From assembly GCA_028716165.1 (NCBI GenBank), contig JAQUQI010000001.1:126538-190537 (forward strand): a DNA stretch of 64,000 nt, given 5' to 3'. Made by a program: the position numbers and the translations under genes. This document shows, piece after piece, positions 1-64,000 of the stretch. This DNA is from Candidatus Omnitrophota bacterium (GTDB lineage Bacteria > Omnitrophota > Gorgyraeia > JABMRG01). The notes beneath the pieces are model-generated. The model ran no database searches, was not told the DNA's origin, and worked only from the letters and a program-made list of their open reading frames with translations. The stretch's first letter is position 1, and every line of letters starts with the position of its first letter.

Positions 1-317
1 CATAAACCTAAGTCTCCAAACCAGCCGTCGTAAAACCTTTTAAGATGCTCGTATTCCTCTTTTGACATGACATTTTTCTTGATCTCTTTTTCTTTGAATG
101 AATACCGGTAATTGGAGCAATAGCTTCCAATAATGTCCTTAGCGTGATTTATCTTTTTAAACATTTCTTCGCAATATTTCTTTTCTTTATCCTTGCATCT
201 ATCCGGATGAAATTTAAGGGCTAGATTTCTGAAGGAATCTTTAATCTCTTCTATACTCGCCTCTTCGTCTAATCCTAAAATTTTTCTTGCCTCATCAACC
301 TGTTTAAAATTAATCAT
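1..317 (-). CDS. J-domain (DnaJ-like) protein, partial; C-terminus lies beyond the window start
   Basis: The reverse-strand translation starts at ATG 315-317 and reads MINFKQVDEARKILGLDEEASIEEIKDSFRNLALKFHPDRCKDK... with the HPD tripeptide of a J-domain. The ORF stays open to coordinate 1, so it is missing from the >=60 aa track only because it is partial. Confidence 0.6.
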   Translation of the reverse strand, partial: MINFKQVDEARKILGLDEEASIEEIKDSFRNLALKFHPDRCKDKEKKYCEEMFKKINHAKDIIGSYCSNYRYSFKEKEIKKNVMSKEEYEHLKRFYDGWFGDLGL

Positions 318-318
318 A

Positions 319-767
319 TTATGACCTTATTTTTATTTCCGGATAAATGCTAATTTTGCATGTAACAAGGCTTGTTATAGCACAATTTTTCCCGGCAAGA
401 TTTGTAAGCTCTTTGGTTTTTCCGATTTGGCCGCGCGTAAAAACAACTATTCTGGGCTGAATCTTAATTTCGATAAAAATAGGTTTATCTCCGGCTTTTC
501 CAATGATCCCCTGCCCTTCGCTGTCATAGCTTACAATTTTGATACTATTACGCTTTGCCGAATCCAAAAAAGCGTGTTAATGAACCCCTCAACCGAATCC
601 ACAAATAATTCTTCGGGTGTGACCATATCATCGTGTGTTTTTGCACCCAAAGAAGCGGCTATTTTAATAGTTTTATGCCCTATTGAGCACAAAAATACCT
701 TTTCTTTTTCATCCCATGTCACAACCGATTTATGGATAGAATCTTTAGTACCCTTTGCTATGCCCAT
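319..767 (-). CDS. hypothetical protein(s); two overlapping same-strand ORFs (531..767 and 319..567) that may be one frameshifted gene
   Basis: Track ORFs of 78 aa and 82 aa overlap by 37 nt in different frames on the same strand. I recognise no family confidently. Codon usage looks protein-like. Confidence 0.3.
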
Positions 768-788
768 CTGCCACCCCTGCGCATTATA

Positions 789-1106
789 TTATATAAAAGG
801 CTTAAACGCGGCTTCCAGTTCTGTCTTTGGGACCGCGCCGACAAACTTATTCACTACTTTCCCATTCTTAAAAATCGCCAACGTCGGTATGCTCATAACT
901 TCATAGCTGGCGACTGTCTTAGGCGCTTGATCCACATCTAATATACAAACCTTTAATTTTCCTTTATACTCTTTAGCAATTTGTTCAATCACGGGAGCCA
1001 TTCTAAGGCAAGGCCCGCACCACACTGCCCAGAAATCCACCAAAACAGGCAAACCTTCTTCCAATACCTCTTTTTTAAAATTGCTATCGTCTATATTAAT
1101 CCCCAT
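789..1106 (-). CDS. trxA: thioredoxin
   Basis: The 105-aa protein carries the WCGPC active site (VDFWAVWCGPCLRMAP), is the right length, and has a GGAGG ribosome-binding site upstream. Confidence 0.9.
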   Translation of the reverse strand: MGINIDDSNFKKEVLEEGLPVLVDFWAVWCGPCLRMAPVIEQIAKEYKGKLKVCILDVDQAPKTVASYEVMSIPTLAIFKNGKVVNKFVGAVPKTELEAAFKPFI

Positions 1107-1443
1107 TTTTTACCTCCTTCCCTCTACTTCCTAATTCTATCGACTCCACGAAAAATTCCTTATCCATTTGGATATTAACATCTGCACTGTCACAAAAAGG
1201 ACAACCGAATACCCTCTTGGTAATTCGGGTGGCACGCTTACAGTTTTTGCATTCTTATAGAATCTCAAGAGAAAAAACTTCAAGCCGTACATTTTTAAAC
1301 TTTTCTCCCTTAATCAACTCCTTAAAAGAGCCCTGGGGGCTTTCGGCAGTAACATGGCTAAAAGGGCTTAAGCGGGCATTAACTATAACCTGTCGCCCGG
1401 CCCTTTTTTACCCAACTTCTCCTTTAAAACTGTAAATATCTCA

Positions 1444-2106
1444 TTAATGAATCTTGTTTCGTGCGTAAAGATCCTTATAAGTCATCTGTTTTTTAACAAA
1501 TAAAAGCGGAAAAACTATATCACTTACGCAGCAGAAAATCCACACTGCCAAAAAGATGAATATAAAAATAGCCGCGTAAGTAAACCAGCCCGAAATTTCA
1601 ACTTTTGCCATAATCATATGAAACAAAGAGGCCCAGGTACTTAATAGAACATGCCCGGCATGAGGAAATTTTGTCCGCGGCCTAACCCAAGCAATAATAA
1701 TACCTAAAAAAGCTAACGGGTTAACTAACCACCATTTTTCGATGAAACCGAGATGCACCCCTCTATTAGGCATGCCGAGCATAGTTTCAGCTGCGTAAGG
1801 GATTAAGGAATCACTCACAGTCGCGATACCCACAGAACCAACATAGCCGATTATGATTAAAGCCCAAAAATTACACTTTCCTTTTATACAATTGACGCCT
1901 ACGCTGGGGCAGGTATGAAGTTTATACATTGCCGCGGTAACCAGCGCGCTTAAAAATACATGTAAAGGATGCAATACATAGAAAATATTGTATGAAATCT
2001 CATAGGGCAATCTCAACGTAAACACCATAATAAAGATTCCGGTAAGTGTGCCGAATATCGTAAAAGGCGCGTGTGCTTTTAATTCTTTAAGAATTTGCCC
2101 TACCAT
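1444..2106 (-). CDS. His-rich polytopic membrane protein of unknown function (paralog of 24539..25174)
   Basis: It is a 220-aa hydrophobic protein with the conserved motifs HPLH, GFIEKWWL.NPLA and KFPHAGHVL.STWASLFHM. A second copy in the window shares about 55% identity. Confidence 0.55.
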   Translation of the reverse strand: MVGQILKELKAHAPFTIFGTLTGIFIMVFTLRLPYEISYNIFYVLHPLHVFLSALVTAAMYKLHTCPSVGVNCIKGKCNFWALIIIGYVGSVGIATVSDSLIPYAAETMLGMPNRGVHLGFIEKWWLVNPLAFLGIIIAWVRPRTKFPHAGHVLLSTWASLFHMIMAKVEISGWFTYAAIFIFIFLAVWIFCCVSDIVFPLLFVKKQMTYKDLYARNKIH

Positions 2107-2110
2107 ATTA

Positions 2111-2824
2111 TCAAACCTCTATCTCTTGGCCTATTTCAATCGGAATAAAATTATCCCCGTAAAATCTCTTAAAAATTTCTTCTGCCATATCTCCGGAACA
2201 ATGGGTAGGCCCGGCTTTTATTATGTTCATCTTTCTAAAATTCTCCGCCACTATCTCTATTGCCCGTTTATCCGAATCCATTAGATGGAATCCGCCTAAA
2301 GCAAGGTAAATTAACTCACCTGGGAATTTCGTCTTTGCCTTTTCTGCCATCTTCAATATTCCCGGATGAGCGCATCCGGTAATAATTGTCAGGCCGTTTT
2401 TTGTTCTCAAGGCAATAGCTTGCTCTGCCATATATTTGCCTTTATACGCCCCTGGTATTTCTCCTGTGGTATAAATACCGCCTGCAATCTCGGTAACTTT
2501 TTCGGTTTCTATCAATTCTCCACCGCATTTCTTAACTCTCTCCTTAAACTCCTTGCCAAATCTTGGGCAGGCATAAACCTTAAGTCCCGCCCTCTGTGTC
2601 AACAAATCCCAAAGACCGCCCCAATGATCCCAATGGTCATGAGAAATCACTACCGTATCAATTTTGTTAATATCAACGCCTAAAAAACACATATTATCAA
2701 GCAGCCATTCTCCTTTTTCTCCGGTATCAAATAATATTTTTCCATCTACGAGAAAAGAAATACCCCAGCCAGTTTTAAGTTTCTTATCCGAAGCGGCCTT
2801 ATCAAAAATAACCTTTATTTTCAT
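2111..2824 (-). CDS. MBL-fold metallo-hydrolase
   Basis: It has the HxHxDH motif (ISHDHWDHWGG) and later His/Asp ligands (GCAHPG, GGFH). Length is 237 aa. Confidence 0.8.
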   Translation of the reverse strand: MKIKVIFDKAASDKKLKTGWGISFLVDGKILFDTGEKGEWLLDNMCFLGVDINKIDTVVISHDHWDHWGGLWDLLTQRAGLKVYACPRFGKEFKERVKKCGGELIETEKVTEIAGGIYTTGEIPGAYKGKYMAEQAIALRTKNGLTIITGCAHPGILKMAEKAKTKFPGELIYLALGGFHLMDSDKRAIEIVAENFRKMNIIKAGPTHCSGDMAEEIFKRFYGDNFIPIEIGQEIEV

Positions 2825-2874
2825 TTGCCTGTTCTACCTTTCCAGATACCTTTTCAAATCAGCTACCGACACTC

Positions 2875-3126
2875 TTAAAAAATATCCATAACATCCATAA
2901 TGCGTATTTTATCCGGCCTAACATTCAGCGTAAAACCGCCGCCGCGTCCTTGAAAAGATTTCAATATTTTATGCCTGCTCAAGGCCTGTAAAATCCTTCT
3001 CGAAAAAGCTCTGCGCATATTCAATTTTTTTACCAATTCATCTACCGTAATTACTTTTTCCGAATACTTAGTAAAATAATGCAACGATTTAACCGCACAA
3101 TGGATATCCTTAGTAACTAATTTCAT
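2875..3126 (-). CDS. Rrf2-family transcriptional regulator, short form (83 aa)
   Basis: The Rrf2 winged-helix N-terminus and the GRGGGF motif are present. The protein stops before the region where IscR-type cluster-ligand cysteines normally sit. Confidence 0.65.
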   Translation of the reverse strand: MKLVTKDIHCAVKSLHYFTKYSEKVITVDELVKKLNMRRAFSRRILQALSRHKILKSFQGRGGGFTLNVRPDKIRIMDVMDIF

Positions 3127-3371
3127 CTCTTACAAACCCCGTCTCCCGAACAAGGCGGAGTATCGCACCGCTCTGCCCTGCCACAACATGTCTTGCCTCC
3201 CTGCAAACCAATAATACGATCGCCCGTGGCCACAAAACTTTGGGAAAGCAATTTGTCTAATTTCTTGTTGCCGCAAAAGCTACATTTGATTTCGGCTTTC
3301 TCTTTAGTAACGCCGATTAAAAACTCACTTACCTTCCCGCAATCCCTGCACTTATACTCATAAATTGGCAT
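3123..3371 (-). CDS. FmdB-family zinc-ribbon putative regulatory protein
   Basis: The sequence starts MPIYEYKCRDCGK... and ends ...CCGRAERCDTPPC, the typical CxxC...CxxC FmdB signature. Confidence 0.8.
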   Translation of the reverse strand: MPIYEYKCRDCGKVSEFLIGVTKEKAEIKCSFCGNKKLDKLLSQSFVATGDRIIGLQGGKTCCGRAERCDTPPCSGDGVCKR

Positions 3372-3861
3372 GTTTATCCTTTACTTTTGATAACATCGGC
3401 TTAAGCAATGTAAATTTCTCCAATAAACCCATATAATCGATAATCAACTTTCCTCTTAGATGGTCTACTTCATGCTGTAATACTCGCGCCAAAAGCCCCT
3501 GCGCCTTTAATTCAACGGCTTCCCCCTTCTCGTTCAATCCGCTTACAACAATCTGATCCGGCCTCTCTATGACGACGCCGACACCGGGCATACTTAAACA
3601 ACCTTCTTCCATTTTATCCGAGCCTTTTGCGTCTAAGATCAAGGGATTAGCCAATTTGATCACGCATCCTTCAATATCTGCGACTATTAAATTTTTGGAA
3701 ATTCCAATCTGCGGAGCAGCTAAGCCGATACCGGCAAAGTGACGCATCGTAAAGAGCATCACTTCAAAGAGCCTTACTTCTTTGCTGGTAATCTCTTTTA
3801 CTTCAAGCGACTTTTTCCGTAATACTTTTTCAGGATATTTTTTTATTTCTAATGGTTCCAT
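3358..3861 (-). CDS. def: peptide deformylase
   Basis: All three motifs are present: GIGLAAPQIG, EGCLSMPG and QHEVDHLRG. Confidence 0.9.
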   Translation of the reverse strand: MEPLEIKKYPEKVLRKKSLEVKEITSKEVRLFEVMLFTMRHFAGIGLAAPQIGISKNLIVADIEGCVIKLANPLILDAKGSDKMEEGCLSMPGVGVVIERPDQIVVSGLNEKGEAVELKAQGLLARVLQHEVDHLRGKLIIDYMGLLEKFTLLKPMLSKVKDKHANL

Positions 3862-4745
3862 TTTTTATTTTTAAGGTTGTAAAACAATACTATGGTACCC
3901 ATTTTGCAGCCGGTCTCTTTGGCGACTACCGGGCATTTCACCATGAATAAAAAGAAAATAGGCCTTTTTTCGTTCGATAATGACTCGAAGTTCCCCTGGC
4001 CTTTACTAATAATCATATCCGCGCGCTTATATATCTGCTTAAATTGCTTGGAACACAGCCTAAGAAGCGTTCCCGGAGCGTCCGTGCCATTAGAAATTAT
4101 TCTGGCCGTTTTATCAATCCCGCAAACCTTGGCATCTTCAAATAACGCATCATTTATAACAGGCTTTTCTTTAACGGCGTAATAGATGTTCTTATCCGGA
4201 TATTCCTTTTTTATCTCTTCTATCAAAATCCGGTCAAATACTACCTCCCCTGCGTTATCGGCCAGGTATAAAATATCCCTTGCATTTCTAACTGCCCGCC
4301 TGAATTCTTTATAATGAAAAACCGATTGTTTACGTATAACTTTATTTTCCTCAGCGAGTATTTTCTTCAATTCCTCTCTTACGTTTAAATTATTCTTCGC
4401 GCCAAAATCTATAATGTTACCGGCAATAGCTAATTCTGCGGCCTCAAGAAGCCTGTCCCCGGCACGGTCAACTTTTGTCTTCAATTTTCCTAATAACCTT
4501 AACGCGCAACGGTTGCTTTTCTGCTTTATAGCCTGATACGGATCTCTATTAAAACCTACATCGCTTAAAAGCCTATAACCAATCCGGGCTATCTCCGGGG
4601 GACTTGCATTAAGGGATATCTTGGGTATCTCGCAGGCAAACGCATCAATAATCTTTTTTTGCTGTTTTGGACTTATTCGCACGATCCGGCAGCCCTCAAG
4701 CGCCTGCTTAAAAAAACAAGGAATACAATCTATGTATGTTTTCAT
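3849..4745 (-). CDS. DUF89-family protein (ARMT1-like damage-control phosphatase family), tentative
   Basis: It is 298 aa with an N-terminal CxxC (CIPCFFK) and an ISKGQGNFE-type motif. The overall pattern recalls DUF89. The family assignment is from memory, not a search. Confidence 0.45.
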   Translation of the reverse strand: MKTYIDCIPCFFKQALEGCRIVRISPKQQKKIIDAFACEIPKISLNASPPEIARIGYRLLSDVGFNRDPYQAIKQKSNRCALRLLGKLKTKVDRAGDRLLEAAELAIAGNIIDFGAKNNLNVREELKKILAEENKVIRKQSVFHYKEFRRAVRNARDILYLADNAGEVVFDRILIEEIKKEYPDKNIYYAVKEKPVINDALFEDAKVCGIDKTARIISNGTDAPGTLLRLCSKQFKQIYKRADMIISKGQGNFESLSNEKRPIFFLFMVKCPVVAKETGCKMGTIVLFYNLKNKKWNH

Positions 4746-4754
4746 AACTTTATC

Positions 4755-5546
4755 TTATTTAACCTTACCCCTTCTTTTTAACGTATCCTCATCGCTTAAG
4801 GAAACTATGTCTTTGCCATCTCTTTCATCAAACACCGAGACTACCTGTATTCCAGCGCAAGCGTCAAGAAAGTTATTTTTTATTTTAAAAATATCTTCTT
4901 TGGATAATGCCCTGACACTGCATTGCCTTAACGGAGTATTGACCTGAACCTCATCCGGTTTGATATAATTCGCCAGATATATTAGTTTATTAACGTCATT
5001 TCTATTGTTGTCTATCAACATCATCTGCAAAGCCAATTTCCCTTTATAACTTTTCCTAAAAACCTTTATTCCTTCTACGATATTTCCAAACTCTACTCCC
5101 TTAACAGGCCTGTTGATACTCTGTAAAGATTCGGGGGAATGGGCATCTAACTTGGCAACAACAAAATCCGCCGAAATAATCTCTTTTCTTACCTCATCCA
5201 TCCCCATCAAAGAACCATTAGTCAAAACCGCAACCGGCTCTTTGCGGATTAACTTTACCGCCTTAATCCCCTCGCCTAAATTGGCCGCCAGGGTAGGCTC
5301 TCCCCTTCCGGAAAAAGTAATATAATCAATATTGGTTTCCGGCAATTTTTGGAGTTCTTCAATAACCGCCTTAACAGGCACATAAACCTTCCGCTCACTT
5401 GCATATTCTTTAACCTGCCCTATTTGGCAATAAAGACAATCAAAATTGCAGATCTTCTCTGCTTGCGAAAGCAAATCTATGCCCAAGGAACTACCCAGCC
5501 GCCAAGACGGAACAGGGCCGTAGATATATTGAAATCCTTTTTTCAT
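4755..5546 (-). CDS. radical SAM protein (COG0731-like; GPVPSWRLG N-terminus)
   Basis: It has the CNFDCLYC CxxxCxxC cluster motif and a glycine-rich SAM region (FSGRGEPTL). Confidence 0.8.
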   Translation of the reverse strand: MKKGFQYIYGPVPSWRLGSSLGIDLLSQAEKICNFDCLYCQIGQVKEYASERKVYVPVKAVIEELQKLPETNIDYITFSGRGEPTLAANLGEGIKAVKLIRKEPVAVLTNGSLMGMDEVRKEIISADFVVAKLDAHSPESLQSINRPVKGVEFGNIVEGIKVFRKSYKGKLALQMMLIDNNRNDVNKLIYLANYIKPDEVQVNTPLRQCSVRALSKEDIFKIKNNFLDACAGIQVVSVFDERDGKDIVSLSDEDTLKRRGKVK

Positions 5547-6382
5547 TTCGTATCTCCGACGAATTCTTTTATTTTTGCCACAATCTTTACGAAAGACTCG
5601 GCTGACTTCGTTTTGTGCCCAAATGAAACAAATGGCGTACCCTTATCGCCAAATTCAACAAATTCCGGTTCAAACGGAACCCTGCCCAAAAACGGCACCT
5701 TCAACTCCTGCGCCGCCTTTTCGCCGCCGCCTTTCTTAAAAATATCTACTTCTCCGTGGCAGTGAGGGCAAACAAACCCGCTCATGTTCTCAATAATACC
5801 TACAACCGGAATCTTTATCTCCTTGGCGAATGATACGCTCTTTCTCGCGTCAAGTATGGCAACATCCTGTGGTGTAGTCACTATAATGATCCCGGTCACA
5901 TTGGGAATTAATTGACAGGCGCTTAACGGTTCATCGCCTGTTCCCGGGGGCGAATCGATAACAAGGTAATCCAGGTCACCCCAATTAACATCAGCTAAAA
6001 ATTGCCTTATAACCGCTGTTTTCAACGGCCCCCGCCAGATAATCGGCTGATCGGAATTGTATCCGGTAAGCGCGACACTCACTGCCTTTAAATTATCCGA
6101 AACCCCCACCGGCTGGATCCCGAATTCAAAATTATAAAGCGATTGTTTTTCTATTCCCAACATCTTAGCAATATTAGGACCGTGAAGATCAATATCTAAA
6201 ATACCCACCAAATTGCCCGAAAGTGACAATGCATACGCAAGATTTACCGCTACCGTCGATTTACCTACTCCGCCTTTACCACTCATAACAATAAGAGGGT
6301 GTTTTACCTTCGCCATCTTTTCCTTAAGGCGCTTCTCCTGTTCTAAATATTCCGCTTCTTTGGTTTCCATATTTCTCTCCAT
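5543..6382 (-). CDS. apbC: Mrp/NBP35-family Fe-S cluster carrier ATPase (ApbC)
   Basis: It has the deviant Walker A GKGGVGKST and the CPHC motif, and is the typical length. Confidence 0.9.
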   Translation of the reverse strand: MERNMETKEAEYLEQEKRLKEKMAKVKHPLIVMSGKGGVGKSTVAVNLAYALSLSGNLVGILDIDLHGPNIAKMLGIEKQSLYNFEFGIQPVGVSDNLKAVSVALTGYNSDQPIIWRGPLKTAVIRQFLADVNWGDLDYLVIDSPPGTGDEPLSACQLIPNVTGIIIVTTPQDVAILDARKSVSFAKEIKIPVVGIIENMSGFVCPHCHGEVDIFKKGGGEKAAQELKVPFLGRVPFEPEFVEFGDKGTPFVSFGHKTKSAESFVKIVAKIKEFVGDTK

Positions 6383-6386
6383 TTTG

Positions 6387-7103
6387 CTATCGCTTATTAA
6401 CTAAAACGTAATCTCGTTCTTTACGATAATCCCGCGGCTTATTTTGTATTTGTAAATTCTGAAGTTGTCCAAGCTCCTTTAGCCTGTTATGGATCAGCAC
6501 CCATGCGCAATCCCGCTCAGGGTCAACTTCACATTTACCCTTATTAACGCCTCCGCAAGGGCCGCTGCGAAGCCCCTTAGGGCAGCGTGTTACCGGACAA
6601 ATACCACCGGTAACACCGACAATGCACTCTCCGCACATAAGGCATTTCTTCTCAAAACGGTCTTCCTGCGGAGAAAGCCGGATTATCTCTCCTTGAAATA
6701 ACGTATCATTTGCCGGATAAACTGGTTTGCCTATAATCTCGGCTATCGCCTGGGTACCTCCACCGCAGGCAAGGCTAACAATGGAATCCGCTTCGGTTAT
6801 TTCTCTTTCTTTTCTCCGAAGCAATTTCTTTGACTCTAAAATATAACACGCCGGATTAAGGATATCCCATCCGGTTACTTCTTTGCCTTTAGCACTCAAT
6901 AATCCGGCCATTGCCTTTGTCTCAACCTCTCCTCCGGTTTTACAGGCAGTCGCGCAAAGAGCGCAACCAATCAAGAAAACAGCCGAGTCATTCTTGATGT
7001 AACTAACTATTTCATCTAATGGCTTCTGTTTTGTTATAATCATGCTTTCAATAAATAATCCGCTATTGCCCGATAAAGCGTGCTTACCGATAGAATAGTG
7101 CAA
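6387..7103 (-). CDS. Cys-rich protein with an MTHFR C-terminal-like (MetV-like) zinc-ribbon domain
   Basis: It carries CLMCGECIV...CPVTRCPKGLRSGPCGG, which resembles the CPK..NGPCGG signature of the methylene-THF reductase C-terminal/MetV family. The N-terminal half has more cysteines (GCALCATAC). The family call is tentative. Confidence 0.45.
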   Translation of the reverse strand: MHYSIGKHALSGNSGLFIESMIITKQKPLDEIVSYIKNDSAVFLIGCALCATACKTGGEVETKAMAGLLSAKGKEVTGWDILNPACYILESKKLLRRKEREITEADSIVSLACGGGTQAIAEIIGKPVYPANDTLFQGEIIRLSPQEDRFEKKCLMCGECIVGVTGGICPVTRCPKGLRSGPCGGVNKGKCEVDPERDCAWVLIHNRLKELGQLQNLQIQNKPRDYRKERDYVLVNKR

Positions 7104-7405
7104 TGCAGATGATCCTCCGGTAAACCTTTCAGTCGTTTAATCACTTCTCCCGCCGAAATAGATAAAGCATCCTTTACATTTTTGCCGTAAGCCAAATGTG
7201 CAACCATTGCGGCGCATGCCCGGGTAGCCCCGCATCCATCCGTATAATACCTGATGTCCGTGATTTTATTGTTTTCTATCACTAAATAAAACTCCATAAA
7301 ATCCCCGCAGGGACCTTTTAAATATGAAGAAGCCGCGGGATCGTTTATCCTGCCAAAAAACTTAGGGTCATTTAAAAGGCTTATAACCTCTTTAGGATAA
7401 CCCAC
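7040..7405 (-). CDS. NifU N-terminal/IscU-like Fe-S cluster scaffold protein
   Basis: GPCGD, DGCGATRAC and HCTIL form the three-Cys-plus-His pattern of IscU-type scaffolds. Length is 121 aa. Confidence 0.65.
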   Translation of the reverse strand: MGYPKEVISLLNDPKFFGRINDPAASSYLKGPCGDFMEFYLVIENNKITDIRYYTDGCGATRACAAMVAHLAYGKNVKDALSISAGEVIKRLKGLPEDHLHCTILSVSTLYRAIADYLLKA

Positions 7406-7461
7406 CGTTTCTTCCTTATTAACCGAATCTTTTATATAAACATCCTCCGGATACGATCTAT

Positions 7462-8502
7462 CTATACGGACGCGTATTCATTCTTATCTTCAAAAATAGG
7501 CTCTTTCCGGGCATTAACCGGTAATTTACACTCTCTGATAAATACCTTAAAATTCCCCAGATACACAGGCTGTCCGCTTGGTTCATTTGAAGCAAGATAT
7601 TGTTTTTTACTGTCTAAATCATCTATAATTTCCTTGTTACGAGAATACGCTGCAACAAAATCTAACCCCTTTTCGGTTAAAACAAATACCGGTATCTGCC
7701 GGGATAACTGCAATATCGCCAAAGAGCCGATTATCCGGCGCACATCAGAAGAAGCGCAGCTCCACACTAAATCAGCGTGGTCGCGTATGATATTAATCTT
7801 ATCTTTAGTTATCCCGGTCGTGCACACTGCTAAAGTAATTACGCTGACATCATATTCTTTTTCTATCGAACGAATCGCTTTTAAATTCTCCGCGGAATGA
7901 CCGCATACGCTAACCACTATGGTTTTATACCCGGCCCTTACCGCCTCCTGAACCCCGCGCGCCTGATCAATAAGCGCGTTTTCAAAGACTACCTGGCAGC
8001 CAAACGACTTAAGCTTCTTGATTATCCCTTTAACAGGAGAAGTCATCAATAGGCTATTCATCCGGGCGCCAATACCTTGAACAATCTTGGGCTTATCGGT
8101 AATCACCGTGCCTGCCCCGTCGCAGACTACAACCGCCGCGTCAATCACCTTTTTTCTCAATGAAAAACTGATCATTTCTGACGCGCCGTACGGTATCGCG
8201 ACATCATTAAATAAAATCTTTCTCTCATCAGTAAAGAACCCGTAATCTTTAATTTTTGACTCGATCGCCATCTTTATGACATTTTTGATGGCATCTTTAT
8301 CACTGTGACTCTTACCCCTGAAATCCTTATACAAATGTTCCGCTAAGGGACAATAAGTAAGCGTCGGATCAGTAATATTGATTACCTTTCCGTCAGAAAC
8401 ACTCACATACGATGAAAAATATTTTAGAACGTGAATATCCCGCCTATCCATAATATTCCTATATTTAAGATCGCAATTTTTCCCAAATACGGCAAATCTC
8501 AT
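7462..8502 (-). CDS. uncharacterized conserved protein (possibly DUF2099/'methanogenesis marker 8'-like)
   Basis: It is 346 aa, soluble, with CDGAGTVI and VCGHSAEN motifs. The family assignment is a low-confidence recollection. Confidence 0.35.
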   Translation of the reverse strand: MRFAVFGKNCDLKYRNIMDRRDIHVLKYFSSYVSVSDGKVINITDPTLTYCPLAEHLYKDFRGKSHSDKDAIKNVIKMAIESKIKDYGFFTDERKILFNDVAIPYGASEMISFSLRKKVIDAAVVVCDGAGTVITDKPKIVQGIGARMNSLLMTSPVKGIIKKLKSFGCQVVFENALIDQARGVQEAVRAGYKTIVVSVCGHSAENLKAIRSIEKEYDVSVITLAVCTTGITKDKINIIRDHADLVWSCASSDVRRIIGSLAILQLSRQIPVFVLTEKGLDFVAAYSRNKEIIDDLDSKKQYLASNEPSGQPVYLGNFKVFIRECKLPVNARKEPIFEDKNEYASV

Positions 8503-9316
8503 CCTTTACCGCCGAATCCTTATGTTCAATTATTGTCTTACCCTCTACCATAGATTCAACTACCGTTTTATCAAATTTTACCTTGCCGATTAGAGGAATG
8601 TTGTTAGCTTTACAATAGTTCTCTATTTTCTCTGACATCTCCGCGTTTAAATCATATTTATTAATTATCAACTGCGCTGGAACGTTAAAATGTTTCGTTA
8701 CCTCAATAACTCTAGCGGCGTCATGCAATCCGGATAACGTAGGCTCGGTTACCACAACCGCGCAGTCAATTCCTGAAAGCGAAGCGATAACCGGGCACCC
8801 TATGCCCGGAGCGCCGTCAATAATCACCCAGTCGCAATTATTCTTCTCTGCCAATTCTTTCGCCTGTTTCCTCACCAAAGACACTAATTTCCCTGAGTTC
8901 TCCTCTGCAATCCCAAGCTTAGCATGCACCATAGGACCGAAGCGTGTTTCTGAAATAAACCATTCTCCCGCGAGGTTTTCTTTCATCCTGATAGCCCCAA
9001 CCGGGCAAATATGGCTGCAAAAAGCGCATCCTTCGCAAGACACAGGGTCAATAACAAAACTGTCACTTATGGCATTAAAACGGCACACGGCAATACACTT
9101 GCCGCATTGCTGGCAGGTCTTTTTGTCTATCGCGGCGCTTAATCCGCTTCTAAAATCGTGCCGTTCTTTTATCTTGGGCTGTAATAACAAATGCAAATCC
9201 GCCGCGTCCACATCGCAATCAGCCATGACTTTATTTTTCGCCAAAGCGGCGAATGCCCCGGTAATCACGGTCTTGCCCGTTCCGCCCTTTCCACTGATAA
9301 CAACTATTTGTTTCAT
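8465..9316 (-). CDS. MinD/CooC-superfamily P-loop ATPase with an inserted 2x[4Fe-4S] ferredoxin domain
   Basis: It has the deviant Walker A SGKGGTGKT and two CxxCxxCxxxCP motifs (CQQCGKCIAVC, CEGCAFCSHICP) between the ATPase halves. It is a paralog of 12947..13807. Confidence 0.85.
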   Translation of the reverse strand: MKQIVVISGKGGTGKTVITGAFAALAKNKVMADCDVDAADLHLLLQPKIKERHDFRSGLSAAIDKKTCQQCGKCIAVCRFNAISDSFVIDPVSCEGCAFCSHICPVGAIRMKENLAGEWFISETRFGPMVHAKLGIAEENSGKLVSLVRKQAKELAEKNNCDWVIIDGAPGIGCPVIASLSGIDCAVVVTEPTLSGLHDAARVIEVTKHFNVPAQLIINKYDLNAEMSEKIENYCKANNIPLIGKVKFDKTVVESMVEGKTIIEHKDSAVKDEICRIWEKLRS

Positions 9317-9325
9317 AATATTCTC

Positions 9326-10783
9326 CTAAAAATAAATGTCTCTTTCGCCGCTCTTGATTTTTTTATAATATTCAACCAATGTCGGATAAAATAAAGGCAA
9401 CCGCTCTTTGACCTCTTTTATTTCTTTTGCTATTATCTCTTCCCCTGCCTTTTTCGTTGCTGAACTGGCAAAATCATCAAGCCATTCCCGAAATGTCAGG
9501 ATAGCATTCAATTTGCAAAATTGCCCCTCTTTGCCGGAACGTAAAAGCTCCATAATGCGATCCCCCGTTCTGCCGCAACGGTAACCGGCAGTACAAAATG
9601 ATGTGATAAACCCCATGCCTGCCAACTCAGCAATAACTTCATCAAGAGAGCGGGTATCTCCCAATAAAAATTGCTGCCGATTTTCTTCCTGGCTAAGATA
9701 TTTCTTGCTGTATACTCCGATTCCTATACGTGAAGACGCGTCGGTTTGCGTGCACCCAATAGGAATTATTTCATGCCTTATTCCCGGACTCTCCCGGGCA
9801 GTCAAGATCATCCCTGTATAGGGAATAGCAAGCCGGATCACCGCGGCAAGACGCTTAAACTCATCATCTGAAACTTTATATCCAGTTTCTAACACGCGCG
9901 CCGCGTTCATAGCGGGCTCAAGACGGGGAATAGAAACAGTATGCGGCCCGACACCGCTAAAGCGTTTCTCTAACTCACGGGCATGAGATACCAGACCCAT
10001 CACTTCAAATTTCCAATCATACAAACCGAACAGAACACCTATACCCACATCATCAATACCAGCCTCTAATGCCCGGTGCATGCAATAGAGCCGCCAGTGA
10101 TAATTCCCTTTTACCGTTGAAGCCGGATGGTATTTCTGATATGTTCTGCGGTGGTATGTCTCCTGAAAAACTTGATACGTCCCTATACCGGCTTCCTTCA
10201 ATATGGCAAGATCCGCTATTGAAAGCGGAGCGCAATTCACATTGACCCGGCGAATCTGGCCGTATCCATTCTTGGTTTTAACTTTTACTGAATAAACGGC
10301 TTTAAGAGAATCGGCAATGTAATGAACATCTGAATCGGGATGCTCCCCATATACCGTTACTAAGCGCTTATGGCCTATTTCACCAGCCAATACCTCTACC
10401 TCTTGGCTTATCTCATCAAGAGATAATTTTTTCCTTTCTATAGTGTTATCGCTTTTAAACCCGCAATACGCGCAATTATTAATACAAAGATTGCTGCAAT
10501 AAAGCGGGGCGAAAGTTACAATACGGTTATCATATACTTTCTTTTTTACTATTGTTGCCGTCTCAAATATTTCATCCCACAAACTATCATCACGCACGTT
10601 CAATAATGCCGCGGTTTCATTTAAATCAAGTGTTTCTATGGCGAGCGATTTCTGTAAAATATCCCTGATCTTAAACGAATCGGGATCTTGGTTAAGAATC
10701 AGGGCATTTGTAATGGAATCTTCATCAATAAAATCCCCTGTCGCCATATAACGGTTAATTTCTTCTGTTTTAATCATGATCAC
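9326..10783 (-). CDS. radical SAM enzyme, HydG/ThiH (tyrosine-lyase) family, HydG-like
   Basis: It has a CINNCAYCGF radical-SAM motif preceded by an N-terminal extension of about 90 aa like HydG. Length is 485 aa. A C-terminal Cys trio (FCTAGYRC...QFC) fits an auxiliary cluster. Confidence 0.7.
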   Translation of the reverse strand: MIMIKTEEINRYMATGDFIDEDSITNALILNQDPDSFKIRDILQKSLAIETLDLNETAALLNVRDDSLWDEIFETATIVKKKVYDNRIVTFAPLYCSNLCINNCAYCGFKSDNTIERKKLSLDEISQEVEVLAGEIGHKRLVTVYGEHPDSDVHYIADSLKAVYSVKVKTKNGYGQIRRVNVNCAPLSIADLAILKEAGIGTYQVFQETYHRRTYQKYHPASTVKGNYHWRLYCMHRALEAGIDDVGIGVLFGLYDWKFEVMGLVSHARELEKRFSGVGPHTVSIPRLEPAMNAARVLETGYKVSDDEFKRLAAVIRLAIPYTGMILTARESPGIRHEIIPIGCTQTDASSRIGIGVYSKKYLSQEENRQQFLLGDTRSLDEVIAELAGMGFITSFCTAGYRCGRTGDRIMELLRSGKEGQFCKLNAILTFREWLDDFASSATKKAGEEIIAKEIKEVKERLPLFYPTLVEYYKKIKSGERDIYF

Positions 10784-10791
10784 CTAACATG

Positions 10792-12141
10792 TTACATTTT
10801 TCCATACACATCCTGGGCCGCTAAAACTATCGGGAACATTGTCGGGGCGCTTGTCAAATAAGGGTGTGTAGCAACTTGCAAAGTCTCCAGTTCCGTAGCC
10901 GACATGCGCTTTTGAATCGCGACTCCTATAATATTTATCATCTGTGCGCATGACATGCCGCAACTTACCTGACCCCCTAGAATAATGCCAGACTGCTTGG
11001 AAAAAATAAGCTTGATCCTGCCCTTACAGGCACCCGGCAAAGAAGCTGGATGTTTATCTACGCCTTCGATGCTTCCAACAACGATCTCGAAACCTTCTTC
11101 GCGGGCGGTTTTTTCGGTGAGCCCGGCCGATCCTAAAACTAACCCGTCTATGTATGTCGAATATACCGCGATAGTGCCTTTATTTTCACGGATCACTTTG
11201 ATCTGATAAAGATTAGCTCCGGCAATCCTTGCCTCGGCGGTCGCGGTAGAAGCCAACATCACCGGAATCGCTTTACGAGTATAAAAATCTCTCTTACAAG
11301 AACAATCTCCGATCGCAAATATATCCGGATCGGTTGATGTGCGCATATACTCATCGGTCATAATACCCTTGCAAGAACCTATCTCTAATCCGGCATCTAC
11401 GGCTATTTTCACATTCGGCTTGGAACCTACCCCAAGAATTATCCCATCAACCGGAATTTCTTTCCCATCGGCAAACTTCACTCTTTCAACTTTATCTTGC
11501 CCGATTATTTCCTCTACCCTGGTATTAGTCAAAACCACGACTCCCTTTTCCCTTAACCGTGCTTCGGCCATCTGCGAAAATTCAGAGTCAAAAGAATTGG
11601 CAAGTATCTGCGGAAACATTTCTACTAACGTAACACTGATACCTTTGATTTTAGAAAGTTCATCAGCAAACTCTACACCGATAAACCCGCCGCCGATAAC
11701 AAGCACATTTTTGCACTTTTTGATCTCGGCTATCACGCCTTTCAAATACCCCATTTCTTTATTTATCGGATAAACCCCTCTTTTATCCACGCCCTTAATA
11801 GGCAAGATGATGGGAGTTGAACCCACCGCTAACACTAATTTTTCATAGGAATATATGTCTTTCTTTGCCGTTTCTATGGTTTTTTCTTTACGGTTGACGC
11901 GTACAGCGGAGTCAACAACGACTTCAACATTATTCTTCTCCAAAGACGCCATGCCTAATTTATTTTCATCAGGATTAGCAAGACTGGCAAACATATAGGG
12001 AATTCCGCAAGGAATGACTCCATCCGCCACATCCTTCATTACCATGATGCTTTTCCCAGGGTAGTATTTTCTGGCGGTTACCGCGCATACCACTCCGGCG
12101 GGACCAGCGCCAACAACCAATATATCCGTTTTTTTATTCAT
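10792..12141 (-). CDS. FAD-dependent pyridine nucleotide-disulfide oxidoreductase (NADH oxidase/CoA-disulfide reductase family)
   Basis: It has the GAGPAG FAD motif, an active-site Cys region (GVIPCG) and a second Rossmann fold (VIGGGFIGVE). Length is 449 aa. Confidence 0.85.
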   Translation of the reverse strand: MNKKTDILVVGAGPAGVVCAVTARKYYPGKSIMVMKDVADGVIPCGIPYMFASLANPDENKLGMASLEKNNVEVVVDSAVRVNRKEKTIETAKKDIYSYEKLVLAVGSTPIILPIKGVDKRGVYPINKEMGYLKGVIAEIKKCKNVLVIGGGFIGVEFADELSKIKGISVTLVEMFPQILANSFDSEFSQMAEARLREKGVVVLTNTRVEEIIGQDKVERVKFADGKEIPVDGIILGVGSKPNVKIAVDAGLEIGSCKGIMTDEYMRTSTDPDIFAIGDCSCKRDFYTRKAIPVMLASTATAEARIAGANLYQIKVIRENKGTIAVYSTYIDGLVLGSAGLTEKTAREEGFEIVVGSIEGVDKHPASLPGACKGRIKLIFSKQSGIILGGQVSCGMSCAQMINIIGVAIQKRMSATELETLQVATHPYLTSAPTMFPIVLAAQDVYGKM

Positions 12142-12190
12142 CTTGTCACCCTTTTAATGATTCCATCATTACGCAGATGCTGTGAATCAC

Positions 12191-12535
12191 TCATATATTG
12201 TTATCATGGCAAAATTGTATGGCGGCTTCGCTTTCCGCACCCGGCTGAATCCATGCCCGCTTTATGCCTTTCTGAAAATATTCCTGTAAGATGGTTTCGA
12301 TCGCTGGCGGAGGCGTAACTATATCAACAACATCCACTACACACGGTATATCGCTTACAATTTTATAACAAACCTTACCTTCAATTTCGCTTAAACGGAG
12401 ATTAACAGGAAAAACCTCATAGCCTCTATGTATTAAGTCCTTTAGAATCTTATAGGCAAATTTAAATTCATTTCTGAATGAACCTACTACGGCAAATCTT
12501 TTCTGTTTTAAAAATTCTTTAACTAAATCTTCCAT
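12191..12535 (-). CDS. CoA-binding domain protein (YccU-like)
   Basis: FAVVGSFRNEFKFAYKILKDL is the CoA_binding_2 pattern. Length is 114 aa. Confidence 0.75.
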   Translation of the reverse strand: MEDLVKEFLKQKRFAVVGSFRNEFKFAYKILKDLIHRGYEVFPVNLRLSEIEGKVCYKIVSDIPCVVDVVDIVTPPPAIETILQEYFQKGIKRAWIQPGAESEAAIQFCHDNNI

Positions 12536-12539
12536 TTAC

Positions 12540-12992
12540 CTATTCTATTTTCTCACCCGCGCCAGAACCGCTGTTCGCATCAAAAATTTCTTCTATTTCT
12601 ATTTTGAGCGCTCCCTTAGCGGGATACTTTTCTCCCATCGATTTCATCCATTTCCTGGCGTCTTCATATAGAGGCCCTGAATTTAAATAACTGCACCTAC
12701 CTTTGATTTGATACGACTCCTTGCCGCTTCTCACAAGAATCGCGACTAAAGGATTCTCAAGAATATTCGCTAATGTCTTATTCATATAGTTATCAACAAT
12801 GATGATAGTTTCGTCATCCAGAAGATATTTCGCTCCCGCATTGCAAACATTAGGAACACCGTTTTTTGACGATGTAGCAAGCTGATGAACCGGCTCGTTA
12901 TTAAAAATATCTTTTACTTTCTTAGGTATTTTCATTAAAAGTAGCCTTACTCCTTCTGAGATATTTCTTTTAAAATCTGTTCGTATAAACAC
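12540..12992 (-). CDS. pyridoxamine 5'-phosphate oxidase-like FMN-binding split-barrel protein
   Basis: The VHQLATSSKNGVPNV...IVDNYMNKT pattern is PNPOx-like. The real start is probably the internal Met (MKIPKK), which would remove the overlap with the upstream gene. Confidence 0.55.
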   Translation of the reverse strand: MFIRTDFKRNISEGVRLLLMKIPKKVKDIFNNEPVHQLATSSKNGVPNVCNAGAKYLLDDETIIIVDNYMNKTLANILENPLVAILVRSGKESYQIKGRCSYLNSGPLYEDARKWMKSMGEKYPAKGALKIEIEEIFDANSGSGAGEKIE

Positions 12993-13807
12993 AGAAAATC
13001 TTTCTTATAGTCGGGGAATACCTTAACCATCGGCTCCCCTTTTGAATAAGCCATGGCGATTTCTTTTCTAAAGGGTATTCTCATTAGCACGGGTATATTT
13101 TCTTTCTTACAGTATTCCTCGGTTTTATTATTCCCCAAATCAGCGCGGTTGATTACCACCCCAAACGGGATCTTTAATTTCCTTAGGACCTCTACTGCCA
13201 AAATTAAGTCATTTAAACCAAAAGGCGTTGGCTCGGTGACTAAAACGCAAAAATCGCTTTCCTTAACCGAACCAACCACAGGACAGGATGTTCCGGGAGG
13301 AGCATCGATAATAACTGTTTTTTTAAGATTAATATGCTCTTTGACCTGGCGGATAAGCGGCGGAGACATTGCTTCGCCGATATTAAGTTTCCCGTGTATG
13401 AATTCAATCTCTCCGCAAACGCCAAGTTCCACTACCCCTATTTCTCTATTTACTTCTTTTATTGCCTTTTCCGGGCATAGGGCACTGCAAGCGCCGCAAC
13501 CGTGGCATAAATTAGCAAAAACTAAAGTGCTTCCCTTATTTCCGTTTTGGCCTGGCAAAACCGCGATCGCGTGAAATACGCATACCTTGGCGCATTTTCC
13601 GCAATAAGTGCATTTGGATTCGTCAATCTCCGGAACAGGAATATAGGCTTTTTGCTGTTTTTCGATATTAGACTTTAAGAAAATATGCGCGTTGGGTTCC
13701 TCCACATCGCAATCCAAAAACTGCACGTTATTGATAGATAAAGCCAAATTAACCGCGATCGTCGTCTTGCCTGTCCCGCCTTTTCCACTTGCTATTGAGA
13801 TAATCAT
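12947..13807 (-). CDS. MinD/CooC-superfamily P-loop ATPase with an inserted ferredoxin domain (second copy)
   Basis: It has ASGKGGTGKTT plus the CTYCGKCAKVC and CHGCGACSALCP motifs. Confidence 0.85.
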   Translation of the reverse strand: MIISIASGKGGTGKTTIAVNLALSINNVQFLDCDVEEPNAHIFLKSNIEKQQKAYIPVPEIDESKCTYCGKCAKVCVFHAIAVLPGQNGNKGSTLVFANLCHGCGACSALCPEKAIKEVNREIGVVELGVCGEIEFIHGKLNIGEAMSPPLIRQVKEHINLKKTVIIDAPPGTSCPVVGSVKESDFCVLVTEPTPFGLNDLILAVEVLRKLKIPFGVVINRADLGNNKTEEYCKKENIPVLMRIPFRKEIAMAYSKGEPMVKVFPDYKKDFLCLYEQILKEISQKE

Positions 13808-13810
13808 ATA

Positions 13811-14419
13811 TTATGTACTCCGCTCGGCTATAAGCACGCTTTGCACGATGCTAGCGCATTCATTTATAGTAAAACCTTTATCAATGAAATATTTTTTTGC
13901 TTCTTCAAGGCGATTCCTAAAATAATCATGTGTCCTGCCTTCATTCGTGTGGCAGGCATTAATAATTTCTAATCCTTTATCGCTAAAATCGCTTAAGACC
14001 ACCTTACCGCCATGGCGTAATAAACGGGTTATTTCGTCTAATACCGCCAACGGTCTTTCAAGATGATGAAATACATTAATAGAAAAAATAATATCAAAAC
14101 TGTGATCTAAAAAACCCAAGCGTTCAGCGTCCTCAATTTTAAATATTGCCTGTTTTGCAAGGCCAAAATAACACAGATTTAGCATAGCGATCTCTTGCTC
14201 ATCCTTAGAGATATCTATGCTGGTGAAAGTAAATCCGCGCTTTGCCAAAGCGAGAGCAAAATGACCTTTACCTGTTCCGATTTCAAGGATTTGCCCAGAA
14301 ATAGGCAGGGATTTATCAAGGATAAAATCTCTTTCCTTCTCTATGTCGTAGCCAAAGCTTCGGTAATAGTTTACTCTCTCTAAATACCTTTTATGATTTA
14401 CTATAACTTCCTTATCCAA
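13811..14419 (-). CDS. class I SAM-dependent methyltransferase
   Basis: ILEIGTGKGHFALALAKRG is motif I. Length is 202 aa. Confidence 0.8.
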   Translation of the reverse strand: MDKEVIVNHKRYLERVNYYRSFGYDIEKERDFILDKSLPISGQILEIGTGKGHFALALAKRGFTFTSIDISKDEQEIAMLNLCYFGLAKQAIFKIEDAERLGFLDHSFDIIFSINVFHHLERPLAVLDEITRLLRHGGKVVLSDFSDKGLEIINACHTNEGRTHDYFRNRLEEAKKYFIDKGFTINECASIVQSVLIAERST

Positions 14420-14428
14420 ATTATTCCC

Positions 14429-14596
14429 TTATTCTCTTCTCATCTTGGTCCCGCATTTAGGACAATTCACATCGTAACAAGGAGCCCCTTGTTGATGCGG
14501 CACTTTTTCTCCACATTTGGGACATATACAATTCCCTCCAGGACCAGCTCCCGACTGATTACCTCCCATCCTGCCTCTGCCTTGGCCATTTGGCAT
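14429..14596 (-). CDS. small Gly-rich zinc-ribbon protein (55 aa; DUF5320-related C-terminal module)
   Basis: My own translation gives MPNGQGRGRMGGNQSGAGPGGNCICPKCGEKVPHQQGAPCYDVNCPKCGTKMRRE. It is below the 60-aa cutoff of the track. It is a near-duplicate of the C-terminal half of the next ORF. Confidence 0.5.
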   Translation of the reverse strand: MPNGQGRGRMGGNQSGAGPGGNCICPKCGEKVPHQQGAPCYDVNCPKCGTKMRRE

Positions 14597-14617
14597 GATA
14601 ACCCTCCTTTGCTTTTA

Positions 14618-14833
14618 CTATTCTCGTACCATTCTTATGCCGCATTTAGGGCAGCTCATCGAGCCACAAGGTGTGCCTGCTTGATGAATAACTTTAGTCC
14701 CGCAGCTTGGACAAACACAATTACCTCCCGGCCCCGCGTTGCCTCGTCTACCTCTGCCCATACCCATTCCCCTGCCCATCCCTGATCCTTGGCCCAACGG
14801 CCCAGTTCCATCTCGTCCTGGCATAATAATCAC
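14618..14833 (-). CDS. DUF5320-like protein variant with a C-terminal zinc ribbon
   Basis: The N-terminus MPGRDGTGPLGQGSGMGRGMGMGRG matches the DUF5320 signature. The C-terminus GPGGNCVCPSCG...CPKCG replaces the usual coiled coil. A GGAGGTG ribosome-binding site is present. Confidence 0.6.
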   Translation of the reverse strand: MIIMPGRDGTGPLGQGSGMGRGMGMGRGRRGNAGPGGNCVCPSCGTKVIHQAGTPCGSMSCPKCGIRMVRE

Positions 14834-14836
14834 CTC

Positions 14837-15088
14837 CTAATCGTGCTCTTCAAACATTTTATCCTGCGTTGGATCCTTCTTTCTGATCCACTCAATCAAC
14901 ATTGCCGCGTGCTCTTTTTCTTCGTTCATATTGTGCGTAAGAAGCTTTTTCAACGACTCATCAGCAGTAGCGTCTATACGTTCCTGATAAAAATCAACCG
15001 CCTCCAATTCCTCGCGTAAAGATTTTCTTGCTCTTTCTAAATCAACATGCTTTGGATCCATTTTTTCCAACGGTTCAAAGAATGGCAT
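14837..15088 (-). CDS. encapsulated-ferritin-like (EncFtn family) four-helix ferroxidase-like protein, no targeting peptide
   Basis: EELEAVDFYQERIDATADESLKKLLTHNMNEEKEHAAMLIEWIRK aligns closely with the EncFtn core, including the EExxH motif. Length is 83 aa. Confidence 0.65.
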   Translation of the reverse strand: MPFFEPLEKMDPKHVDLERARKSLREELEAVDFYQERIDATADESLKKLLTHNMNEEKEHAAMLIEWIRKKDPTQDKMFEEHD

Positions 15089-15105
15089 CGCACCTCCTTG
15101 CGTTT

Positions 15106-16284
15106 TTATAACCGTGCTGCTTGTCTTTTAATTTCAGCGGCCTTATCCGTTAATTCCCAACTAAAATCCGCATCGTTACGGCCAAAATGGCCATAACAAG
15201 CGGTTTTTCTGTATATCGGCCGTAGTAATTTCAGGGAATCAATGATGCCTCTCGGCGTAAGCTTAAAATTCTCTCGAATAAGCTTAACCAATTTCTCATC
15301 GGGCAACTTTCCTGTACCATAAGTCTCCACGTATACAGATAACGGTTCGGCGTATCCTATAACATAAGCCAACTGGACAAGAAATTTATCAGCTAAGCCA
15401 GCCGCAACCATATTTTTGGCGATATAACGACACATATACGCCGCAGAACGGTCAACTTTTGTTGGGTCTTTCCCGGAAAATGCCCCTCCGCCATGCGCAA
15501 TGCTTCCGCCATAGGTATCTACGACAATCTTTCTTCCGGTCATACCAGTATCGGATTGCGGGCCACCGATTAAAAACTTACCCGTTTGATTAACATAATA
15601 TTTTGTATCCTTATCTATAAACTGCTCTAAAACCGGCTTAGCCACAATATCAATAAGCTCTTTACGTGCTTTCGGGGTAATATTTTTACCTGTTTTATCT
15701 AAAATCTTATCCGTATGCTGGCACGCAAGCACAACCGCATCTACACGATTAGGCTTGCCATCATGATATTCCACTGTAACTTGTGATTTACAATCGGGCC
15801 CTAAATATTTTAAAGTATCGGCTCTACGCACATCCGCCATGAGCTTTACCAATTTATGGGCGAGAGTTATCGGAAGCGGCATTAACTCTTTAGTCTCATT
15901 GCAAGCGTAGCCGAACATAATTCCCTGATCGCCCGCGCCGCCTGCATCAACGCCCTGGGCAATATCTGGAGATTGACTATTAATAGAATTTATAATCGCG
16001 CACGTTTCATAATCAAACCCGTATTTAGGATGCGTATATCCGATATTTTTGATAATCTCACGGGCAAGCTTCTGAATATTGATATATGTAGATGTCGTAA
16101 TTTCTCCGCCAACAACTAAAAGCCCCATTGTAACGTACGTCTCGCACGCAACTCTGCTTCTATGTTTATTGCGATCGAGCTTTAAAACCTCATCCAATAC
16201 TCCGTCTGATATTTGATCACACAACTTATCCGGATGCCCTTCTCCAACTGACTCGGAAGAAAAAAAATACTTACGTTTATTCAT
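15106..16284 (-). CDS. metK: S-adenosylmethionine synthase
   Basis: [29 protein letters not shown] and DTYGG motifs are all present. Length is 392 aa. Confidence 0.95.
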
Positions 16285-16292
16285 GAATTCTC

Positions 16293-16460
16293 CTAAATTG
16301 AAATCGCTTCATTTGGGCATTGATTCACACAAACTCCACACTCAACGCAATCATCGCTGATTACGGCTTTTTCTTTTTCTATCTTTATCGCATTAACAGG
16401 ACAAATATCCTTACACGTGCCGCAACCATTGCATTTCTTTTTATCTACTTTCGCAGCCAT
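16293..16460 (-). CDS. 2x[4Fe-4S] ferredoxin (55 aa)
   Basis: My own translation gives [55 protein letters not shown]. There is a GAGGAG ribosome-binding site 7 nt upstream. It is below the track cutoff. Confidence 0.75.
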
Positions 16461-16472
16461 AACCGCTCCTCT

Positions 16473-16850
16473 TTATTTCTTCTTACCCGGCATTCCGGCA
16501 TGCGAACTGACACTAGGGCCAGAAACCGCTTTGTATTCTCCTTTTTTATATTTCTCGACTGCTTCACTAACCGTACCCGAGGCTCCGGTAAATATCTCTA
16601 TTCCTGCCGCCTGCAATGTCTGAAAAGCGTTAGGCCCGACATTCCCGGTTACCACAGCTTTAATCTTTTTAGAAGCGACAAACTGCGCCGATTGAATACC
16701 CGCGCCGCCCATTGACTCAATATTAGGATTTTCGATCTCTTCAAATTCTAAAGTATCCGTATCAATAATAATAAAGTGCTGACACCTGCCAAAACGAGGA
16801 TCTACCTTAGAATCCAAACTGCCGCCCTCTGAAGTCACGCATATTCTCAT
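16473..16850 (-). CDS. dinitrogenase FeMo-cofactor biosynthesis domain protein (NifB/NifX/NafY-like)
   Basis: MRICVTSEGGSLDSKVDPRFGRCQHFIIID...AVVTGNVGPNAFQTLQAAGIEIF matches the typical PF02579 pattern. Confidence 0.8.
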   Translation of the reverse strand: MRICVTSEGGSLDSKVDPRFGRCQHFIIIDTDTLEFEEIENPNIESMGGAGIQSAQFVASKKIKAVVTGNVGPNAFQTLQAAGIEIFTGASGTVSEAVEKYKKGEYKAVSGPSVSSHAGMPGKKK

Positions 16851-16864
16851 ATATTTTCGCCTCC

Positions 16865-17263
16865 TTAATGGTCACAATCTTCTTTATGTGGATGGTCACA
16901 TTCATCTTTTTCTAAACCGTACCCCTTACCCGCTCCGGGCTTGCAAAGACTCTCGCCGCTTTCCAGCGTTCCTTTTTTCAGCTGTCCGATTACTTCGTCG
17001 ATTTTTACGCTTATCCCTACGATAGTCTTAATGCTGTATTCCTCAAAAAGTGACGTTGCCCGCGCTCCCATGCCACCGGCAATAATACAATTTACACCCT
17101 TTTTATGCAAAAACTCCGGAATCGCACCCGGCTGATGTCCGGGATTCGCTACTCCTGTCCTTTTCGTTACTTTGCCATTTTCGATGTCAACAAGGGTAAA
17201 AGTTGGACATCTACCAAAATGGGCAGACACAAATTCTCCATCTGTAGATATGGCTGCACGCAT
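16865..17263 (-). CDS. dinitrogenase FeMo-cofactor biosynthesis domain protein (NifX-like) with a His/Cys-rich tail
   Basis: AHFGRCPTFTLVDIENGKV...CIIAGGMGARATSLF is the family pattern. The C-terminus is CDHPHKEDCDH. Confidence 0.8.
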   Translation of the reverse strand: MRAAISTDGEFVSAHFGRCPTFTLVDIENGKVTKRTGVANPGHQPGAIPEFLHKKGVNCIIAGGMGARATSLFEEYSIKTIVGISVKIDEVIGQLKKGTLESGESLCKPGAGKGYGLEKDECDHPHKEDCDH

Positions 17264-17336
17264 AATATCTCCTTTTAAACTGGATAGGATAAAGGAATAG
17301 AGATTAAAATCTATCCCTTTACCCTATCTGGATTGT

Positions 17337-17897
17337 TTACTCACTCTTCTCTGCCTGATTTTTCTCAAGCATCTCAATGCGGCCTTGAATATCCTCAAGC
17401 TGTTTTTTTAAGAAATCAGCTTCACCTTTTAGGATATCCGCCTCCTGCTTAGGTTTCATTTCAGGCGCATAAGGATACGTCCCGCCAAAAGCAGGAAATC
17501 CCATAGATGCTCTCTGCCAGCCGGAAAGACCGGTTGTGTAAAACCAATTTCTCCGGCCTCTGCCGCCGCCTCGGCCAAAAAACCCTCTGCCCATGCCAAC
17601 ATAACCTCCGCCGGACACAGGATTCATATAACCGGCCATAGGATAACCCGCACAGAGACCAGCCCCTCTTCCTGTCATCGGTCCTAATCCCATAGGTCCA
17701 GTTCCATCTCCTCTAGGCATAACAAACACCCCCTTTCTTAAACTACTTTTGGATTCTTTATCACCAGAATCTATTTTAGCTACGCAAAAACCCATTCCCC
17801 TGCCGGTAAACGACCCTGCTCCCCTGGGTCCTGTCCCATCAAATCCTGGCATAATCATCACCCCCCCCCCATTAATGGAATTGATAATCATTCTCAT
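17337..17897 (-). CDS. DUF5320-family protein (two Gly-rich MPG(F/R)DGTGP modules plus a C-terminal coiled coil)
   Basis: It has MPGFDGTGPRGAGSFTGRGMG and MPRGDGTGPMGLGPMTGRGAGLCAGY, followed by LKGEADFLKKQLEDIQGRIEMLEK. The real start is probably ATG 17850-17852 or 17856-17858, just downstream of a G10 tract. Confidence 0.7.
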   Translation of the reverse strand: MRMIINSINGGGVMIMPGFDGTGPRGAGSFTGRGMGFCVAKIDSGDKESKSSLRKGVFVMPRGDGTGPMGLGPMTGRGAGLCAGYPMAGYMNPVSGGGYVGMGRGFFGRGGGRGRRNWFYTTGLSGWQRASMGFPAFGGTYPYAPEMKPKQEADILKGEADFLKKQLEDIQGRIEMLEKNQAEKSE

Positions 17898-17919
17898 ATA
17901 TTGAGAAAAAATATATTCC

Positions 17920-18390
17920 CTACCTCTTAATACAGGTATTGCACAAACCGTAAAACTGGATCAAATGATTCGTGATCTTAAAATCATATTTTTGTGACAG
18001 GCCTTTTTCTGTTTGATTAAGCAACTCAACCTCCTCATCGATAAAATCGGTATAATTGATAACACGGTTGCATTGCGTGCATATCAAATGATGATGGTGA
18101 TGACTGCCCTTAGGCCCCTCTGCTAACTCATATCGCGCTCTTTTATCGCCAAAATCGAACTTAAAAACCAGGCCTAATCCAGCTAAAACCTCCAATGTCC
18201 TATATATCGTAGCCAATCCAATGCTGGGACATTTAGGATGCGCTTCCATATAAATATCTTCCGCGCTTAAATGTTTATCTGATTTGGAAAGCACTGCCAA
18301 TATAGCTTCCCTGCCGGGCGTTATTCTATAACCACACCCTCTAAATTTGCCATGCCACCATGGCGCACCAGCACAATTTCTTCTTGGCAT
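17920..18390 (-). CDS. fur: Fur-family metal-responsive transcriptional regulator
   Basis: It has a winged-helix N-terminus, an HHHHH run and C-terminal CxxC...CxxC pairs (CTQC, CNTC). Confidence 0.85.
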   Translation of the reverse strand: MPRRNCAGAPWWHGKFRGCGYRITPGREAILAVLSKSDKHLSAEDIYMEAHPKCPSIGLATIYRTLEVLAGLGLVFKFDFGDKRARYELAEGPKGSHHHHHLICTQCNRVINYTDFIDEEVELLNQTEKGLSQKYDFKITNHLIQFYGLCNTCIKR

Positions 18391-18402
18391 ATTATATCCC
18401 TT

Positions 18403-18426
18403 GATAGTTGATAATGATTACCATTT
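18403..18426 (-). promoter_or_regulatory. Fur-box-like site immediately upstream of fur
   Basis: GATAGTTGATAATGATTACCATTT contains AATGGTAATCATTATC on the coding strand, one mismatch from the core of the 19-bp Fur consensus GATAATGATAATCATTATC. Confidence 0.45.
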
Positions 18427-18505
18427 ACAATAGTCTATTCTTCTTTGTGTTTTTTGTCAAGCATTTTTTTAACGATACCGTATTTATGCGCGTGAAAACT
18501 TTTTA

Positions 18506-18985
18506 TTAAAGTTTAGTACGCTTGGGGATTTTTCCGGTCTTGAAGTGTTTATCAATCCAGCCGCTTTTGACCTTATCCCGACTGTCGAAGTGTTTTACAT
18601 ATGGTTTGACATCCAGAAGCGGGGTACCGTCTAACATGTCAACCTCTGAAAAAACGATGGTGTCCCTCTTAACGCTTTTGATTTTGACGATCGAAAATCC
18701 TATATGGTTCGGCCTATGAGGACTGCGTATCGCGAATATTCCGTGTTCTGTATCTTCAAGAAACGGCCTGCCGGTAAGCCTCTCTTCTTTTGAGCGGTTA
18801 AAATGATAGATCAGAATAAGATGCGAAAACCCTTCGATATCCTTTAAGCCAGCTTTGTATTTACGAAACAATCTAATGGTACCAACAACTCCCCGCTTGA
18901 ACTTACCCTGAATGGGTATGCCTTTGGGTTCTTTATACGGTGTATTAATGATGCCTATCGGCTTGATTGTAATAGACTTTTTCAT
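18506..18985 (-). CDS. tsaA: tRNA (adenine37-N6)-methyltransferase TsaA/TrmO (YaeB family)
   Basis: GIFAIRSPHRPNHIGFSIVKI and GTPLLDVKPY are YaeB signatures. Confidence 0.85.
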   Translation of the reverse strand: MKKSITIKPIGIINTPYKEPKGIPIQGKFKRGVVGTIRLFRKYKAGLKDIEGFSHLILIYHFNRSKEERLTGRPFLEDTEHGIFAIRSPHRPNHIGFSIVKIKSVKRDTIVFSEVDMLDGTPLLDVKPYVKHFDSRDKVKSGWIDKHFKTGKIPKRTKL

Positions 18986-18986
18986 C

Positions 18987-19307
18987 TTAAAAAGTCACTA
19001 CCTTATCAGATTCTTTTACGATGTCGTACATATCCTTCATGGTAGAGATCGGGCACATCTCAAAGCCGTCTTGCCCTCTAGATTTAATACAACTCCCACA
19101 AGCGTAAATCTTCCCGCTAGACTGCATGAATTTTTCCGCCTGCTCAACGGTGTTAAATTTATCCGTACTGATCTTCTGATACTCAACTCCCTTGCCCATA
19201 AAGAAGATTTTGACCTCATCTTTCTGCCCAAGCGCGAAATTGGCGTAACGGATCGCGTTCCAGCAGGTTTCAGCGTCATTGCTTGAAATAACTATTCCGA
19301 TTTTCAC
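18987..19307 (-). CDS. DsrE/DsrF-like family protein
   Basis: It is 106 aa with a KIGIVISS N-terminus and a conserved Cys pair (YACGSC). GTG start with a GGGAGGGG ribosome-binding site. Confidence 0.55.
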   Translation of the reverse strand: MKIGIVISSNDAETCWNAIRYANFALGQKDEVKIFFMGKGVEYQKISTDKFNTVEQAEKFMQSSGKIYACGSCIKSRGQDGFEMCPISTMKDMYDIVKESDKVVTF

Positions 19308-19440
19308 TTAAACCCCTCCCTTCATTTTTATCCCTCCACCAGTGCCTCAGCGAAGCTCGCCATCGTGCGTCTATAAGGTGGCCATCGGCCATCCCATTGT
19401 CCGGATGCAAACTTTTTTTATATTCTTTCATTTTAATATC

Positions 19441-19922
19441 TTATGTTATTGGCCTTAGTGTCAAAATTGTAAAAAAACCGGATAATTCTTTTTTGAGGAT
19501 TTCATAAAATTGGTCTTTAGCCTTTTCTTCAATCCATGGTTTATGCCCGCAATTTTTTAGTAGAATAAAACAAAAATCTCTGATTACTCTGTTGAGAGGC
19601 TCCCTTACTCCATCGGGCGGATGAATATAGACCTTCAAAATAATAGAATTTAGGCTGTTGTTCCTGTCATGATTACCCTTAATGAAGATGAACTTGCCAT
19701 TCAGCCTCTCTTCAAATTGCCGAGACCTCTCTAGACCGCCCTCATTGCCCCTTTAAATATAAAATCACCGAGAAAAAAGACAGTATCCTCCGGCTTTACG
19801 CGCTCATTATGCTTGCGAATAATGGTCTCATTCATCCCCTCGGCCGGGTCAAACGGATGATTGTAGTACCTTATGATAAAGGCGCGCGTAAAGTGATAAT
19901 CCGATGTCCGCCAGTAGTTCAT
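19441..19922 (-). pseudogene. calcineurin-like metallophosphoesterase, disrupted by a frameshift near 19740
   Basis: The N-terminal ORF (...SDYHF...FFLGDFIFKG) stops at 19731. The family-typical continuation (...FIFIKGNHDRNNS...HPPDG...) is open in another frame from about 19745 and joins the 19441..19638 ORF. Confidence 0.55.
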
Positions 19923-19947
19923 ATTTTAATCCGGCTGATTCGTTCTT

Positions 19948-21279
19948 TTAGGTTTCGGCTATACCTTCTTCAGCCAAAAGCCATTTCCAGAGAGGCATGG
20001 TCTTCACGGTAAAGCCGTTCAGTTTCTCTTCGCCTTCCGCGTCCTCGGTGATGATTACCGCTTTATCAGTTTCCAATTCTTTCATCGCCTTCTGAAGGCT
20101 CCGCAGTTCACGTTTTTTTGTTTTCTCGTCTCGCATGTTCCAGCAAACCTGAATCAAACCCGTTACATTCAATCCGTCTTTGATAACAAAATCAACCTCA
20201 TGATGCTGAACGTCTTTCCAGTAAAATAATTCAACGCGCGGATTAACGATTTGTTTTCGTTTAAGAGCCATGAAAACAATATTTTCCGCTAACCGCCCGA
20301 TATTATCAGAAAACCTAAATCCTACTGAATTACATAATCCTGTATCAATCGCGTAAATCTTACGGGGACTTTTTTGTTGCTCCTTCACCTTGAACGAAAA
20401 CCTCTTAAGTTGAAATATAAGATAAACATCCTCAAGATAACTTGAAAATTTATCAATTGTATCCGACGTTATGTCAAGATGTTTTGCAATCGAAGTAAAA
20501 GTCATAAGATTTCCGGCATTGCTCAGATAATACTTGATTAACGCCTTCATTGCCTTGGTCTTCCTAACACGGAATCTTTTTATTAGATCCTTCGATACAA
20601 GGTCATCAAAATAATTCAATAAAACCTCTGTTTTTTTATCTGACAAGCTAACCTCAGGAAAAGATCCGTTCTCCATATATTTTCGGAAATGCCCCATTAT
20701 TTCAGTTTTTTTTCTGTCTACGTCAAGCGGTGCTTTAATTTCTATATTGTAAAACATTAAGTATTCTGTAAACGAAAGAGGAAAAACACAAAGATCGATA
20801 TGTCTCCCTGTTAATAATGTTCCAAGTTCACGGCTAAGCAAATGAGCGTTTGATCCAGATACAATGATTTTAGCTTTTTTAAGCTCATGCATCATACGCA
20901 CCCATTTTTCCCATTCATCGATTTCCTGAATCTCATCAAGAAAAATATACGGCGTATCAGTAGGAGACATGAACTCTCGATAAACGTCATATATTTGAAT
21001 CAATAATTTATTATCGAGCGTTAAGAATCTGGGATCGTCAAAATTGATAAAAAGTATGTTTTCCTTTTTTACGCCCTTATCCGCCAGAAGCCTTCCCATT
21101 TGGCGCATGATATATGACTTTCCTGCCCGCCTGGGACCGGTTATAGTTATTACTTGATTGGATCCTTTAATAAGCCCTTCCAATCTATCAATATAGGAAT
21201 TTCGCATAAGCCCTATATCTTTTTGACCAGCCCACTCATTCCAACTATCTAATATGTCGAATACCTCTTTTTTCTCCAT
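19948..21279 (-). CDS. AAA-superfamily ATPase with DUF4143 C-terminal domain (COG1373)
   Basis: It has the Walker A GPRRAGKS, a Walker B ILFINFDD/FLDEIQE and the usual C-terminal nuclease-like region. Length is 443 aa. Confidence 0.85.
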   Translation of the reverse strand: MEKKEVFDILDSWNEWAGQKDIGLMRNSYIDRLEGLIKGSNQVITITGPRRAGKSYIMRQMGRLLADKGVKKENILFINFDDPRFLTLDNKLLIQIYDVYREFMSPTDTPYIFLDEIQEIDEWEKWVRMMHELKKAKIIVSGSNAHLLSRELGTLLTGRHIDLCVFPLSFTEYLMFYNIEIKAPLDVDRKKTEIMGHFRKYMENGSFPEVSLSDKKTEVLLNYFDDLVSKDLIKRFRVRKTKAMKALIKYYLSNAGNLMTFTSIAKHLDITSDTIDKFSSYLEDVYLIFQLKRFSFKVKEQQKSPRKIYAIDTGLCNSVGFRFSDNIGRLAENIVFMALKRKQIVNPRVELFYWKDVQHHEVDFVIKDGLNVTGLIQVCWNMRDEKTKKRELRSLQKAMKELETDKAVIITEDAEGEEKLNGFTVKTMPLWKWLLAEEGIAET

Positions 21280-21390
21280 TAGAATTCCTCCTATTCGGCA
21301 TAATTATCTAATTTTGCCTATTACAATGTAAAATATACGTCAAAATTAGCATTTTGTCAATGCTTTTCTTTAGCGGAGCTATAAATCCCT

Positions 21391-21700
21391 AATGTTCACT
21401 AAGTAGTGAACATTAAATGTCCACTGTTTAGTGGACATTTCAAGGTAATGGACATTTAGCATGGTCCCAGCACCCCTCTTTCTCCAAATTTCAATATAAA
21501 CCTTTTATTTTATGGCATTTATATCAAGAATACAGGCAATTCTTGTCAGAAAAACTATATACTTTTTCTGACAGGTTGTCGCAAATAGTGCATACATTTT
21601 GCGACAAGAGATAGCTGGCTAAATGTCCACCGGCCGGGAATGTCCACTATTTATGAGACATTTCGATTTGGTGGACATTTACATGTCCATCAATGTCCAT
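21391..21700. repeat. non-coding array of AATGTYCAC / GTGGACATT palindromes and half-sites plus two further perfect inverted repeats
   Basis: There are two perfect palindromes at 21391-21414 (AATGTTCAC-N6-GTGAACATT) and 21415-21440 (AATGTCCAC-N6-GTGGACATT), and two further perfect inverted repeats at 21544-21573 and 21577-21608. Six more half-sites lie between 21621 and 21700. Confidence 0.6.
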
Positions 21701-21968
21701 CAAAAGGCCTTTTTTGGCTCTCCCGGACGCCTTCAGGATACCCCTAAATCGCCTGCTCACCCCATTAGAAATACCCCCTCAATCCTTAACATCAATTTCT
21801 AACGGGGCAAAACCGACACTCCCTTCCAGGGACACTAAATAAATCAAGCTATAGGCGATAGGCTATACACGAGGCCATAGGCTATAGGATTTGTCCCTAT
21901 CGCCTACTCTCCCTCAACCGCCGCGGCAAGCTCGGTCACAGTGTAAAGACGCTCCGCGATACAGCTTT

Positions 21969-23030
21969 CTATTTTTTCCGTTGTTTTTGAGGGCAAGCTT
22001 CTGCCGCTTGTTCCAAGAAATAATTCAATGTATTTTCCAAAGATACTGCAAGCTTCACGGAAGGCTGCCAGCCTAAAAAACGGCGGGCATTGTTGATGCA
22101 GGGTTTTCTGTGCAAAACGTCTTGATACCCTTCTCCATAAAATGTGCCGCCTACTACATACTTCAGGCCGGCAAACTTAGGGAACATATCGCGCAAAGGA
22201 TGAGATTTGAATTTTTTAACGAGCATTTGAGCCAGTTCTTTGATGGTGAACTCATTATCTGGATTGCCGATATTGAATATTTTGCCTGCGCAAACATTGT
22301 TCTTGTTTTCTATTATCCCGCGCAAACATGCTATACCATCAGATATATCGGTAAAACATCTTTTCTGCCTTCCGCCGTCAACGAGCAAAATGGGCTTTCC
22401 TTCCACAAGGCTTAAGATAAGTTGAGTAACTACGCGTGAACTTTTTTTTCGCGCGGACTCCAACCCGTCTAATCGCGGGCCTATCCAGTTAAACGGCCGG
22501 AAAAGCGTGAAGTTGAGCTTGCCCTGCTTCCCATAGGCCCAAATAACCCTATCCAAAAGTTGTTTACTGCATGAATATATCCAGCGCTGCATCCTGGTTG
22601 GCCCAAGCACGAATTCCGAATTGTCTTCGTCAAATTCATCATCTTTGCACATGCCATAAACCTCTGATGTTGAAGGAAAAACAAGCCGTTTTTTATACTT
22701 GGCACAATACCGCACAATCTTAAGGTTTTCCTCAAAATCAATCTCAAAAACCGAAAGAGGCCTACGCACATATTCTATTGGAGTAACTAATGCCGCGAGA
22801 GGTATAATTATGTCGCTGGCAGAAACCTCTTTTTCTACCCATCGCTGTTTTACCCTTATGTCCGCCTGCTTAAAATGAAACCGCTTGTACGCACAAAGCC
22901 TATCTATGTTAAAGGAATTCACATCAATTCCCGAAATTTCGTTATCGCTCGTGCGCAGGATATTTTCAGCCAGCTCATTACCTATAAAACCGTTTACCCC
23001 GATAATAAAGATCTTCTTTCTCTTTCGCAC
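21969..23030 (-). CDS. NAD-dependent sugar-nucleotide oxidative decarboxylase, ArnA C-terminal-domain-like (UDP-glucuronate decarboxylating)
   Basis: It has a GVNGFIG Rossmann fold, and [11 protein letters not shown]...[31 protein letters not shown] closely matches ArnA_C. Confidence 0.8.
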
Positions 23031-23033
23031 TTT

Positions 23034-23360
23034 TTACCCCCTCGCGTAATATTTATCATTTTTTACAGAAGGTATTTTTATGATGACTGTAACCGCGTCC
23101 CTTAGAACCTTATAATCGGCCATCTCATTAGGCCCGGCCACGATTATATCCCCTTTTCCATACTCTTTGTTATTGATGCGCACTAGGCCCTTAATTACCA
23201 CGGTTATTTCGGCAGCAACTTTATGGTAATGCCTCTTCGTATAATCACCGGCCTTTTCAATTTTTACCGCCGCCTCAAATTCCTTCGTCCTGTAAACCGC
23301 GCGCGGAAAATCACCGGCAAACCATCCCCTTATCATTTTGTCTAATTTGAATTTTCTCAT
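23034..23360 (-). CDS. cupin-fold protein
   Basis: It is 108 aa with the cupin motif spacing (HYHKVAAEITVVIKG...GDII). Confidence 0.55.
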   Translation of the reverse strand: MRKFKLDKMIRGWFAGDFPRAVYRTKEFEAAVKIEKAGDYTKRHYHKVAAEITVVIKGLVRINNKEYGKGDIIVAGPNEMADYKVLRDAVTVIIKIPSVKNDKYYARG

Positions 23361-23376
23361 ATTCCGCCCCAGTCAT

Positions 23377-24273
23377 CTAATGCCTGTGATAATGGCCGAT
23401 TTGTACAGTCCCAAGGTATATCCCGCCGATAACCGCTATAACCCCAAAGATCTCTATAGGCGGCGTATGGCGGGCAAAAAATATAATATCCCAGACAAAA
23501 GCCAGCACAGGCTGTAAGATCAGGATCAGGCCAACCTGCATAGGCGATATTCTGGAAAGACCCACCGCAATGAATACCCATGCCAAAACCTGCGGTATAA
23601 TGCCATAACCTAACAGAGCCAGCCGGCTCTGAGTATCGGGAATAGCGAAGCTTTCTCCGGAATAAAGAGCTGCAGCCCCCATTATTAACATATTTGTGAT
23701 CGTTATCATAGTAAGAGTCGCTAAGTTATTGACCGAGAATGCCCCCTCGTTAAACACTATCTTACGCAAAATAAGAAGATACGCGGCATAACAGATCGCT
23801 GTAATCAACCCAAAGAATATCCCAATTTTATGATGATCCCCTAATGTATGCCAATCCACCCCAAAAATCATAAAAAGCCCAGCGATAGCTACGCTTACCG
23901 CAACTGCCAGTTTTGGTGTTATACGTTCTTTCAATAGAAAAATACTAAAACCCGCCAGAAAAAACACCTGCAAACTGGATAAAAGTGTTGCCAGCCCGGG
24001 GCCTACATATAAGATGCTTCTATGCCATAAAATAAGGTCAATACTAAAAATACTCCCGCATGACAATACCAGTAAAAAATGTTTAGACCCTTGCCATAAT
24101 CGGCCTTTCATTGCTTTTGTGATGGCAAACAGAAAAACGCCCCCAAAAAGCATCCTGTAAAAACCTATCGCTGTCGGATCCACATTAGCAAGCCTGACAA
24201 ATACTGAAGAAAAACTTATCATGACGGCGCCTATGGCCACGCATAATATACCTATATTACGCCTATTCATCAT
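23377..24273 (-). CDS. EamA-family (DMT superfamily) transporter
   Basis: It is 298 aa with about 10 predicted transmembrane helices and duplicated EamA-like halves. Confidence 0.7.
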   Translation of the reverse strand: MMNRRNIGILCVAIGAVMISFSSVFVRLANVDPTAIGFYRMLFGGVFLFAITKAMKGRLWQGSKHFLLVLSCGSIFSIDLILWHRSILYVGPGLATLLSSLQVFFLAGFSIFLLKERITPKLAVAVSVAIAGLFMIFGVDWHTLGDHHKIGIFFGLITAICYAAYLLILRKIVFNEGAFSVNNLATLTMITITNMLIMGAAALYSGESFAIPDTQSRLALLGYGIIPQVLAWVFIAVGLSRISPMQVGLILILQPVLAFVWDIIFFARHTPPIEIFGVIAVIGGIYLGTVQIGHYHRH

Positions 24274-24538
24274 ACCGCTTGTTATCTCTTTCTGGCAATA
24301 GCAGGCCTTTTACATAACTGCTTTTTTTAAGCGTCTTTTGGCTTATCTTGGTCTTTCCTTCAATGGCTAAACTTTTCTATGTATCTTTATTGCCTTACGC
24401 AACCGCCTGCCCGAGACTAAAAACAGTCATCAGGGCAAATGCGGCCGCTAAAACGCCTCGCGATAAAAAACAATTGCCATTAAAAACCTTAAAAGAATTT
24501 ATATTTGCCCGTTTGTCTTTTTCGCTTTGGTGAGAGTA

Positions 24539-25174
24539 TTATTTACAATGCCCACATTTAATAGCGGTATTCTTATCCCGGACAAACAATAAAGGAAAAA
24601 CAATATCGCTAAAACAGCATGGTAGCCATACCGCCAGGAATAAAAATATAAATATACCCAGATACGGCACAGCGTGGCCATGGTCCGCGGCCATCAGCAT
24701 ATGAAAAAGCGATGCCCATGTGCTGACAAGCACATGCCCCGCGTGTGGAAACTTTGTTATTGGTTTAAAATAAGCAAAAACAATCGCCGCTGCCGCAAGC
24801 GGATTGATAAGCCACCATTTCTCAATAAAGCCGATATGCTCATGACGGTACGGCATACGAAGCAATGTTTCACCCCAAAAAGGTATCAGCGAATCGCTCA
24901 ATGTCCCGATGCTCACCGAACCGATATAGCCGACAGCCAAAACCTTTAAGAACAACTTTATGCCCCGATTCGCGCCGGCAAGATATCTCTTATACAAGGC
25001 GGCTGTCACGATAGCGCTTAAACAAATGTGAAGCGGATGGAACACATAAAACAGGCTATGCGCTGTTTCGTGCGGCATATTACGAAACAATAGCATTAAA
25101 ACTATACCGGTAGACGCGCCAAAAAGCGTAAACGGCGCGTGCTCTTTTAGTTCATGAATTATTTTAAGAAACAT
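24539..25174 (-). CDS. His-rich polytopic membrane protein of unknown function (paralog of 1444..2106)
   Basis: It has the same HPLH / FIEKWWLINPLA / KFPHAGHVLVSTWASLFHM motifs, and a C-terminus CGHCK. Confidence 0.55.
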   Translation of the reverse strand: MFLKIIHELKEHAPFTLFGASTGIVLMLLFRNMPHETAHSLFYVFHPLHICLSAIVTAALYKRYLAGANRGIKLFLKVLAVGYIGSVSIGTLSDSLIPFWGETLLRMPYRHEHIGFIEKWWLINPLAAAAIVFAYFKPITKFPHAGHVLVSTWASLFHMLMAADHGHAVPYLGIFIFLFLAVWLPCCFSDIVFPLLFVRDKNTAIKCGHCK

Positions 25175-25198
25175 TCTACTCTCCTTGCTGTCTATTTT

Positions 25199-26059
25199 TT
25201 ATTTTTCGCTTAAAGCGTATTCTACCGCGGCCTGCGCGTGTATAGCGGTTGAATCAAAAATCGGCACGCTTATATCTTCCTGTTTGATTAATAGCGGTAT
25301 TTCGGTACAGCCAAGTATGATCCCCTGCACGCCTTCTTCTTTTATAAGGCGGGTTATTATATTAAGGTATCCGGCCTTTGATTCTTTATAAAATTTACCC
25401 GCGCACAATTCGTCAAAGATAACGTTATTTATATAATCCCGCTCACCGGCTTCCGGAATTACCACATTAAGGCCGTATTTTTCAAGGCGCTTTTGATAGA
25501 AACCCTGTTCCATGGTATATTTAGTCCCCAAAAGCGCGACAGTCTTTATCCCGCAAGCCTCTACCGCCTTACTAACAGCGTCGGCAATATGCAAAACAGG
25601 GATTTTGACCTTTGTCTCAATAATATCAGAGGTTGAATTCATCGTGTTAGAACATATTATTATGAAATCCGCTCCCCCTCGTTTGAGCCTTTCAGCGGCA
25701 TCAATCATAGTTGCCCTTAACGGGGCCCAGTCACCCTTGGCTGCCAAACGCTCTTGTTTTGAAAATTCTCCGAATTCTATGGAAAACATCAAAATTTTAG
25801 CGGAATGCAGACCTCCGAGCCTGTCCATGACCATCTGGTTCATCAAGCGGTAATATTCAACCGATGACACCCAGCTTACGCCGCCAATCACGCCGATTGT
25901 TTTCATTTCATGCTTATCCGGGCCGGCTGTATCCTGTAAATCTAAATTCCGCGTATCTTTGCCTGATAAATCCGAGGCATAAGATGCCGGGCAAAGGCCC
26001 ATCATAAAAACCGTCAAAAATAATATCAAAACGTAATTCTTTTTCCATCCTGTCTTCAT
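25199..26059 (-). CDS. aspartate/glutamate racemase-family protein with signal peptide
   Basis: The two racemase Cys-containing motifs are present (IIICSNTMN and GIILGCTEIPLL). Confidence 0.8.
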   Translation of the reverse strand: MKTGWKKNYVLILFLTVFMMGLCPASYASDLSGKDTRNLDLQDTAGPDKHEMKTIGVIGGVSWVSSVEYYRLMNQMVMDRLGGLHSAKILMFSIEFGEFSKQERLAAKGDWAPLRATMIDAAERLKRGGADFIIICSNTMNSTSDIIETKVKIPVLHIADAVSKAVEACGIKTVALLGTKYTMEQGFYQKRLEKYGLNVVIPEAGERDYINNVIFDELCAGKFYKESKAGYLNIITRLIKEEGVQGIILGCTEIPLLIKQEDISVPIFDSTAIHAQAAVEYALSEK

Positions 26060-26260
26060 ATCCCTATCCTCATTATAAATGGCGGCAATTTAAGCTATGC
26101 CGCGGCGGGGAAACTATCCCCAATTTTACCGGCCGCGATAAGAATCCCAGAACGATATCCGCGGACAAGGCCGGGTTTTTCATCCGTAGGCTCGTTTGCA
26201 ATTTCCACAAGACGTTTTTTTGTTTGTATTGATAACCGGTTGAGAAATAATATTTCGCGC

Positions 26261-27976
26261 CTATAGCGCGGGCGGAACTTGTTTGATATAAGGGCCCAAA
26301 TCCATGTCCTTATAAGAACATCCCGCCCGCACAACCGGGTATAAAACCTCATTAATATCCGTCATGACTTCAAGCAAGCACGGCCCTGTTGTTTTCATAA
26401 AAGATTCAAGCGCCGCGGGCAGGCCCGCTCTGGAGTTTAACCGTTGGGCAAACTTATAGTTGCAATGCCTGGCAAGCTGGGCGAAGTTAATATCGGTCTT
26501 TCTTTCTGTCGCCGAGTGCCTTTTACCGTACGCGGCATCTTCCAAGTTTCTTACCATACCGTCGCTTTTGTTATTTAGAAGAAGGATTTTGACCGGCAGG
26601 CCGAGAGCCCCAATCGTGTGCATCTCACCCATATTCATCCTGAAACTGCCATCGCCGTCAACGACAATAACTGTCGAGTTCGGATTGGCATAATAAGCAC
26701 CGACTGCGCTTGGCATGCCGAATCCCATCGTGCCGAAACTTCCGGGAGTAAGAAAAGATTTCGGCTTCCTCATTCTCAAATACTGGGCAGCCAGAAGCTG
26801 ATGGTTGCCAACACCGGTTGTGATAATTGAATCATCCGTTATAAAACCGCTTAAGAGATCAAGTACCTCCGCTTGATAGATCTGCTTGCCGTCACGGCAG
26901 TAATTAAGCGGCCATGTTTTTTTAAGCCTGACAGCGTATTGAAACCAATCATCAATAGCAATTGTTATATTCTTTCGCTTGGCGTATTCGGCTAAGTCGT
27001 TTAAAGCGCAAGCGGCATCGCCTATAAATGAAAAATCGGGATTTCGTTCATTTCTTATTTGATAGACCTTCTGCGGGTTTATATCAATATAGGCGATCTT
27101 TGCCTCTATCGCGAAACCGACTTTTTCCGCGACGCGGTCGTCCCAGCGCACACCGATCGCTAAAAAGAAATCGTTTTTCTGAATGATCATATTGGCATAG
27201 GGCGTGCCAAACATCCCCAGAAGCCCCAGTGAAGCCAGGTCGTTTTCATCAACGACCCCTTTGGCCATGAGCGTATTAACGGAAGGGATATTAAAAATCG
27301 CATTGAACCGCCGTATAGCCTCGCTTCCCTTCTTGGAATTAAGCCCTCCGCCCAAATAAAGCAGGGGGCGCTTTGCCTCCTTGAGCAGGCGGAAGAAAAG
27401 CGCGCATTGGCGTTCGGATAAATGCCATTCGTTTTTATAGACAGACTCAAACCTGTCAAGACTGCCGCCCTGGTATTTGTTTATGCTCTGCTGTAAATTG
27501 ATGGGGATATCAATCACAACAGGGCCCGGCTTACCTGACTTCGCCAAAAAGTAAGCGTCTTTAATGATTGATTCAATATTATCAATGCTGTCAACAAGGA
27601 CAACTTTTTTTGCCGTGGGGCCAAAAACGCCTGAAACGTCAATGTGCTGGAATGAATCTGTGCCGATTTTATGCTCCGGAACCTGTCCGGCAATAACGAG
27701 CAGAGGAACGCTATCGGCATAAGAATCTGCCACAGCGGTTAAGGTATTCGTGATAGCGGGCCCGGAGGTAACTATAGCGACACCAACAGTATCACTTGAC
27801 CTGGAGTATCCGGCGGCGGAAAATGCCGCGGCCTGTTCATTTGAGCTTACAATAATTTCAATAGAGCTCTTGGCCAATTCATCCATAACCGGAAGTATGG
27901 CCGCTCCCGTATAACCAAAAACATGTTTTATCCCGAGATCCTCAAGGCTTTTAACCAATATCTTCGCCCCTGTCAT
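26261..27976 (-). CDS. thiamine-pyrophosphate enzyme of the acetolactate synthase large-subunit family
   Basis: It has the N-terminal TPP-pyrimidine domain (VFGYTGAAILPV), a central domain and the C-terminal GDGSF TPP motif. Length is 571 aa. Confidence 0.8.
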   Translation of the reverse strand: MTGAKILVKSLEDLGIKHVFGYTGAAILPVMDELAKSSIEIIVSSNEQAAAFSAAGYSRSSDTVGVAIVTSGPAITNTLTAVADSYADSVPLLVIAGQVPEHKIGTDSFQHIDVSGVFGPTAKKVVLVDSIDNIESIIKDAYFLAKSGKPGPVVIDIPINLQQSINKYQGGSLDRFESVYKNEWHLSERQCALFFRLLKEAKRPLLYLGGGLNSKKGSEAIRRFNAIFNIPSVNTLMAKGVVDENDLASLGLLGMFGTPYANMIIQKNDFFLAIGVRWDDRVAEKVGFAIEAKIAYIDINPQKVYQIRNERNPDFSFIGDAACALNDLAEYAKRKNITIAIDDWFQYAVRLKKTWPLNYCRDGKQIYQAEVLDLLSGFITDDSIITTGVGNHQLLAAQYLRMRKPKSFLTPGSFGTMGFGMPSAVGAYYANPNSTVIVVDGDGSFRMNMGEMHTIGALGLPVKILLLNNKSDGMVRNLEDAAYGKRHSATERKTDINFAQLARHCNYKFAQRLNSRAGLPAALESFMKTTGPCLLEVMTDINEVLYPVVRAGCSYKDMDLGPYIKQVPPAL

Positions 27977-28100
27977 CTAAATCTCCTTTTCCTAACACGC
28001 CTATTTAATATTTCTGCGATAAAGCCCATTTTTCATAATAAAACAGGCGCTATCTTACCCGTTTCCGGACTTACCTTTTTTTATCAAAAATTTATCCCGT

Positions 28101-28892
28101 CTATTTTACGGCAACCACAAGCATTTCAAAATCATCCGTAGTCAGCTTATCGTTTCTTGAGTATGCCCCGAGCCTGGAACCAAAGATATCAATTTTCTTG
28201 AACCCAAGCGTCTTTAAAAGCCACGTAATCTCGCTGGGGACATAATAACGCTCATTGCACTTAAGTTCCCTTTTGTTGCCGGAATCATCCTCAAAAACAG
28301 CGGTGTTATGATCACGAAAAGTCATAAGGTCAAAGGAGCAGTCCTTGCACTGGGACTGGCCTTCTTTCTGCGCCAACTCATAGAATTCCTTGACCGAATG
28401 AAAAAGCGGGAATAATCCGTTTAATGTTGTGAAGATAAACTTCCCCCGGCCTTTCAAAGCTCTAGCCGCGCTCTTAAGAATAGCGAAATTCATTTCATCC
28501 GTTTCCATGAGAGAAAACCCGCCTTCGCAGAGCATGATAGCCAGATCAAATTCGCCCTCAAACGGAAGGGCGCGCGCGTCATGCTTCTTAAAATTGATTG
28601 TCAAACCTGCCACTTTGGCTTTCTTGCGCGCTCCCGCAAGCTGTGACTCGGAAAGGTCAATGCCGGTCACATGATACCCTCTTTTGGTAAGCTCAATAGT
28701 ATGGCGGCCGGTCCCGCATCCGATATCAATGATCTTTAAGGATTTATCGCGGGCTATCTCTTCTTCAATAAAATCACATTCACCCGCAGTTCCCTGGACA
28801 AAAGGCTCGCTATCATATTTGCGGGCGTAATTTTCAAATAATGCTTCATACCATTGTTTCATTCTTGAAATCTCCTGTTTGTCCGGTTGCAA
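28101..28892 (-). CDS. class I SAM-dependent methyltransferase
   Basis: IIDIGCGTGRHTIELTKRGYHVTGIDLSE is motif I. Confidence 0.8.
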   Translation of the reverse strand: MQPDKQEISRMKQWYEALFENYARKYDSEPFVQGTAGECDFIEEEIARDKSLKIIDIGCGTGRHTIELTKRGYHVTGIDLSESQLAGARKKAKVAGLTINFKKHDARALPFEGEFDLAIMLCEGGFSLMETDEMNFAILKSAARALKGRGKFIFTTLNGLFPLFHSVKEFYELAQKEGQSQCKDCSFDLMTFRDHNTAVFEDDSGNKRELKCNERYYVPSEITWLLKTLGFKKIDIFGSRLGAYSRNDKLTTDDFEMLVVAVK

Positions 28893-28922
28893 AAACAGTC
28901 TGTGGCAAGCATTGGCGGTAAT

Positions 28923-29282
28923 TTATTTGATGATCATATAACCTGCTACCGTCAAAAGGCACAAGCCGAAAACCTTGCGAAGTAATGCCTCGGGAATACC
29001 GATCGCCAGCCTGGCGCCTAAATAACCTCCGGCGATAAATCCCAGGCACAATAGCGCCGCGGCGGGCATATTGACATGGCCTTGTTTATAGTAAGCCATT
29101 GCCGCAAGTATGCCTATGGGCGGAACGAGCATCATAAGGGTAGTTCCCTGCGCGCTATGCTGTGAAAAACCAAATATGTAGACAAGGCAGGGCACGACCA
29201 GTATGCCTCCGCCGATGCCTATCAACCCGCTTGAGATACCGGCGAAAAAACCTGTTATCACATAAAGTATCAAGCTTAACAT
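28923..29282 (-). CDS. TauE/SafE (TSUP)-family half-size membrane protein
   Basis: It is 119 aa with GIGGGILVVP and four transmembrane helices, roughly half the length of canonical TauE. Confidence 0.6.
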   Translation of the reverse strand: MLSLILYVITGFFAGISSGLIGIGGGILVVPCLVYIFGFSQHSAQGTTLMMLVPPIGILAAMAYYKQGHVNMPAAALLCLGFIAGGYLGARLAIGIPEALLRKVFGLCLLTVAGYMIIK

Positions 29283-29341
29283 TAACAGCCTCTCTTTTGC
29301 CCGAAACGCCGCTTCAGATATTATGGACAGCCGGCGGCCGC

Positions 29342-30199
29342 TTACTTTTCGGCAATGATCCTTGCTCCCGCGAGGTTATTACCCTCAAAAAGAATTGACA
29401 TTTTCTTATAAAAATCTTCAAGGCCTTTTACCGTGTCCTCATCATAAACCTTAAGATTGTCCGTCCGTGATGCGATAAAGTGCTCCATTCTTTGCCTTAC
29501 AAAATCACGCCACGGCCCTGTCATATCAATTACCCGCACAGCGTGAAATCCAGCCTCCGACAATTGCCTCTTGTATTCATCCGCGGCAGGCAGATAACTA
29601 CAATAGATATCCTCTGATAATATCTTTTCCTCTTCGCGGGTAAACTGGCTTTTTCTATAAAAATCCTCCGCGTAAAGCCTGCCGCCCGGAGACAGCGCCG
29701 TAAAACATTTCTGAAACAATCTCTGGCGGTCTGGTATATGAAGAAAAGACAGCCATCCTGCCGTCACATCAAAATCATGGCCTGGCATATCATAATCAAG
29801 TATATCCGCGCATACATGCCTTATCTGCTCTGAAAGACCGCATCTGCGCGTAAGAGAGGCGGCGATACTGTGAAGGTCAGGCTGCATCTCAACACAGGTT
29901 ACCATACAGGCTGTTTTATGCGCCATATACCTGGCCGGCCCGCCTATGCCTGAACCTATGTCAAGTATCTTCATGCCAGAGCCTATGCCAAGAAGTTCTA
30001 TAGCATCATCAACAGCCTTAACTCCAAAATAATGATATTGGTCAAAGCGGCAGAGGTCAGACACCTCTAAGGGCTGTTCCAGTCCTATGCCCGCAAGGCG
30101 CAGTTCATCGTATATCCTTTCGGGACAGCGGTATAATTTCATGCCTTTGATATTATCTGCCCCATACATTTGATACAGCCTCCGGCCGTCTGGAATCAA
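29342..30199 (-). CDS. class I SAM-dependent methyltransferase
   Basis: ILDIGSGIGGPARYM is motif I. Length is 285 aa. Confidence 0.75.
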   Translation of the reverse strand: MIPDGRRLYQMYGADNIKGMKLYRCPERIYDELRLAGIGLEQPLEVSDLCRFDQYHYFGVKAVDDAIELLGIGSGMKILDIGSGIGGPARYMAHKTACMVTCVEMQPDLHSIAASLTRRCGLSEQIRHVCADILDYDMPGHDFDVTAGWLSFLHIPDRQRLFQKCFTALSPGGRLYAEDFYRKSQFTREEEKILSEDIYCSYLPAADEYKRQLSEAGFHAVRVIDMTGPWRDFVRQRMEHFIASRTDNLKVYDEDTVKGLEDFYKKMSILFEGNNLAGARIIAEK

Positions 30200-30250
30200 T
30201 AAAAATACTCGCGGCAGGCCGATGAGGCCTGCCAGAAAACCATGATCTTA

Positions 30251-31303
30251 TCAGTTCTTTTGAACGTAAAGTGTCTGCGTCGGAAAAGCAAACTTTATAC
30301 CATTTTTTTCAAATTCGGATTTTATGGCAAAATTTATCTCCTGCTGTATATCCATGTATTTATTGTAATCCGGGCCCAGGACATAATAGACTGTTTCAAA
30401 TATCAGGCTGAAATCCCCGTAACTAAAAAAATGCGCGCGGTCAAAGGCCGTATCAGGCACCTTTTTAATTATGCGCTCTATCATCGCCGGCACCTGTTTC
30501 AGTTTATCAAGAGGCGTCTGATACGTCACTCCTATACGGAAAAGAACGCGCCTTTTTTCCATCAATTTATAATTACGCACCCTTGAATCGGTAAGGTCAG
30601 TGTTTGAGAATATCAGCTGTTCTCCGCCCAAACTGCGCACGCGCGTCGTTTTTATGCCTATATATTCCACCGTGCCCATAAAATCACCGATAATAATGAA
30701 GTCTCCTATTTTAAACGGCTTGTCAAAGACTATGGAAAAATAGCTGAAAAAATCCTTGAGCAAGGTCTGCGCGGATATGGCCACGGCAACGCCTCCAACG
30801 CCCAGGCCGGCGATTATCGTGGAAACCTTAAACCCGGTATTATCCAAAAATATTATCAGCGCTATTGCCCAGACAAGGTATTTGACAACATGGAACATCC
30901 CGTCAAGGCTGCGCATCAGGGTAATATCGTCGCCTTTCTTTGACAAATAGAGCTTTAAGACATATTCAAGAAGCATTACGGCAAGCCTGGCGGCAAATAA
31001 TGTAATAAGCCCAAGCTCAATAATGTTGGCCGCGGATTCCAGCCCGGCAGGCATTTTAAGCATCTTGACGCTTATATAAAAACAGCTAATGAATAAGGCC
31101 GGGACAATGATGCTTTCAAATATCCTTGCCAGCAGGCCGTCAAAGGCCGCCGCGGACTTTACCGCTGACTTTGAAAAACGCCTGGCCAGGATAAAAACAA
31201 AAACCTTTACAACCAGCAGGCCAAGCACCAGCGCGGACAAACTGACGAGATAATCAATAATACGATTTCCTAAAAAAACCCTGTAAAGAAACTCAAAATC
31301 CAT
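30251..31303 (-). CDS. mechanosensitive ion channel, MscS family
   Basis: It has transmembrane helices followed by the MscS beta-domain (KPFKIGDFIIIGDFMGTVEYIGIKTTRVRSLGGEQLIFSN). Confidence 0.85.
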   Translation of the reverse strand: MDFEFLYRVFLGNRIIDYLVSLSALVLGLLVVKVFVFILARRFSKSAVKSAAAFDGLLARIFESIIVPALFISCFYISVKMLKMPAGLESAANIIELGLITLFAARLAVMLLEYVLKLYLSKKGDDITLMRSLDGMFHVVKYLVWAIALIIFLDNTGFKVSTIIAGLGVGGVAVAISAQTLLKDFFSYFSIVFDKPFKIGDFIIIGDFMGTVEYIGIKTTRVRSLGGEQLIFSNTDLTDSRVRNYKLMEKRRVLFRIGVTYQTPLDKLKQVPAMIERIIKKVPDTAFDRAHFFSYGDFSLIFETVYYVLGPDYNKYMDIQQEINFAIKSEFEKNGIKFAFPTQTLYVQKN

Positions 31304-31567
31304 AATATATCACCCTTCTTTCACGATAAGCGTTGGCCCAAAAAACCGGCCGTTTCCCCCGCGGCGCAGGTATTATTTCGCATAGGCTTTATGTTTAAGA
31401 TAGACCAAAACAGCCGCTTTGTCAACCGACTTTTAACCGGCTTTTAAAACACGGGGGCGCCTGTTGCTAATTTCTTAGAAATAGACGGCCGCGATTTGCA
31501 AAGAACTCCAATTGTAAAACCTGATAGTTGCCCGCGCAACCGTCTGCTTTGACCTAACAGGCATATA

Positions 31568-32878
31568 TTAAAAATCAACCTGGGCCCTGATGCCTGCTAT
31601 AAATATAGATTTGTCCGTATTAAGCGCGTCCGCGCCATAGGGATCCCAGATAACCTGCGCGTCAGGGCTTATGCTAAGATTCTCGTTGACCTTGTAATTA
31701 TAGTAAAACTCAAGGTGATTTTCAGTCTTTGCCTTGAACTCATCCGCCTTTTTATAATCACCTGAAGGCTTGGCCTGACCAAAAGCTATGGCAAATACGT
31801 CATCTTCCCTGCCCCATGCCTTACCCGATAAGTTCACGCCCGCGCTCCACGACTGCTCAAGCGAATATTCGGCGTCTTGCGCGTATACCTCGGGGTCCTG
31901 CCATCCATAACGCGCGAATACGCCCACCGCGTCCGCGATCTCCTGATCAACACTTACGCCGAGCCCGTAACCTCTTTCTTTATCCTTAAGGCTGTCAGAC
32001 CACTTAATATGGTTTTTATCATTGAGCCAGGCATAGACCCTGTAATTGCCCTTTTTTTTGAAAATATCAGGTTTTATGTTAAACTGTCCCGCGACAAACA
32101 TATTGTTGAATACATCTTTCCAATCAGCATCGGCATCCGCGGAAATAAATTCAATATCCATGAAACTGTTTATCTCAACCGCCGCCCTTATCCCGGCCGT
32201 GTTGTCATCAGGAAATTCTATTACAGGAGAATTCCTAAATACGCTGCCCAAAAACTGCCGGCACTCGTCATTGGCATAGGCATTGGTATCAATATAGGCG
32301 GTGGGATCTATCTTTCCAAAAGTAACGGTCAAGGGCATGAATTTAAAATAGTGTTCATACCATATCTCTGTTACCGATACACCGCTGTCCGAATCATCGG
32401 CATCCCTGTTGACCGGAGAAAACACCTTTAGCCTTTCGTCAATACCCGGCCCGGAACCTGTCTCAAGGTGTAGAAACGCCATGCCATAATCGTCAAACGT
32501 TTTTCCAAATTCTAAATCCATGGAATATGAAGCGTCAGAGGCATTGCGGTTTTTATCTATATATTCATCCCCGTTTACTTTGGCGCTTGACTGCAGGATA
32601 AAAGTGCCCCCCGCCCCAATCGCAAGCCCTGCCGGCTTTATTTCAACCCCTTCACCGGGCGTATAATTAATAAATTCGCTTATCTGCCTCTCGGCGCCAT
32701 GAGCAATTTTCTCTACCTCCACGGCCTTATTTTCCTGCCGCGCCAAACGGCCCTCAAGCCGGGATATCATTTCTTTTAATTGCGCTATCTCTTCCTGCAT
32801 TGTCTGGGCAAAAGCCGTATCGCATAAGCACACGGCAAAAACAACAATAGAAAACCAAACGGACAACACCATCTTCAT
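31568..32878 (-). CDS. outer-membrane beta-barrel porin with N-terminal coiled coil (OprB/carbohydrate-porin-like)
   Basis: It has a signal peptide, a coiled-coil segment (EEIAQLKEMISRLEGRLARQE) and alternating amphipathic beta strands. The C-terminus ends in Phe (AQVDF). Confidence 0.55.
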   Translation of the reverse strand: MKMVLSVWFSIVVFAVCLCDTAFAQTMQEEIAQLKEMISRLEGRLARQENKAVEVEKIAHGAERQISEFINYTPGEGVEIKPAGLAIGAGGTFILQSSAKVNGDEYIDKNRNASDASYSMDLEFGKTFDDYGMAFLHLETGSGPGIDERLKVFSPVNRDADDSDSGVSVTEIWYEHYFKFMPLTVTFGKIDPTAYIDTNAYANDECRQFLGSVFRNSPVIEFPDDNTAGIRAAVEINSFMDIEFISADADADWKDVFNNMFVAGQFNIKPDIFKKKGNYRVYAWLNDKNHIKWSDSLKDKERGYGLGVSVDQEIADAVGVFARYGWQDPEVYAQDAEYSLEQSWSAGVNLSGKAWGREDDVFAIAFGQAKPSGDYKKADEFKAKTENHLEFYYNYKVNENLSISPDAQVIWDPYGADALNTDKSIFIAGIRAQVDF

Positions 32879-32950
32879 CGCGAAACCTCCTTTTCATATA
32901 AAGGCCTCCGGTAGTCCGGTTGGTTATTATTGTTTAAAACAGTCCGATAA

Positions 32951-33112
32951 TCAGCCCTGCTTGTGCGGTTGCTTCTGCGTGTCAAAACGCATCTTCTGTC
33001 TTTTTTCTATCTGCGTTATTCTTGAATCATGAACGGTTATCACCACCTCTCCATAGCTTATCTGTCTCAAGCAATCCGCTATCTGCTCCAGCATTTTTCT
33101 GTCCGGGCCCAT
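32951..33112 (-). CDS. small hypothetical protein downstream of feoB
   Basis: MGPDRKMLEQIADCLRQISYGEVVITVHDSRITQIEKRQKMRFD. The upstream part of the longer track ORF overlaps feoB and is rejected. Confidence 0.3.
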   Translation of the reverse strand: MGPDRKMLEQIADCLRQISYGEVVITVHDSRITQIEKRQKMRFDTQKQPHKQG

Positions 33113-33149
33113 TTTATCCACCCTCTTCCTTATAAAATATGCCTGCCTG

Positions 33150-35228
33150 CTAAAAACCAAGCAAACGGCCGAGCTGATACACAATAAACGCAAAAACCCA
33201 AGCCATAACCGTTGTCCAGAAAACCAGAAAGCTTGTCCACTTCCAGCTTGAACCGGATTCTCGGTAAAATACAGCCATGGCGACAAAGCACGGCAGATAA
33301 ATAAGCGAAAACATCAAAAAAGCCAACGCTTTTAAAGGGCTCCAAGACGGATCTTTCTGCAAGGATTCCTTTAACGGCTCGGCATCTTCCGGATCCACCT
33401 CGCCCAGGCTATAAATAGTGCCGAGCGTACTCACAACAACTTCTTTGGCCGCGACACCCGCTATAAGCGCGACGCCGCCCCTCCAATCCATGCCAAGCGG
33501 CTGAACAACCGGTTGCACAAATTTTCCGATTCTGCCGGCGACGCTCTGCTCCATTTGCATGGCCGCCGCCGCTTCCTCATCCATTCCTTCTTTCGCTTCA
33601 ATCCGCGGAAAAGTAAATCCCGCCCAAATCAATATGGAAATAAGAAGGATAATACTGCCAGCTTTTTTAATATACATCCAGCCGCGTTCCCACATTTTTA
33701 GAAACAACCCTCTTAACGTAGGTATTCTGTAAGGCGGTAATTCCATCACAAAGTGCGCAGTCTGATCTTTAAGAACGGTCTTTTTCAAGATCCACGCCGA
33801 ACCAAAAGCTATGATTACGCTTAAGGAATACATCAAAAACATAATGTTCGCTCCGTGTTCTTTGGCAAAAAACGCCCCTATGAATAAAGCGAATATGGGC
33901 AGTTTGGCTCCGCAAATCATAAACGGTGTAACCATCATGGTAATAAGCCGGTCTTTTTTGCTATCCAGGGTCCTTGCCGCCATAATCCCGGGAACGGCAC
34001 AGCCGTTGGTGGAGATCATCATCGGCAGAAAAGACTTCCCATGGAGTCCGAATTTATTCATAATCTTATCCATGACAAATGCCGCCCGCGCCATGTAACC
34101 GGAGTCTTCAAAAAATGCGATCGCGAAAAACATGAACAATACGAGCGGAAAAAAACCTAAAACCCCGCCCACCCCCGCAATGATTCCGTCAACAACGAAA
34201 GACCGGATCAGCCCTTCCGGAACCACCGATGAGGCAACCGACGATAACCATTCAAAGAATTTCTCAAACCACCCAACCGCCGGCCCTGAAAAGGTAAACG
34301 TAAATTTAAATATCAAATACATGACAAGGGCAAATATCGGCAGGCCGAGGATCCTGTTTAATACTATCTTGTCTATTCTATCCGACAGATCGGTTTTTCG
34401 GCCTTTACTCGGATTGAGCAGGGAAGAACACGCCTTAGAAATAAAATCGTAACGCCTGTCCGCTATAACTGTCTCCGCCGAGTCCGTGCCGGACAATTTA
34501 AGCGCGCGAAGGCCTTTTTCAGCTATGGCCTTTGCCCTGGCGGCTTGCGGCATATCCTTTATCGCTTCTACCGCCAGAGGATCGTATTCCAACATTTTAA
34601 CTGCCAGCCAACGGGACGGATATCTTGCGCGCAGTGTTTCATCTTTTCCAAACAACTCTTCCAGTTCTGCTATAGGCACTGAAATATCAAGCCCAAGGTC
34701 AACACCCTTGGGCTTGAGAACAGGCCCGCCTTTATAAGTATCCACAATGGCTTCAAGCAGGGCTTTTGTGCCGGTGTTCTTGTTTGCGACCGTAGTAACT
34801 ATCGGCACGCCCAACAAAGACGATAAGGCCTCATAATCTGCGGACTGGCCTTTTTGACGCGCCAGATCACTCATATTCATTACCAGTATAAGCGGTATAT
34901 CCAGCTCCATCAATTGTGTCACCAGATACAGGTTTCTCTCCAGATTAGACGAATCAATGATATCAACTATCATATCAGGGCCCTGCCCCATGAGAAAATC
35001 TTTTGCCGCTATCTCATCTTCGGAATTGGCGGACAAGCTGTATATTCCCGGAAGGTCAACAACGCGTATCTCATAACCTTGAAAAGAAAGCCTACCCTCT
35101 TTCTTTTCAACAGTGACTCCAGGATAATTGCCAACATGCTGGCGCGCCCCTGTCAGGCAATTAAAGACTGTTGACTTGCCGGAATTGGGATTGCCGGCAA
35201 GGGCTATTGTAATTATATCTTTCATCAA
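33150..35228 (-). CDS. feoB: ferrous iron transporter FeoB
   Basis: It has an N-terminal G-domain (GNPNSGKST, DLPG) and a polytopic gate domain. Length is 692 aa. Confidence 0.95.
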   Translation of the reverse strand: MMKDIITIALAGNPNSGKSTVFNCLTGARQHVGNYPGVTVEKKEGRLSFQGYEIRVVDLPGIYSLSANSEDEIAAKDFLMGQGPDMIVDIIDSSNLERNLYLVTQLMELDIPLILVMNMSDLARQKGQSADYEALSSLLGVPIVTTVANKNTGTKALLEAIVDTYKGGPVLKPKGVDLGLDISVPIAELEELFGKDETLRARYPSRWLAVKMLEYDPLAVEAIKDMPQAARAKAIAEKGLRALKLSGTDSAETVIADRRYDFISKACSSLLNPSKGRKTDLSDRIDKIVLNRILGLPIFALVMYLIFKFTFTFSGPAVGWFEKFFEWLSSVASSVVPEGLIRSFVVDGIIAGVGGVLGFFPLVLFMFFAIAFFEDSGYMARAAFVMDKIMNKFGLHGKSFLPMMISTNGCAVPGIMAARTLDSKKDRLITMMVTPFMICGAKLPIFALFIGAFFAKEHGANIMFLMYSLSVIIAFGSAWILKKTVLKDQTAHFVMELPPYRIPTLRGLFLKMWERGWMYIKKAGSIILLISILIWAGFTFPRIEAKEGMDEEAAAAMQMEQSVAGRIGKFVQPVVQPLGMDWRGGVALIAGVAAKEVVVSTLGTIYSLGEVDPEDAEPLKESLQKDPSWSPLKALAFLMFSLIYLPCFVAMAVFYRESGSSWKWTSFLVFWTTVMAWVFAFIVYQLGRLLGF

Positions 35229-35453
35229 TCATTCCTCCTCAACAAATATTTTATCCGCCAAACTATGCCCGAGGGCGACTTTGGCCCCCTTTATGACTAC
35301 TGCCACAGGCCCGCGGCCCGGTTCATGCAGCAGCCTTAATTTTTCACCGGGCACCAAACCCATGTCCGTAAGACGCCCCGCGGCGCATTGCCCGCCTTCA
35401 AAACAGGCAAATACCAAATCAACATCCGCTCTGGCGCCGGTAAGCCTGATCAT
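35229..35453 (-). CDS. feoA: FeoA-family protein
   Basis: It is 74 aa with an SH3-like FeoA pattern (LTDMGLVPGEKLRLL). Confidence 0.75.
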   Translation of the reverse strand: MIRLTGARADVDLVFACFEGGQCAAGRLTDMGLVPGEKLRLLHEPGRGPVAVVIKGAKVALGHSLADKIFVEEE

Positions 35454-35686
35454 TGTTCGTTTACCTTTACAAGAATTTGAGAAGCCTCCTCTTTTCTTAA
35501 ACTTAGACGATATCCCTTTACCCTTATGCCTATAGGGTCACCCAAAGGAGCGATATCTGTAACTTCTACGCTTGTTCCTTTTACTATGCCCATGCCTAAA
35601 AGCTTCTGGCGTAAAGGGCCTTGGCTGAATATCTCTACGACCCTGCCTTCCGCTTCCGGTTTTAATTGGTTCAAAAGTTTTTCCAT
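35450..35686 (-). CDS. feoA: FeoA-family protein (second copy)
   Basis: It is 78 aa (LLGMGIVKGTSVEVT). Confidence 0.75.
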   Translation of the reverse strand: MEKLLNQLKPEAEGRVVEIFSQGPLRQKLLGMGIVKGTSVEVTDIAPLGDPIGIRVKGYRLSLRKEEASQILVKVNEQ

Positions 35687-35715
35687 TCCAACCCCCTTAT
35701 GTTAGCTTGATAAAT

Positions 35716-35735
35716 ATTTGTTAGTTATGTCTAAC
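35716..35735. promoter_or_regulatory. operator-like inverted repeat TTTGTTAG-N6-CTAAC upstream of feoA-feoA-feoB
   Basis: ATTTGTTAGTTATGTCTAAC shares its core with the perfect palindrome in front of the adjacent DtxR gene. Confidence 0.35.
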
Positions 35736-35752
35736 TTTAAACTCAAAAAAAA

Positions 35753-36262
35753 TCACCCCTTTGACCCGGCTCTCATAGGACACAACGGCTTTCTGCCTGT
35801 TTTTATATAATATCTAAAGCCCTTAAGCCACTGGGGACTTTTGCCATTCAGGCTGGAACCGGCAAAAGCAATAAATTTCGTAAGCCTCTCAAAGGTCTTG
35901 GGGCTTATAGAGTGCTCCATACTGCACGCCTCCTGCATAGCCTCATCCGGTTTAATACCGAGTATTTCTGTAAGAAATTTAAGAAGTATATCATGTTTAC
36001 CCTGGATAGAGGCGGCTATTTCCTCTCCTTTTGAGGTAAGGTTTACATAGCCGTATTTTTCGTGGATTAAAAGCCCGCGCCGCGAAAGAGTCTTCAGCGC
36101 CGCGTTAACACTGGGGCTTTTGACGTTCAAAAGACCGCTTATGTCCCTCACCCTGCACACAGACCTCTGCCTCTGCAGTGACGCTATCGCCTCAAGATAA
36201 TCTTCCATGGCGGAACTTAAGGGCCGTTTTATCTCTTTCATGTTACCACCCGTTTTAGACAA
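35753..36262 (-). CDS. DtxR/MntR-family metal-dependent transcriptional repressor
   Basis: It has the DtxR-type helix-turn-helix (MEDYLEAI...), metal-site residues and a C-terminal SH3-like/FeoA-like domain. Length is 169 aa. Confidence 0.85.
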   Translation of the reverse strand: MSKTGGNMKEIKRPLSSAMEDYLEAIASLQRQRSVCRVRDISGLLNVKSPSVNAALKTLSRRGLLIHEKYGYVNLTSKGEEIAASIQGKHDILLKFLTEILGIKPDEAMQEACSMEHSISPKTFERLTKFIAFAGSSLNGKSPQWLKGFRYYIKTGRKPLCPMRAGSKG

Positions 36263-36268
36263 ACCTTT

Positions 36269-36291
36269 GTTTGTTAGGCAATACTAACAAA
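36269..36291. promoter_or_regulatory. perfect inverted repeat TTTGTTAG-N6-CTAACAAA upstream of the DtxR gene
   Basis: GTTTGTTAGGCAATACTAACAAA is a perfect palindrome. Confidence 0.35.
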
Positions 36292-36391
36292 TTGGTGTTT
36301 GTTTGTCAAGTGTTTTTTTTAAACAAACTTCCGGCAACCTTTTGTGCTAATGAAGAAAATGCGCGGAGAGCGAATTTACCTATAGAAAAAT

Positions 36392-37666
36392 CTATCTCCA
36401 CACAAACCAGATAAACAGATACGCCGCCAAAACAGCGGCCATGGTAAAAGGCAGGCCTATACGGGCAAATTTTAAAAACCCCACGTTGTGCCCTTCCTTT
36501 TTGAGCAAGGAACAGGCAACAATATTTGCCGAGGCCCCTATGGGGGTAATATTTCCTCCTATGCTGGCCCCTACCAAAAGTCCGAAAAGAAATATAGTAG
36601 GTTCCATATTAAGCTTAGCTGACATAGACACGGCAACCGGAAGCATTGCCGCTAAAAAAGGCACATTATCAACAAACGCCGATACAAACACGGACAAAAA
36701 AACAATGGCAGTATATCCCGCGAATATATTGTCCGCGACGGTTTCCGATAAAAATCCCGCTATCACATCAATCCAGCCTGTGGCTGTAAAGGCGCCTACA
36801 AGGATAAAAACTCCTATCAGGAATAAAGCGGTATCCCAGTCAAGCTTTCTTAAGCCCTCAAGTATAGACGACCTATCCGCAAATCGTTTCCAAAGCGCGG
36901 CTATAACACCAAATACCGCGCAAATAATGCCGGCTAAGTATGAAAATCCCGTGTCAAAAAACGATGAAACAGCAAGCAGGGCTATCAGGGACAGCAAAAA
37001 CACCGAAGGTATCCACGACTTGACTTTCTCCACGGGTATGAGCGCCTGCTTGGACCTGTATTTTCTAAAAAAAAGATACAGGACGAACATGGACACAAGG
37101 GCTGCTATTTCCACCGCGAAAAAAATACCCGGCCTGCCCTTATAAAAAAAGAAATCGGTAAAATCCATATTACAAAATCCGGCCAAAAGCATGCTGGGAG
37201 GGTCTCCTATGAGGGTTGCCGCGCCCTGGAGATTGCTGGATATGGCTATGCTTATCATCATATTGGCAGGATTGATATTTAATTTTTTGGACAGTGCCAG
37301 TGCCACCGGGGCCACTATCAGCACAGTGGCGACATTTTCCACAAAGGCCGATATCAGGCCTGTCATCAGGCAGATAAAAAGGATAGCCCAGCAGGTATTA
37401 CGCGCTTTATCAACGATAATTTCCGCCAGATATGCCGGCACACGGCTTGCCATAAAAATATCCGCCAGGACAAGGGTGCCTGCGAATATTCCCATGACGT
37501 TCCAATTGACGGCGAAAAAGGCCTGGTGCAGGCTTATTGACCGGGTCGCGATAACGATAAAAGCCCCTGCCAATACTGCCGCTGTCCTGCGTTCGGGCAA
37601 AAACACAAAGCAGGCATACACGGATAGAAAGACTATCAAAACTATAGCTGACGGATCCATCGCCAT
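36392..37666 (-). CDS. ArsB/NhaD-superfamily anion permease
   Basis: It is 424 aa with about 12 transmembrane helices and internal two-fold repeat organisation. Confidence 0.65.
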   Translation of the reverse strand: MAMDPSAIVLIVFLSVYACFVFLPERRTAAVLAGAFIVIATRSISLHQAFFAVNWNVMGIFAGTLVLADIFMASRVPAYLAEIIVDKARNTCWAILFICLMTGLISAFVENVATVLIVAPVALALSKKLNINPANMMISIAISSNLQGAATLIGDPPSMLLAGFCNMDFTDFFFYKGRPGIFFAVEIAALVSMFVLYLFFRKYRSKQALIPVEKVKSWIPSVFLLSLIALLAVSSFFDTGFSYLAGIICAVFGVIAALWKRFADRSSILEGLRKLDWDTALFLIGVFILVGAFTATGWIDVIAGFLSETVADNIFAGYTAIVFLSVFVSAFVDNVPFLAAMLPVAVSMSAKLNMEPTIFLFGLLVGASIGGNITPIGASANIVACSLLKKEGHNVGFLKFARIGLPFTMAAVLAAYLFIWFVWR

Positions 37667-37682
37667 AGACCTTTCAGTATTA

Positions 37683-38000
37683 TTATTTGCCCGCGCGTGA
37701 CCTTGCCATTATCAAAAGCATCTTAAAGGGTTCTTTTGCCTTAAGCGAGTGCGGGCAATCACACGGTATTATTATCATCTGGCCTCGGTTGACTATGCAA
37801 CTATGCCCGGAGACAGTGATTTCGGCAGTTCCGTCAATGACGTTTACCATAACCTCAAACGGCGCGGTATGCTCGCTTAGGCTTTGGCCTTTGTCAAAGG
37901 CAAAAAGCGTTATAGTTGCTGAATCGCTTTTGATAATTTCCTTGCTGACAACAGCGCCTTGCTGATAACCAACCATATCGCAAAGAGTCAACGCGCGCAT
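37683..38000 (-). CDS. cupin-domain protein
   Basis: It is 105 aa (EHTAPFEVMVNVIDGTAEITVSGH). Confidence 0.65.
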   Translation of the reverse strand: MRALTLCDMVGYQQGAVVSKEIIKSDSATITLFAFDKGQSLSEHTAPFEVMVNVIDGTAEITVSGHSCIVNRGQMIIIPCDCPHSLKAKEPFKMLLIMARSRAGK

Positions 38001-38551
38001 GAATAAACCTCACTGATACTTTTGGCCGCTGACAAGACCACCCCGGCGTATTTATCGTGTATCATGTCCGCGTCAAATTTAAGCATGGATCCCGGCATGG
38101 CCCTTTGCTCCTTGCCGGAAAGATATCCCATTGAGATCGGGAAAAACACCTTGTCCTCTTTCATTATATGCAAAGGATAAAACCTGGCCAGTGTTTCCAT
38201 GTTTGTTATTATGTCTTTTAAAGCGTCTTTTTTACCGTTAAAATATTTTCTCTGCGCCGCGTCAAGCCTTCTCACGTTGGCCCTGCCCATCTTGTGTTTT
38301 CTTATAAGATCAAACATGATCTTTTTATGCCCGGGGTAAAGCCTTTTGCCCGCGAGGGCCTTAAATAATATGCCTTCTTCCTTGCCATGATGGCATCTGT
38401 CCACGTATGTCCTGATAAAATCCAGCACAGCCGCTATAAGCTTCGGGTCAGCGGAGCGGCTTTCTCTCATGGCCTTGACAATTTTGCCCATAATCTTTAT
38501 CATGCGCAATATTGCTTTATGTTCTTTCACCAATATTGTCAACGGCATCAT
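37988..38551 (-). CDS. hemerythrin-like (HHE) metal-binding domain protein
   Basis: It has H..E / HHGKEE motifs spaced as in hemerythrin-like domains. Confidence 0.5.
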   Translation of the reverse strand: MMPLTILVKEHKAILRMIKIMGKIVKAMRESRSADPKLIAAVLDFIRTYVDRCHHGKEEGILFKALAGKRLYPGHKKIMFDLIRKHKMGRANVRRLDAAQRKYFNGKKDALKDIITNMETLARFYPLHIMKEDKVFFPISMGYLSGKEQRAMPGSMLKFDADMIHDKYAGVVLSAAKSISEVYSCAR

Positions 38552-38604
38552 ACAAAACTTTCGTTTTTTAACAACAGAGGCCGGGGCCTTAAACCTTACG
38601 GGGC

Positions 38605-38979
38605 TTAAGTTCCGCTTGGCCTATGCCTGTATTTTATGACCCTGACCTTTTCAATCGTTATGAGGCCTTCACCTACAATTTCATCAAGAAGAGGCAATAT
38701 TTTGTTTAGATTTTCCTGTGTGTCCACTATCTCAATGACTACAGGCAAATCCTGTGATAATTGCAAAATTTTTGCCGAATGCATGCGACTGCTGGCGCCA
38801 AACCCCATTACCCCTCTCAACACTGTGGCCCCAGCCAGATTTAACTGCCTCGCGGCAATAAGAATATGTTCGTACAGGGTCTTACCTTTATAGCAGTCTG
38901 ATTCTGCTACAAAAATCCTTAACAACATGCCGTCTTCCGGTAATTTCATTTTATTAAACTCCTTTTTTACACAAGCCAA
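38605..38979 (-). CDS. DUF190 (COG1993) protein, the usual CrcB partner
   Basis: It is 124 aa with a PII-like fold signature (RGVMGFG). Confidence 0.65.
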   Translation of the reverse strand: MACVKKEFNKMKLPEDGMLLRIFVAESDCYKGKTLYEHILIAARQLNLAGATVLRGVMGFGASSRMHSAKILQLSQDLPVVIEIVDTQENLNKILPLLDEIVGEGLITIEKVRVIKYRHRPSGT

Positions 38980-39349
38980 TGGCCGCCCTGGAAGCGGTAT
39001 ACCCTAAAAATACCGCGGCAATACAAAATGACACCGAAAGAACTATATTCACCGCGGCAATACGGTATTCTCCGTCGCGAATAAGATTAAAGGTCTCAAG
39101 GCTAAAGGTGGAAAAAGTGGTGTATCCGCCAAGTATACCGATAAAAACAAAAAGCCTGGTATTTGACGTTACGGTAAAATGTTCAACAATACCCCACAAA
39201 AAACCGATTAATAACGAACCCGTAACATTAACGATGAAAGTGCCTATAGGCAATACCCCGTTTGAAAACCTGTAATCAAGTCCGCTTACTACATAACGCG
39301 ATATCGCCCCTAAGGCGCCTCCGAGCCCTACCACAAACAATTTAAGCAT
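38954..39349 (-). CDS. crcB: fluoride ion channel CrcB/Fluc
   Basis: It is 131 aa with four transmembrane helices, GTFIVNVTGSLLIG and GGYTTFSTFS. Confidence 0.85.
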   Translation of the reverse strand: MLKLFVVGLGGALGAISRYVVSGLDYRFSNGVLPIGTFIVNVTGSLLIGFLWGIVEHFTVTSNTRLFVFIGILGGYTTFSTFSLETFNLIRDGEYRIAAVNIVLSVSFCIAAVFLGYTASRAAIGLCKKGV

Positions 39350-39403
39350 TATTTTTAAGCCTTCTATTCCATGCGCGCCCCGGCCCGCCGGGGCTTATTC
39401 GGC

Positions 39404-39757
39404 TTATTTAGCCAAAGCGCCTTTGAACACGCAAAATACGGCGGCAAGGATAAAGATTGATGCCCATACATATTCCTGCCTTATGCCCTGTTTCATGTAT
39501 AATATGGAAAACGGTATGAACACAGACAACGTAATCGTCTCCTGCAATATCTTTAACTGGCCCAGGTTCATCACCTGATATCCTATGCGGTTGGCAGGAA
39601 CTTGTATCAAATATTCAAACAACGCTATCGCCCAGCTTATCAAAGCGGCGACAACCCACGGCCGGGACTGGAAATTTTTAAGATGCCCATACCAGGCAAA
39701 TGTCATAAATATATTACTGCAGGCAAGCATAAAAACCGTTATCAATATCTTAGGCAT
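39404..39757 (-). CDS. small 4-TM DMT-superfamily membrane protein (DUF486-like)
   Basis: It is 117 aa and hydrophobic. The family call is tentative. Confidence 0.45.
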   Translation of the reverse strand: MPKILITVFMLACSNIFMTFAWYGHLKNFQSRPWVVAALISWAIALFEYLIQVPANRIGYQVMNLGQLKILQETITLSVFIPFSILYMKQGIRQEYVWASIFILAAVFCVFKGALAK

Positions 39758-39830
39758 TCCTTATTTACCCTCCGTATAAAAACCTCAACCGTATTTAATC
39801 CCGCGGGCGGATATAATAACTCTCTGCCAA

Positions 39831-40577
39831 TCAGGTTGTTTTTTTCGCTATCACGATACCAAACACGCCGCAATTCGGGGATAATTTTATCCCGACCTGC
39901 CCAAACCCCGCGTCGCGGCATAACATTTCCCATTGCTTGAGGCTGATACAATACTCACCCTGATTCAATATATGCTTCTTACCGTTATCATACATCTTGG
40001 AAAATGCTTCAATGCCGGCGTCTCTTAATGCCAATATCCATTCCTGCTCTAAGACATTAAGGATGCGCCTCAACCTGGAAACATCGGTATGCCGGCCCGT
40101 TGTGTCCATATCAACCTCTCCTATGATAAAACTGCCGTTTGGCTTTAAGGCATTATAAACTTTTTTTACCAGGCCGGATTTCTCCTTTAAGTGGTGCAAT
40201 GTGACGGATGACACCGCGATATCAAAACCGGCGCGCGGCAGGCGCGCGGCGGAGGCGTCCATGAGCCTGCAGTCAGCGCTGTGCCGAACGCCAAGGCGCT
40301 TGAGCTTATCGCGGAAGATATCAAGCATTTTACCTGAATTATCTATGCCATAGACATAGCAGCCTTTTTTTATAAAACGTAAGCTTAGCAAGCCTGTGCC
40401 GCAGCCTATATCAAGCACCCTGTCGCCGCTTTTAGCTTTGGCGTATTTTACCACAAGGTCTAATAATTCACGGTGAAAACCGATACTACCGAGTGTGCGG
40501 TCGTATTCGTTAGACCAGTTGTCAAACCAATCCCTTGTTCCGGCCTTATGGTTTTTTTGACAGCTGTTTTTCTTCAT
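39831..40577 (-). CDS. class I SAM-dependent methyltransferase
   Basis: VLDIGCGTGLLSLRFIKKGCYVYGIDNS is motif I. Confidence 0.8.
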   Translation of the reverse strand: MKKNSCQKNHKAGTRDWFDNWSNEYDRTLGSIGFHRELLDLVVKYAKAKSGDRVLDIGCGTGLLSLRFIKKGCYVYGIDNSGKMLDIFRDKLKRLGVRHSADCRLMDASAARLPRAGFDIAVSSVTLHHLKEKSGLVKKVYNALKPNGSFIIGEVDMDTTGRHTDVSRLRRILNVLEQEWILALRDAGIEAFSKMYDNGKKHILNQGEYCISLKQWEMLCRDAGFGQVGIKLSPNCGVFGIVIAKKTT

Positions 40578-40618
40578 AAAAAACTTTCCTTGAAATTTAA
40601 CACTCGCGGGCAGAAAGC

Positions 40619-42181
40619 CTATCTGGGGCCCTTTGAACCGTGCTCAACGATACGTTCAATATCGCTCTTTTTGACAACCACCTTAAACTGCGTTTCCCCT
40701 GTCTGAACATACATGCTTATCTCATCATCTGTTTGTCCGCGTAAAATACCTTCTATAAATTTACCGCTTTTAAATACTATCAAGTGCGTCGGAACAAAAG
40801 AACCTACCTGCGCTTTTTCTGATTCCATTACCAAATGAGACCTCTTTTTCAGGTCAGAAATGTATTTGTCAATAAACCCCGAATGTTTTGAAAATGACTT
40901 AGCGGTATAGAGGAACTGTATGGCCTCATCAAAATTACCTTCCCTTTCCTCTATAGAGGCAAGGGTAATATACGCGTCCCTATAAGAAGGCGAGGAATGG
41001 ATTACGCCCATTATGATTTCGCGCGCTTTTTCACATTCACCCGCTCCGTTATATGCCTTGGCCAGGATATTTTGCTCAACTATAGAATCAGGGTTGTCTG
41101 AAAGCCTGCGGTTAGAATTTTCAATTTCCTTGTAATAAGCTTCTATGGCCAGGCCCTTTTCGCCCTGTGTGTTATATATCTCGGCAAGGCTGTTATACAT
41201 ATTAGGATAAGCGTCATCGCGCTTTGCCAGGCTTTTGTATTCCATAATAGCCTCGTCATACATTCCCGCGTCTCTATACATGCTTGCCAGGTTATACATT
41301 ATATCAAGGTTGTCAGGGTTAAGCCTTAAAGCCTCTTTCAGATACATAACAGCCTGGTCATAGCGCTCTATCTGCATCAAGGCTATGGCTATATCGTTGT
41401 ACGCCACACAGTCGTTGTAATTAGAGTTCAGTATCTTTCTATAAGCCTGTATTGCCAAATCGTATTTACCTTCTTTGTAAAATATATCACCGAGTAATTT
41501 ATGCGCCTGCCAGTATACGGGTTCTAAGCGCATGACATCGCTCATCTTGAGTTCGGCGCGTTTTAAATCATTATCAATATAGTAAAAATACCCGAGGATA
41601 TAATGCGCGTAAACAGATTCAGGGTCAAGCTCCAAAGCCTTGTTCAGCAGGTTATACGCGTCTTTCTTTTCTCCCGCCGCATAGGCTATTACGCCCTGAT
41701 TAATGTGTTCATTGGTGCAGTTTAAACGCGCCCTGTCGTATATGTTTTCTATGTCTTGGGATTCCGGTATGCGGGCGCGCGCCTGTTTGGCTGTATCAAG
41801 GGCCTGGGCAAACCTTCCGCTTGACATAAGGACATTTGCCAGGGCTATGTAATTATCAGCGCGAAGCGGATCATTCGCTATTAATCGTTGGTATATTTTG
41901 ACCGCGTCACCAGGGTTGTCCAGCTTCTCATACACATAGGCCAGATAATCATAAGTGTCCCTATTCGGAATTATACGCAATGATTGCCTGAAAAAATCTG
42001 CCGCCAACTTATATTCTCCCGATTTATAGGCTTCAACTCCTTTATTATGATAAAATGAAGCTAATTTTATAACGCCGATATAGATAAAAAGCGCGCATAA
42101 CACCACAATAAGCAGTAATTCAATTATTTTTTTCGCCATTGTCCTTCCCCTGTTAAATCGTAAAAATATTGCCAGATACAA
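40619..42181 (-). CDS. TPR-repeat protein with N-terminal membrane anchor
   Basis: It has more than 10 tandem 34-aa TPR units (W-LG-Y-A-F-A-P patterns). The likely start is the internal MAKKIIELL. Confidence 0.8.
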   Translation of the reverse strand: MYLAIFLRFNRGRTMAKKIIELLLIVVLCALFIYIGVIKLASFYHNKGVEAYKSGEYKLAADFFRQSLRIIPNRDTYDYLAYVYEKLDNPGDAVKIYQRLIANDPLRADNYIALANVLMSSGRFAQALDTAKQARARIPESQDIENIYDRARLNCTNEHINQGVIAYAAGEKKDAYNLLNKALELDPESVYAHYILGYFYYIDNDLKRAELKMSDVMRLEPVYWQAHKLLGDIFYKEGKYDLAIQAYRKILNSNYNDCVAYNDIAIALMQIERYDQAVMYLKEALRLNPDNLDIMYNLASMYRDAGMYDEAIMEYKSLAKRDDAYPNMYNSLAEIYNTQGEKGLAIEAYYKEIENSNRRLSDNPDSIVEQNILAKAYNGAGECEKAREIIMGVIHSSPSYRDAYITLASIEEREGNFDEAIQFLYTAKSFSKHSGFIDKYISDLKKRSHLVMESEKAQVGSFVPTHLIVFKSGKFIEGILRGQTDDEISMYVQTGETQFKVVVKKSDIERIVEHGSKGPR

Positions 42182-42326
42182 TACGGATTTTATAATAATT
42201 TTCTATTTTTATATAGATTATACTTCCCCGCAAGCCGTAAGGTCAAGACTTTTACCGGGCGTTTTCATTAATAGTTTTCATAAAGTCATTTTGCCAAAGA
42301 TATTGCCGGGAAGAAGATAACCGGCG

Positions 42327-44819
42327 CTATTCATTTCCGTCAATGGAAAATTCTTTAATAATATCGTCCGGGGACGCCGCCCGTATAACCCTATCCGTGG
42401 AATCAGAATGACAAAAAGGCCTGACCAGATCAGCCAGGGCCTGAAGGTGTATTTCGGCCGGCGCGTCTTCTTCGCTAAGTAGTATAAACAATACCTTTAT
42501 ATCCGAGTTTACGCGCGTAAGATGCCAACCGGTTTTATTTACGCCAAGAAAAGCTGTGGGCCTTTTTATGCCCGCTATGCGCGCGTGCAAAAGCGCCATA
42601 CCCGGGTTAAGCTCAATAGGCTCCGACTTTGCCGCGCTTTGCAATTTGCCGACAACACTTTTAAACTGCTCTTCTTTTTCCCGAAACGCGGGCGATAAAA
42701 GCCTTGTTATGGCCTCATATATATCATACCCTCCCAGATCCAGCCTGATATGCTCCAATGGAAAATACAAAAAACAGCTTGATAAGGCCTGCTCCTGCGT
42801 CTTAAAATCTTCATCCCAGGCTGTCTCGGGCGGATAAACTACAATATAATTAATACCGCTCATCTGCCGGCTGATTAATTGCGGCAGTCTATTCAAAGCA
42901 GGCTGCCACGCGAGTCTGCCCTTGCGCGCGTTGACCATAACAAAAAGGTCGTCTTCGGTCAGGTTTTTACGCGCCCAAGGCAAAAGTCCGTCCCATCTTT
43001 CCAGCGCGGCATACGACTTTTTGACGGTTGCTAAATTACGAGTTATTGTTTCGCCGGATCTCTTTAATACAGACGGTAAAGTAACGATTAAAAGCGACGC
43101 GTCCAATTGGCGGGCAAGTATTCCGACAGCACGGATAACAGCCGTAAAACCCGGCTGATAATCTACCATTGGCGGAATGGCCAGCGCGACACGTTTCATG
43201 GTATTTACCGGGATCAGGCACCTGCTGACAAATAGCATCTGGCCGGTATTGTCTAAAATCGCGTCCAGAATACGGCCGAATACCCAGGCGCCGGAAGAGG
43301 AGCTACCCTTCCATCCTATGACTATTAATGATATTCTAAGGTCAACGGCCGCCTGGCATATACCAACAACCGTATCAATGGCCGCCCTGGTCATTGGCAC
43401 AACAGGCACATCCGCCTCAATCGCCTGGATCACCGCGTGGCCAAGCAGTTTCTCGGCCTGCGCAATACGCTCATCCGCATCATTGCCGGATTGAACAACC
43501 GTCAAAGGATACAAAGGCTCATAAGAATTGCGGCGCCTTAACAGCATAGCCAGATCCATCAACTCCTTGGCAGTGTCCGGATTGGCAAGGGGTATAAGTA
43601 TCCTGTGAGGCACATTGGATGCCATAAGCGGCTCATCATCCTGTTTTAGCGCTACTTTCCGCGCGAAACGATCGGTTATAAGTGAACCCGTCATACATGT
43701 CGCTAATATCATTATGATAGCGCCCGCCAGCACAGATTCTGAAAAGACACCGATATTATAACCGACTAAAACAGCGGCAAGCGTTGCCGCGGCCTGATTA
43801 ACGCTTAGGCCGTAAATAAGCATTCCTTCTTCCGGCGAATACTTTAATAATTTCCGCGCGGCATAAGACGCGGCCCATTTGGAGATGATGCCTGCGAAAA
43901 CCATCACCACGGCTATGGTCAGCGCCCTGTCTGCTGTAAACAGCAGGCCAAGGTCAACCAGCATGCCTACAAATATCAGAAAAAACGGGATAAACATTGA
44001 ATGTCCGACAAATTGTATACGGCTCATCAAGGCGCTTTTTTCAGGGATAAAACTGTTAAGGATAATACCGGCGAAAAATGCCCCGATTATCGGCTCAAGT
44101 CCGGCGGCATACGCCATATAAGAACAGAAATAAGTTGCGGCCAAAACCCCGGTGAAAGCAATGATGCCGTCCGTGGCAACTCTGCGGAAAAACCACTTGC
44201 TTAGAAGCGGTAGAACGATAAACATTGCCGCGGTGTAAATTCCGACATACATGAATAACCTGGGCCAGAAAAAAAATCCGGCCTCACCTTTGTGTATGGC
44301 GGCAATAGCGGCCAATACAAGCATGGCGGCGGTATCGGTTATGATAGTGCCGCCAACGGTGGTAGTAACAGAACGCTGGCGGGAAAGCCCGAGACGGCTT
44401 GCTATCGGATATGTCAACAGTGTGTGGGAAGAAAACATGCTTGCCAGCAGTATAGATGCCTGCCAGTTAAAACCAAGCAGATATTTAGCTGACAGAACTC
44501 CTAATATAAGAGGTATTGTAAAGGTAAATACACCAAAAACAAGGCTGTCCCGGCGATGGCGCATAAACTGCGCTTTGTCCAGCTCAAGGCCGGCAAGGAA
44601 CATTATATAAAGAAGGCCTACAGCTCCTAAAAGTTGTATTTCAACGCCTCGTTCAAGGACGCGCAGGCCATGAGGCCCTAATAATATCCCGGATACAATA
44701 AGGCCTACGATACCAGGAAGCCCCAATCTTGACGACACAATCGGCGCTATAAGAGCAATCAGCATGAGTATGGCAAAAACCAACACCGGATCCTGAACGG
44801 GGAAAAACCCATTTAACAT
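42327..44819 (-). CDS. cation:proton antiporter (CPA1/CPA2) with cytoplasmic Usp-like and PTS-EIIA(Ntr)-like regulatory domains
   Basis: It has 12-13 transmembrane helices, then universal-stress-like segments (HRILIPLANPD), and a C-terminal EIIA fructose/nitrogen-type domain (GMALLHARIAG...VLFILLSEED). Confidence 0.8.
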   Translation of the reverse strand: MLNGFFPVQDPVLVFAILMLIALIAPIVSSRLGLPGIVGLIVSGILLGPHGLRVLERGVEIQLLGAVGLLYIMFLAGLELDKAQFMRHRRDSLVFGVFTFTIPLILGVLSAKYLLGFNWQASILLASMFSSHTLLTYPIASRLGLSRQRSVTTTVGGTIITDTAAMLVLAAIAAIHKGEAGFFFWPRLFMYVGIYTAAMFIVLPLLSKWFFRRVATDGIIAFTGVLAATYFCSYMAYAAGLEPIIGAFFAGIILNSFIPEKSALMSRIQFVGHSMFIPFFLIFVGMLVDLGLLFTADRALTIAVVMVFAGIISKWAASYAARKLLKYSPEEGMLIYGLSVNQAAATLAAVLVGYNIGVFSESVLAGAIIMILATCMTGSLITDRFARKVALKQDDEPLMASNVPHRILIPLANPDTAKELMDLAMLLRRRNSYEPLYPLTVVQSGNDADERIAQAEKLLGHAVIQAIEADVPVVPMTRAAIDTVVGICQAAVDLRISLIVIGWKGSSSSGAWVFGRILDAILDNTGQMLFVSRCLIPVNTMKRVALAIPPMVDYQPGFTAVIRAVGILARQLDASLLIVTLPSVLKRSGETITRNLATVKKSYAALERWDGLLPWARKNLTEDDLFVMVNARKGRLAWQPALNRLPQLISRQMSGINYIVVYPPETAWDEDFKTQEQALSSCFLYFPLEHIRLDLGGYDIYEAITRLLSPAFREKEEQFKSVVGKLQSAAKSEPIELNPGMALLHARIAGIKRPTAFLGVNKTGWHLTRVNSDIKVLFILLSEEDAPAEIHLQALADLVRPFCHSDSTDRVIRAASPDDIIKEFSIDGNE

Positions 44820-44875
44820 ACCTGTACCTCTTGCATTAACGGGTATTAAGAATGATAACTACGCGTGAACATGTT

Positions 44876-46210
44876 TTACTTGACCTGGACAGAGAGCAGG
44901 AATATGTCGTCCGTCTGATTGTCTCTTTGGAACACATTCACGCGCTCAAGAAGCTTTTTGTTGAATTCGCCGACATGGAGCGTCATATTCTCTTTCGCGA
45001 AATCCTTGAGATTATCATAACCGAATAAAGACCCGGATGGGTCTTTGGCCTCAATTATGCCATCGGTAAACAGTATCAGCCTGTCTCCTTTTTTAAAACT
45101 TATGCTCGCGTCATACACGTTATTATCCGCCAGTCCTATGCCCATCAAAAAAGTCTGGGAATCCATAAGGACTATGCTGTTGTCTTTAGACTGCAGGAGT
45201 ATTTGCGGCGGATGCCCGTGGTTTGAATATACCAGCTTATTTTCGGAAAAATCAAGCATTCCGCAGAAAGCGGTAAGATAAAAACCTATCTTGCCAAAAT
45301 CCCGGTCAATAAAATCCCCCAGGGCCTTGAGCAGTCCCCCGGGGCTGACGCGCAGGCTTAAAAGCCTTTCTATTTCCGTGTGTATCCTGTTCACCAAAAG
45401 GGCCGATGAAACACCATGGCCGGTAATATCGGAGACAATAAACATCAGTTTGTCTTTGTCAATGAAGCTGAATTTAGCATAATCGCCTCCCATATAGAAC
45501 ATAGGCTGATACGTCACAGCTATGTCTGCCAGCGGATGTTCTATGGACTGGGGTATAATGCTTCTCTGTATCTTTCTGGCTATATCAAGCTCCTTCATCA
45601 TAACAGCGTTTTTTTCTTCAATTTCCGTTTTTGATAAAAAAATATTTTCGCGAAGCAGGCATTCGGTCCGTTTTACAACAACACCGATTACCGTCGCGAC
45701 AATCAGGATAACGGTATTTATTGATAGTATTTCCACGTTGATGAATGTCCCGGCGTTAAAATAAACAAAAATAAAATTTACCAGCGCGAAAAAACCGATG
45801 GCCATTGTTTCCCGCGCGGACCATGGCAATAACAATATACTGACAAAAAAAGCCAGCAATATCAAAGTTATCCCCATATGCACAATAAGATCCGGATGGG
45901 CGTGGGCTGATAAAGCGGCAATAAGAATCAAAAGAGCGCTGAAGATACCGGCGCGTATTTTGTAAAACAGCAGGCCGCGGCCTTTTCGGGAGGTAAGCAA
46001 AATGACTACGGAAACCGCGAGTCCTATGATAATGCCGGGAACGTCTTTGGGGCTTAATATGTGCCTGAAAAATGTAAATCCTGCCGCTATCTCAATGGTA
46101 AAAGCGGATATCACAATATAGCAGAACAGATTTATCCTGGAGTAGAACAGCTTGCCGAGTCCTGACTCATAAGAAAATTTAAGCCTTTCAGGGACCGCGC
46201 GATCTTTCAT
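44876..46210 (-). CDS. membrane-anchored PP2C-family Ser/Thr phosphatase (SpoIIE/RsbU-like)
   Basis: It has a multi-TM N-terminal half and then GGDYAKF...IVSDITGHGVSSALL...FTDGIIEA PP2C motifs. Confidence 0.8.
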   Translation of the reverse strand: MKDRAVPERLKFSYESGLGKLFYSRINLFCYIVISAFTIEIAAGFTFFRHILSPKDVPGIIIGLAVSVVILLTSRKGRGLLFYKIRAGIFSALLILIAALSAHAHPDLIVHMGITLILLAFFVSILLLPWSARETMAIGFFALVNFIFVYFNAGTFINVEILSINTVILIVATVIGVVVKRTECLLRENIFLSKTEIEEKNAVMMKELDIARKIQRSIIPQSIEHPLADIAVTYQPMFYMGGDYAKFSFIDKDKLMFIVSDITGHGVSSALLVNRIHTEIERLLSLRVSPGGLLKALGDFIDRDFGKIGFYLTAFCGMLDFSENKLVYSNHGHPPQILLQSKDNSIVLMDSQTFLMGIGLADNNVYDASISFKKGDRLILFTDGIIEAKDPSGSLFGYDNLKDFAKENMTLHVGEFNKKLLERVNVFQRDNQTDDIFLLSVQVK

Positions 46211-47004
46211 TTTTGATTCCTCTCTTTTTCTATTTCCACTATAGGCGAATCAAGATTTATCTCAAGCCCTCTGTATCTAAGCCATTCAAAATCAGGTTCT
46301 GCCGAATGCCATACATACGCTTTAGGTATCAAGACTTTTACGAAGTTAAAAAGGCCGAGCTGGGGGTCAAGGCATAGTTTATACGCCATAGTCCTGGCCC
46401 CTCCTGTCTCAATCTCCTCTTTGCCTATGATATATAAACCGCATTTGATAAGCCTCGGCTCACTGCTTAGCATCTCAACTTTCGCGCTCTCTTGGCCTGT
46501 TTTAAGAAATTGCTGGACATAGAGGGCCAATATAAGCCTGTTGACAACGTCTCCGTTAAAATTAAATTCCTGACGCGAGGTCTTGCCTGTTACAGTATCG
46601 CAACGTGTAAAAAACGCCTTATTTTTATTAAAATCAAAAACCTGCTCTTCGGTTGATATCAGCCTGCCGGATAGGTCAAATATTTTCGTAAAACTGTTTA
46701 AAGGTTTTACGCTTGAACCTGTATCAATATACCGGAGCTCTGATATCCAGCTTATCTTATCTTTGAATCCGCTGTATATGCCAGAACCTGACTCTATAAT
46801 CTTGTTTACGCCTTTTTCAGATTCAGGGGAAAACAAAATATCTGTAACAGCGCTCCAGCGTGGATTCCCCTTAGTGTCCCGGCACTGATAAGAAACCTTA
46901 AACACCCCTCCTGCCGGAAGCCCGTCTGCCCATAACGCTATAGGACGGCATAGGGCCAGACAAAGACTGGCGGCAATAAAACAATTAAGTATATTGTTTT
47001 TCAT
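46207..47004 (-). CDS. hypothetical secreted protein
   Basis: It has a signal peptide and no recognised motifs. It is translationally coupled to the phosphatase gene. Confidence 0.4.
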   Translation of the reverse strand: MKNNILNCFIAASLCLALCRPIALWADGLPAGGVFKVSYQCRDTKGNPRWSAVTDILFSPESEKGVNKIIESGSGIYSGFKDKISWISELRYIDTGSSVKPLNSFTKIFDLSGRLISTEEQVFDFNKNKAFFTRCDTVTGKTSRQEFNFNGDVVNRLILALYVQQFLKTGQESAKVEMLSSEPRLIKCGLYIIGKEEIETGGARTMAYKLCLDPQLGLFNFVKVLIPKAYVWHSAEPDFEWLRYRGLEINLDSPIVEIEKERNQK

Positions 47005-47175
47005 ACACGTTCCATCATAATATAACGCGCTAAATGGGATTTTTACAAAAAAACAATTACGCGCTTGCTATGTCAGCGCGTCTTTATTTTATTGTATTAT
47101 ACGGGGATGTTCAAGTCAAGGGAAAGGGCCTGAAACATAAAAATGAAAGCAGGCGGAGGATATTACCTTAAATTT

Positions 47176-49134
47176 TTATTCATACCTCAAGGCTTCAATA
47201 GGATTAAGCCTTGATGCCTTCTTTGCCGGCCACAGGCCGAAGAATATGCCCACCATTATTGAAAAACCCGCGGCAAGTATTATATTAACAACGCTGACGC
47301 GCGTGGCCCAACCGGCAAAAATAGATAATAAAACGGCTGATATTATACCTAAGACAATACCCAGAAACCCGCCGCTTAATGTCATAACGACCGATTCTAT
47401 TAAAAACTGCATCATGATGTCTTTGGCGCGCGCGCCGATTGCTTTGCGAAGGCCTATCTCCCTGGTGCGCTCTGTTACGGATACAAGCATAATATTCATT
47501 ATGCCGATACCCCCTACAAAAAGGGATATTGCCGCGATACAGCCCAAAAGAAGGCTCATAGTCTTGGTAGTGCTTGTCAGCATCTCCTGCATTTCACTCA
47601 TATTGCGTATGTGAAAAAAATCATCGGGATTTTTGTATATACGGTGCCTTTTTATGATAAGCTTTTCTATGCTGGCCTGGCCGCGATCTATTGAGTCGGC
47701 ATCAGCTATTTCAACATATATGCCATCCAGATAATCCTTGCCGAGCACCCTTTTCATGGCTGTTGTTACCGGTATATATATAATATCATCCTGATCTCTC
47801 CACCCGGTACTGCCTTTTTGAGGAGCAAGGCCTATTACTTTGAAATTAATCCTGTTGATCTTAACAGTTTCTCCGATCGGGTTGCCGGAGATAAAAAGTT
47901 TTTCCGCTACAGTAAGCCCCAATATGGCTACCTTTTCCCGCCTGTTAATCTCATCTTGCGTAAACCATCTGCCGACATCAGGCGCGGTAGCCCTCATAGA
48001 GGCGTAATCATAGCCTACACCCTCAATACGCGTGCTCCAATTTTCATTCTTATACACTATCTGGCCGCTGCCGCTTACATAACCGCTGACCTTATTAACC
48101 ACAGGTTTAAGGTTCGCGATAGCATCAACGTCTGCCGGTAAGAACCGCGTCACAGAGCCTGCTCCGGAAGCCGCGCCTCTGACCCTGCCGGAACCTCCTT
48201 GCACGGACAGCAGATTTGAACCCAATGATTTTATCCTGTCTTCTATTGACATCTGGGCTCCGCGGCCCAATGCCAGCATTGCTATGACCGCGGCAACGCC
48301 AAAAAGGATACCAAGCATTGAAAGCAATGACCGTATCTTGTTCGCCGCCATGGCCCTGAACGACTGCCTGATATGTTCCCTAAGTTCAATTTCACCGAAA
48401 TAATTGCATATCTCTGATGCTACGTTTTTTATGGAAACCGCCTCTTCCGGCACTTTTTGCGCAGGAATTTTTTGCTCATCGGATACAACCTTTCCGTCTC
48501 TCATAACGATTATTCTTTTGGCATGCGCGGCAACCTCTTGTTCGTGGGTGACCATAACCACGGTCTTGCCCTGTTCGTTTAAAGAGAGGAGTATCTTCAT
48601 TATTTCTTCTTCACTTTTTGTGTCAAGGTTGCCTGTAGGCTCATCGGCGAGTATTATCATCGGGTCATTTACCAGCGCCCTGGCAATCGCCACCCTCTGC
48701 TGTTCGCCGCCGGACAATTCACTCGGCATATGCCTATGCCGCCTGGACAGCCCCACCATATCAAGCCTTTTGCCGGCAAGTTCTATCAGGCTTTTTTTGC
48801 CTGAATAGATTAGAGGTAATTCCACGTTTTCTATGGCGGTAGTATTCCTAAGCAGGTGAAATTGCTGAAACACAAAACCTATGAGCTTATTTCTTAAATG
48901 CGCCAATTTATCATCGGAAAGCCGCGACACCTCTGTGTCAAAAATAGTGTAGGAACCCTTTGCGGGCCGGTCTAAAAGACCGAGTATATGCATAAGAGTT
49001 GACTTGCCGGAACCTGAAGCGCCCATTATTGCCACGAATTCGCCGCGGGCTATGGATAGAGAAACGCCGTCCAGGGCCTTAACAGAGGCATTTCCCGCGC
49101 CGTATGTCTTGCATAGGTTATTTATTTTTATCAT
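47176..49134 (-). CDS. macB: MacB-type ABC transporter (fused ATPase plus FtsX-like permease)
   Basis: It has the Walker A GASGSGKST, the LSGGQQQRV signature and four C-terminal transmembrane helices. The start is set at the internal Met (MIKINNL), which matches the overlap with macA. Confidence 0.85.
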   Translation of the reverse strand: MIKINNLCKTYGAGNASVKALDGVSLSIARGEFVAIMGASGSGKSTLMHILGLLDRPAKGSYTIFDTEVSRLSDDKLAHLRNKLIGFVFQQFHLLRNTTAIENVELPLIYSGKKSLIELAGKRLDMVGLSRRHRHMPSELSGGEQQRVAIARALVNDPMIILADEPTGNLDTKSEEEIMKILLSLNEQGKTVVMVTHEQEVAAHAKRIIVMRDGKVVSDEQKIPAQKVPEEAVSIKNVASEICNYFGEIELREHIRQSFRAMAANKIRSLLSMLGILFGVAAVIAMLALGRGAQMSIEDRIKSLGSNLLSVQGGSGRVRGAASGAGSVTRFLPADVDAIANLKPVVNKVSGYVSGSGQIVYKNENWSTRIEGVGYDYASMRATAPDVGRWFTQDEINRREKVAILGLTVAEKLFISGNPIGETVKINRINFKVIGLAPQKGSTGWRDQDDIIYIPVTTAMKRVLGKDYLDGIYVEIADADSIDRGQASIEKLIIKRHRIYKNPDDFFHIRNMSEMQEMLTSTTKTMSLLLGCIAAISLFVGGIGIMNIMLVSVTERTREIGLRKAIGARAKDIMMQFLIESVVMTLSGGFLGIVLGIISAVLLSIFAGWATRVSVVNIILAAGFSIMVGIFFGLWPAKKASRLNPIEALRYE

Positions 49135-50098
49135 TTTTTTTGCCTGACGGCATAAACGGACTGCCTGCCGTAACTTTTCTTTGCGGCATATACGAATTGT
49201 TCTCCAATACGACATTATCCGCCGCGCCAAGCCCCGACAGGATCTCTGCCGTTTTGTCATTATACAAGCCTATTTCCACATCTCTCTCCTGCAGTTTGCC
49301 TGTGGCGGCATCACGGACCACGACATACTGCCTCTTATTATCATAACGGATCGCGTTATAAGGCACTGTGAGGGCAGACTGCCTTGACTCCTCAATGACC
49401 TCGGCAGTAACACTCATACCGGACCTTAAGAAATCGGGTATATTATCAGGGACAATATCCACATCATATATCGTGACATTATTTACTATCTCCGACTCAT
49501 AAGCTATGTGGCTTACGATGCCGTTTAACTTTACATCCGGATAGGCGTCAAGGGTTACGACAGCCTTCTGGCCTGCCTTGACTTTGGCAATATCAGTTTC
49601 ATCAAACTGCGCGCTGACAATCAACCTGTCTGACAAAACCAGCATCGGGTCGGATGTAACCACGGTCTGGCCCGGCTCAACAGAGCGCACAATGACTTCT
49701 CCGTCAATGGGCGAAATAATAGGCGTCTTTTTATAGACATCCTCCCAATATTTTAATACCTCGCCGCCCTGTGATCTCGCGGCGTCAATAAGCGCGGCCC
49801 TTTCGGTTGAGCTCATCCATACCAATACCTGGCCTGTCTTTACCTTGTCGCCTTCTTTTACCAATATCTCATCCACCCTGCCGCTTATGGAAGGCTTTAT
49901 TTCAAGACGGTTCTGGGGTTCTATCGCGCCTGTTGTAATAACACTGCGCGTTATCTCGCCTGTTGATGGCATTACAATGACGGATTGGGTAGGCCTGTTT
50001 TTCGGGCCGGCTGTCTGCGATTTCACCCATAGCGCGAGAGAAACGATTAATACCATAAAAAAAACCGCAAAAACCATTTTATTTTTTGTCATATTCAA
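49118..50098 (-). CDS. macA: efflux periplasmic adaptor subunit (HlyD/MacA family)
   Basis: It has a signal anchor and lipoyl/beta-barrel adaptor motifs. Length is 326 aa. Confidence 0.8.
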   Translation of the reverse strand: MNMTKNKMVFAVFFMVLIVSLALWVKSQTAGPKNRPTQSVIVMPSTGEITRSVITTGAIEPQNRLEIKPSISGRVDEILVKEGDKVKTGQVLVWMSSTERAALIDAARSQGGEVLKYWEDVYKKTPIISPIDGEVIVRSVEPGQTVVTSDPMLVLSDRLIVSAQFDETDIAKVKAGQKAVVTLDAYPDVKLNGIVSHIAYESEIVNNVTIYDVDIVPDNIPDFLRSGMSVTAEVIEESRQSALTVPYNAIRYDNKRQYVVVRDAATGKLQERDVEIGLYNDKTAEILSGLGAADNVVLENNSYMPQRKVTAGSPFMPSGKKNDKNK

Positions 50099-51347
50099 GC
50101 ATGCCTCCTGTGGCCTGTATCCAGTAAGCCTCGGCGATAAGCATATCCGCGCGGGTATTCAAATAGGTTTTTTGGGCCTTTACAAGGTTATCCTCTATGA
50201 TAATCCAGTCATTGAACGATGCCAAGCCGGTGGAGTATTGCGACCTGGTTATCTTAGCGCGTTCTTCAGCGGCTTGAAGAAATTTCTCCTGGACAGAAAC
50301 ATTGGATATGGCATCCTGCAGGTCTTTCCAACTTCTCTCCAGAGTGACCAATACGCCGTAGCGTCCGCTCCTCTCATCAGCTCCGGCCTGTTCGAGCCTG
50401 GACCTTGCCTTTGATACCTCTGCCAGGCGTTGGCCGCCTTCAAATAACGGCAGAGATACGGATGCTCCCGCGGACCATTCATCTTTTTTGGGCAGCCATT
50501 TATCGCCTGTCCTACTTAACGCGCCATTAACGTAGACTTTCGGGAAAAAATCAGATTCTTTTGAATTGAGATTATACCTTGCCGCTTCTTTTCTTGATAT
50601 CAGTTCTTTGATAAAAGGCGTGTCTTCTGCAAGGATATCTATATCAGGCTTTGCCGCGTAATCCCGGTCCAGGCAAAGCTGGCCTACTGCCTCAATACAG
50701 ATATTGCCCTCGGCCCCGAGCTCCTTTGCCAACTCCCTTTGGACAAGGATGACGCTTCTTTCCGCCTGGGATTGTTCAAAATCCGCCTGCGCCATATCCG
50801 CCTCGGCCGTTAAAAGCGCTCCCTTGTGCTCTCTGCCGCCTTCATAGCGCAGTTTTACAAGCTCAAAATTTTGTTTCCGCCTTTGCGCGATGTCTTTTGT
50901 AATAGATATAAGTTCCTGCGCCCTTATGAGGCCTACGAAACAACTTCTAAGGTTTAATCTGACGTCGGAAGAAACCACCGCGTAATTATACCGCGCGGCC
51001 TGCAAGTCCTTTAAGGCGCCGCTTAATTCGCTGGCTGTCTTAAAACCGTCAAATACAAGCTGGCTCGCCGATATACCGTAAGAATAAGTATCCGAGGCGG
51101 GCCTGCCTTCGGTTTTATGCCGTTTGACCGAGGCATCGCTATCTATCTGCGGCATCATTGAGCTGGCGCTGATATCCTTGTCGGAGACAGCCTGTTTTAT
51201 CTGCTCATAAGCTGATACCAGTTCAGGATTATTAAATACGGCTATACGCGCGCATTCATTCCATGTAAGCTTATCCTGCGCGTAAGAGCAGTAAATAGGG
51301 CATAACAAGGCAAGGGCCAGTAAGCTTAACGTTTTTTTAATCCGCAT
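50079..51347 (-). CDS. tolC: TolC-family outer-membrane efflux protein
   Basis: It has a signal peptide and two tandem TolC repeats. Length is 422 aa. Confidence 0.8.
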   Translation of the reverse strand: MRIKKTLSLLALALLCPIYCSYAQDKLTWNECARIAVFNNPELVSAYEQIKQAVSDKDISASSMMPQIDSDASVKRHKTEGRPASDTYSYGISASQLVFDGFKTASELSGALKDLQAARYNYAVVSSDVRLNLRSCFVGLIRAQELISITKDIAQRRKQNFELVKLRYEGGREHKGALLTAEADMAQADFEQSQAERSVILVQRELAKELGAEGNICIEAVGQLCLDRDYAAKPDIDILAEDTPFIKELISRKEAARYNLNSKESDFFPKVYVNGALSRTGDKWLPKKDEWSAGASVSLPLFEGGQRLAEVSKARSRLEQAGADERSGRYGVLVTLERSWKDLQDAISNVSVQEKFLQAAEERAKITRSQYSTGLASFNDWIIIEDNLVKAQKTYLNTRADMLIAEAYWIQATGGMLEYDKK

Positions 51348-51415
51348 ATACGGCCTTTCTAAAGTAGAGCAGATTCTAATATAAAACTCCGGGGAACATC
51401 CTAAACCCGGCGGGG

Positions 51416-52129
51416 TCAGGTTGATTTTAGTTTGTTAAAGACAAGATCACGCAAAAGTCCGAAATCGCCGGGGGCAAAACATTTTGTGTCAACAGGAGGC
51501 AATACTCTTACCGTCCCTTTAACCTTTGCTTTAAACACCCAATCCCCTCTTGGAATAGCCTCTCTCGTTCCTTGTATAAGAATAGGCAATACAGGCTTCT
51601 GTTCCTTTATGGCAAGCTTAAAAGCGCCGTTCTGGAATTCATTCATATTATCAGTGCGGCTCCTTGTCCCTTCGGGGAAAAAAAGCACGGACATATCATG
51701 CCTAAGCCAGGAAGCGGCCTCCTTGTATATTTTTTTGATACTTCCGAATTTACCCCGCGATAGCTTTATGTGCCTTCCCAGGGACAAGCACCAGCCTATA
51801 AAGGGCAGTTTGAAAAGGCTTTCTTTTGCCACCCATTTAAATTGAAGTCTCGTTTTATATATAACCACTATGTCCGCCAGGCTTTGGTGATTAGCTGTTA
51901 TAACATATGTCTGGCTCGGATCAATATTTTCAAGCCCATATACCTTTACATCCCAGAATGGGTTAAACCCTATAATGGCGTCGGCCCACCAGAAACACTG
52001 CCTGTGGACAATCCTTTTCTGCCTGTCAAAAGGAAAAAGGACAAAGGCAAGGAACAGGCTTACAAAAAACAGCGCTATAGTTAGCGCGGTGCTGACAACC
52101 CAGATAATTAACGATATTATAAATTTCAT
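51416..52129 (-). CDS. plsC: 1-acyl-sn-glycerol-3-phosphate acyltransferase
   Basis: It has the HxxxxD motif (ANHQSLAD) and FPEGTRS. Confidence 0.85.
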   Translation of the reverse strand: MKFIISLIIWVVSTALTIALFFVSLFLAFVLFPFDRQKRIVHRQCFWWADAIIGFNPFWDVKVYGLENIDPSQTYVITANHQSLADIVVIYKTRLQFKWVAKESLFKLPFIGWCLSLGRHIKLSRGKFGSIKKIYKEAASWLRHDMSVLFFPEGTRSRTDNMNEFQNGAFKLAIKEQKPVLPILIQGTREAIPRGDWVFKAKVKGTVRVLPPVDTKCFAPGDFGLLRDLVFNKLKST

Positions 52130-52247
52130 TGATTAGACACGGTTGCGGGATATTTATTCCCAAATTACAATAAAAAACACTTCGCAAAAAAACATGCAGC
52201 CGGTTGATTTCCTGAATCGCAACGCGCATACCGGTAAAGCGCGCGAA

Positions 52248-53612
52248 CTAAATCCTGGGCAGGCCCTCTAATGATTTGAGCGAGGCCTTGAGGTCTCTTT
52301 CAGGCAAATGGTATTCCTTAAGATGCCCCTGCATAAACTTATCATAACCTGCCAGGTCCATAAGCCCGTGGCCGCTATAGTTCATCAGAATAACCTTTTC
52401 CTTTGCCTCCTGGCTTGCCTTTTTCGCCTCATCAATAGCGCATGCTATAGCATGGCTGGTTTCAGGAGCGCATATCATGCCTTCGGTCTTGGCCCATATA
52501 AATGCCGATTCATAACATTTAACCTGGTCATAGGCCTTTGGCCTTATAAGGCCCTGTTTAGCAACGTGGCTTACCAAAGGAGACATCCCGTGATAACGAA
52601 GTCCTCCGGCATGTATTGGCGGCGGAACAAAATTATGCCCTAATGTATACATGGCAAGCAGAGGGGTCTGCCCGGCCATATCGCCGTAATCATAAGTATA
52701 AGGGCCTTTTGTAAGCGTTGGGCAGGCGGTGGGTTCGGTCGGTATTATATCAATATTGGCTCCGTTTATCTTATCATATATAAAAGGAAAAGCCAGGCCG
52801 GCAAAATTACTTCCGCCTCCGGCACAGCCGATTATCACATCAGGCAGTCTTTCTCCGATAACCTGGAGTTGTTTCTTGGCTTCTAAACCTATAATAGTCT
52901 GATGCAGCATGACATGGTTTAAAACACTGCCCAAGGCATAACGGGTCTTGCCGCTTTTATCAGATACCGCGTCCTCTACCGCTTCACTTATAGCTATTCC
53001 GAGACTGCCGGGAGTATCAGGCATTTGCCTTAGTATTTTTCTGCCGAATTTTGTTTTTTTGCTCGGGCTGGCAATACATTCTCCTCCCCACACCTTCATC
53101 ATTATCTTGCGCAGGGGTTTTTGATCAAAGCTTATACGCACCATATAAACGCGGCATTCAAGCCCGATCAATGAGCAGGCAAATGAAAGCGCGCAGCCCC
53201 ATTGGCCGGCCCCTGTCTCGGTAGTAAGCCTCTTTATGCCGAATTGTTTATTATACCATGCCTGGGCAACCGCAGTATTTGGTTTATGACTGCCCGGAGG
53301 GCTTACACTTTCATCTTTATAATAAATACGGGCCGGGGTCTTAAGATACTTTTCAAGATAAACGGCTCTTCTTAAAGGAGCAGGCCTCCAGCGGTATAAT
53401 ATTTCAAGCACTTCTTCCGGAATGTCTATCCAGCGTTTAGTGCTTACCTCCTGCTCTATCAGATTCATCGGAAATACAGAGGCAAGCATGTCGGCAGTAA
53501 CCGGTTTTCCGTCGGGGCCTAAAGGCGGCATAATGGGCCCCTTGAGATCGGCAACGATATTATACCACTGCCTTGGTATGTCCTTTTCCTCCAGGATAAC
53601 CTTCCTCGTCAT
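52248..53612 (-). CDS. TrpB-like PLP-dependent enzyme (TrpB2 family)
   Basis: It is 454 aa with the extended TrpB2 N-terminus and PLP-Lys region (GSHKPNTA). Confidence 0.8.
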
Positions 53613-53644
53613 ATTACCTCCTTAGCATTTATATAAAACGGATA

Positions 53645-55093
53645 TTATGCCATTGCAACCTGACGGCGGGTTTTTTTCAACGGACAAGCGCCCTGCGCGG
53701 GGCATTCGCCGGTCCAGCAATACAGACAAAGTTTTTCCCGGTCAAGCCCTATGGCCTTTACCATATCCTCTATAGTTTGATACCTTAGGGTAGTAACATT
53801 GAGGTCCTTTGCGATATACTCAATCATCCGTTTGTATTTTTCTGACTTATCGTCAATATATTCCGAAACATCCTCTATGTCCCGGCCTTCAAGAGCGTGT
53901 ATGGCCCTTCGGGCGGCTAATTCCTTTATTGACCTCGTAGAGAGGTTGAATTTGCACGGAAACATCAACGGCGGACAGGCAAGGCGGGCGTGTATTTCCT
54001 TCGCGCCTCTGTTCCATAGTTTTTTGATAGCAAAATTCCTAAGCTGCGTGCCTCTGACTATGGAGTCTTCACATAAAACTATTTTATTGCCTTCAACGAT
54101 CTCCCTAATAGCGACAAGCTTCATTGTGGCGACGTGATTTCTTGTATCCTGCGAAGACTGGGTATAGCTCCTGCCGTAACCCGGAGTATATTTCACAAGC
54201 GGCCGGCGGAAGGGCAGGCCTGATTCCATGGCATAGCCTAATCCGTGCGACAGGCCTGAATCCGGCACTCCTGTCACAAGATCCGGTTTTATATCCTTGT
54301 CGCGCATAGCAAGCAGTCTGCCGCATCTTTCTCTTACAATCTCCGTATTGATACCCTCATAGTTTGACGCGGGAAACCCGGTATATATCCACAAAAAAGC
54401 GCATATCTGGTTCATGCCGCCGGCAGGCCGCTTGATGCTTATCCCGTTTCCATCTAACAGAACAATCTCTCCCGGAGCTATATACTTTACAACGTCAAAA
54501 CCGATATTCTCAAACGCGAATGTTTCGCTCGCCGCCGCCCAATCATTGCCGCGCCTTCCTACAGCCAAAGGCATATACCCATAGCGGTCTCTGGCCGCGT
54601 ATATGCCGTCTTTGTGCAGTATCAAAAGTGAACACGAGCCTTGTATTCTGTCAAACATCTTTTTTATGCCGTCTACAATGTCCTTGCCCTGATGTATCAG
54701 CTTCGCGACAAGCTCGGTTGAATTCACCTGCCCCCTGGTCACTTCACTGAATGAAACACCCTCTCTTAAAAGATCATCCGACAAAGTTTTCGCGTTTTCA
54801 ATATAACCGCTTATCACTATACAAAAAGGCCCGAATTTAGAGCTAAGATATATAGGCTGTTCATCGCAATCACTGATAACACCTATACCCTTATTGCCAC
54901 GCATCTGCCTGTAATCATTACAAAACTTGGATTTGAACTGGCTCTGCCTGATATTGTGTATTACGCGGCTGAAATCATCGCCCAAAACCGCCATGCCGGC
55001 AAATTCCGTGCCAAGATGTGAATTATAATCAGTGCCGTAAAATAAGATTTCAGCGCAATCATTTTCTGAAAAAACACCGAATATTCCGCTCAT
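53645..55093 (-). CDS. amidophosphoribosyltransferase (PurF)-family protein with the Cys1 nucleophile replaced by Ser
   Basis: It has an Ntn-type glutamine amidotransferase domain and the PRTase motif (IVLCEDSIVRGTQL), but the N-terminus is MSGIFGVF instead of MCGI. It has a Cys-rich C-terminus (CLYCWTGECPAQGAC). Confidence 0.65.
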   Translation of the reverse strand: MSGIFGVFSENDCAEILFYGTDYNSHLGTEFAGMAVLGDDFSRVIHNIRQSQFKSKFCNDYRQMRGNKGIGVISDCDEQPIYLSSKFGPFCIVISGYIENAKTLSDDLLREGVSFSEVTRGQVNSTELVAKLIHQGKDIVDGIKKMFDRIQGSCSLLILHKDGIYAARDRYGYMPLAVGRRGNDWAAASETFAFENIGFDVVKYIAPGEIVLLDGNGISIKRPAGGMNQICAFLWIYTGFPASNYEGINTEIVRERCGRLLAMRDKDIKPDLVTGVPDSGLSHGLGYAMESGLPFRRPLVKYTPGYGRSYTQSSQDTRNHVATMKLVAIREIVEGNKIVLCEDSIVRGTQLRNFAIKKLWNRGAKEIHARLACPPLMFPCKFNLSTRSIKELAARRAIHALEGRDIEDVSEYIDDKSEKYKRMIEYIAKDLNVTTLRYQTIEDMVKAIGLDREKLCLYCWTGECPAQGACPLKKTRRQVAMA

Positions 55094-55189
55094 TCGCTTC
55101 TCCCTTACACGTATTCATAAATGCGGATTTGAAGGATATTTATTATACTATATTGCGTATACGGATGTAAACTACTATTTAAATCAAGT

Positions 55190-56545
55190 AGTGTCAAGAT
55201 AATTGTGCACTTTCGTATTTAAGTTCAGATTGAATTAAGTCTTTAGACATATCCTCTAGTATTGTTATGTTAAGGTGCTTTATGATACCAAAGATCCATA
55301 AGTTTAAAGAGTGTTCGTTTTTAAAGTAACCCTGTATCCTATTTCTTCTTCGTATCTCTTCTATAAAGCGCTCTAAGTGGTTTGAGGTGCTTATTAAGTT
55401 TCTGTCCGCTTTCGGGAAGTCATAATAGTTCAAAATATTGATAAAGTTGTTTTGAAAGTTCTTGCAAGCCCTCGGTTCTTTATCCTGCCAGTTATATAAA
55501 AACCTGTTAAACCGGTTAATTGCCCTTTGTTTAGAAGGCTGCTGGTATATAGTCTTGGCCTGTTTTAGCATTTTAGCTCTGTGTTTACATTTATGCCTTA
55601 TATTTTGTAATAAGTTGCGTAATTTATGAGTATAGCAGTATTGCCTTTTGGCATAAGGATATACAGTATTAACAGCCTGGGTTATTGACTCAGAGCCATC
55701 TGCTATTATGCAATCTAAGCATTCCAGGCCACGTCTGTATAGATCATTTAAAAGTGACGTATATTCTGCCTTTGTTTCGCCTTGGGCCAGCTTAAAGCTT
55801 AAGAGCTCTTTCTTGTTGTCTTTGGTAACGCCTAAGGCAAAAAGAACAGGCCTTTGTCTTATGCTAAGCTCTTGTATATGCACCCACATGCCGTCAAGTA
55901 TAAGGTACTTGTAGTTATTAGCTATTGGCCTTTGCCTGTAGCATCTTAGCTCTTCTTTTAAGGCGTATAACAGGTTAGAAGCTGTGGCATGGCTTACAGA
56001 GTCTCCCATAACATGATAGAAGAGCTTTGACTGCTTACGCGTTGATAAGCCTAATATCACTGATAATGCTATGCAGTAATCCAGCCCCTTATGACGTCTT
56101 TGGTATGTGTCAAAGAGCTTGTATCTTAGCTTTGCATGCCTTGCCCGGGGTATTTTAACAGTTGCAGCACCGAATGTTGATGTAAATACCCTGTCATAAT
56201 AACCACATCTTACGTCTATCCTTGTATGCGTTCTCTGGTAAAGCTCTGCTTTAATAGCCTCCTGGAACTCTCTGTTAATGCTGTTTTGCATAACGCGCTG
56301 TATTATTAATCTTATATCAACTTCTAGTGAGTCTTGGGTAATAATACCTAAATCTGAAAGATTTCGCTTTACATATTGCCATTGTCTTGCGACCGTATCC
56401 TGGGAGAGGTCTAAGTCTCTCATGGGCATATCCTCCCTGGGACATCACGTCCCGGTTATTGTCGCTAATAACCAAAGGATATGCCTTTTTTATTGTGATT
56501 TCAATGAACTTTTATACTGAAAGTGCACAGAATATTTTACATTAT
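55190..56545. mobile_element. IS256-family insertion sequence (about 1.36 kb) with imperfect terminal inverted repeats
   Basis: The IR core TGTGCACTTTC at 55205-55215 matches its reverse complement GAAAGTGCACA at 56519-56529. Flanking bases are also similar (...ATAATTGTGCACTTTCGTATTTAAGTTC vs ...ATATTCTGTGCACTTTCAGTATAAAAGTTC). The repeats enclose a single transposase ORF. Confidence 0.7.
55194..56429 (-). CDS. IS256-family (mutator-type) transposase
   Basis: It is 411 aa with DDE-region motifs (LILDGMWVHI, IIADGSESITQAVNTVYPYAKRQYCYTHKLRNL, ISTSNHLERFIEEIRRR). Confidence 0.85.
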   Translation of the reverse strand: MPMRDLDLSQDTVARQWQYVKRNLSDLGIITQDSLEVDIRLIIQRVMQNSINREFQEAIKAELYQRTHTRIDVRCGYYDRVFTSTFGAATVKIPRARHAKLRYKLFDTYQRRHKGLDYCIALSVILGLSTRKQSKLFYHVMGDSVSHATASNLLYALKEELRCYRQRPIANNYKYLILDGMWVHIQELSIRQRPVLFALGVTKDNKKELLSFKLAQGETKAEYTSLLNDLYRRGLECLDCIIADGSESITQAVNTVYPYAKRQYCYTHKLRNLLQNIRHKCKHRAKMLKQAKTIYQQPSKQRAINRFNRFLYNWQDKEPRACKNFQNNFINILNYYDFPKADRNLISTSNHLERFIEEIRRRNRIQGYFKNEHSLNLWIFGIIKHLNITILEDMSKDLIQSELKYESAQLS

Positions 56546-56616
56546 GTTGAGGAAAAAACGTTTTTTTAATATGATCGTTTTACTGGGGGTATGAGGTATG
56601 CGAACAGACTATATAA

Positions 56617-59600
56617 TTACGCGGCTTTTTGCATTGCGCTGTTTCTATTTTTAAGGTTTCTAAGATTTGCAGGATTAATTCTGCTGCTTTTTATATCAAC
56701 AGCAGGCGCTGTGACCGTGGTTTCTTGTGGAGTCATCAACGTGTCAGGCGTAATGCTTCTCTGGGCATTAGCAGATGATAATAATCTCATAACAGCTTTT
56801 TCAAGAATCAGGCTTGAGCGCTGCTTTTGCTGCAGCCTCTGCAAAACAGGAAGTGCCCTTATATCTTCTATTCTGCCTAATACTTCAGCAAGGCCTTCCA
56901 TCTGGCTGAGACTGTTGGTCTTTTCTATTGTATCTAGCAAAACAGGGACTACTGCTTTCCCTTTTTCGGTTAGCTTCTGTATGGCTTTTTGCCTTTCGAC
57001 TAAAGCAAAGTTATTTTCCCTGGTTTGTTTTTTCTGCATTATATCAATATATGCATAAGAGCTCCATGGCCCCGCAGCTTCAGGCGCTTTTAATTCTTTT
57101 CGCAGGATTGAAGATAATTCTACTGACAGCCTTGATAAATCCTCAACCCAAACACCATTAGGATAAACCTTTCCCACTTGTTTAGCCTCCGGACCAATGC
57201 CTATACCAAATATTTTTATTCCTTTGGCTTCGCTAAATAATTTTTCTAATTCTTGCCTTTCCTGTGTTTCAGGCCTATCGGGATTACCATCTGTAATTAC
57301 TATAAGCATATCTTTATCGGTTCTTTTAAGGTGTTTCATTCTCTCAACTGCCTTGGCAATACAACCAGCATCAAAACGTGTATCTATACCTACGTTAGCT
57401 TCAATACCTTTAACCGTTTCAACTGCCTTCTTTCTTGTAACTCTCTCACCCAGCTTTTTAAATGGCAGATAGGGTGTGCGGTCATTAAAAATAGCGATTT
57501 CAAAATCAATGCCCGGGATGTCTTTTAATGCTTCCATCAAAAGAACGGTCCCTTCAATCGCTCTTTTGTATCTATTGGATTCGCGCTTCATACTATAACT
57601 TCCATCGATTAAAAGAACTATTCTATAATTAAATTTACCTATCTTAAGATTGCGTTGGAATATCCTGTCCGTGCCAGAAGGGATTTCTACTAAAGCATTG
57701 GGATCAATATCGCCAAAGGAACGGCTTGTTTGCATTCTATCTCTGGCTGTTTTTTGCAACACCATCAAAAGGTGCCTTCTTAAAACCAGAATAAACGGTT
57801 TAACAGCCCTAAGGTATACTTCATATTCTGCATTTTCGGCTCCTGTTACACCACCTCTTGAGATTTTTTCTCCTTCTAAAATAGCTTTTGCTTTTTCGCT
57901 TCTCTCTCCCAGGGTTTCTTTTGAGCCATCTGATTCGTCCGCAGCTTCAGCCAAAGCTTCCTTTAGTTGTTTGGCTCCTTTTTCGAATTGTTTGCTATAA
58001 GATTTCTCTTGAACAGTAAGATCTTCTTCGGGAAGCGTAGGGTTAGGAACCATTTTACCTTTAAATTCTTCATTGAATTTCTTTTCAGCCTCTTGCGTTT
58101 GGTCAACTGCAAGATTAGCTAACTCTTGCAGTTCTTCAGGTGTCATTTCTTCTAATTCTTTTTTTATTTTTTCTTGCAATTGCTCTTTTAGATCTTCTGG
58201 TATCTGATCCATAGGTAATGGTTTTCCGTTTTTATCAAGCACCTTATCTCCTAATTGTCCTTTTCCTGCCATCTTCTGCATCATATGATTGTTAATAGCA
58301 TTATCTTTTACTTCTTCGATTAGTTTTTCATATACGGGCCAGATTCTATCGCGGATTATTTCATAGCTTTCTCTAGAGCTCTCTGTAGAATAAGCAGCAA
58401 CAATATCTGGTTCGCATTGCTTAAGGGCGTCGATTACCCGCTGATTGGAAATCCTTGGATCATCTTCCCCCTTAAACCATTTATATATCAATCCATAACC
58501 AAATTGTAGATGCAGCGGAAGAGATTGAAATGCAGGCCTTTCTTCTTCTAAATTCTTAGTGTCATATCTTTCACCATATAACTTTTTAATCCATGGTCCT
58601 GCACCTCGATATCTTTTTATGCCAATATTATTTACACGCGAGTCTTCTATAGGATTAAGCAATGTAAAAAAGGAGCGATTTTGCCTGAATTCTTCATCCA
58701 TAACATCAGGATCGCTAAAGATTACATGCCATACTTCGTGCATGGTAATGGCTGAAGGTATATCTGCGTCTTTGTGCTCTAAGTCCTCAGGGAGATATTG
58801 AATCTGGTTTAATCCAAAAAGATAGCGCCAAGTCCTCATTGTATCATCTGGGGCCATTTGCTGCCAAGGAAGCATTTTTAATACTGGATTACTAGTAATA
58901 ATTCTAGCAAGGCCTTCCAGTAGTTGCAAAAGTTGTCGTGAAACATTAGAAGATTTATTAGAAGATTGTGAACTTGTTGGGTTTACCATATTAAACGGAA
59001 TGATTTTATTTTGATGCACTATAGGCGGAAATATAAAATTAGCTGTCGGTTTTTCGGGAGAAGATTTTTTACCTGTCAGTCCATACACCTCTAGTACCTT
59101 ATCAACCATTCCTTGGGCATTATCATTGATATATTCTAAGTTATAGGCTTTCTTAACTATAATTGCAATATCATCTTCTGGATAAATATTAAGGTGTCTA
59201 GCAATTCTTACTAAAGCTCTAGTAGAAAGCGGCCGGGGTAAAAGCCCATTTTTATAGGCAGTACGCAAATCAGTAGCAACTCTAATTAATTCCTTAAGCC
59301 GTGATACTTTTACTTTAGGCGCATATTTTTTTAAGACTATTATTTCTTCCTGTTCGGGTAAATACTCAATAGTATGCATACTAAATCTATCTTCTAATTC
59401 CCCTGATAATAGATTACCTATATAAGGGGGCCTGGGCGGGTTCATGGTAGCAAAAACTCTAAAATCTGGGTGAGCAGTAACTACCTCGCCATTTGGCAGG
59501 GTTACTTGTCTAAACTGGAGTATGTTGTTGAGGCTGGATAACACTCCTGGCTGAACCCTATCTATTTCATCTAAAATAATATAGGTGCCATTTCTCATTG

Positions 59601-62600
59601 CTTCAACCAAGACCGAGTCTGACCAGTTGGTCTTACCTTCCTCTTTTTCTCCAAAAGTCTGCCTGACTAAAAGGTCTTTTACGTCCGTATCTTCATTTAA
59701 TGACATAACCTTACACTCACGATTTAGGAGTTTGGCTAGATACAATACCAGAGAGCTTTTACCTGTGCCTGTTTCACCGACCAAAAGTGTGTTTTCACCT
59801 AAGATAACATCTTTGAGGAGTTCTTTGAGATATGAAAGGTTGGTAAGGGTGTGCTCTAATTCTATTTGCGGTACATACAAACCATCTTGCCCTCTAATCA
59901 TTTCCACATTTCCTATAGTTAAGTAGTCTTTCTGTTGATGATTAACTGTTTTAACCTTTACCTCGATACTAAGCTGCTGTGTAATCGGGTCATGGCCAGC
60001 TTCTAGGGCGCGGTTTCTCAAATCTTCTCCGGTTTGAGCATCTATTAGCCGCTGGTCTTTTGCGATATTCCAAACTTTAGCTACATCATCAAAGCCCCCT
60101 GAAACTATTTTTTCTTCATTTGGTGCAAAAGAAACCGAAGCTGCGGTACCTGAATGCGCCTGTAATGTTTTGGCTTTATTATGGACTATATCCCATATTT
60201 TAACTATTCCTTGTTCATCACCAGAAGCAATATATCCCGTATTAGACATTGACACAGACCAAACAGAACTGGTGTGGCCTCTTAATGTCTTTACTCGATT
60301 AGTTCTCAAATCCCATACTTTAACTGTTTTATCCATGCTCCCTGAAATAAGCATGTTCCCATCCCCTGAAAAAGCCAACGGCCCAACTGCGCCACTATGC
60401 CCACTTAATATCTGAACTCTATTGGTTCTTAAATTCCAAACTCTAATGACACTATCCCAACCCCCTGACGCAACAACTTCACCATTAGACGAAATAGCTG
60501 TTCCTTCTAACTCTTTTTCGTGACCGCTTAAAATCCGCACTCTACACGTGCTTAAATTCCAAACCCTAACTGTTTTGTCTCTGCTTCCAGTAACTAAAAA
60601 ATTTCCATTTTGAGAAAAACCAATTGTGCCAAGTATACTGTCTGTATGGCCTTTTAATACTTTGAATGTTCTATTTTCTAAATCCCATACTTTTAAACTG
60701 CCGCTAGGTCCTGCTGAAGCTATATATCTGTTATCAGGTGAAATAGCTATTGCCCAAATTTCAGTACCTTGATCCCCTAACGTATTGATTTCGTTTGTTT
60801 CTAAATTCCATAATTTTAATTTGCTATCTTTGCTTCCAGAAACAATCAAACCACCATCAGACAAATAAGCAACTGACATAACATCGTTGCTATGACCCTG
60901 AAGAATTTTTTCAATTTCAGTAACTGATATTCTTTCATCAGAAACAATTCTATCGGAGGAATTAACTTGTGGAGTAAAATTTGTTTCTTCTGCGTCATAG
61001 TTCTTTTCTTCTGGTGAAAAAGCCGATTCCTCTGGCGTAAAACCTATTTCTTCAGGTGCAAAATCCTGCCAAGGAGCTAAATTAAGCGGCAAGTTAGAAT
61101 CATGCTGAGCGGATTGAAGCACCGGCATAGTGGTTGTTTTGGTCTTTGCAAATTTATAAGGCTGTAATGCCTTTTCTACAGATGCTTGAGCGTCTATATT
61201 CAGGTATTCCAGATTGTAGGCCTTTTTAATAATAGCCATTACGTCATCGTGTGGGTATACTTCTAAATGCTTAGCTACTCTCACTAAGGCACGCGTAGAT
61301 AATGGCCTGGGTAAAAATCCCTGCTTATAAGAAAATCTTAAATTGTTAGCAGCATCAACCAATTCTTCCAGGACAAACTTGTCAACACCTGGTGCGTGAT
61401 TTTGCAAAACTGCAATTTCCTCTTCTTTGGGGAGATAGTCAATAGAGTAAATTGAAAATCTATCTTCTAATTCACCTGATAATAAATTCCCTGTATAAGG
61501 TGGTCTGGGAGGATTCATAGTGGCAAAAACTCTAAAATCTACATGAGCATCTACTACTTCTCCATTAGGCAATACGACTTGGCGGAATTGTAAAATATTA
61601 TTCAATACTGAAAGAACTCCTGGCTGAACCCTGTCTATTTCATCTAAAATAACATAATCTCCATTTCTCATGGCATCAACCAATACTGAGTCCGACCAGC
61701 CTGTTTTACCTTCCTCTTTTTCTCCAAAAGTTTGCCTTACAAGCAGATCTTTTATGTCTGTGTCTTCGTTCAAAGACATAACACGGCAACTACGATTTAA
61801 CAATCTAGCCAGATAGAGAACTAAAGAACTCTTTCCAGTGCCTGTTTCTCCTACCAGTAAGACATTTTCATTAAGAATAACATCCCTTAAAATATCTCTT
61901 AAATGGTTGATATTTGTATTTGTCTGTTCCAAGTCTATGCTTGGAACAAAGGATCCATCCTGGCCACGGTCATATGTTAGATCATCAATAACTAAAAATT
62001 CTTTATCTTGATTATCTATGGTTTTTTCAATAAAACGAATTCTCTGGGAAATTGTTTTTAATGAACTATATAATTCTAAAAGTTCTCTAACAGCTATTTC
62101 TTCTGTTCTTATAGTATGCATATGTTCTTCTGCGGATTGAAGCTCTGACTCTAATTTATCAATAGCGCCTCTTAAAGTATCCTTCACAATCTGAGCACCC
62201 TCGTGCTCTGCCTCAACATAGCTCAATCTTAACTCATTGAGAAAAGATGTCTTTTCACCTTTAATCTTTTCTGCTTTTTGTTTTTTTACTCCGCAATGTT
62301 CTAATTTTTTTTCGGCTATCTTTTCTGCCTCTTCTATAGTATCCTGATGGCCTATTTCTTCATATAATTGCTTTGCTGCTACTGATTGGGCGCTAATTAT
62401 ATTTTCTGCGCGTGTTGATAATTCGGCTTTTGTTTTTACCTCCACTTTCTTGGTTAATCCATACACCTCTAAAACTTTTTCCACTATTAGCTGCGCATCT
62501 GCATTAAGATATTCTAAATTATAAGCTTTCCTAATTGGAACATTAATATTTTCTTTAGCATACATGGCTAGATGTCGTACAATTTTCACTAACGCACGCG

Positions 62601-64000
62601 TAGATAATGGCCTGGGTAAAATTCCCTGCTTATAAGAAGCCCTTAAGTCGCTTGCTACATTAACTAATGATTCTAAAATTGCTTTATTGACATTTGGTGC
62701 ATAATATTGCAGCACAGCTATCTCTTCATCTTTAGATAAGTACTCAATAGTATGCATACTAAATCTATCTTCTAATTCCCCTGATAATAGATTACCTATA
62801 TAAGGGGGCCTGGGCGGGTTCATGGTAGCAAAAACTCTAAAATCTGGGTGAGCAGTAACTACCTCGCCATTTGGCAGGGTTACTTGTCTAAACTGGAGTA
62901 TGTTGTTGAGGCTGGATAACACTCCTGGCTGAACCCTATCTATTTCATCTAAAATAATATAGGTGCCATTTCTCATTGCTTCAACCAAGACCGAGTCTGA
63001 CCAGTTGGTCTTACCTTCCTCTTTTTCTCCAAAAGTCTGCCTGACTAAAAGGTCTTTTACGTCCGTATCTTCATTTAATGACATAACCTTACACTCACGA
63101 TTTAGGAGTTTGGCTAGATACAATACCAGAGAGCTTTTACCTGTGCCTGTTTCACCGACCAAAAGTGTGTTTTCACCTAAGATAACATCTTTGAGGAGTT
63201 CTTTGAGATGAAGTCTATTTGTAGGAGTTAAAGGTAAATTTATGTTAGGAACAGAGATATCCCCTCTACCTCTTTCAAATTCTAAATCATCTAACTTAAG
63301 ATACTCTATGCCATTTTTATTTTGAATTGATAGATCTTTATCTCTTGGCAATGCAGATTTTTCTAAGCCTAAGGCAGAAGAACTATCGCCTGCTTGCCAA
63401 ATTATAGCAAATTTATCCAGCCATCCTTGATCTACTGGAAAAATTGAAGGTGGGGCATATCGCGAATCAACTTGGCTTAAAGAAACAATATATTCTTTCT
63501 TATCTTTTCCTTGTATCAAAAGATGCAACAAATCACCAAATTTCTCTATAGTAATAGGCATCGATTTAATAGAAAAGAATTGATATCTATTCCTATATGC
63601 TTCTTTAAGTTGTGTAAAATTAGAAATTAAGCCGCTTAACCAGACCTCTCTGTAATCATAAAGCTCTGCATATGCCTTGACCCCTCTAATCACCCTATCA
63701 AAGATTTCTTTTGCTTCTTGTTCTGTCTTTACTGGAAATTCTTTGGAAACCGCGAGACCTTGTGCTGCTTCCCATGGCACTTGAATTGCATCAACTATTA
63801 AGATGGGCGCAGGATCTTTACCCTGCTGTTTTTTTATTGCAGAAATAACGTAAGCGTTCCCAATCCATGTATCTCCTTTCATAATCTTAAAGTTCAAGAA
63901 CGCAGGATCTAATATATGCCTGGGAGTAGTGTATTTAAATTTAGGGGACTTTGGATTGGTAGAGTCACCACTAATATTGCCTCTGCTTAAATCTTCTTTG
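56617..64000 (-). CDS. giant multidomain protein (>2,460 aa, N-terminus beyond the window): 3x MoxR-like AAA_5 ATPase, 7-blade WD40, HExxH metallopeptidase-like plus VWA/MIDAS (DUF2201-like), C-terminal HEAT-like repeats
   Basis: The ORF is open from 56617 to the window edge, and the track's start at 63897 is a TTG with an open frame upstream. It has three Walker-A LLVGETGTGKSSLVLYLA modules at about 63.2, 61.85 and 59.78 kb, each followed by DEIDRVQPGVLS and ATMNPP. Seven WD40 blades lie at about 60.13-60.90 kb. The HEVWH motif is at about 58.74 kb, and MIDAS LLIDGSYSM...ITDG at about 57.2-57.64 kb. The C-terminus has HEAT/PBS-like repeats. Confidence 0.8.
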   Translation of the reverse strand, partial: KEDLSRGNISGDSTNPKSPKFKYTTPRHILDPAFLNFKIMKGDTWIGNAYVISAIKKQQGKDPAPILIVDAIQVPWEAAQGLAVSKEFPVKTEQEAKEIFDRVIRGVKAYAELYDYREVWLSGLISNFTQLKEAYRNRYQFFSIKSMPITIEKFGDLLHLLIQGKDKKEYIVSLSQVDSRYAPPSIFPVDQGWLDKFAIIWQAGDSSSALGLEKSALPRDKDLSIQNKNGIEYLKLDDLEFERGRGDISVPNINLPLTPTNRLHLKELLKDVILGENTLLVGETGTGKSSLVLYLAKLLNRECKVMSLNEDTDVKDLLVRQTFGEKEEGKTNWSDSVLVEAMRNGTYIILDEIDRVQPGVLSSLNNILQFRQVTLPNGEVVTAHPDFRVFATMNPPRPPYIGNLLSGELEDRFSMHTIEYLSKDEEIAVLQYYAPNVNKAILESLVNVASDLRASYKQGILPRPLSTRALVKIVRHLAMYAKENINVPIRKAYNLEYLNADAQLIVEKVLEVYGLTKKVEVKTKAELSTRAENIISAQSVAAKQLYEEIGHQDTIEEAEKIAEKKLEHCGVKKQKAEKIKGEKTSFLNELRLSYVEAEHEGAQIVKDTLRGAIDKLESELQSAEEHMHTIRTEEIAVRELLELYSSLKTISQRIRFIEKTIDNQDKEFLVIDDLTYDRGQDGSFVPSIDLEQTNTNINHLRDILRDVILNENVLLVGETGTGKSSLVLYLARLLNRSCRVMSLNEDTDIKDLLVRQTFGEKEEGKTGWSDSVLVDAMRNGDYVILDEIDRVQPGVLSVLNNILQFRQVVLPNGEVVDAHVDFRVFATMNPPRPPYTGNLLSGELEDRFSIYSIDYLPKEEEIAVLQNHAPGVDKFVLEELVDAANNLRFSYKQGFLPRPLSTRALVRVAKHLEVYPHDDVMAIIKKAYNLEYLNIDAQASVEKALQPYKFAKTKTTTMPVLQSAQHDSNLPLNLAPWQDFAPEEIGFTPEESAFSPEEKNYDAEETNFTPQVNSSDRIVSDERISVTEIEKILQGHSNDVMSVAYLSDGGLIVSGSKDSKLKLWNLETNEINTLGDQGTEIWAIAISPDNRYIASAGPSGSLKVWDLENRTFKVLKGHTDSILGTIGFSQNGNFLVTGSRDKTVRVWNLSTCRVRILSGHEKELEGTAISSNGEVVASGGWDSVIRVWNLRTNRVQILSGHSGAVGPLAFSGDGNMLISGSMDKTVKVWDLRTNRVKTLRGHTSSVWSVSMSNTGYIASGDEQGIVKIWDIVHNKAKTLQAHSGTAASVSFAPNEEKIVSGGFDDVAKVWNIAKDQRLIDAQTGEDLRNRALEAGHDPITQQLSIEVKVKTVNHQQKDYLTIGNVEMIRGQDGLYVPQIELEHTLTNLSYLKELLKDVILGENTLLVGETGTGKSSLVLYLAKLLNRECKVMSLNEDTDVKDLLVRQTFGEKEEGKTNWSDSVLVEAMRNGTYIILDEIDRVQPGVLSSLNNILQFRQVTLPNGEVVTAHPDFRVFATMNPPRPPYIGNLLSGELEDRFSMHTIEYLPEQEEIIVLKKYAPKVKVSRLKELIRVATDLRTAYKNGLLPRPLSTRALVRIARHLNIYPEDDIAIIVKKAYNLEYINDNAQGMVDKVLEVYGLTGKKSSPEKPTANFIFPPIVHQNKIIPFNMVNPTSSQSSNKSSNVSRQLLQLLEGLARIITSNPVLKMLPWQQMAPDDTMRTWRYLFGLNQIQYLPEDLEHKDADIPSAITMHEVWHVIFSDPDVMDEEFRQNRSFFTLLNPIEDSRVNNIGIKRYRGAGPWIKKLYGERYDTKNLEEERPAFQSLPLHLQFGYGLIYKWFKGEDDPRISNQRVIDALKQCEPDIVAAYSTESSRESYEIIRDRIWPVYEKLIEEVKDNAINNHMMQKMAGKGQLGDKVLDKNGKPLPMDQIPEDLKEQLQEKIKKELEEMTPEELQELANLAVDQTQEAEKKFNEEFKGKMVPNPTLPEEDLTVQEKSYSKQFEKGAKQLKEALAEAADESDGSKETLGERSEKAKAILEGEKISRGGVTGAENAEYEVYLRAVKPFILVLRRHLLMVLQKTARDRMQTSRSFGDIDPNALVEIPSGTDRIFQRNLKIGKFNYRIVLLIDGSYSMKRESNRYKRAIEGTVLLMEALKDIPGIDFEIAIFNDRTPYLPFKKLGERVTRKKAVETVKGIEANVGIDTRFDAGCIAKAVERMKHLKRTDKDMLIVITDGNPDRPETQERQELEKLFSEAKGIKIFGIGIGPEAKQVGKVYPNGVWVEDLSRLSVELSSILRKELKAPEAAGPWSSYAYIDIMQKKQTRENNFALVERQKAIQKLTEKGKAVVPVLLDTIEKTNSLSQMEGLAEVLGRIEDIRALPVLQRLQQKQRSSLILEKAVMRLLSSANAQRSITPDTLMTPQETTVTAPAVDIKSSRINPANLRNLKNRNSAMQKAA
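59363..59831. repeat. 469-bp intragenic direct repeat, copy A (AAA module 3)
   Basis: By eye alignment it matches 62741..63209 base for base. The identical antisense ORF prefixes 59585.. and 62963.. in the track corroborate this. Confidence 0.8.
62741..63209. repeat. 469-bp intragenic direct repeat, copy B (AAA module 1)
   Basis: It is identical to 59363..59831. The middle AAA module (about 61.3-61.9 kb) is similar in protein but diverged in DNA. Confidence 0.8.

What the first reader, a model, noticed from the sequence alone, without database searches (positions are those of the whole stretch)
56617..64000. Giant midasin-like fusion: three MoxR AAA modules + WD40 propeller + HExxH/VWA(MIDAS) + HEAT in one >2,460-aa bacterial ORF
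MoxR/CbbQ/NorQ-type AAA_5 ATPases normally act as separate small proteins. They pair with a separate VWA/MIDAS protein (CbbO, NorD, DUF2201/CoxE-like), and sometimes a third component, as a chaperone, metal-insertion or conflict system. Here a single uninterrupted reading frame fuses these parts in order:
- three complete AAA_5 modules, each with Walker A GETGTGKSS, Walker B DEIDRV and ATMNPP;
- a 7-bladed WD40 propeller inserted between modules 2 and 3;
- a DUF2201_N-like HExxH (HEVWH) putative metallopeptidase region;
- a VWA domain with an intact MIDAS (DGSYSM...TDG);
- C-terminal HEAT-like repeats.
The reading frame runs past the window edge, so the protein is even larger. This architecture (poly-AAA ring, long linker, MIDAS) matches eukaryotic midasin/Rea1 and dynein-like proteins. 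I do not know of a described bacterial system built this way. It sits in lower-GC DNA directly beside an intact IS256 element, which suggests horizontal acquisition. It could be a self-contained MoxR–VWA 'ternary' machine for substrate remodelling or a conflict system, or a structural giant protein.
Basis: partly seen in the sequence, partly recalled or inferred. Interest (0 to 1): 0.9.

Follow-up and report, generated by a model that had tools for sequence, protein, structure and literature searches.

The report
Giant fused AAA motor–adaptor protein
A real, more than 2,460-residue gene in an uncultured Omnitrophota bacterium joins three copies of a small ATP-driven motor, a WD40 propeller and the motor's usual partner protein into one chain. 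It belongs to a little-noticed prokaryotic family whose largest members independently copy the six-motor layout of the eukaryotic ribosome-assembly protein midasin.

Summary
One minus-strand frame, 56617 to beyond 63999, encodes:
- three catalytically complete AAA_5 modules;
- a 7-blade WD40 propeller between modules 2 and 3;
- an HExxH domain;
- an acidic linker;
- a VWA domain with an intact MIDAS motif;
- a weak HEAT-like tail.

An intact IS256-family transposase lies 188 bp downstream. GC3 is 0.29, against 0.46±0.05 in neighbouring genes.

The interpretation needs refining. The AAA modules are no closer to midasin than to CbbQ, CobS or GvpN. The C-terminal 615 residues are a CobT/NorD-type adaptor, with an M48-like gluzincin N-domain, a linker, a pre-VWA 'shaft' and the VWA domain. 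DUF2201_N is not supported.

Relatives range from two-gene operons, through fusions carrying one AAA module, to six-module giants in Planctomycetia, Omnitrophota, Thermoproteota and Methanosalsum zhilinae. Module-by-module comparison shows these six-module forms arose independently of midasin.

The three modules here are recent paralogues. Modules 1 and 3 share a 469-bp identical tract with sharp edges.

Most likely it is a self-contained MoxR-type motor–adaptor remodelling machine that dimerises into a six-AAA ring. Its target and biological role are unknown. The N-terminus could not be recovered, and the assembly across the repeat is unverified.

The parts
63229..63999 (-). N-terminal region (visible aa 1-257) of unknown fold, cut by the window edge
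   Evidence: No Pfam hit at E<=1. Residues 2-139 are homologous to internal regions of two giant proteins: P0162 (7,557 aa, residues 1743-1884, E 5.6e-24) and P0278. Coding therefore continues past the window edge.
62425..63228 (-). AAA_5 module 1 (aa 258-525)
   Evidence: Pfam AAA_5. Walker A, Walker B, sensor 1 (ATMN), the Arg finger (EDRF) and sensor 2 (STRAL) are all present. PDB hits are midasin AAA domains, CbbQ, CobS and NorQ.
61930..62424 (-). Charged, coiled-coil-like linker (aa 526-690)
   Evidence: Only weak coiled-coil-type Pfam hits. No PDB sequence relative. D+E 21%, K+R 14%.
61120..61929 (-). AAA_5 module 2 (aa 691-960)
   Evidence: Pfam AAA_5. All catalytic motifs are present. 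Against module 1: 75% amino-acid identity, 70% nucleotide identity, dN/dS about 0.08.
60943..61119 (-). Acidic Pro/Glu-rich linker (aa 961-1019)
   Evidence: D+E 23%, K+R 4%.
60040..60942 (-). Seven-blade WD40 propeller (aa 1020-1320)
   Evidence: Pfam WD40, 7 stretches, E 3.2e-57, plus whole-propeller models. About 123-nt periodic repeats at 60275-60695.
59050..59850 (-). AAA_5 module 3 (aa 1384-1650)
   Evidence: Pfam AAA_5. All catalytic motifs are present. The junction to the next domain is confirmed independently by the metagenome fragment P0130, which is 77% identical and collinear with aa 1452-1859.
62741..63209 (-). 469-bp tract, copy 1, identical to 59363-59831 (inside module 1)
   Evidence: Exact identity with sharp edges. 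Identity falls to 55-78% immediately outside.
59363..59831 (-). 469-bp tract, copy 2 (inside module 3), 3,378 bp (1,126 codons) from copy 1
   Evidence: The spacing is a multiple of 3, so recombination between the two copies would stay in frame.
58252..58929 (-). HExxH gluzincin/M48-like domain (aa 1691-1916), equivalent to the N-domain of CobT
57745..58251 (-). Acidic, helical or disordered linker (aa 1917-2085)
   Evidence: Partly low pLDDT, below 50 for model residues 289-359. D+E 22%. Corresponds to the disordered linker of about 90 residues in CobT.
57628..57744 (-). Candidate 'shaft' segment just before the VWA domain (aa 2086-2124)
   Evidence: Disordered in the model, residues 396-431. 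Same position as the CobT shaft Q373-R413, which inserts into the CobS ring pore. The assignment is an inference.
57094..57627 (-). VWA domain with MIDAS motif (aa 2125-2302; D2132, S2134, S2136, D2237)
   Evidence: Pfam VWA E 1.9e-8. DxSxSM and DG are invariant in the family. The family profile hits CobT in the PDB at E 8e-27, the midasin MIDAS domain at 41 bits and NorD at 26 bits. Top Foldseek hits are Rea1/MDN1 MIDAS (E 3.5e-8), then NorD.
56617..57093 (-). C-terminal tail with weak HEAT-like repeats (aa 2303-2460), plus the stop codon
   Evidence: HEAT_2 E 0.003, 18.2 bits, below the cutoff of 27.7. Similar to the tail of one Planctomycetia hexa-AAA protein, L039.
55194..56429 (-). IS256-family transposase gene, 188 bp downstream of the giant gene
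   Evidence: Transposase_mut E 1e-73, covering profile positions 26-369 of 379, plus MULE. The independent JGI contig L001 (99.96% identical) ends at 56450, as expected at a repeated element. GC 38.5%.

Best explanation
The gene encodes a self-contained MoxR-type motor-adaptor machine. It has three catalytically competent AAA_5 ATPase modules of the CbbQ/NorQ/CobS/GvpN kind, fused in one chain to their usual partner, a CobT/NorD/CbbO-type adaptor. The adaptor consists of an M48-like HExxH domain, an acidic linker, a pre-VWA shaft and a VWA domain with a MIDAS motif. A seven-blade WD40 propeller is inserted as an extra binding platform.

The following steps are inferred by analogy with the CobST, NorQD and CbbQO structures:
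- Two chains pair to close a six-AAA ring.
- The HExxH domain docks on an AAA lid.
- The shaft enters the ring pore.
- ATP hydrolysis pulls or twists the adaptor, so that a target protein held by the MIDAS site, the WD40 propeller or both is remodelled.
- The target may also be cut, if the intact HExxH...E site is catalytic.

The three-module form arose recently, by in-frame tandem duplication and gene conversion inside a laterally acquired gene. The target and the cellular role are unknown.
For: **Shown by tool results.**
- Domain content and order.
- All ATPase motifs are intact in all three modules.
- Strong purifying selection between modules, dN/dS about 0.08.
- The AAA modules match CbbQ, CobS and NorQ in the PDB, and GvpN and CobS in NCBIfam.
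- A profile of the C-terminal module hits CobT (E 8e-27), the midasin MIDAS domain and NorD.
- 8 of 12 family members hit Pfam CobT_C, and one hits the CobT N-domain.
- The best structural matches of the modelled VWA region are Rea1/MDN1 MIDAS and NorD.
- In 61 loci from GTDB species genomes, the same C-module sits either directly downstream of a separate AAA or AAA-AAA gene, or is fused to 1, 2 or 6 AAA modules. Motor and adaptor are therefore a conserved functional pair.
- Module counts in complete genes (1, 2, 6; 3 here) are all divisors of six.
- No transmembrane segment in the visible part.

**Recent origin of the modules.**
- The 469-bp identical tract has sharp edges.
- GC3 is 3.6 sd below that of neighbouring genes.
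- The closest C-module relatives are in Elusimicrobiota (35-37% identity), not in other Omnitrophota (27-28%).
Against: - Ring formation by dimerisation, shaft insertion and target remodelling are all analogies. Nothing here tests oligomeric state.
- The N-terminus is missing, so more modules or an effector domain may lie upstream.
- No target gene is identifiable. The downstream neighbours (the IS, then purF, a TrpB-like gene and others) look unrelated.
- The full-length product is absent from a collection of 5.8 billion protein clusters, although neighbouring proteins from the same NCBI contig are present. The gene may therefore be flagged as a pseudogene in the source record.
Confidence: 0.6

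Rival explanations
1. It is an ATP-dependent protease. The AAA ring unfolds a substrate recruited by the WD40 propeller and the MIDAS site, and feeds it to the HExxH gluzincin domain for cleavage. This would be analogous to FtsH, or to the proposed MoxR-vWA-transglutaminase degradation system.
For: - HExxH plus a downstream Glu are conserved in most homologues.
- The fold matches active M48/M56 peptidases and minigluzincins.
- Zhang & Aravind 2012 proposed that MoxR-vWA-peptidase operons are degradation systems.
Against: - In CobST the homologous N-domain is a docking module on the AAA lid, and the paper describes no catalysis for it.
- About a quarter of homologues have lost one of the His residues.
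- The domain lies outside the ring axis in CobST, so it is not placed as a degradation chamber.
Confidence: 0.2
2. Its biological role is in conflict or defence, as a sensor-effector switch of the MoxR-vWA type. The WD40 propeller would sense an invader molecule, and the AAA-VWA couple would set the activation threshold.
For: - It is foreign in composition and lies next to an IS.
- Its distribution is sporadic and its domain shuffling rapid and lineage-specific.
- Distant stand-alone relatives of the C-module in CPR genomes sit inside diversity-generating retroelement cassettes that show adenine-specific VR/TR differences.
- MoxR-vWA conflict systems are established in comparative genomics.
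Against: - No significant match to any complete defence system in PADLOC, only generic AAA or propeller hits.
- No recognisable toxic effector domain in the visible 2,460 residues.
- The layout differs from all four ternary systems of Kaur et al..
- No relatives among viral contigs.
- No DGR is seen near the closer relatives.
Confidence: 0.25
3. It is a metal-insertion or cofactor-maturation chaperone, like CobST (cobalt chelatase), NorQD (FeB into NO reductase) or CbbQO (Rubisco activase).
For: - Its closest solved relatives are exactly these systems.
- In the Omnitrophota relative L002, the gene lies directly after a NikR-CbiM-CbiQ-CbiO nickel/cobalt uptake cluster.
Against: - Scores for the CobS and CobT equivalog models are far below their cutoffs, and CobT is missed altogether by the giant itself.
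- No CobN-sized gene, nor or cbb genes in the 56 kb downstream.
- The WD40 insertion and the variable module number are unknown in those systems.
- The neighbourhood is not conserved across loci.
Confidence: 0.12
4. The three-module ORF is an assembly artefact or a dead gene. The 469-bp identical tract may have been traversed twice in the assembly graph, or the copies collapsed. The true gene would then have one module, or the locus would be several genes.
For: - An exact repeat longer than a short read lies inside one gene of a metagenome-assembled genome.
- The full-length protein is absent from NCBI-derived protein sets, while its neighbours are present.
- Only 56450-58772 is confirmed by an independent contig.
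Against: - The frame stays open for 7.4 kb in 38% GC DNA.
- The unique segments between the repeats (linker, module 2, WD40) are in the same frame, have the same unusual GC3 and are under purifying selection.
- With two repeat copies, A-R-B-R-C is the only path that uses every unique segment once (my own reasoning, not a tool result).
- Relatives with alternating AAA-WD40-AAA layouts exist independently (L003, L004, P0159).
- The junction from module 3 to the adaptor is confirmed in a 77%-identical relative.
Confidence: 0.1
5. It is a true bacterial orthologue of eukaryotic midasin/Rea1.
For: - The domain order is poly-AAA_5, then an acidic linker, then a C-terminal MIDAS domain.
- Midasins are the next-best full-length hits.
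- Midasin MIDAS domains are the top structural hits.
Against: - Per-domain scores to Rea1 equal those to CbbQ.
- All three modules are recent paralogues, and all of them best match midasin AAA3 and AAA5, so there is no positional correspondence.
- Midasin lacks the HExxH CobT-like domain and the WD40 propeller.
- The high full-length scores arise from summing repeated modules.
Confidence: 0.03

Closest known systems
CobS-CobT motor-adaptor of the aerobic cobaltochelatase (cryo-EM, bioRxiv 10.64898/2026.07.21.739949)
   Same: - The motor is an AAA_5 module with the same catalytic motifs.
- The adaptor has the same parts in the same order: an M48-like N-domain, a disordered linker, a segment before the VWA domain, and a VWA domain with a DxSxS MIDAS motif.
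- It is the best sequence-profile match in the PDB, E 8e-27.
   Different: - Here motor and adaptor are one polypeptide with three motor copies and a WD40 propeller.
- HExxH is retained.
- There is no CobN.
- Scores are far below the CobS and CobT equivalog cutoffs.
NorQ-NorD and CbbQ-CbbO (MoxR-type remodelling pairs)
   Same: - An AAA_5 hexameric motor with a single VWA/MIDAS adaptor that engages the ring and a client.
- Both appear among the sequence and structure hits.
   Different: - They are separate small proteins, with no propeller and no HExxH domain reported.
- Their clients (NO reductase, Rubisco) are absent from this neighbourhood.
Midasin/Rea1/MDN1
   Same: - Concatenated AAA_5 modules, an acidic linker and a C-terminal MIDAS domain in one giant chain.
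- Its MIDAS domain is the top structural match.
   Different: - Midasin has six diverged modules with fixed positions. This protein has three near-identical, recently duplicated modules and no positional correspondence.
- Midasin has no WD40 propeller or M48-like domain and works in eukaryotic ribosome biogenesis.
Prokaryotic hexa-AAA_5-CobT-like giants: Methanosalsum zhilinae WP_013897510.1 (3,261 aa), Thermoproteota MFC1753351.1 (4,005 aa), and Planctomycetia and Omnitrophota loci L038-L050
   Same: - They belong to the same family, with AAA_5 modules followed by the same HExxH-VWA module.
- The Methanosalsum protein also carries an inserted WD40 region.
   Different: - They have six modules instead of three.
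- Their modules are old and diverged. The PVC forms are orthologous module by module, and the Methanosalsum protein is a two-module unit repeated three times.
- They are annotated only as 'AAA family ATPase', and I found no literature on them.
Beta-propeller-containing MoxR-vWA ternary conflict systems (Kaur, Burroughs, Iyer & Aravind 2020, PMC7159879)
   Same: It combines a MoxR-clade ATPase, a vWA domain and a beta-propeller, with sporadic distribution in PVC and other bacteria.
   Different: - In those systems the components are separate genes.
[quoted passage not shown]
- A third variable protein with TPR and a propeller is present.
- None of this matches here.

Membership tests
AAA_5 / MoxR-clade AAA+ ATPases (CbbQ/NorQ/CobS/GvpN group) | Pfam AAA_5 match above the curated cutoff | tested here: met
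   E 1.4e-90, 301 bits against a cutoff of 22, three stretches.
AAA_5 / MoxR-clade AAA+ ATPases (CbbQ/NorQ/CobS/GvpN group) | Walker A, Walker B, sensor 1 Asn, Arg finger and sensor 2 Arg in each module | tested here: met
   GETGTGKS, ILDEIDR, ATMN, EDRF and STRAL are present in all three modules. The motif roles were assigned by comparison with CobS.
AAA_5 / MoxR-clade AAA+ ATPases (CbbQ/NorQ/CobS/GvpN group) | Assembly into a hexameric ring | not testable with these tools
   No multimer prediction or experiment was available. Module counts of 1, 2, 3 and 6 in the family are only suggestive.
Cobaltochelatase CobS/CobT (equivalogs TIGR01650 / TIGR01651) | Score above the NCBIfam equivalog cutoffs | tested here: not met
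   CobS scores 46-48 bits against a cutoff of 558. The giant's C-module does not hit CobT at all. Stand-alone relatives reach 21-37 bits against a cutoff of 759.
Cobaltochelatase CobS/CobT (equivalogs TIGR01650 / TIGR01651) | A partner CobN catalytic subunit nearby | tested here: not met
   Apart from the giant, no ORF longer than 830 aa occurs in the 56 kb downstream. Upstream lies outside the window.
CobT/NorD/CbbO-type VWA adaptors (broad sense) | C-terminal VWA domain with a DxSxS...D MIDAS motif | tested here: met
   VWA E 1.9e-8. D2132, S2134, S2136 and D2237 are invariant in the family. Profile against CobT E 8e-27, and NorD is also hit.
CobT/NorD/CbbO-type VWA adaptors (broad sense) | N-terminal M48-like helical domain with a 3-stranded sheet, then a disordered linker | tested here: met
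CobT/NorD/CbbO-type VWA adaptors (broad sense) | Genetic coupling to an AAA_5 motor | tested here: met
   The module is fused here. In related loci an AAA or AAA-AAA gene lies immediately upstream of the adaptor gene.
Midasin/Rea1 | Six tandem AAA modules with position-specific identity (AAA1-AAA6) | tested here: not met
   Three modules are visible. All of them best match midasin AAA3 and AAA5, with no diagonal in the score table. A true midasin (P0013) does give a clean diagonal in the same test.
Midasin/Rea1 | C-terminal MIDAS domain preceded by an acidic region | tested here: met
   Top Foldseek hits are Rea1/MDN1 MIDAS domains. The linker has 22% D+E.
Midasin/Rea1 | Binds the UBL domains of Ytm1/Rsa4 in pre-60S particles | not testable with these tools
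   This is a eukaryote-specific function, and I did not look for bacterial counterparts.
Beta-propeller MoxR-vWA ternary system (Kaur et al. 2020) | [quoted passage not shown] | tested here: not met
   Here a seven-blade WD40 propeller lies between AAA modules, N-terminal to the VWA domain, all in one chain. No third component is seen downstream.
DUF2201_N (PF13203) putative metallopeptidase | Pfam match above the gathering score | tested here: not met
   E 1.9, 8.5 bits against a cutoff of 23.2. Only 2 of 12 family members match, at E >= 1.2.
HEAT repeats | Pfam HEAT_2 match above the gathering score | tested here: not met
   18.2 bits against 27.7. The repeat pattern is visible by eye, but only about two units.
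IS256 family insertion sequence (the neighbour) | Full-length Transposase_mut (DDE) gene | tested here: met
   E 1e-73, profile positions 26-369 of 379. Terminal inverted repeats were not clearly resolved.

The most novel reading that the evidence does not exclude
This protein may show a single-chain AAA+ ring being built. On this reading, a motor-adaptor pair that is normally two genes fused, and the motor then multiplied by in-frame recombination between modules; the 469-bp identical tract would be the trace of that. The family would then form a natural series of 1, 2, 3 and 6 AAA modules per chain, each ending in a built-in MIDAS adaptor. The midasin-like six-module layout appears to have arisen at least three times independently in prokaryotes: in PVC bacteria, in Methanosalsum as a two-module unit repeated three times, and in the AAA-WD40 repeat proteins. 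The most far-reaching version is that eukaryotic midasin, and through it dynein, descends from such a prokaryotic concatenated AAA_5-MIDAS protein, rather than from a fusion that happened after eukaryotes arose.
Probability: 0.15. Interest if true: 0.9.

Novelty: new variant of a known kind. Interest (0 to 1): 0.66.

Why it matters
MoxR-type AAA+ motors and their VWA adaptors are very widespread, and they are among the least understood chaperone-like systems. Structures of CobST and NorQD appeared only in 2026.

A version in which motor, adaptor and a WD40 binding platform sit on one chain fixes their stoichiometry and geometry, which makes it an attractive object for structural and biochemical study.

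[quoted passage not shown] This family shows the same layout, including the terminal MIDAS domain, arising repeatedly in bacteria and archaea. The window's gene appears to be a recent intermediate with three modules. The question of how concatenated AAA+ rings evolve could therefore be studied with living examples.

Tried and rejected
**Recovering the N-terminus failed by every route.**
- The genome-contig scan with the whole protein found nothing.
- An exact 30-mer from the window edge had no match in metagenome contigs.
- A protein scan with the N-terminal 257 aa in metagenome contigs found nothing.
- Looking up the neighbouring gene in the contig index failed.

**Searches that were unproductive or mis-set.**
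- Word-indexed homology searches with the C-terminal part, and with a family profile, returned almost nothing (1 and 4 hits). The cause is probably the low-complexity linker. The exhaustive HMMER search was what opened up the family.
- One PDB search was mis-targeted at the lid and linker region (aa 434-700) and returned nothing.
A 5-sequence alignment worked.
- The viral contig scan found no relatives.

**Assignments tested and rejected.**
- PADLOC gave only generic AAA and propeller hits.
- DUF2201_N and HEAT_2 fall below their thresholds.
- Midasin orthology was rejected by the module-by-module score tables.
- The Kaur et al. beta-propeller ternary system was rejected on layout.

**Left unresolved.**
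- The IS terminal inverted repeats were not resolved.
- Literature searches found no description of prokaryotic poly-AAA_5-MIDAS proteins. However, Iyer et al. 2004 and Garbarino & Gibbons 2002 were not readable. The part of Cavalier-Smith & Chao 2020 that mentions midasin lies beyond the text the library holds.


Full report
**1. What is in the sequence**

On the minus strand, one reading frame runs from the window edge (63999) to a stop at 56617-56619 with no interruption, giving 2,460 codons. The ORF lister reports it from a TTG at 63897, but the frame is open up to the edge.

The first ATG (63881) has no Shine-Dalgarno-like sequence upstream (read). The visible N-terminal region is homologous from its residue 2 onward to an internal part of a 7,557-residue metagenomic protein (P0162 residues 1743-1884, E 5.6e-24). 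All attempts to recover the missing part failed.

**2. Domains**

- Pfam finds three AAA_5 domains (E 1.4e-90) and seven WD40 repeats (E 3.2e-57), together with whole-propeller models.
- It also finds a VWA domain (E 1.9e-8).
- HEAT_2 is below threshold (18 bits against 27.7), and nothing matches the first 257 residues or the HEVWH region.
- Each AAA module carries Walker A (GETGTGKS), Walker B (ILDEIDR), sensor 1 (ATMN), the arginine finger (EDRF) and sensor 2 (STRAL). All three are predicted to be active.
- No transmembrane segment is present.

**3. The repeat and the age of the modules**

Modules 1 and 3 share a 469-bp stretch of identical DNA (62741-63209 and 59363-59831), spaced 3,378 bp apart, which is exactly 1,126 codons. 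Identity falls abruptly to 55-78% at both edges.

Module 2 is 75% identical to module 1 in protein but only 70% in DNA, with synonymous sites near saturation and dN/dS about 0.08. The modules are therefore paralogues kept under strong selection, and modules 1 and 3 have recently exchanged sequence. An assembly graph traversing one node twice could produce the same pattern, and I could not exclude that.

Several points argue for a real three-module gene:
- the unique segments between the repeats stay in frame;
- they share the gene's unusual codon composition;
- the only path that uses every unique segment once is the assembled one (my own reasoning).

Independent support covers only part of the gene. 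A JGI contig that is 99.96% identical spans 56450-58772. A 77%-identical fragment from a related organism is collinear with aa 1452-1859, and so spans the junction from module 3 to the next domain.

**4. Source and setting**

Neighbouring proteins are identical to MDD5503835 through MDD5503862 of a Candidatus Omnitrophota metagenome-assembled genome, on a 301-kb contig.

The giant protein itself is absent from the 5.8-billion-cluster protein collection, apart from the fragment above. It may therefore be unannotated or marked as a pseudogene in the source record. I could not check this.

An intact IS256-family transposase gene lies 188 bp downstream (Transposase_mut E 1e-73), and the JGI contig stops at its edge.

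The giant gene's GC3 is 0.293 throughout. The other 32 genes in the window average 0.461 (sd 0.047, minimum 0.374). This supports acquisition from elsewhere.

**5. What the parts are related to**

A single AAA module scores 70.6 and 68.3 bits against AAA3 and AAA5 of yeast Rea1, 68 bits against CbbQ, 54 against CobS and 44 against NorQ. NCBIfam places it nearest to GvpN and CobS, far below their cutoffs. It is a generic member of the AAA_5 group and not specifically midasin-like. The high full-length scores to midasins come from summing repeated modules.

An exhaustive HMMER search with the last 770 residues found 1,084 representative clusters. Many of them are stand-alone proteins of 600-700 residues carrying Pfam CobT_C. 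A profile of twelve family members hits the solved cobaltochelatase adaptor CobT at E 8e-27, then the midasin MIDAS domain and NorD.

In this family, HExxH is conserved in about three quarters of members, together with a Glu 27 residues downstream in an 'EDPRVNN' motif. DxSxSM and a later DG are invariant.

- An AlphaFold model of the whole module (pLDDT 75.5) shows a helical N-domain, a disordered acidic linker, a disordered segment directly before the first VWA strand, and a VWA fold.
- The best structural matches of the VWA part are Rea1/MDN1 MIDAS domains, followed by NorD.
- The N-domain modelled alone is confident (pLDDT 92.7, pTM 0.84).

This agrees with the recent CobST cryo-EM preprint. 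That paper describes CobT as an M48C-like N-domain (a helix, a three-stranded sheet and eight helices) that docks on the CobS lid. It is followed by a linker of about 90 residues, a 'shaft' that enters the CobS ring pore upon nucleotide binding, and a VWA domain with a MIDAS motif.

**6. The family**

Domain mapping covered the representative hits and 61 loci from GTDB species genomes, mostly Elusimicrobiota, Omnitrophota, Planctomycetota, CPR bacteria and DPANN archaea. It shows a series of layouts:
- **Two-gene operons:** a gene with one or two AAA modules sits directly upstream of the adaptor gene.
- **Single fusions:** AAA-adaptor and AAA-WD40-adaptor.
- **AAA-WD40 repeat proteins:** one has at least six AAA modules (L003), and another has at least two AAA and two WD40 units (L004).
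- **Six-module giants:** six AAA modules followed by the adaptor, in Planctomycetia (L038, L039, L042, L048), Omnitrophota (L044, L047, L050) and a Thermoproteota archaeon (MFC1753351.1). Methanosalsum zhilinae DSM 4017 has WP_013897510.1 (3,261 aa), with three AAA, a WD40 region, three AAA and the adaptor.

These proteins are annotated only as 'AAA family ATPase'.

Module-by-module score tables show:
- The Planctomycetia and Omnitrophota six-module proteins are orthologous position by position.
- The Methanosalsum protein is a two-module unit repeated three times.
- None of them shows positional correspondence with midasin, whereas a genuine midasin in the same test gives a clean diagonal.

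Concatenated AAA_5 rings with a terminal MIDAS adaptor have thus arisen several times in prokaryotes, independently of midasin as far as this test can see.

In genes that are complete, the module counts are 1, 2 and 6. The three modules here complete the set of divisors of six, which fits a closed six-AAA ring. For this protein that would mean a dimer.

The giant's adaptor module is closest to Elusimicrobiota sequences (35-37% identity) rather than to other Omnitrophota (27-28%).

**7. How it most likely works**

*Shown:* it is a fusion of a MoxR-type motor with its cognate adaptor and a WD40 propeller. All catalytic and MIDAS residues are intact and under selection.

*Inferred from CobST, NorQD and CbbQO (NorQD abstract):*
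- The AAA modules close into a six-membered ring.
- The HExxH domain sits on a lid.
- The pre-VWA segment enters the pore.
- ATP hydrolysis moves the adaptor, so that a protein held at the MIDAS site, the propeller or both is remodelled.
- Whether the HExxH site cuts the target is open.

The biological role is unknown. Three readings remain possible:
- **Conflict or defence.** Foreign composition and the neighbouring IS point this way. So do the rapid domain shuffling and the diversity-generating retroelement cassettes next to distant relatives in CPR genomes.
- **Metal or cofactor maturation.** The nearest solved relatives do this, and one relative lies beside a NikR-CbiMQO cluster.
- **Regulated proteolysis.**

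None of these is established.

**8. Comparison with what is known, and novelty**

It is not a cobaltochelatase, because the equivalog scores fail and there is no CobN. It is not midasin. It is not one of the four MoxR-vWA ternary systems of Kaur et al. [quoted passage not shown]

In the searchable literature I found no description of prokaryotic poly-AAA_5-MIDAS proteins. Reviews and structural papers treat dynein and midasin as the proteins with six AAA+ domains in one chain, and place that fusion early in eukaryotic evolution. Key older papers were not readable, so prior mention cannot be excluded.

I rate the gene a new variant of a known kind. The parts and their partnership are known. What is new is the fused, multi-module, WD40-bearing form and the family series it belongs to.

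**9. Verdict**

The finding is of above-average interest for two reasons. First, it is a real and unusual molecular machine. Second, it leads to an overlooked prokaryotic family that mirrors midasin's design and includes what looks like a recent intermediate in the concatenation of AAA+ modules.

The main weaknesses are the missing N-terminus, the unverified assembly across the repeat, and the unknown client and role.

Noticed in passing
L036 9806-16600; also L045, L057, L060 (and L026, L040, L059): In CPR/Patescibacteria genomes, the stand-alone HExxH-VWA (CobT-like) gene is followed by a conserved ORF of about 149 aa and then an ORF of about 700 aa. The 3' end of that second ORF carries a 120-nt repeat, with a second copy 390-590 nt downstream. 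The two copies differ almost only where the second copy has A (9/10, 15/15, 10/10 and 13/14 mismatches). Avd-like and reverse-transcriptase-like ORFs follow. This is a diversity-generating retroelement cassette linked to distant relatives of the adaptor module.
   Followed up: partly
L038, L039, L042, L048 (Planctomycetia); L044, L047, L050 (Omnitrophota); P0234 (Thermoproteota); P0159 (Methanosalsum zhilinae WP_013897510.1): Prokaryotic proteins of 3,200 to more than 6,500 residues carry six tandem AAA_5 modules followed by the HExxH-VWA/MIDAS module, which is the midasin layout. The PVC forms are orthologous module by module. The archaeal Methanosalsum protein is a two-module unit repeated three times. 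None corresponds positionally to midasin. They are annotated only as 'AAA family ATPase'.
   Followed up: partly
window 56617-63999, compared with protein databases: The full-length product is missing from the 5.8-billion-cluster protein collection, while neighbouring proteins of the same NCBI contig (MDD5503835 to MDD5503862) are present. The gene may be unannotated or flagged as a pseudogene in the source record.
   Followed up: partly
L003 17760-17850: The closest large relative is P0001, from an ENA contig labelled 2.90x coverage. It consists of alternating AAA-WD40 units and changes frame near 17803. It then continues for at least two more AAA modules to the contig end. This is probably one gene of more than 3,650 aa broken by a sequencing error. 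Its N-terminus has a hydrophobic, signal-peptide-like segment.
   Followed up: partly
L002 693-3773: In the Omnitrophota relative with one AAA module (P0002, GCA_015231715.1), the gene lies just downstream of a NikR, CbiM, CbiQ and ABC-ATPase cluster for nickel/cobalt uptake. This could be a coincidence or a hint of a metal-related role.
   Followed up: no
L006, L021, L031, L033, L035, L049: A Ser/Thr-protein-kinase-like ORF recurs near the AAA-AAA plus adaptor operons in six loci from different phyla.
   Followed up: no
window 63229-63999; P0162 residues 1743-1884; P0278 residues 1555-1689: The N-terminal region of unknown fold reappears as an internal segment of two proteins of about 7,500 residues that also carry six AAA modules and the adaptor. 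It is a mobile module of unknown function. The giant gene could therefore extend far upstream.
   Followed up: partly
window 56450: An independent JGI metagenome contig (sample 3300037067, 2,323 bp, one mismatch) ends exactly at the edge of the IS256-like element. This is consistent with the IS being multi-copy in that population.
   Followed up: no
window 1-24000 compared with 24000-55000: GC content is not uniform across the window: 40-43% in the first 24 kb and 44-48% from 24 to 55 kb. The gene at 19948-21279 is also low, with GC3 0.378.
   Followed up: no

Follow-up and report, generated by a model that had tools for sequence, protein, structure and literature searches.

How two segments of a single gene come to be identical base for base, when the modules to which they belong differ widely on either side of them, is the question raised by a giant gene of a Candidatus Omnitrophota bacterium (GCA_028716165.1, JAQUQI010000001.1:126538-190537). 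The window, namely the whole stretch of 64,000 nucleotides that was analysed, carries on its minus strand the C-terminal part of this gene, in which three AAA modules (M1, M2 and M3, in the order of translation) are visible; the nucleotide sequences of the first and the third coincide over 469 bp.

An exact repeat inside a giant gene

In the window DNA, which derives from one assembly, segments 59363-59831 and 62741-63209 are identical at 469 of 469 positions. The two copies are spaced by 3378 bp (3 x 1126), so that the reading frame is kept; both are read in frame within the minus-strand ORF, yielding one and the same stretch of 156 aa, in full agreement with the initial annotation, which had described a perfect in-frame direct repeat at this locus. 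At the base level the edges of the tract are abrupt on both sides: along the same diagonal, identity is 0.55-0.68 across ~300 nt on the low-coordinate side and ~0.5 across ~120 nt on the high-coordinate side, while beyond this flanking homology the M1/M3 diagonal is at the random level (0.2-0.35). The self-comparison of the whole window, which had been proposed as a check, gives an alignment of the two copies without mismatches and reveals no further long exact repeat; the sole other exact match of at least 20 bases is a 28-mer shared by the lids of M2 and M1. The features of the gene are listed below, with residue numbers counted from window base 63999.

56617-64000, minus strand: the last 2460 codons (C-terminal part) of a very long ORF, with no stop from 63999 to 56617, comprising multiple AAA_5 modules, WD40, HExxH, vWA and HEAT parts
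56617-56619, minus strand: stop codon; the ORF remains open at the window end
aa 1-263, minus strand: N-terminal segment ahead of M1, without assigned domain
62741-63209 (aa 265-420), minus strand: proposed conversion tract, M1 copy, enclosing the Pfam AAA_5 match at aa 278-413
63133-63156 (Walker A, aa 282), 62938-62955 (Walker B) and 62761-62778 (ELEDRF), minus strand: core motifs of M1
62440-62740, minus strand: lid of M1, alpha-helical and CbbQ_C-like, paralogous to the M3 lid and diverged from it
between M1 and M2, minus strand: linker
61435-61902 (aa 700-855), minus strand: core of M2, unconverted, with Walker A (aa 717) and Walker B intact
60040-60927 (about aa 1025-1320), minus strand: seven-blade WD40 beta-propeller (Pfam WD40 x7, E 3e-57)
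59363-59831 (aa 1391-1546), minus strand: proposed conversion tract, M3 copy, identical to the M1 copy
59755-59778 (Walker A, aa 1408), 59560-59577 (Walker B) and 59383-59400 (ELEDRF), minus strand: core motifs of M3
59060-59362, minus strand: lid of M3, orthologous to the JGI fragment L057
58726-58743 (aa 1753-1758), minus strand: HExxH motif (MHEVWH), read from the sequence, between M3 and the vWA domain
between the HExxH region and the vWA domain, minus strand: charged linker
57187-57621, minus strand: vWA domain (PF00092, E 2e-8)
57592-57606 (aa 2132-2136), minus strand: MIDAS DxSxS motif (DGSYS) in the vWA domain
56791-56994, minus strand: weak C-terminal HEAT-like repeats (PF13646, HEAT_2, E 0.003, under the curated cut-off)

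AAA_5 is recognized by Pfam in three stretches (E 1.4e-90), and the GETGTGKS and ILDEID motifs are kept in all three modules. The lid of M2 matches CbbQ_C (PF08406; E 1.5e-6, 28.8 bits against a cut-off of 20.6), and the lids of M1 and M3 can be aligned to it. The WD40 propeller sits between M2 and M3, inside the 3378-bp interval; its blades recur with a period of 123-126 nt at 61-80% identity, which indicates that they are not homogenised. The HExxH motif is conserved in L057 and in the homologues P0002, P0098, P0243 and P0250; the surrounding region has no Pfam match, and a peptidase fold is not established. An exhaustive search of 1.84 billion representatives with the HExxH-vWA region returned 203 proteins at E <=1e-10, 23 of them at E <=1e-30; many of these relatives stand alone, with a length of ~600-700 aa, others form part of fusion proteins of 1400-7557 aa, and in contig L056 the HExxH-vWA part is a separate gene adjoining an AAA_5 gene.

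The gene probably extends far upstream of the window end, since the N-terminal 139 aa of the visible protein match an internal domain (residues 1743-1884) of the 7557-aa homologue P0275 (E 1e-24). A gene start at the window edge was considered and rejected: the first 263 aa have no similarity to the signal-peptide N-domain of P0001, P0002 and P0126. The labels of the initial annotation, in which the identical modules were called 1 and 3, therefore need a qualification: the identity stands, and 'module 1' is merely the first visible module, since the minus-strand gene leaves the window. For the protein encoded beside the gene, an exact look-up gave no record.

Divergence of the modules

Immediately outside the tract, M1 and M3 are very different from each other: the 27 codons upstream have 49% nucleotide identity (pS 0.68, dN 0.70) and the 100 lid codons downstream 63% (pS 0.71, dN 0.34), against 100% over the 469 nt of the tract (pS 0, dN 0). 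Both flanks are nevertheless homologous, collinear and in register, with an unambiguous alignment and saturated synonymous sites. Between the core of M2 and the tract there are 123 nucleotide differences (~74% identity; pS 0.71-0.72 and dN 0.14 against M1/M3), whereas the encoded peptides are ~87-90% identical, bearing out the earlier view of a middle module alike in protein and diverged in DNA; constraint on the protein thus does not explain the DNA identity of the other two. Outside the core, M2 has 50-60% identity with M1 and M3, against ~75% in the core. In a Sawyer-type runs test, 123 consecutive polymorphic sites have M1 equal to M3 and M2 different, whereas 100000 permutations of the 342 polymorphic sites gave a run of 23 at most; even at a background identity of 80%, 469 consecutive matches would arise by chance with p < 1e-45.

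The relative age of modules and tract can be judged from L057, a 1278-bp JGI contig from a different metagenome (sample 3300048658), which is orthologous to the stretch leading from the M3 core to the C-terminal region and has 75% DNA identity to window 59667-58423. Its lid has a dN of 0.12 to the lid of M3, compared with 0.36 to that of M1 and 0.36 to that of M2; since it groups with M3 and not with M1, the split between M1 and M3 predates the divergence of these lineages. Even between the orthologous lids of L057 and M3 synonymous sites are saturated (pS 0.73); over the shared part of the tract the DNA identity is just 78%, and the core dN is 0.075, versus 0.11-0.12 for the paralogues. By these comparisons, M1 and M3 are old paralogues and the tract is far younger. 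Near the distal end of the tract L057 carries the M2-like residues PYTG and SIY.IDYLP, where M1 and M3 have PYIG and SMHTIEYL, a pattern which weakly hints that M1 was the donor and M3 the recipient.

Independent DNA from the locus

Searches for other DNA of the same locus reached the neighbourhood of the tract. JGI contig L055 (sample 3300037067) differs from window 56450-58772 at 1 of 2323 bases (99.96% identity) and ends 590 bp before the tract; the same population has thus been sampled independently. A short-read contig of the same population ends at an IS256-family transposase gene. A 60-mer from the tract had zero matches in genome and metagenome contig collections, a 38-mer from the interval had zero matches in metagenome contigs, and no 100%-identical fragment covering M1 or M3 was found by protein search. 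Relatives more than 90% identical and with all modules were not found either, the closest full-length homologue being 39% identical. A profile search of GTDB genomes with the module alignment returned, among the matches listed, only generic MoxR genes of ~30% identity, and the pattern LVGE[TR]GTGK is too common to discriminate (at least 600 matches).

Origin of the identity

The explanation that best accommodates these observations, with a probability of about 0.8, is a recent non-reciprocal intragenic (ectopic) gene conversion by homologous recombination, involving two ATPase modules that are old paralogues. The DNA of the alpha/beta ATPase core of one module (469 bp, from ~15 codons ahead of Walker A to just past ELEDRF) would have been copied over its counterpart in the other, wiping out roughly 120 or more differences. 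The most likely route is RecA-dependent ectopic recombination of one core with the other, ending without crossover, and the heteroduplex would have been restricted to the only segment in which the paralogues stayed similar enough. The location of the tract would then be set by the fact that the core alone keeps ~75% DNA identity among the paralogues, with M2 as a proxy for the state before conversion; the tract ends where similarity drops to 50-60%, in the pre-core segment proximally and in the lid distally.

The initial annotation had left the choice between gene conversion and duplication undecided. Conversion is supported by a tract with no differences set in saturated, collinear flanks; recent segmental duplication, in which M3 or M1 would have been newly copied from the other, is on present evidence very improbable. 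Module duplications do occur, as attested by the variable number of modules in the family (1, 2, 3, 4 and ~6), but a fresh copy would stay identical up to non-homologous junctions, whereas here identity stops within the module, the flanks are in register and yet saturated (pS ~0.7, dN 0.34-0.70), and the lid of M3 is far closer to its ortholog from another species than to the lid of M1. Still less credible is selection at the nucleotide level without recombination, by an embedded RNA or regulatory element or by extreme codon constraint; nothing specific speaks for it beyond the circumstance that no other part of the protein is as conserved as the one encoded here, and an Rfam scan of the window gave no match. 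M2 differs at 123 sites, mostly synonymous, despite a peptide that is 87-90% identical, the ortholog L057 keeps just 78% DNA identity over the shared part of the tract, and independent mutation would be unable to hold 469 of 469 bases identical.

An artefact of assembly or polishing, by which similar cores were given one consensus or a collapsed repeat was threaded twice, is the more serious alternative, although an improbable one. Exact identity over 469 bp is what homogenisation by consensus would yield, neither copy is covered by an independent contig, and genes of this family break up in short-read assemblies. However, each copy runs in frame, on both sides, into its own distinct homologous flanks, so that two cores in two contexts must exist; moreover, consensus homogenisation requires copies that are already nearly identical, because reads would not cross-map at ~74% identity (the level of M2), and a recent conversion therefore survives even in this case, 'perfect' becoming at worst 'nearly perfect'. 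In addition, the contig extends across a likely repeat, an IS256-family transposase gene, which suggests a repeat-resolving assembly, and a similar tract is present in the independent assembly of a distant relative, described in the following section.

Recurrence in the family

The closest full-length homologue, P0001 (2600 aa, 39% amino acid identity; 44-kb contig L001, ENA ERZ28669879), is composed of four units, in each of which a WD40 propeller comes after an AAA module. At the DNA level the modules are 81-87% identical, the profile of identity being mosaic, and modules 2 and 4 share an exact in-frame run of 413 nt (L001 12860-13272 and 16760-17172, offset 3900), observed in a single assembly of a contig whose coverage, as read from the contig name, is only 2.9x; a further exact run of 132 nt occurs elsewhere in the units. 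Counted from the start of the LLVGE motif, which lies just upstream of Walker A, the run of P0001 extends from codon 8 to codon 145 and the tract of the window from codon -14 to +142, that is, over the same subdomain. In neither protein are the paired modules neighbours (M1 and M3 here, modules 2 and 4 in P0001). Concerted evolution of the ATPase core would, on this evidence, be a recurrent feature of the family.

The number of modules had been predicted to vary among relatives, and it does so widely: one AAA module is found in P0002, P0250, P0243 and P0246, two in P0005, P0020, P0255, P0265, P0276 and P0284, three are visible in this window, four are present in P0001, about four in the partial sequence of P0098, and about six in P0003 and P0275. 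The nearest named relatives are 'Candidatus Omnitrophica/Omnitrophota' MAGs, which by itself points to this phylum without proving it. In one Omnitrophota MAG, contig L058 (GCA_043823375.1) breaks off within a homologous gene, its last residues being '...ELEDRFLL', precisely where the core ends distally; circumstantially, this fits a de Bruijn assembler halting at an exact core repeat there too. The warning of the initial annotation that short-read assemblies may collapse at such a locus is accordingly upheld in part: the relatives are mostly fragments, and L058 stops at the distal core end, the link of this stop to a repeat being circumstantial.

Comparison with known systems

The domain content suggests that the protein is a fused and multiplied machine of the MoxR-vWA chaperone type, with a midasin-like layout; by analogy with the MoxR-vWA systems of PMC7159879, the AAA ring would use ATP hydrolysis to remodel a substrate bound at the MIDAS site. 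The best PDB match of the modules by sequence is midasin (49-71 bits for AAA domains, among the matches listed), followed by CbbQ, CobS and NorQ, while the C-terminal region had no match in the PDB by sequence. With midasin (Rea1/MDN1) the protein has in common several AAA_5 modules of the MoxR class in one chain, a long linker and a C-terminal vWA/MIDAS; midasin, however, is a eukaryotic AAA+ protein of ribosome assembly, whereas the protein described here is bacterial. Midasin has six AAA modules, which build a ring from one chain, compared with three visible ones in a gene that leaves the window and with 1 to ~6 in the relatives, and its modules are old and individually specialised, whereas two of the cores are identical here. 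The WD40 propeller between M2 and M3 and the HExxH region are further differences; the midasin matches are limited to the AAA modules (5-13% of the query in most cases, up to ~24%), and the overall architecture does not support orthology.

The bacterial MoxR-vWA chaperone pairs (CbbQ/CbbO, NorQ/NorD, CoxD/CoxE, RavA/ViaA) share the AAA_5 core, the CbbQ_C lid and the vWA/MIDAS partner; in these pairs the ATPase is a homo-hexamer of single-module subunits, whereas here a single chain joins the vWA to several copies of the ATPase. The combination of a MoxR ATPase with a vWA domain and a beta-propeller is also found in the MoxR-vWA beta-propeller ternary conflict systems (Kaur et al. 2020, PMC7159879); in the present case, however, the propeller is a seven-blade WD40 placed N-terminal to the vWA domain, inside the ATPase array and within a single polypeptide, an arrangement which sets the protein apart from these systems.

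That repeated modules undergo intragenic gene conversion and evolve in concert is well known (PMC5120217, PMC12222747, PMC4986451): horizontal versus vertical evolution of repeats has been analysed in general terms (PMC5120217), and WD40, ANK and TPR repeats of 'high internal conservation' have been described in fungal NLR genes (PMC12222747, PMC4986451). The fungal NLR-type repeats resemble the present case in that in-frame paralogous units are homogenised in DNA, with mosaic identity, variable unit number and breaks in short-read assemblies. They differ in the nature of the unit, which is a short structural repeat of 30-45 aa in the fungal proteins and a catalytic ATPase core of 156 aa here; in addition, the copies here are non-adjacent and 3.4 kb apart, M2 is untouched and the WD40 blades are not homogenised. 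In two preprints on giant genes of Omnitrophota, neither this AAA_5/WD40/vWA architecture nor gene conversion is described.

Significance for multi-module AAA+ proteins

The locus is thus a fresh example of a known process, less usual in that a whole AAA+ core is involved, the partners are non-adjacent, the paralogue between them is spared and a relative of 39% identity shows a similar pattern. In practical terms it is a trap for annotation and assembly, since short-read assemblies break or collapse and the mapping of reads is ambiguous over 469 bp in two places. The block of 3378 bp (1126 codons) comprising the M1 lid, the linker, M2 and WD40 would be prone to in-frame deletion or duplication, and the in-frame repeat pair thus leads to the prediction that module number varies within the population; more speculatively, and with rather low probability, the 469-bp repeats could even act as a recombination switch, producing variants that gain or lose a block of 1126 aa.

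As to function, the catalytic cores of M1 and M3 are identical, and the case is a clean and datable one of concerted evolution of catalytic cores, while lids, linkers and the third module diverge. That the core is homogenised repeatedly in concatenated MoxR/midasin-like proteins, with relevance to their function and not as a single accident, is a speculative and rather unlikely proposition; the homogenised non-adjacent cores could stem from selection that favours equivalent catalytic sites at alternating positions of the ring, and they could be a snapshot of an early, still-concerted stage of single-chain AAA rings such as those of midasin and dynein. By itself the finding opens no major question; it indicates that multi-module bacterial midasin-like proteins can hold some of their ATPase sites interchangeable, and it bears on the origin of single-chain AAA+ rings from homo-oligomers.

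Exact repeats in the long gene and a relative

The conversion tract of 469 bp shared by M1 and M3, the first and third visible AAA_5 modules of the long minus-strand gene, has a counterpart in P0001, a distant relative with four AAA modules (39% amino acid identity), whose gene, on contig L001, carries two exact in-frame tracts:

L001 12860-13272 and 16760-17172: 413-nt tract, in modules 2 and 4
L001 14537-14668 and 16481-16612: 132-nt tract, between repeated AAA-WD40 units

The 413-nt pair links non-adjacent modules, as does the tract in the window. Within the long gene, the lid of M2, the subdomain following its core, matches that of M1 exactly over 28 nt (61289-61316 and 62594-62621), in a stretch where M1-M2 identity reaches 0.76-0.80; this match may be the leftover of an older M1-M2 conversion. 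A contig of an Omnitrophota MAG (GCA_043823375.1, L058 10001-11233) breaks off within a homologous gene, at precisely the point where the AAA core finishes distally ("...ELEDRFLL"); circumstantially, this is what would be expected if assembly had failed there at an exact repeat of the core in that genome too. As for the WD40 blades, those of the relatives (L002 6925-7710 in P0002, and the WD40 regions of L001) are highly similar, with about 75% nucleotide identity from blade to blade, and encode near-identical peptides ("DGKIISGS.D.TIRIWD"), whereas those of the window gene are far more diverged (61-80%).

Genomic context and extent of the long gene

The direct downstream neighbour of the long gene is a transposase gene:

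55194-56429, minus strand: IS256/Mutator-family transposase (PF00872, E 1e-73)

L055, a short-read contig from JGI that was assembled independently, stops at position 56450 of the window, right at this element. Across the window (1-64000) the minus strand carries nearly all of the long ORFs, GC skew stays below zero along the whole stretch, with the cumulative value declining steadily to -4.9, and GC content falls from about 0.46 to 0.36-0.40 across the long gene. The visible N-terminal segment (63583-63999, residues 2-139) has no kinship with the N-domain found in the closest relatives; it is homologous to residues 1743-1884 of P0275, a midasin-like protein of 7557 residues (37% identity, E 1e-24); the gene probably extends far past the window edge.

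HExxH and Walker A motifs

Throughout the family, the region that separates the vWA domain from the last AAA module contains an HExxH motif followed by a conserved "EDxRVNN" motif, an arrangement found in the window gene, in L057 (an ortholog fragment from another metagenome) and in the relatives P0002, P0098, P0243 and P0250:

58726-58743: HExxH motif of the window gene (AITMHEVWH)

The region matches no Pfam family, so a metallopeptidase-like domain here is putative. All three window modules carry the canonical Walker A GETGTGKS (63133-63156, 61828-61851 and 59755-59778); in the closest relatives (P0001, P0002, P0126 and P0250) the motif reads GERGTGKN, Asn replacing the canonical Ser/Thr, and Mg-ATP binding by the relatives' modules may be impaired.
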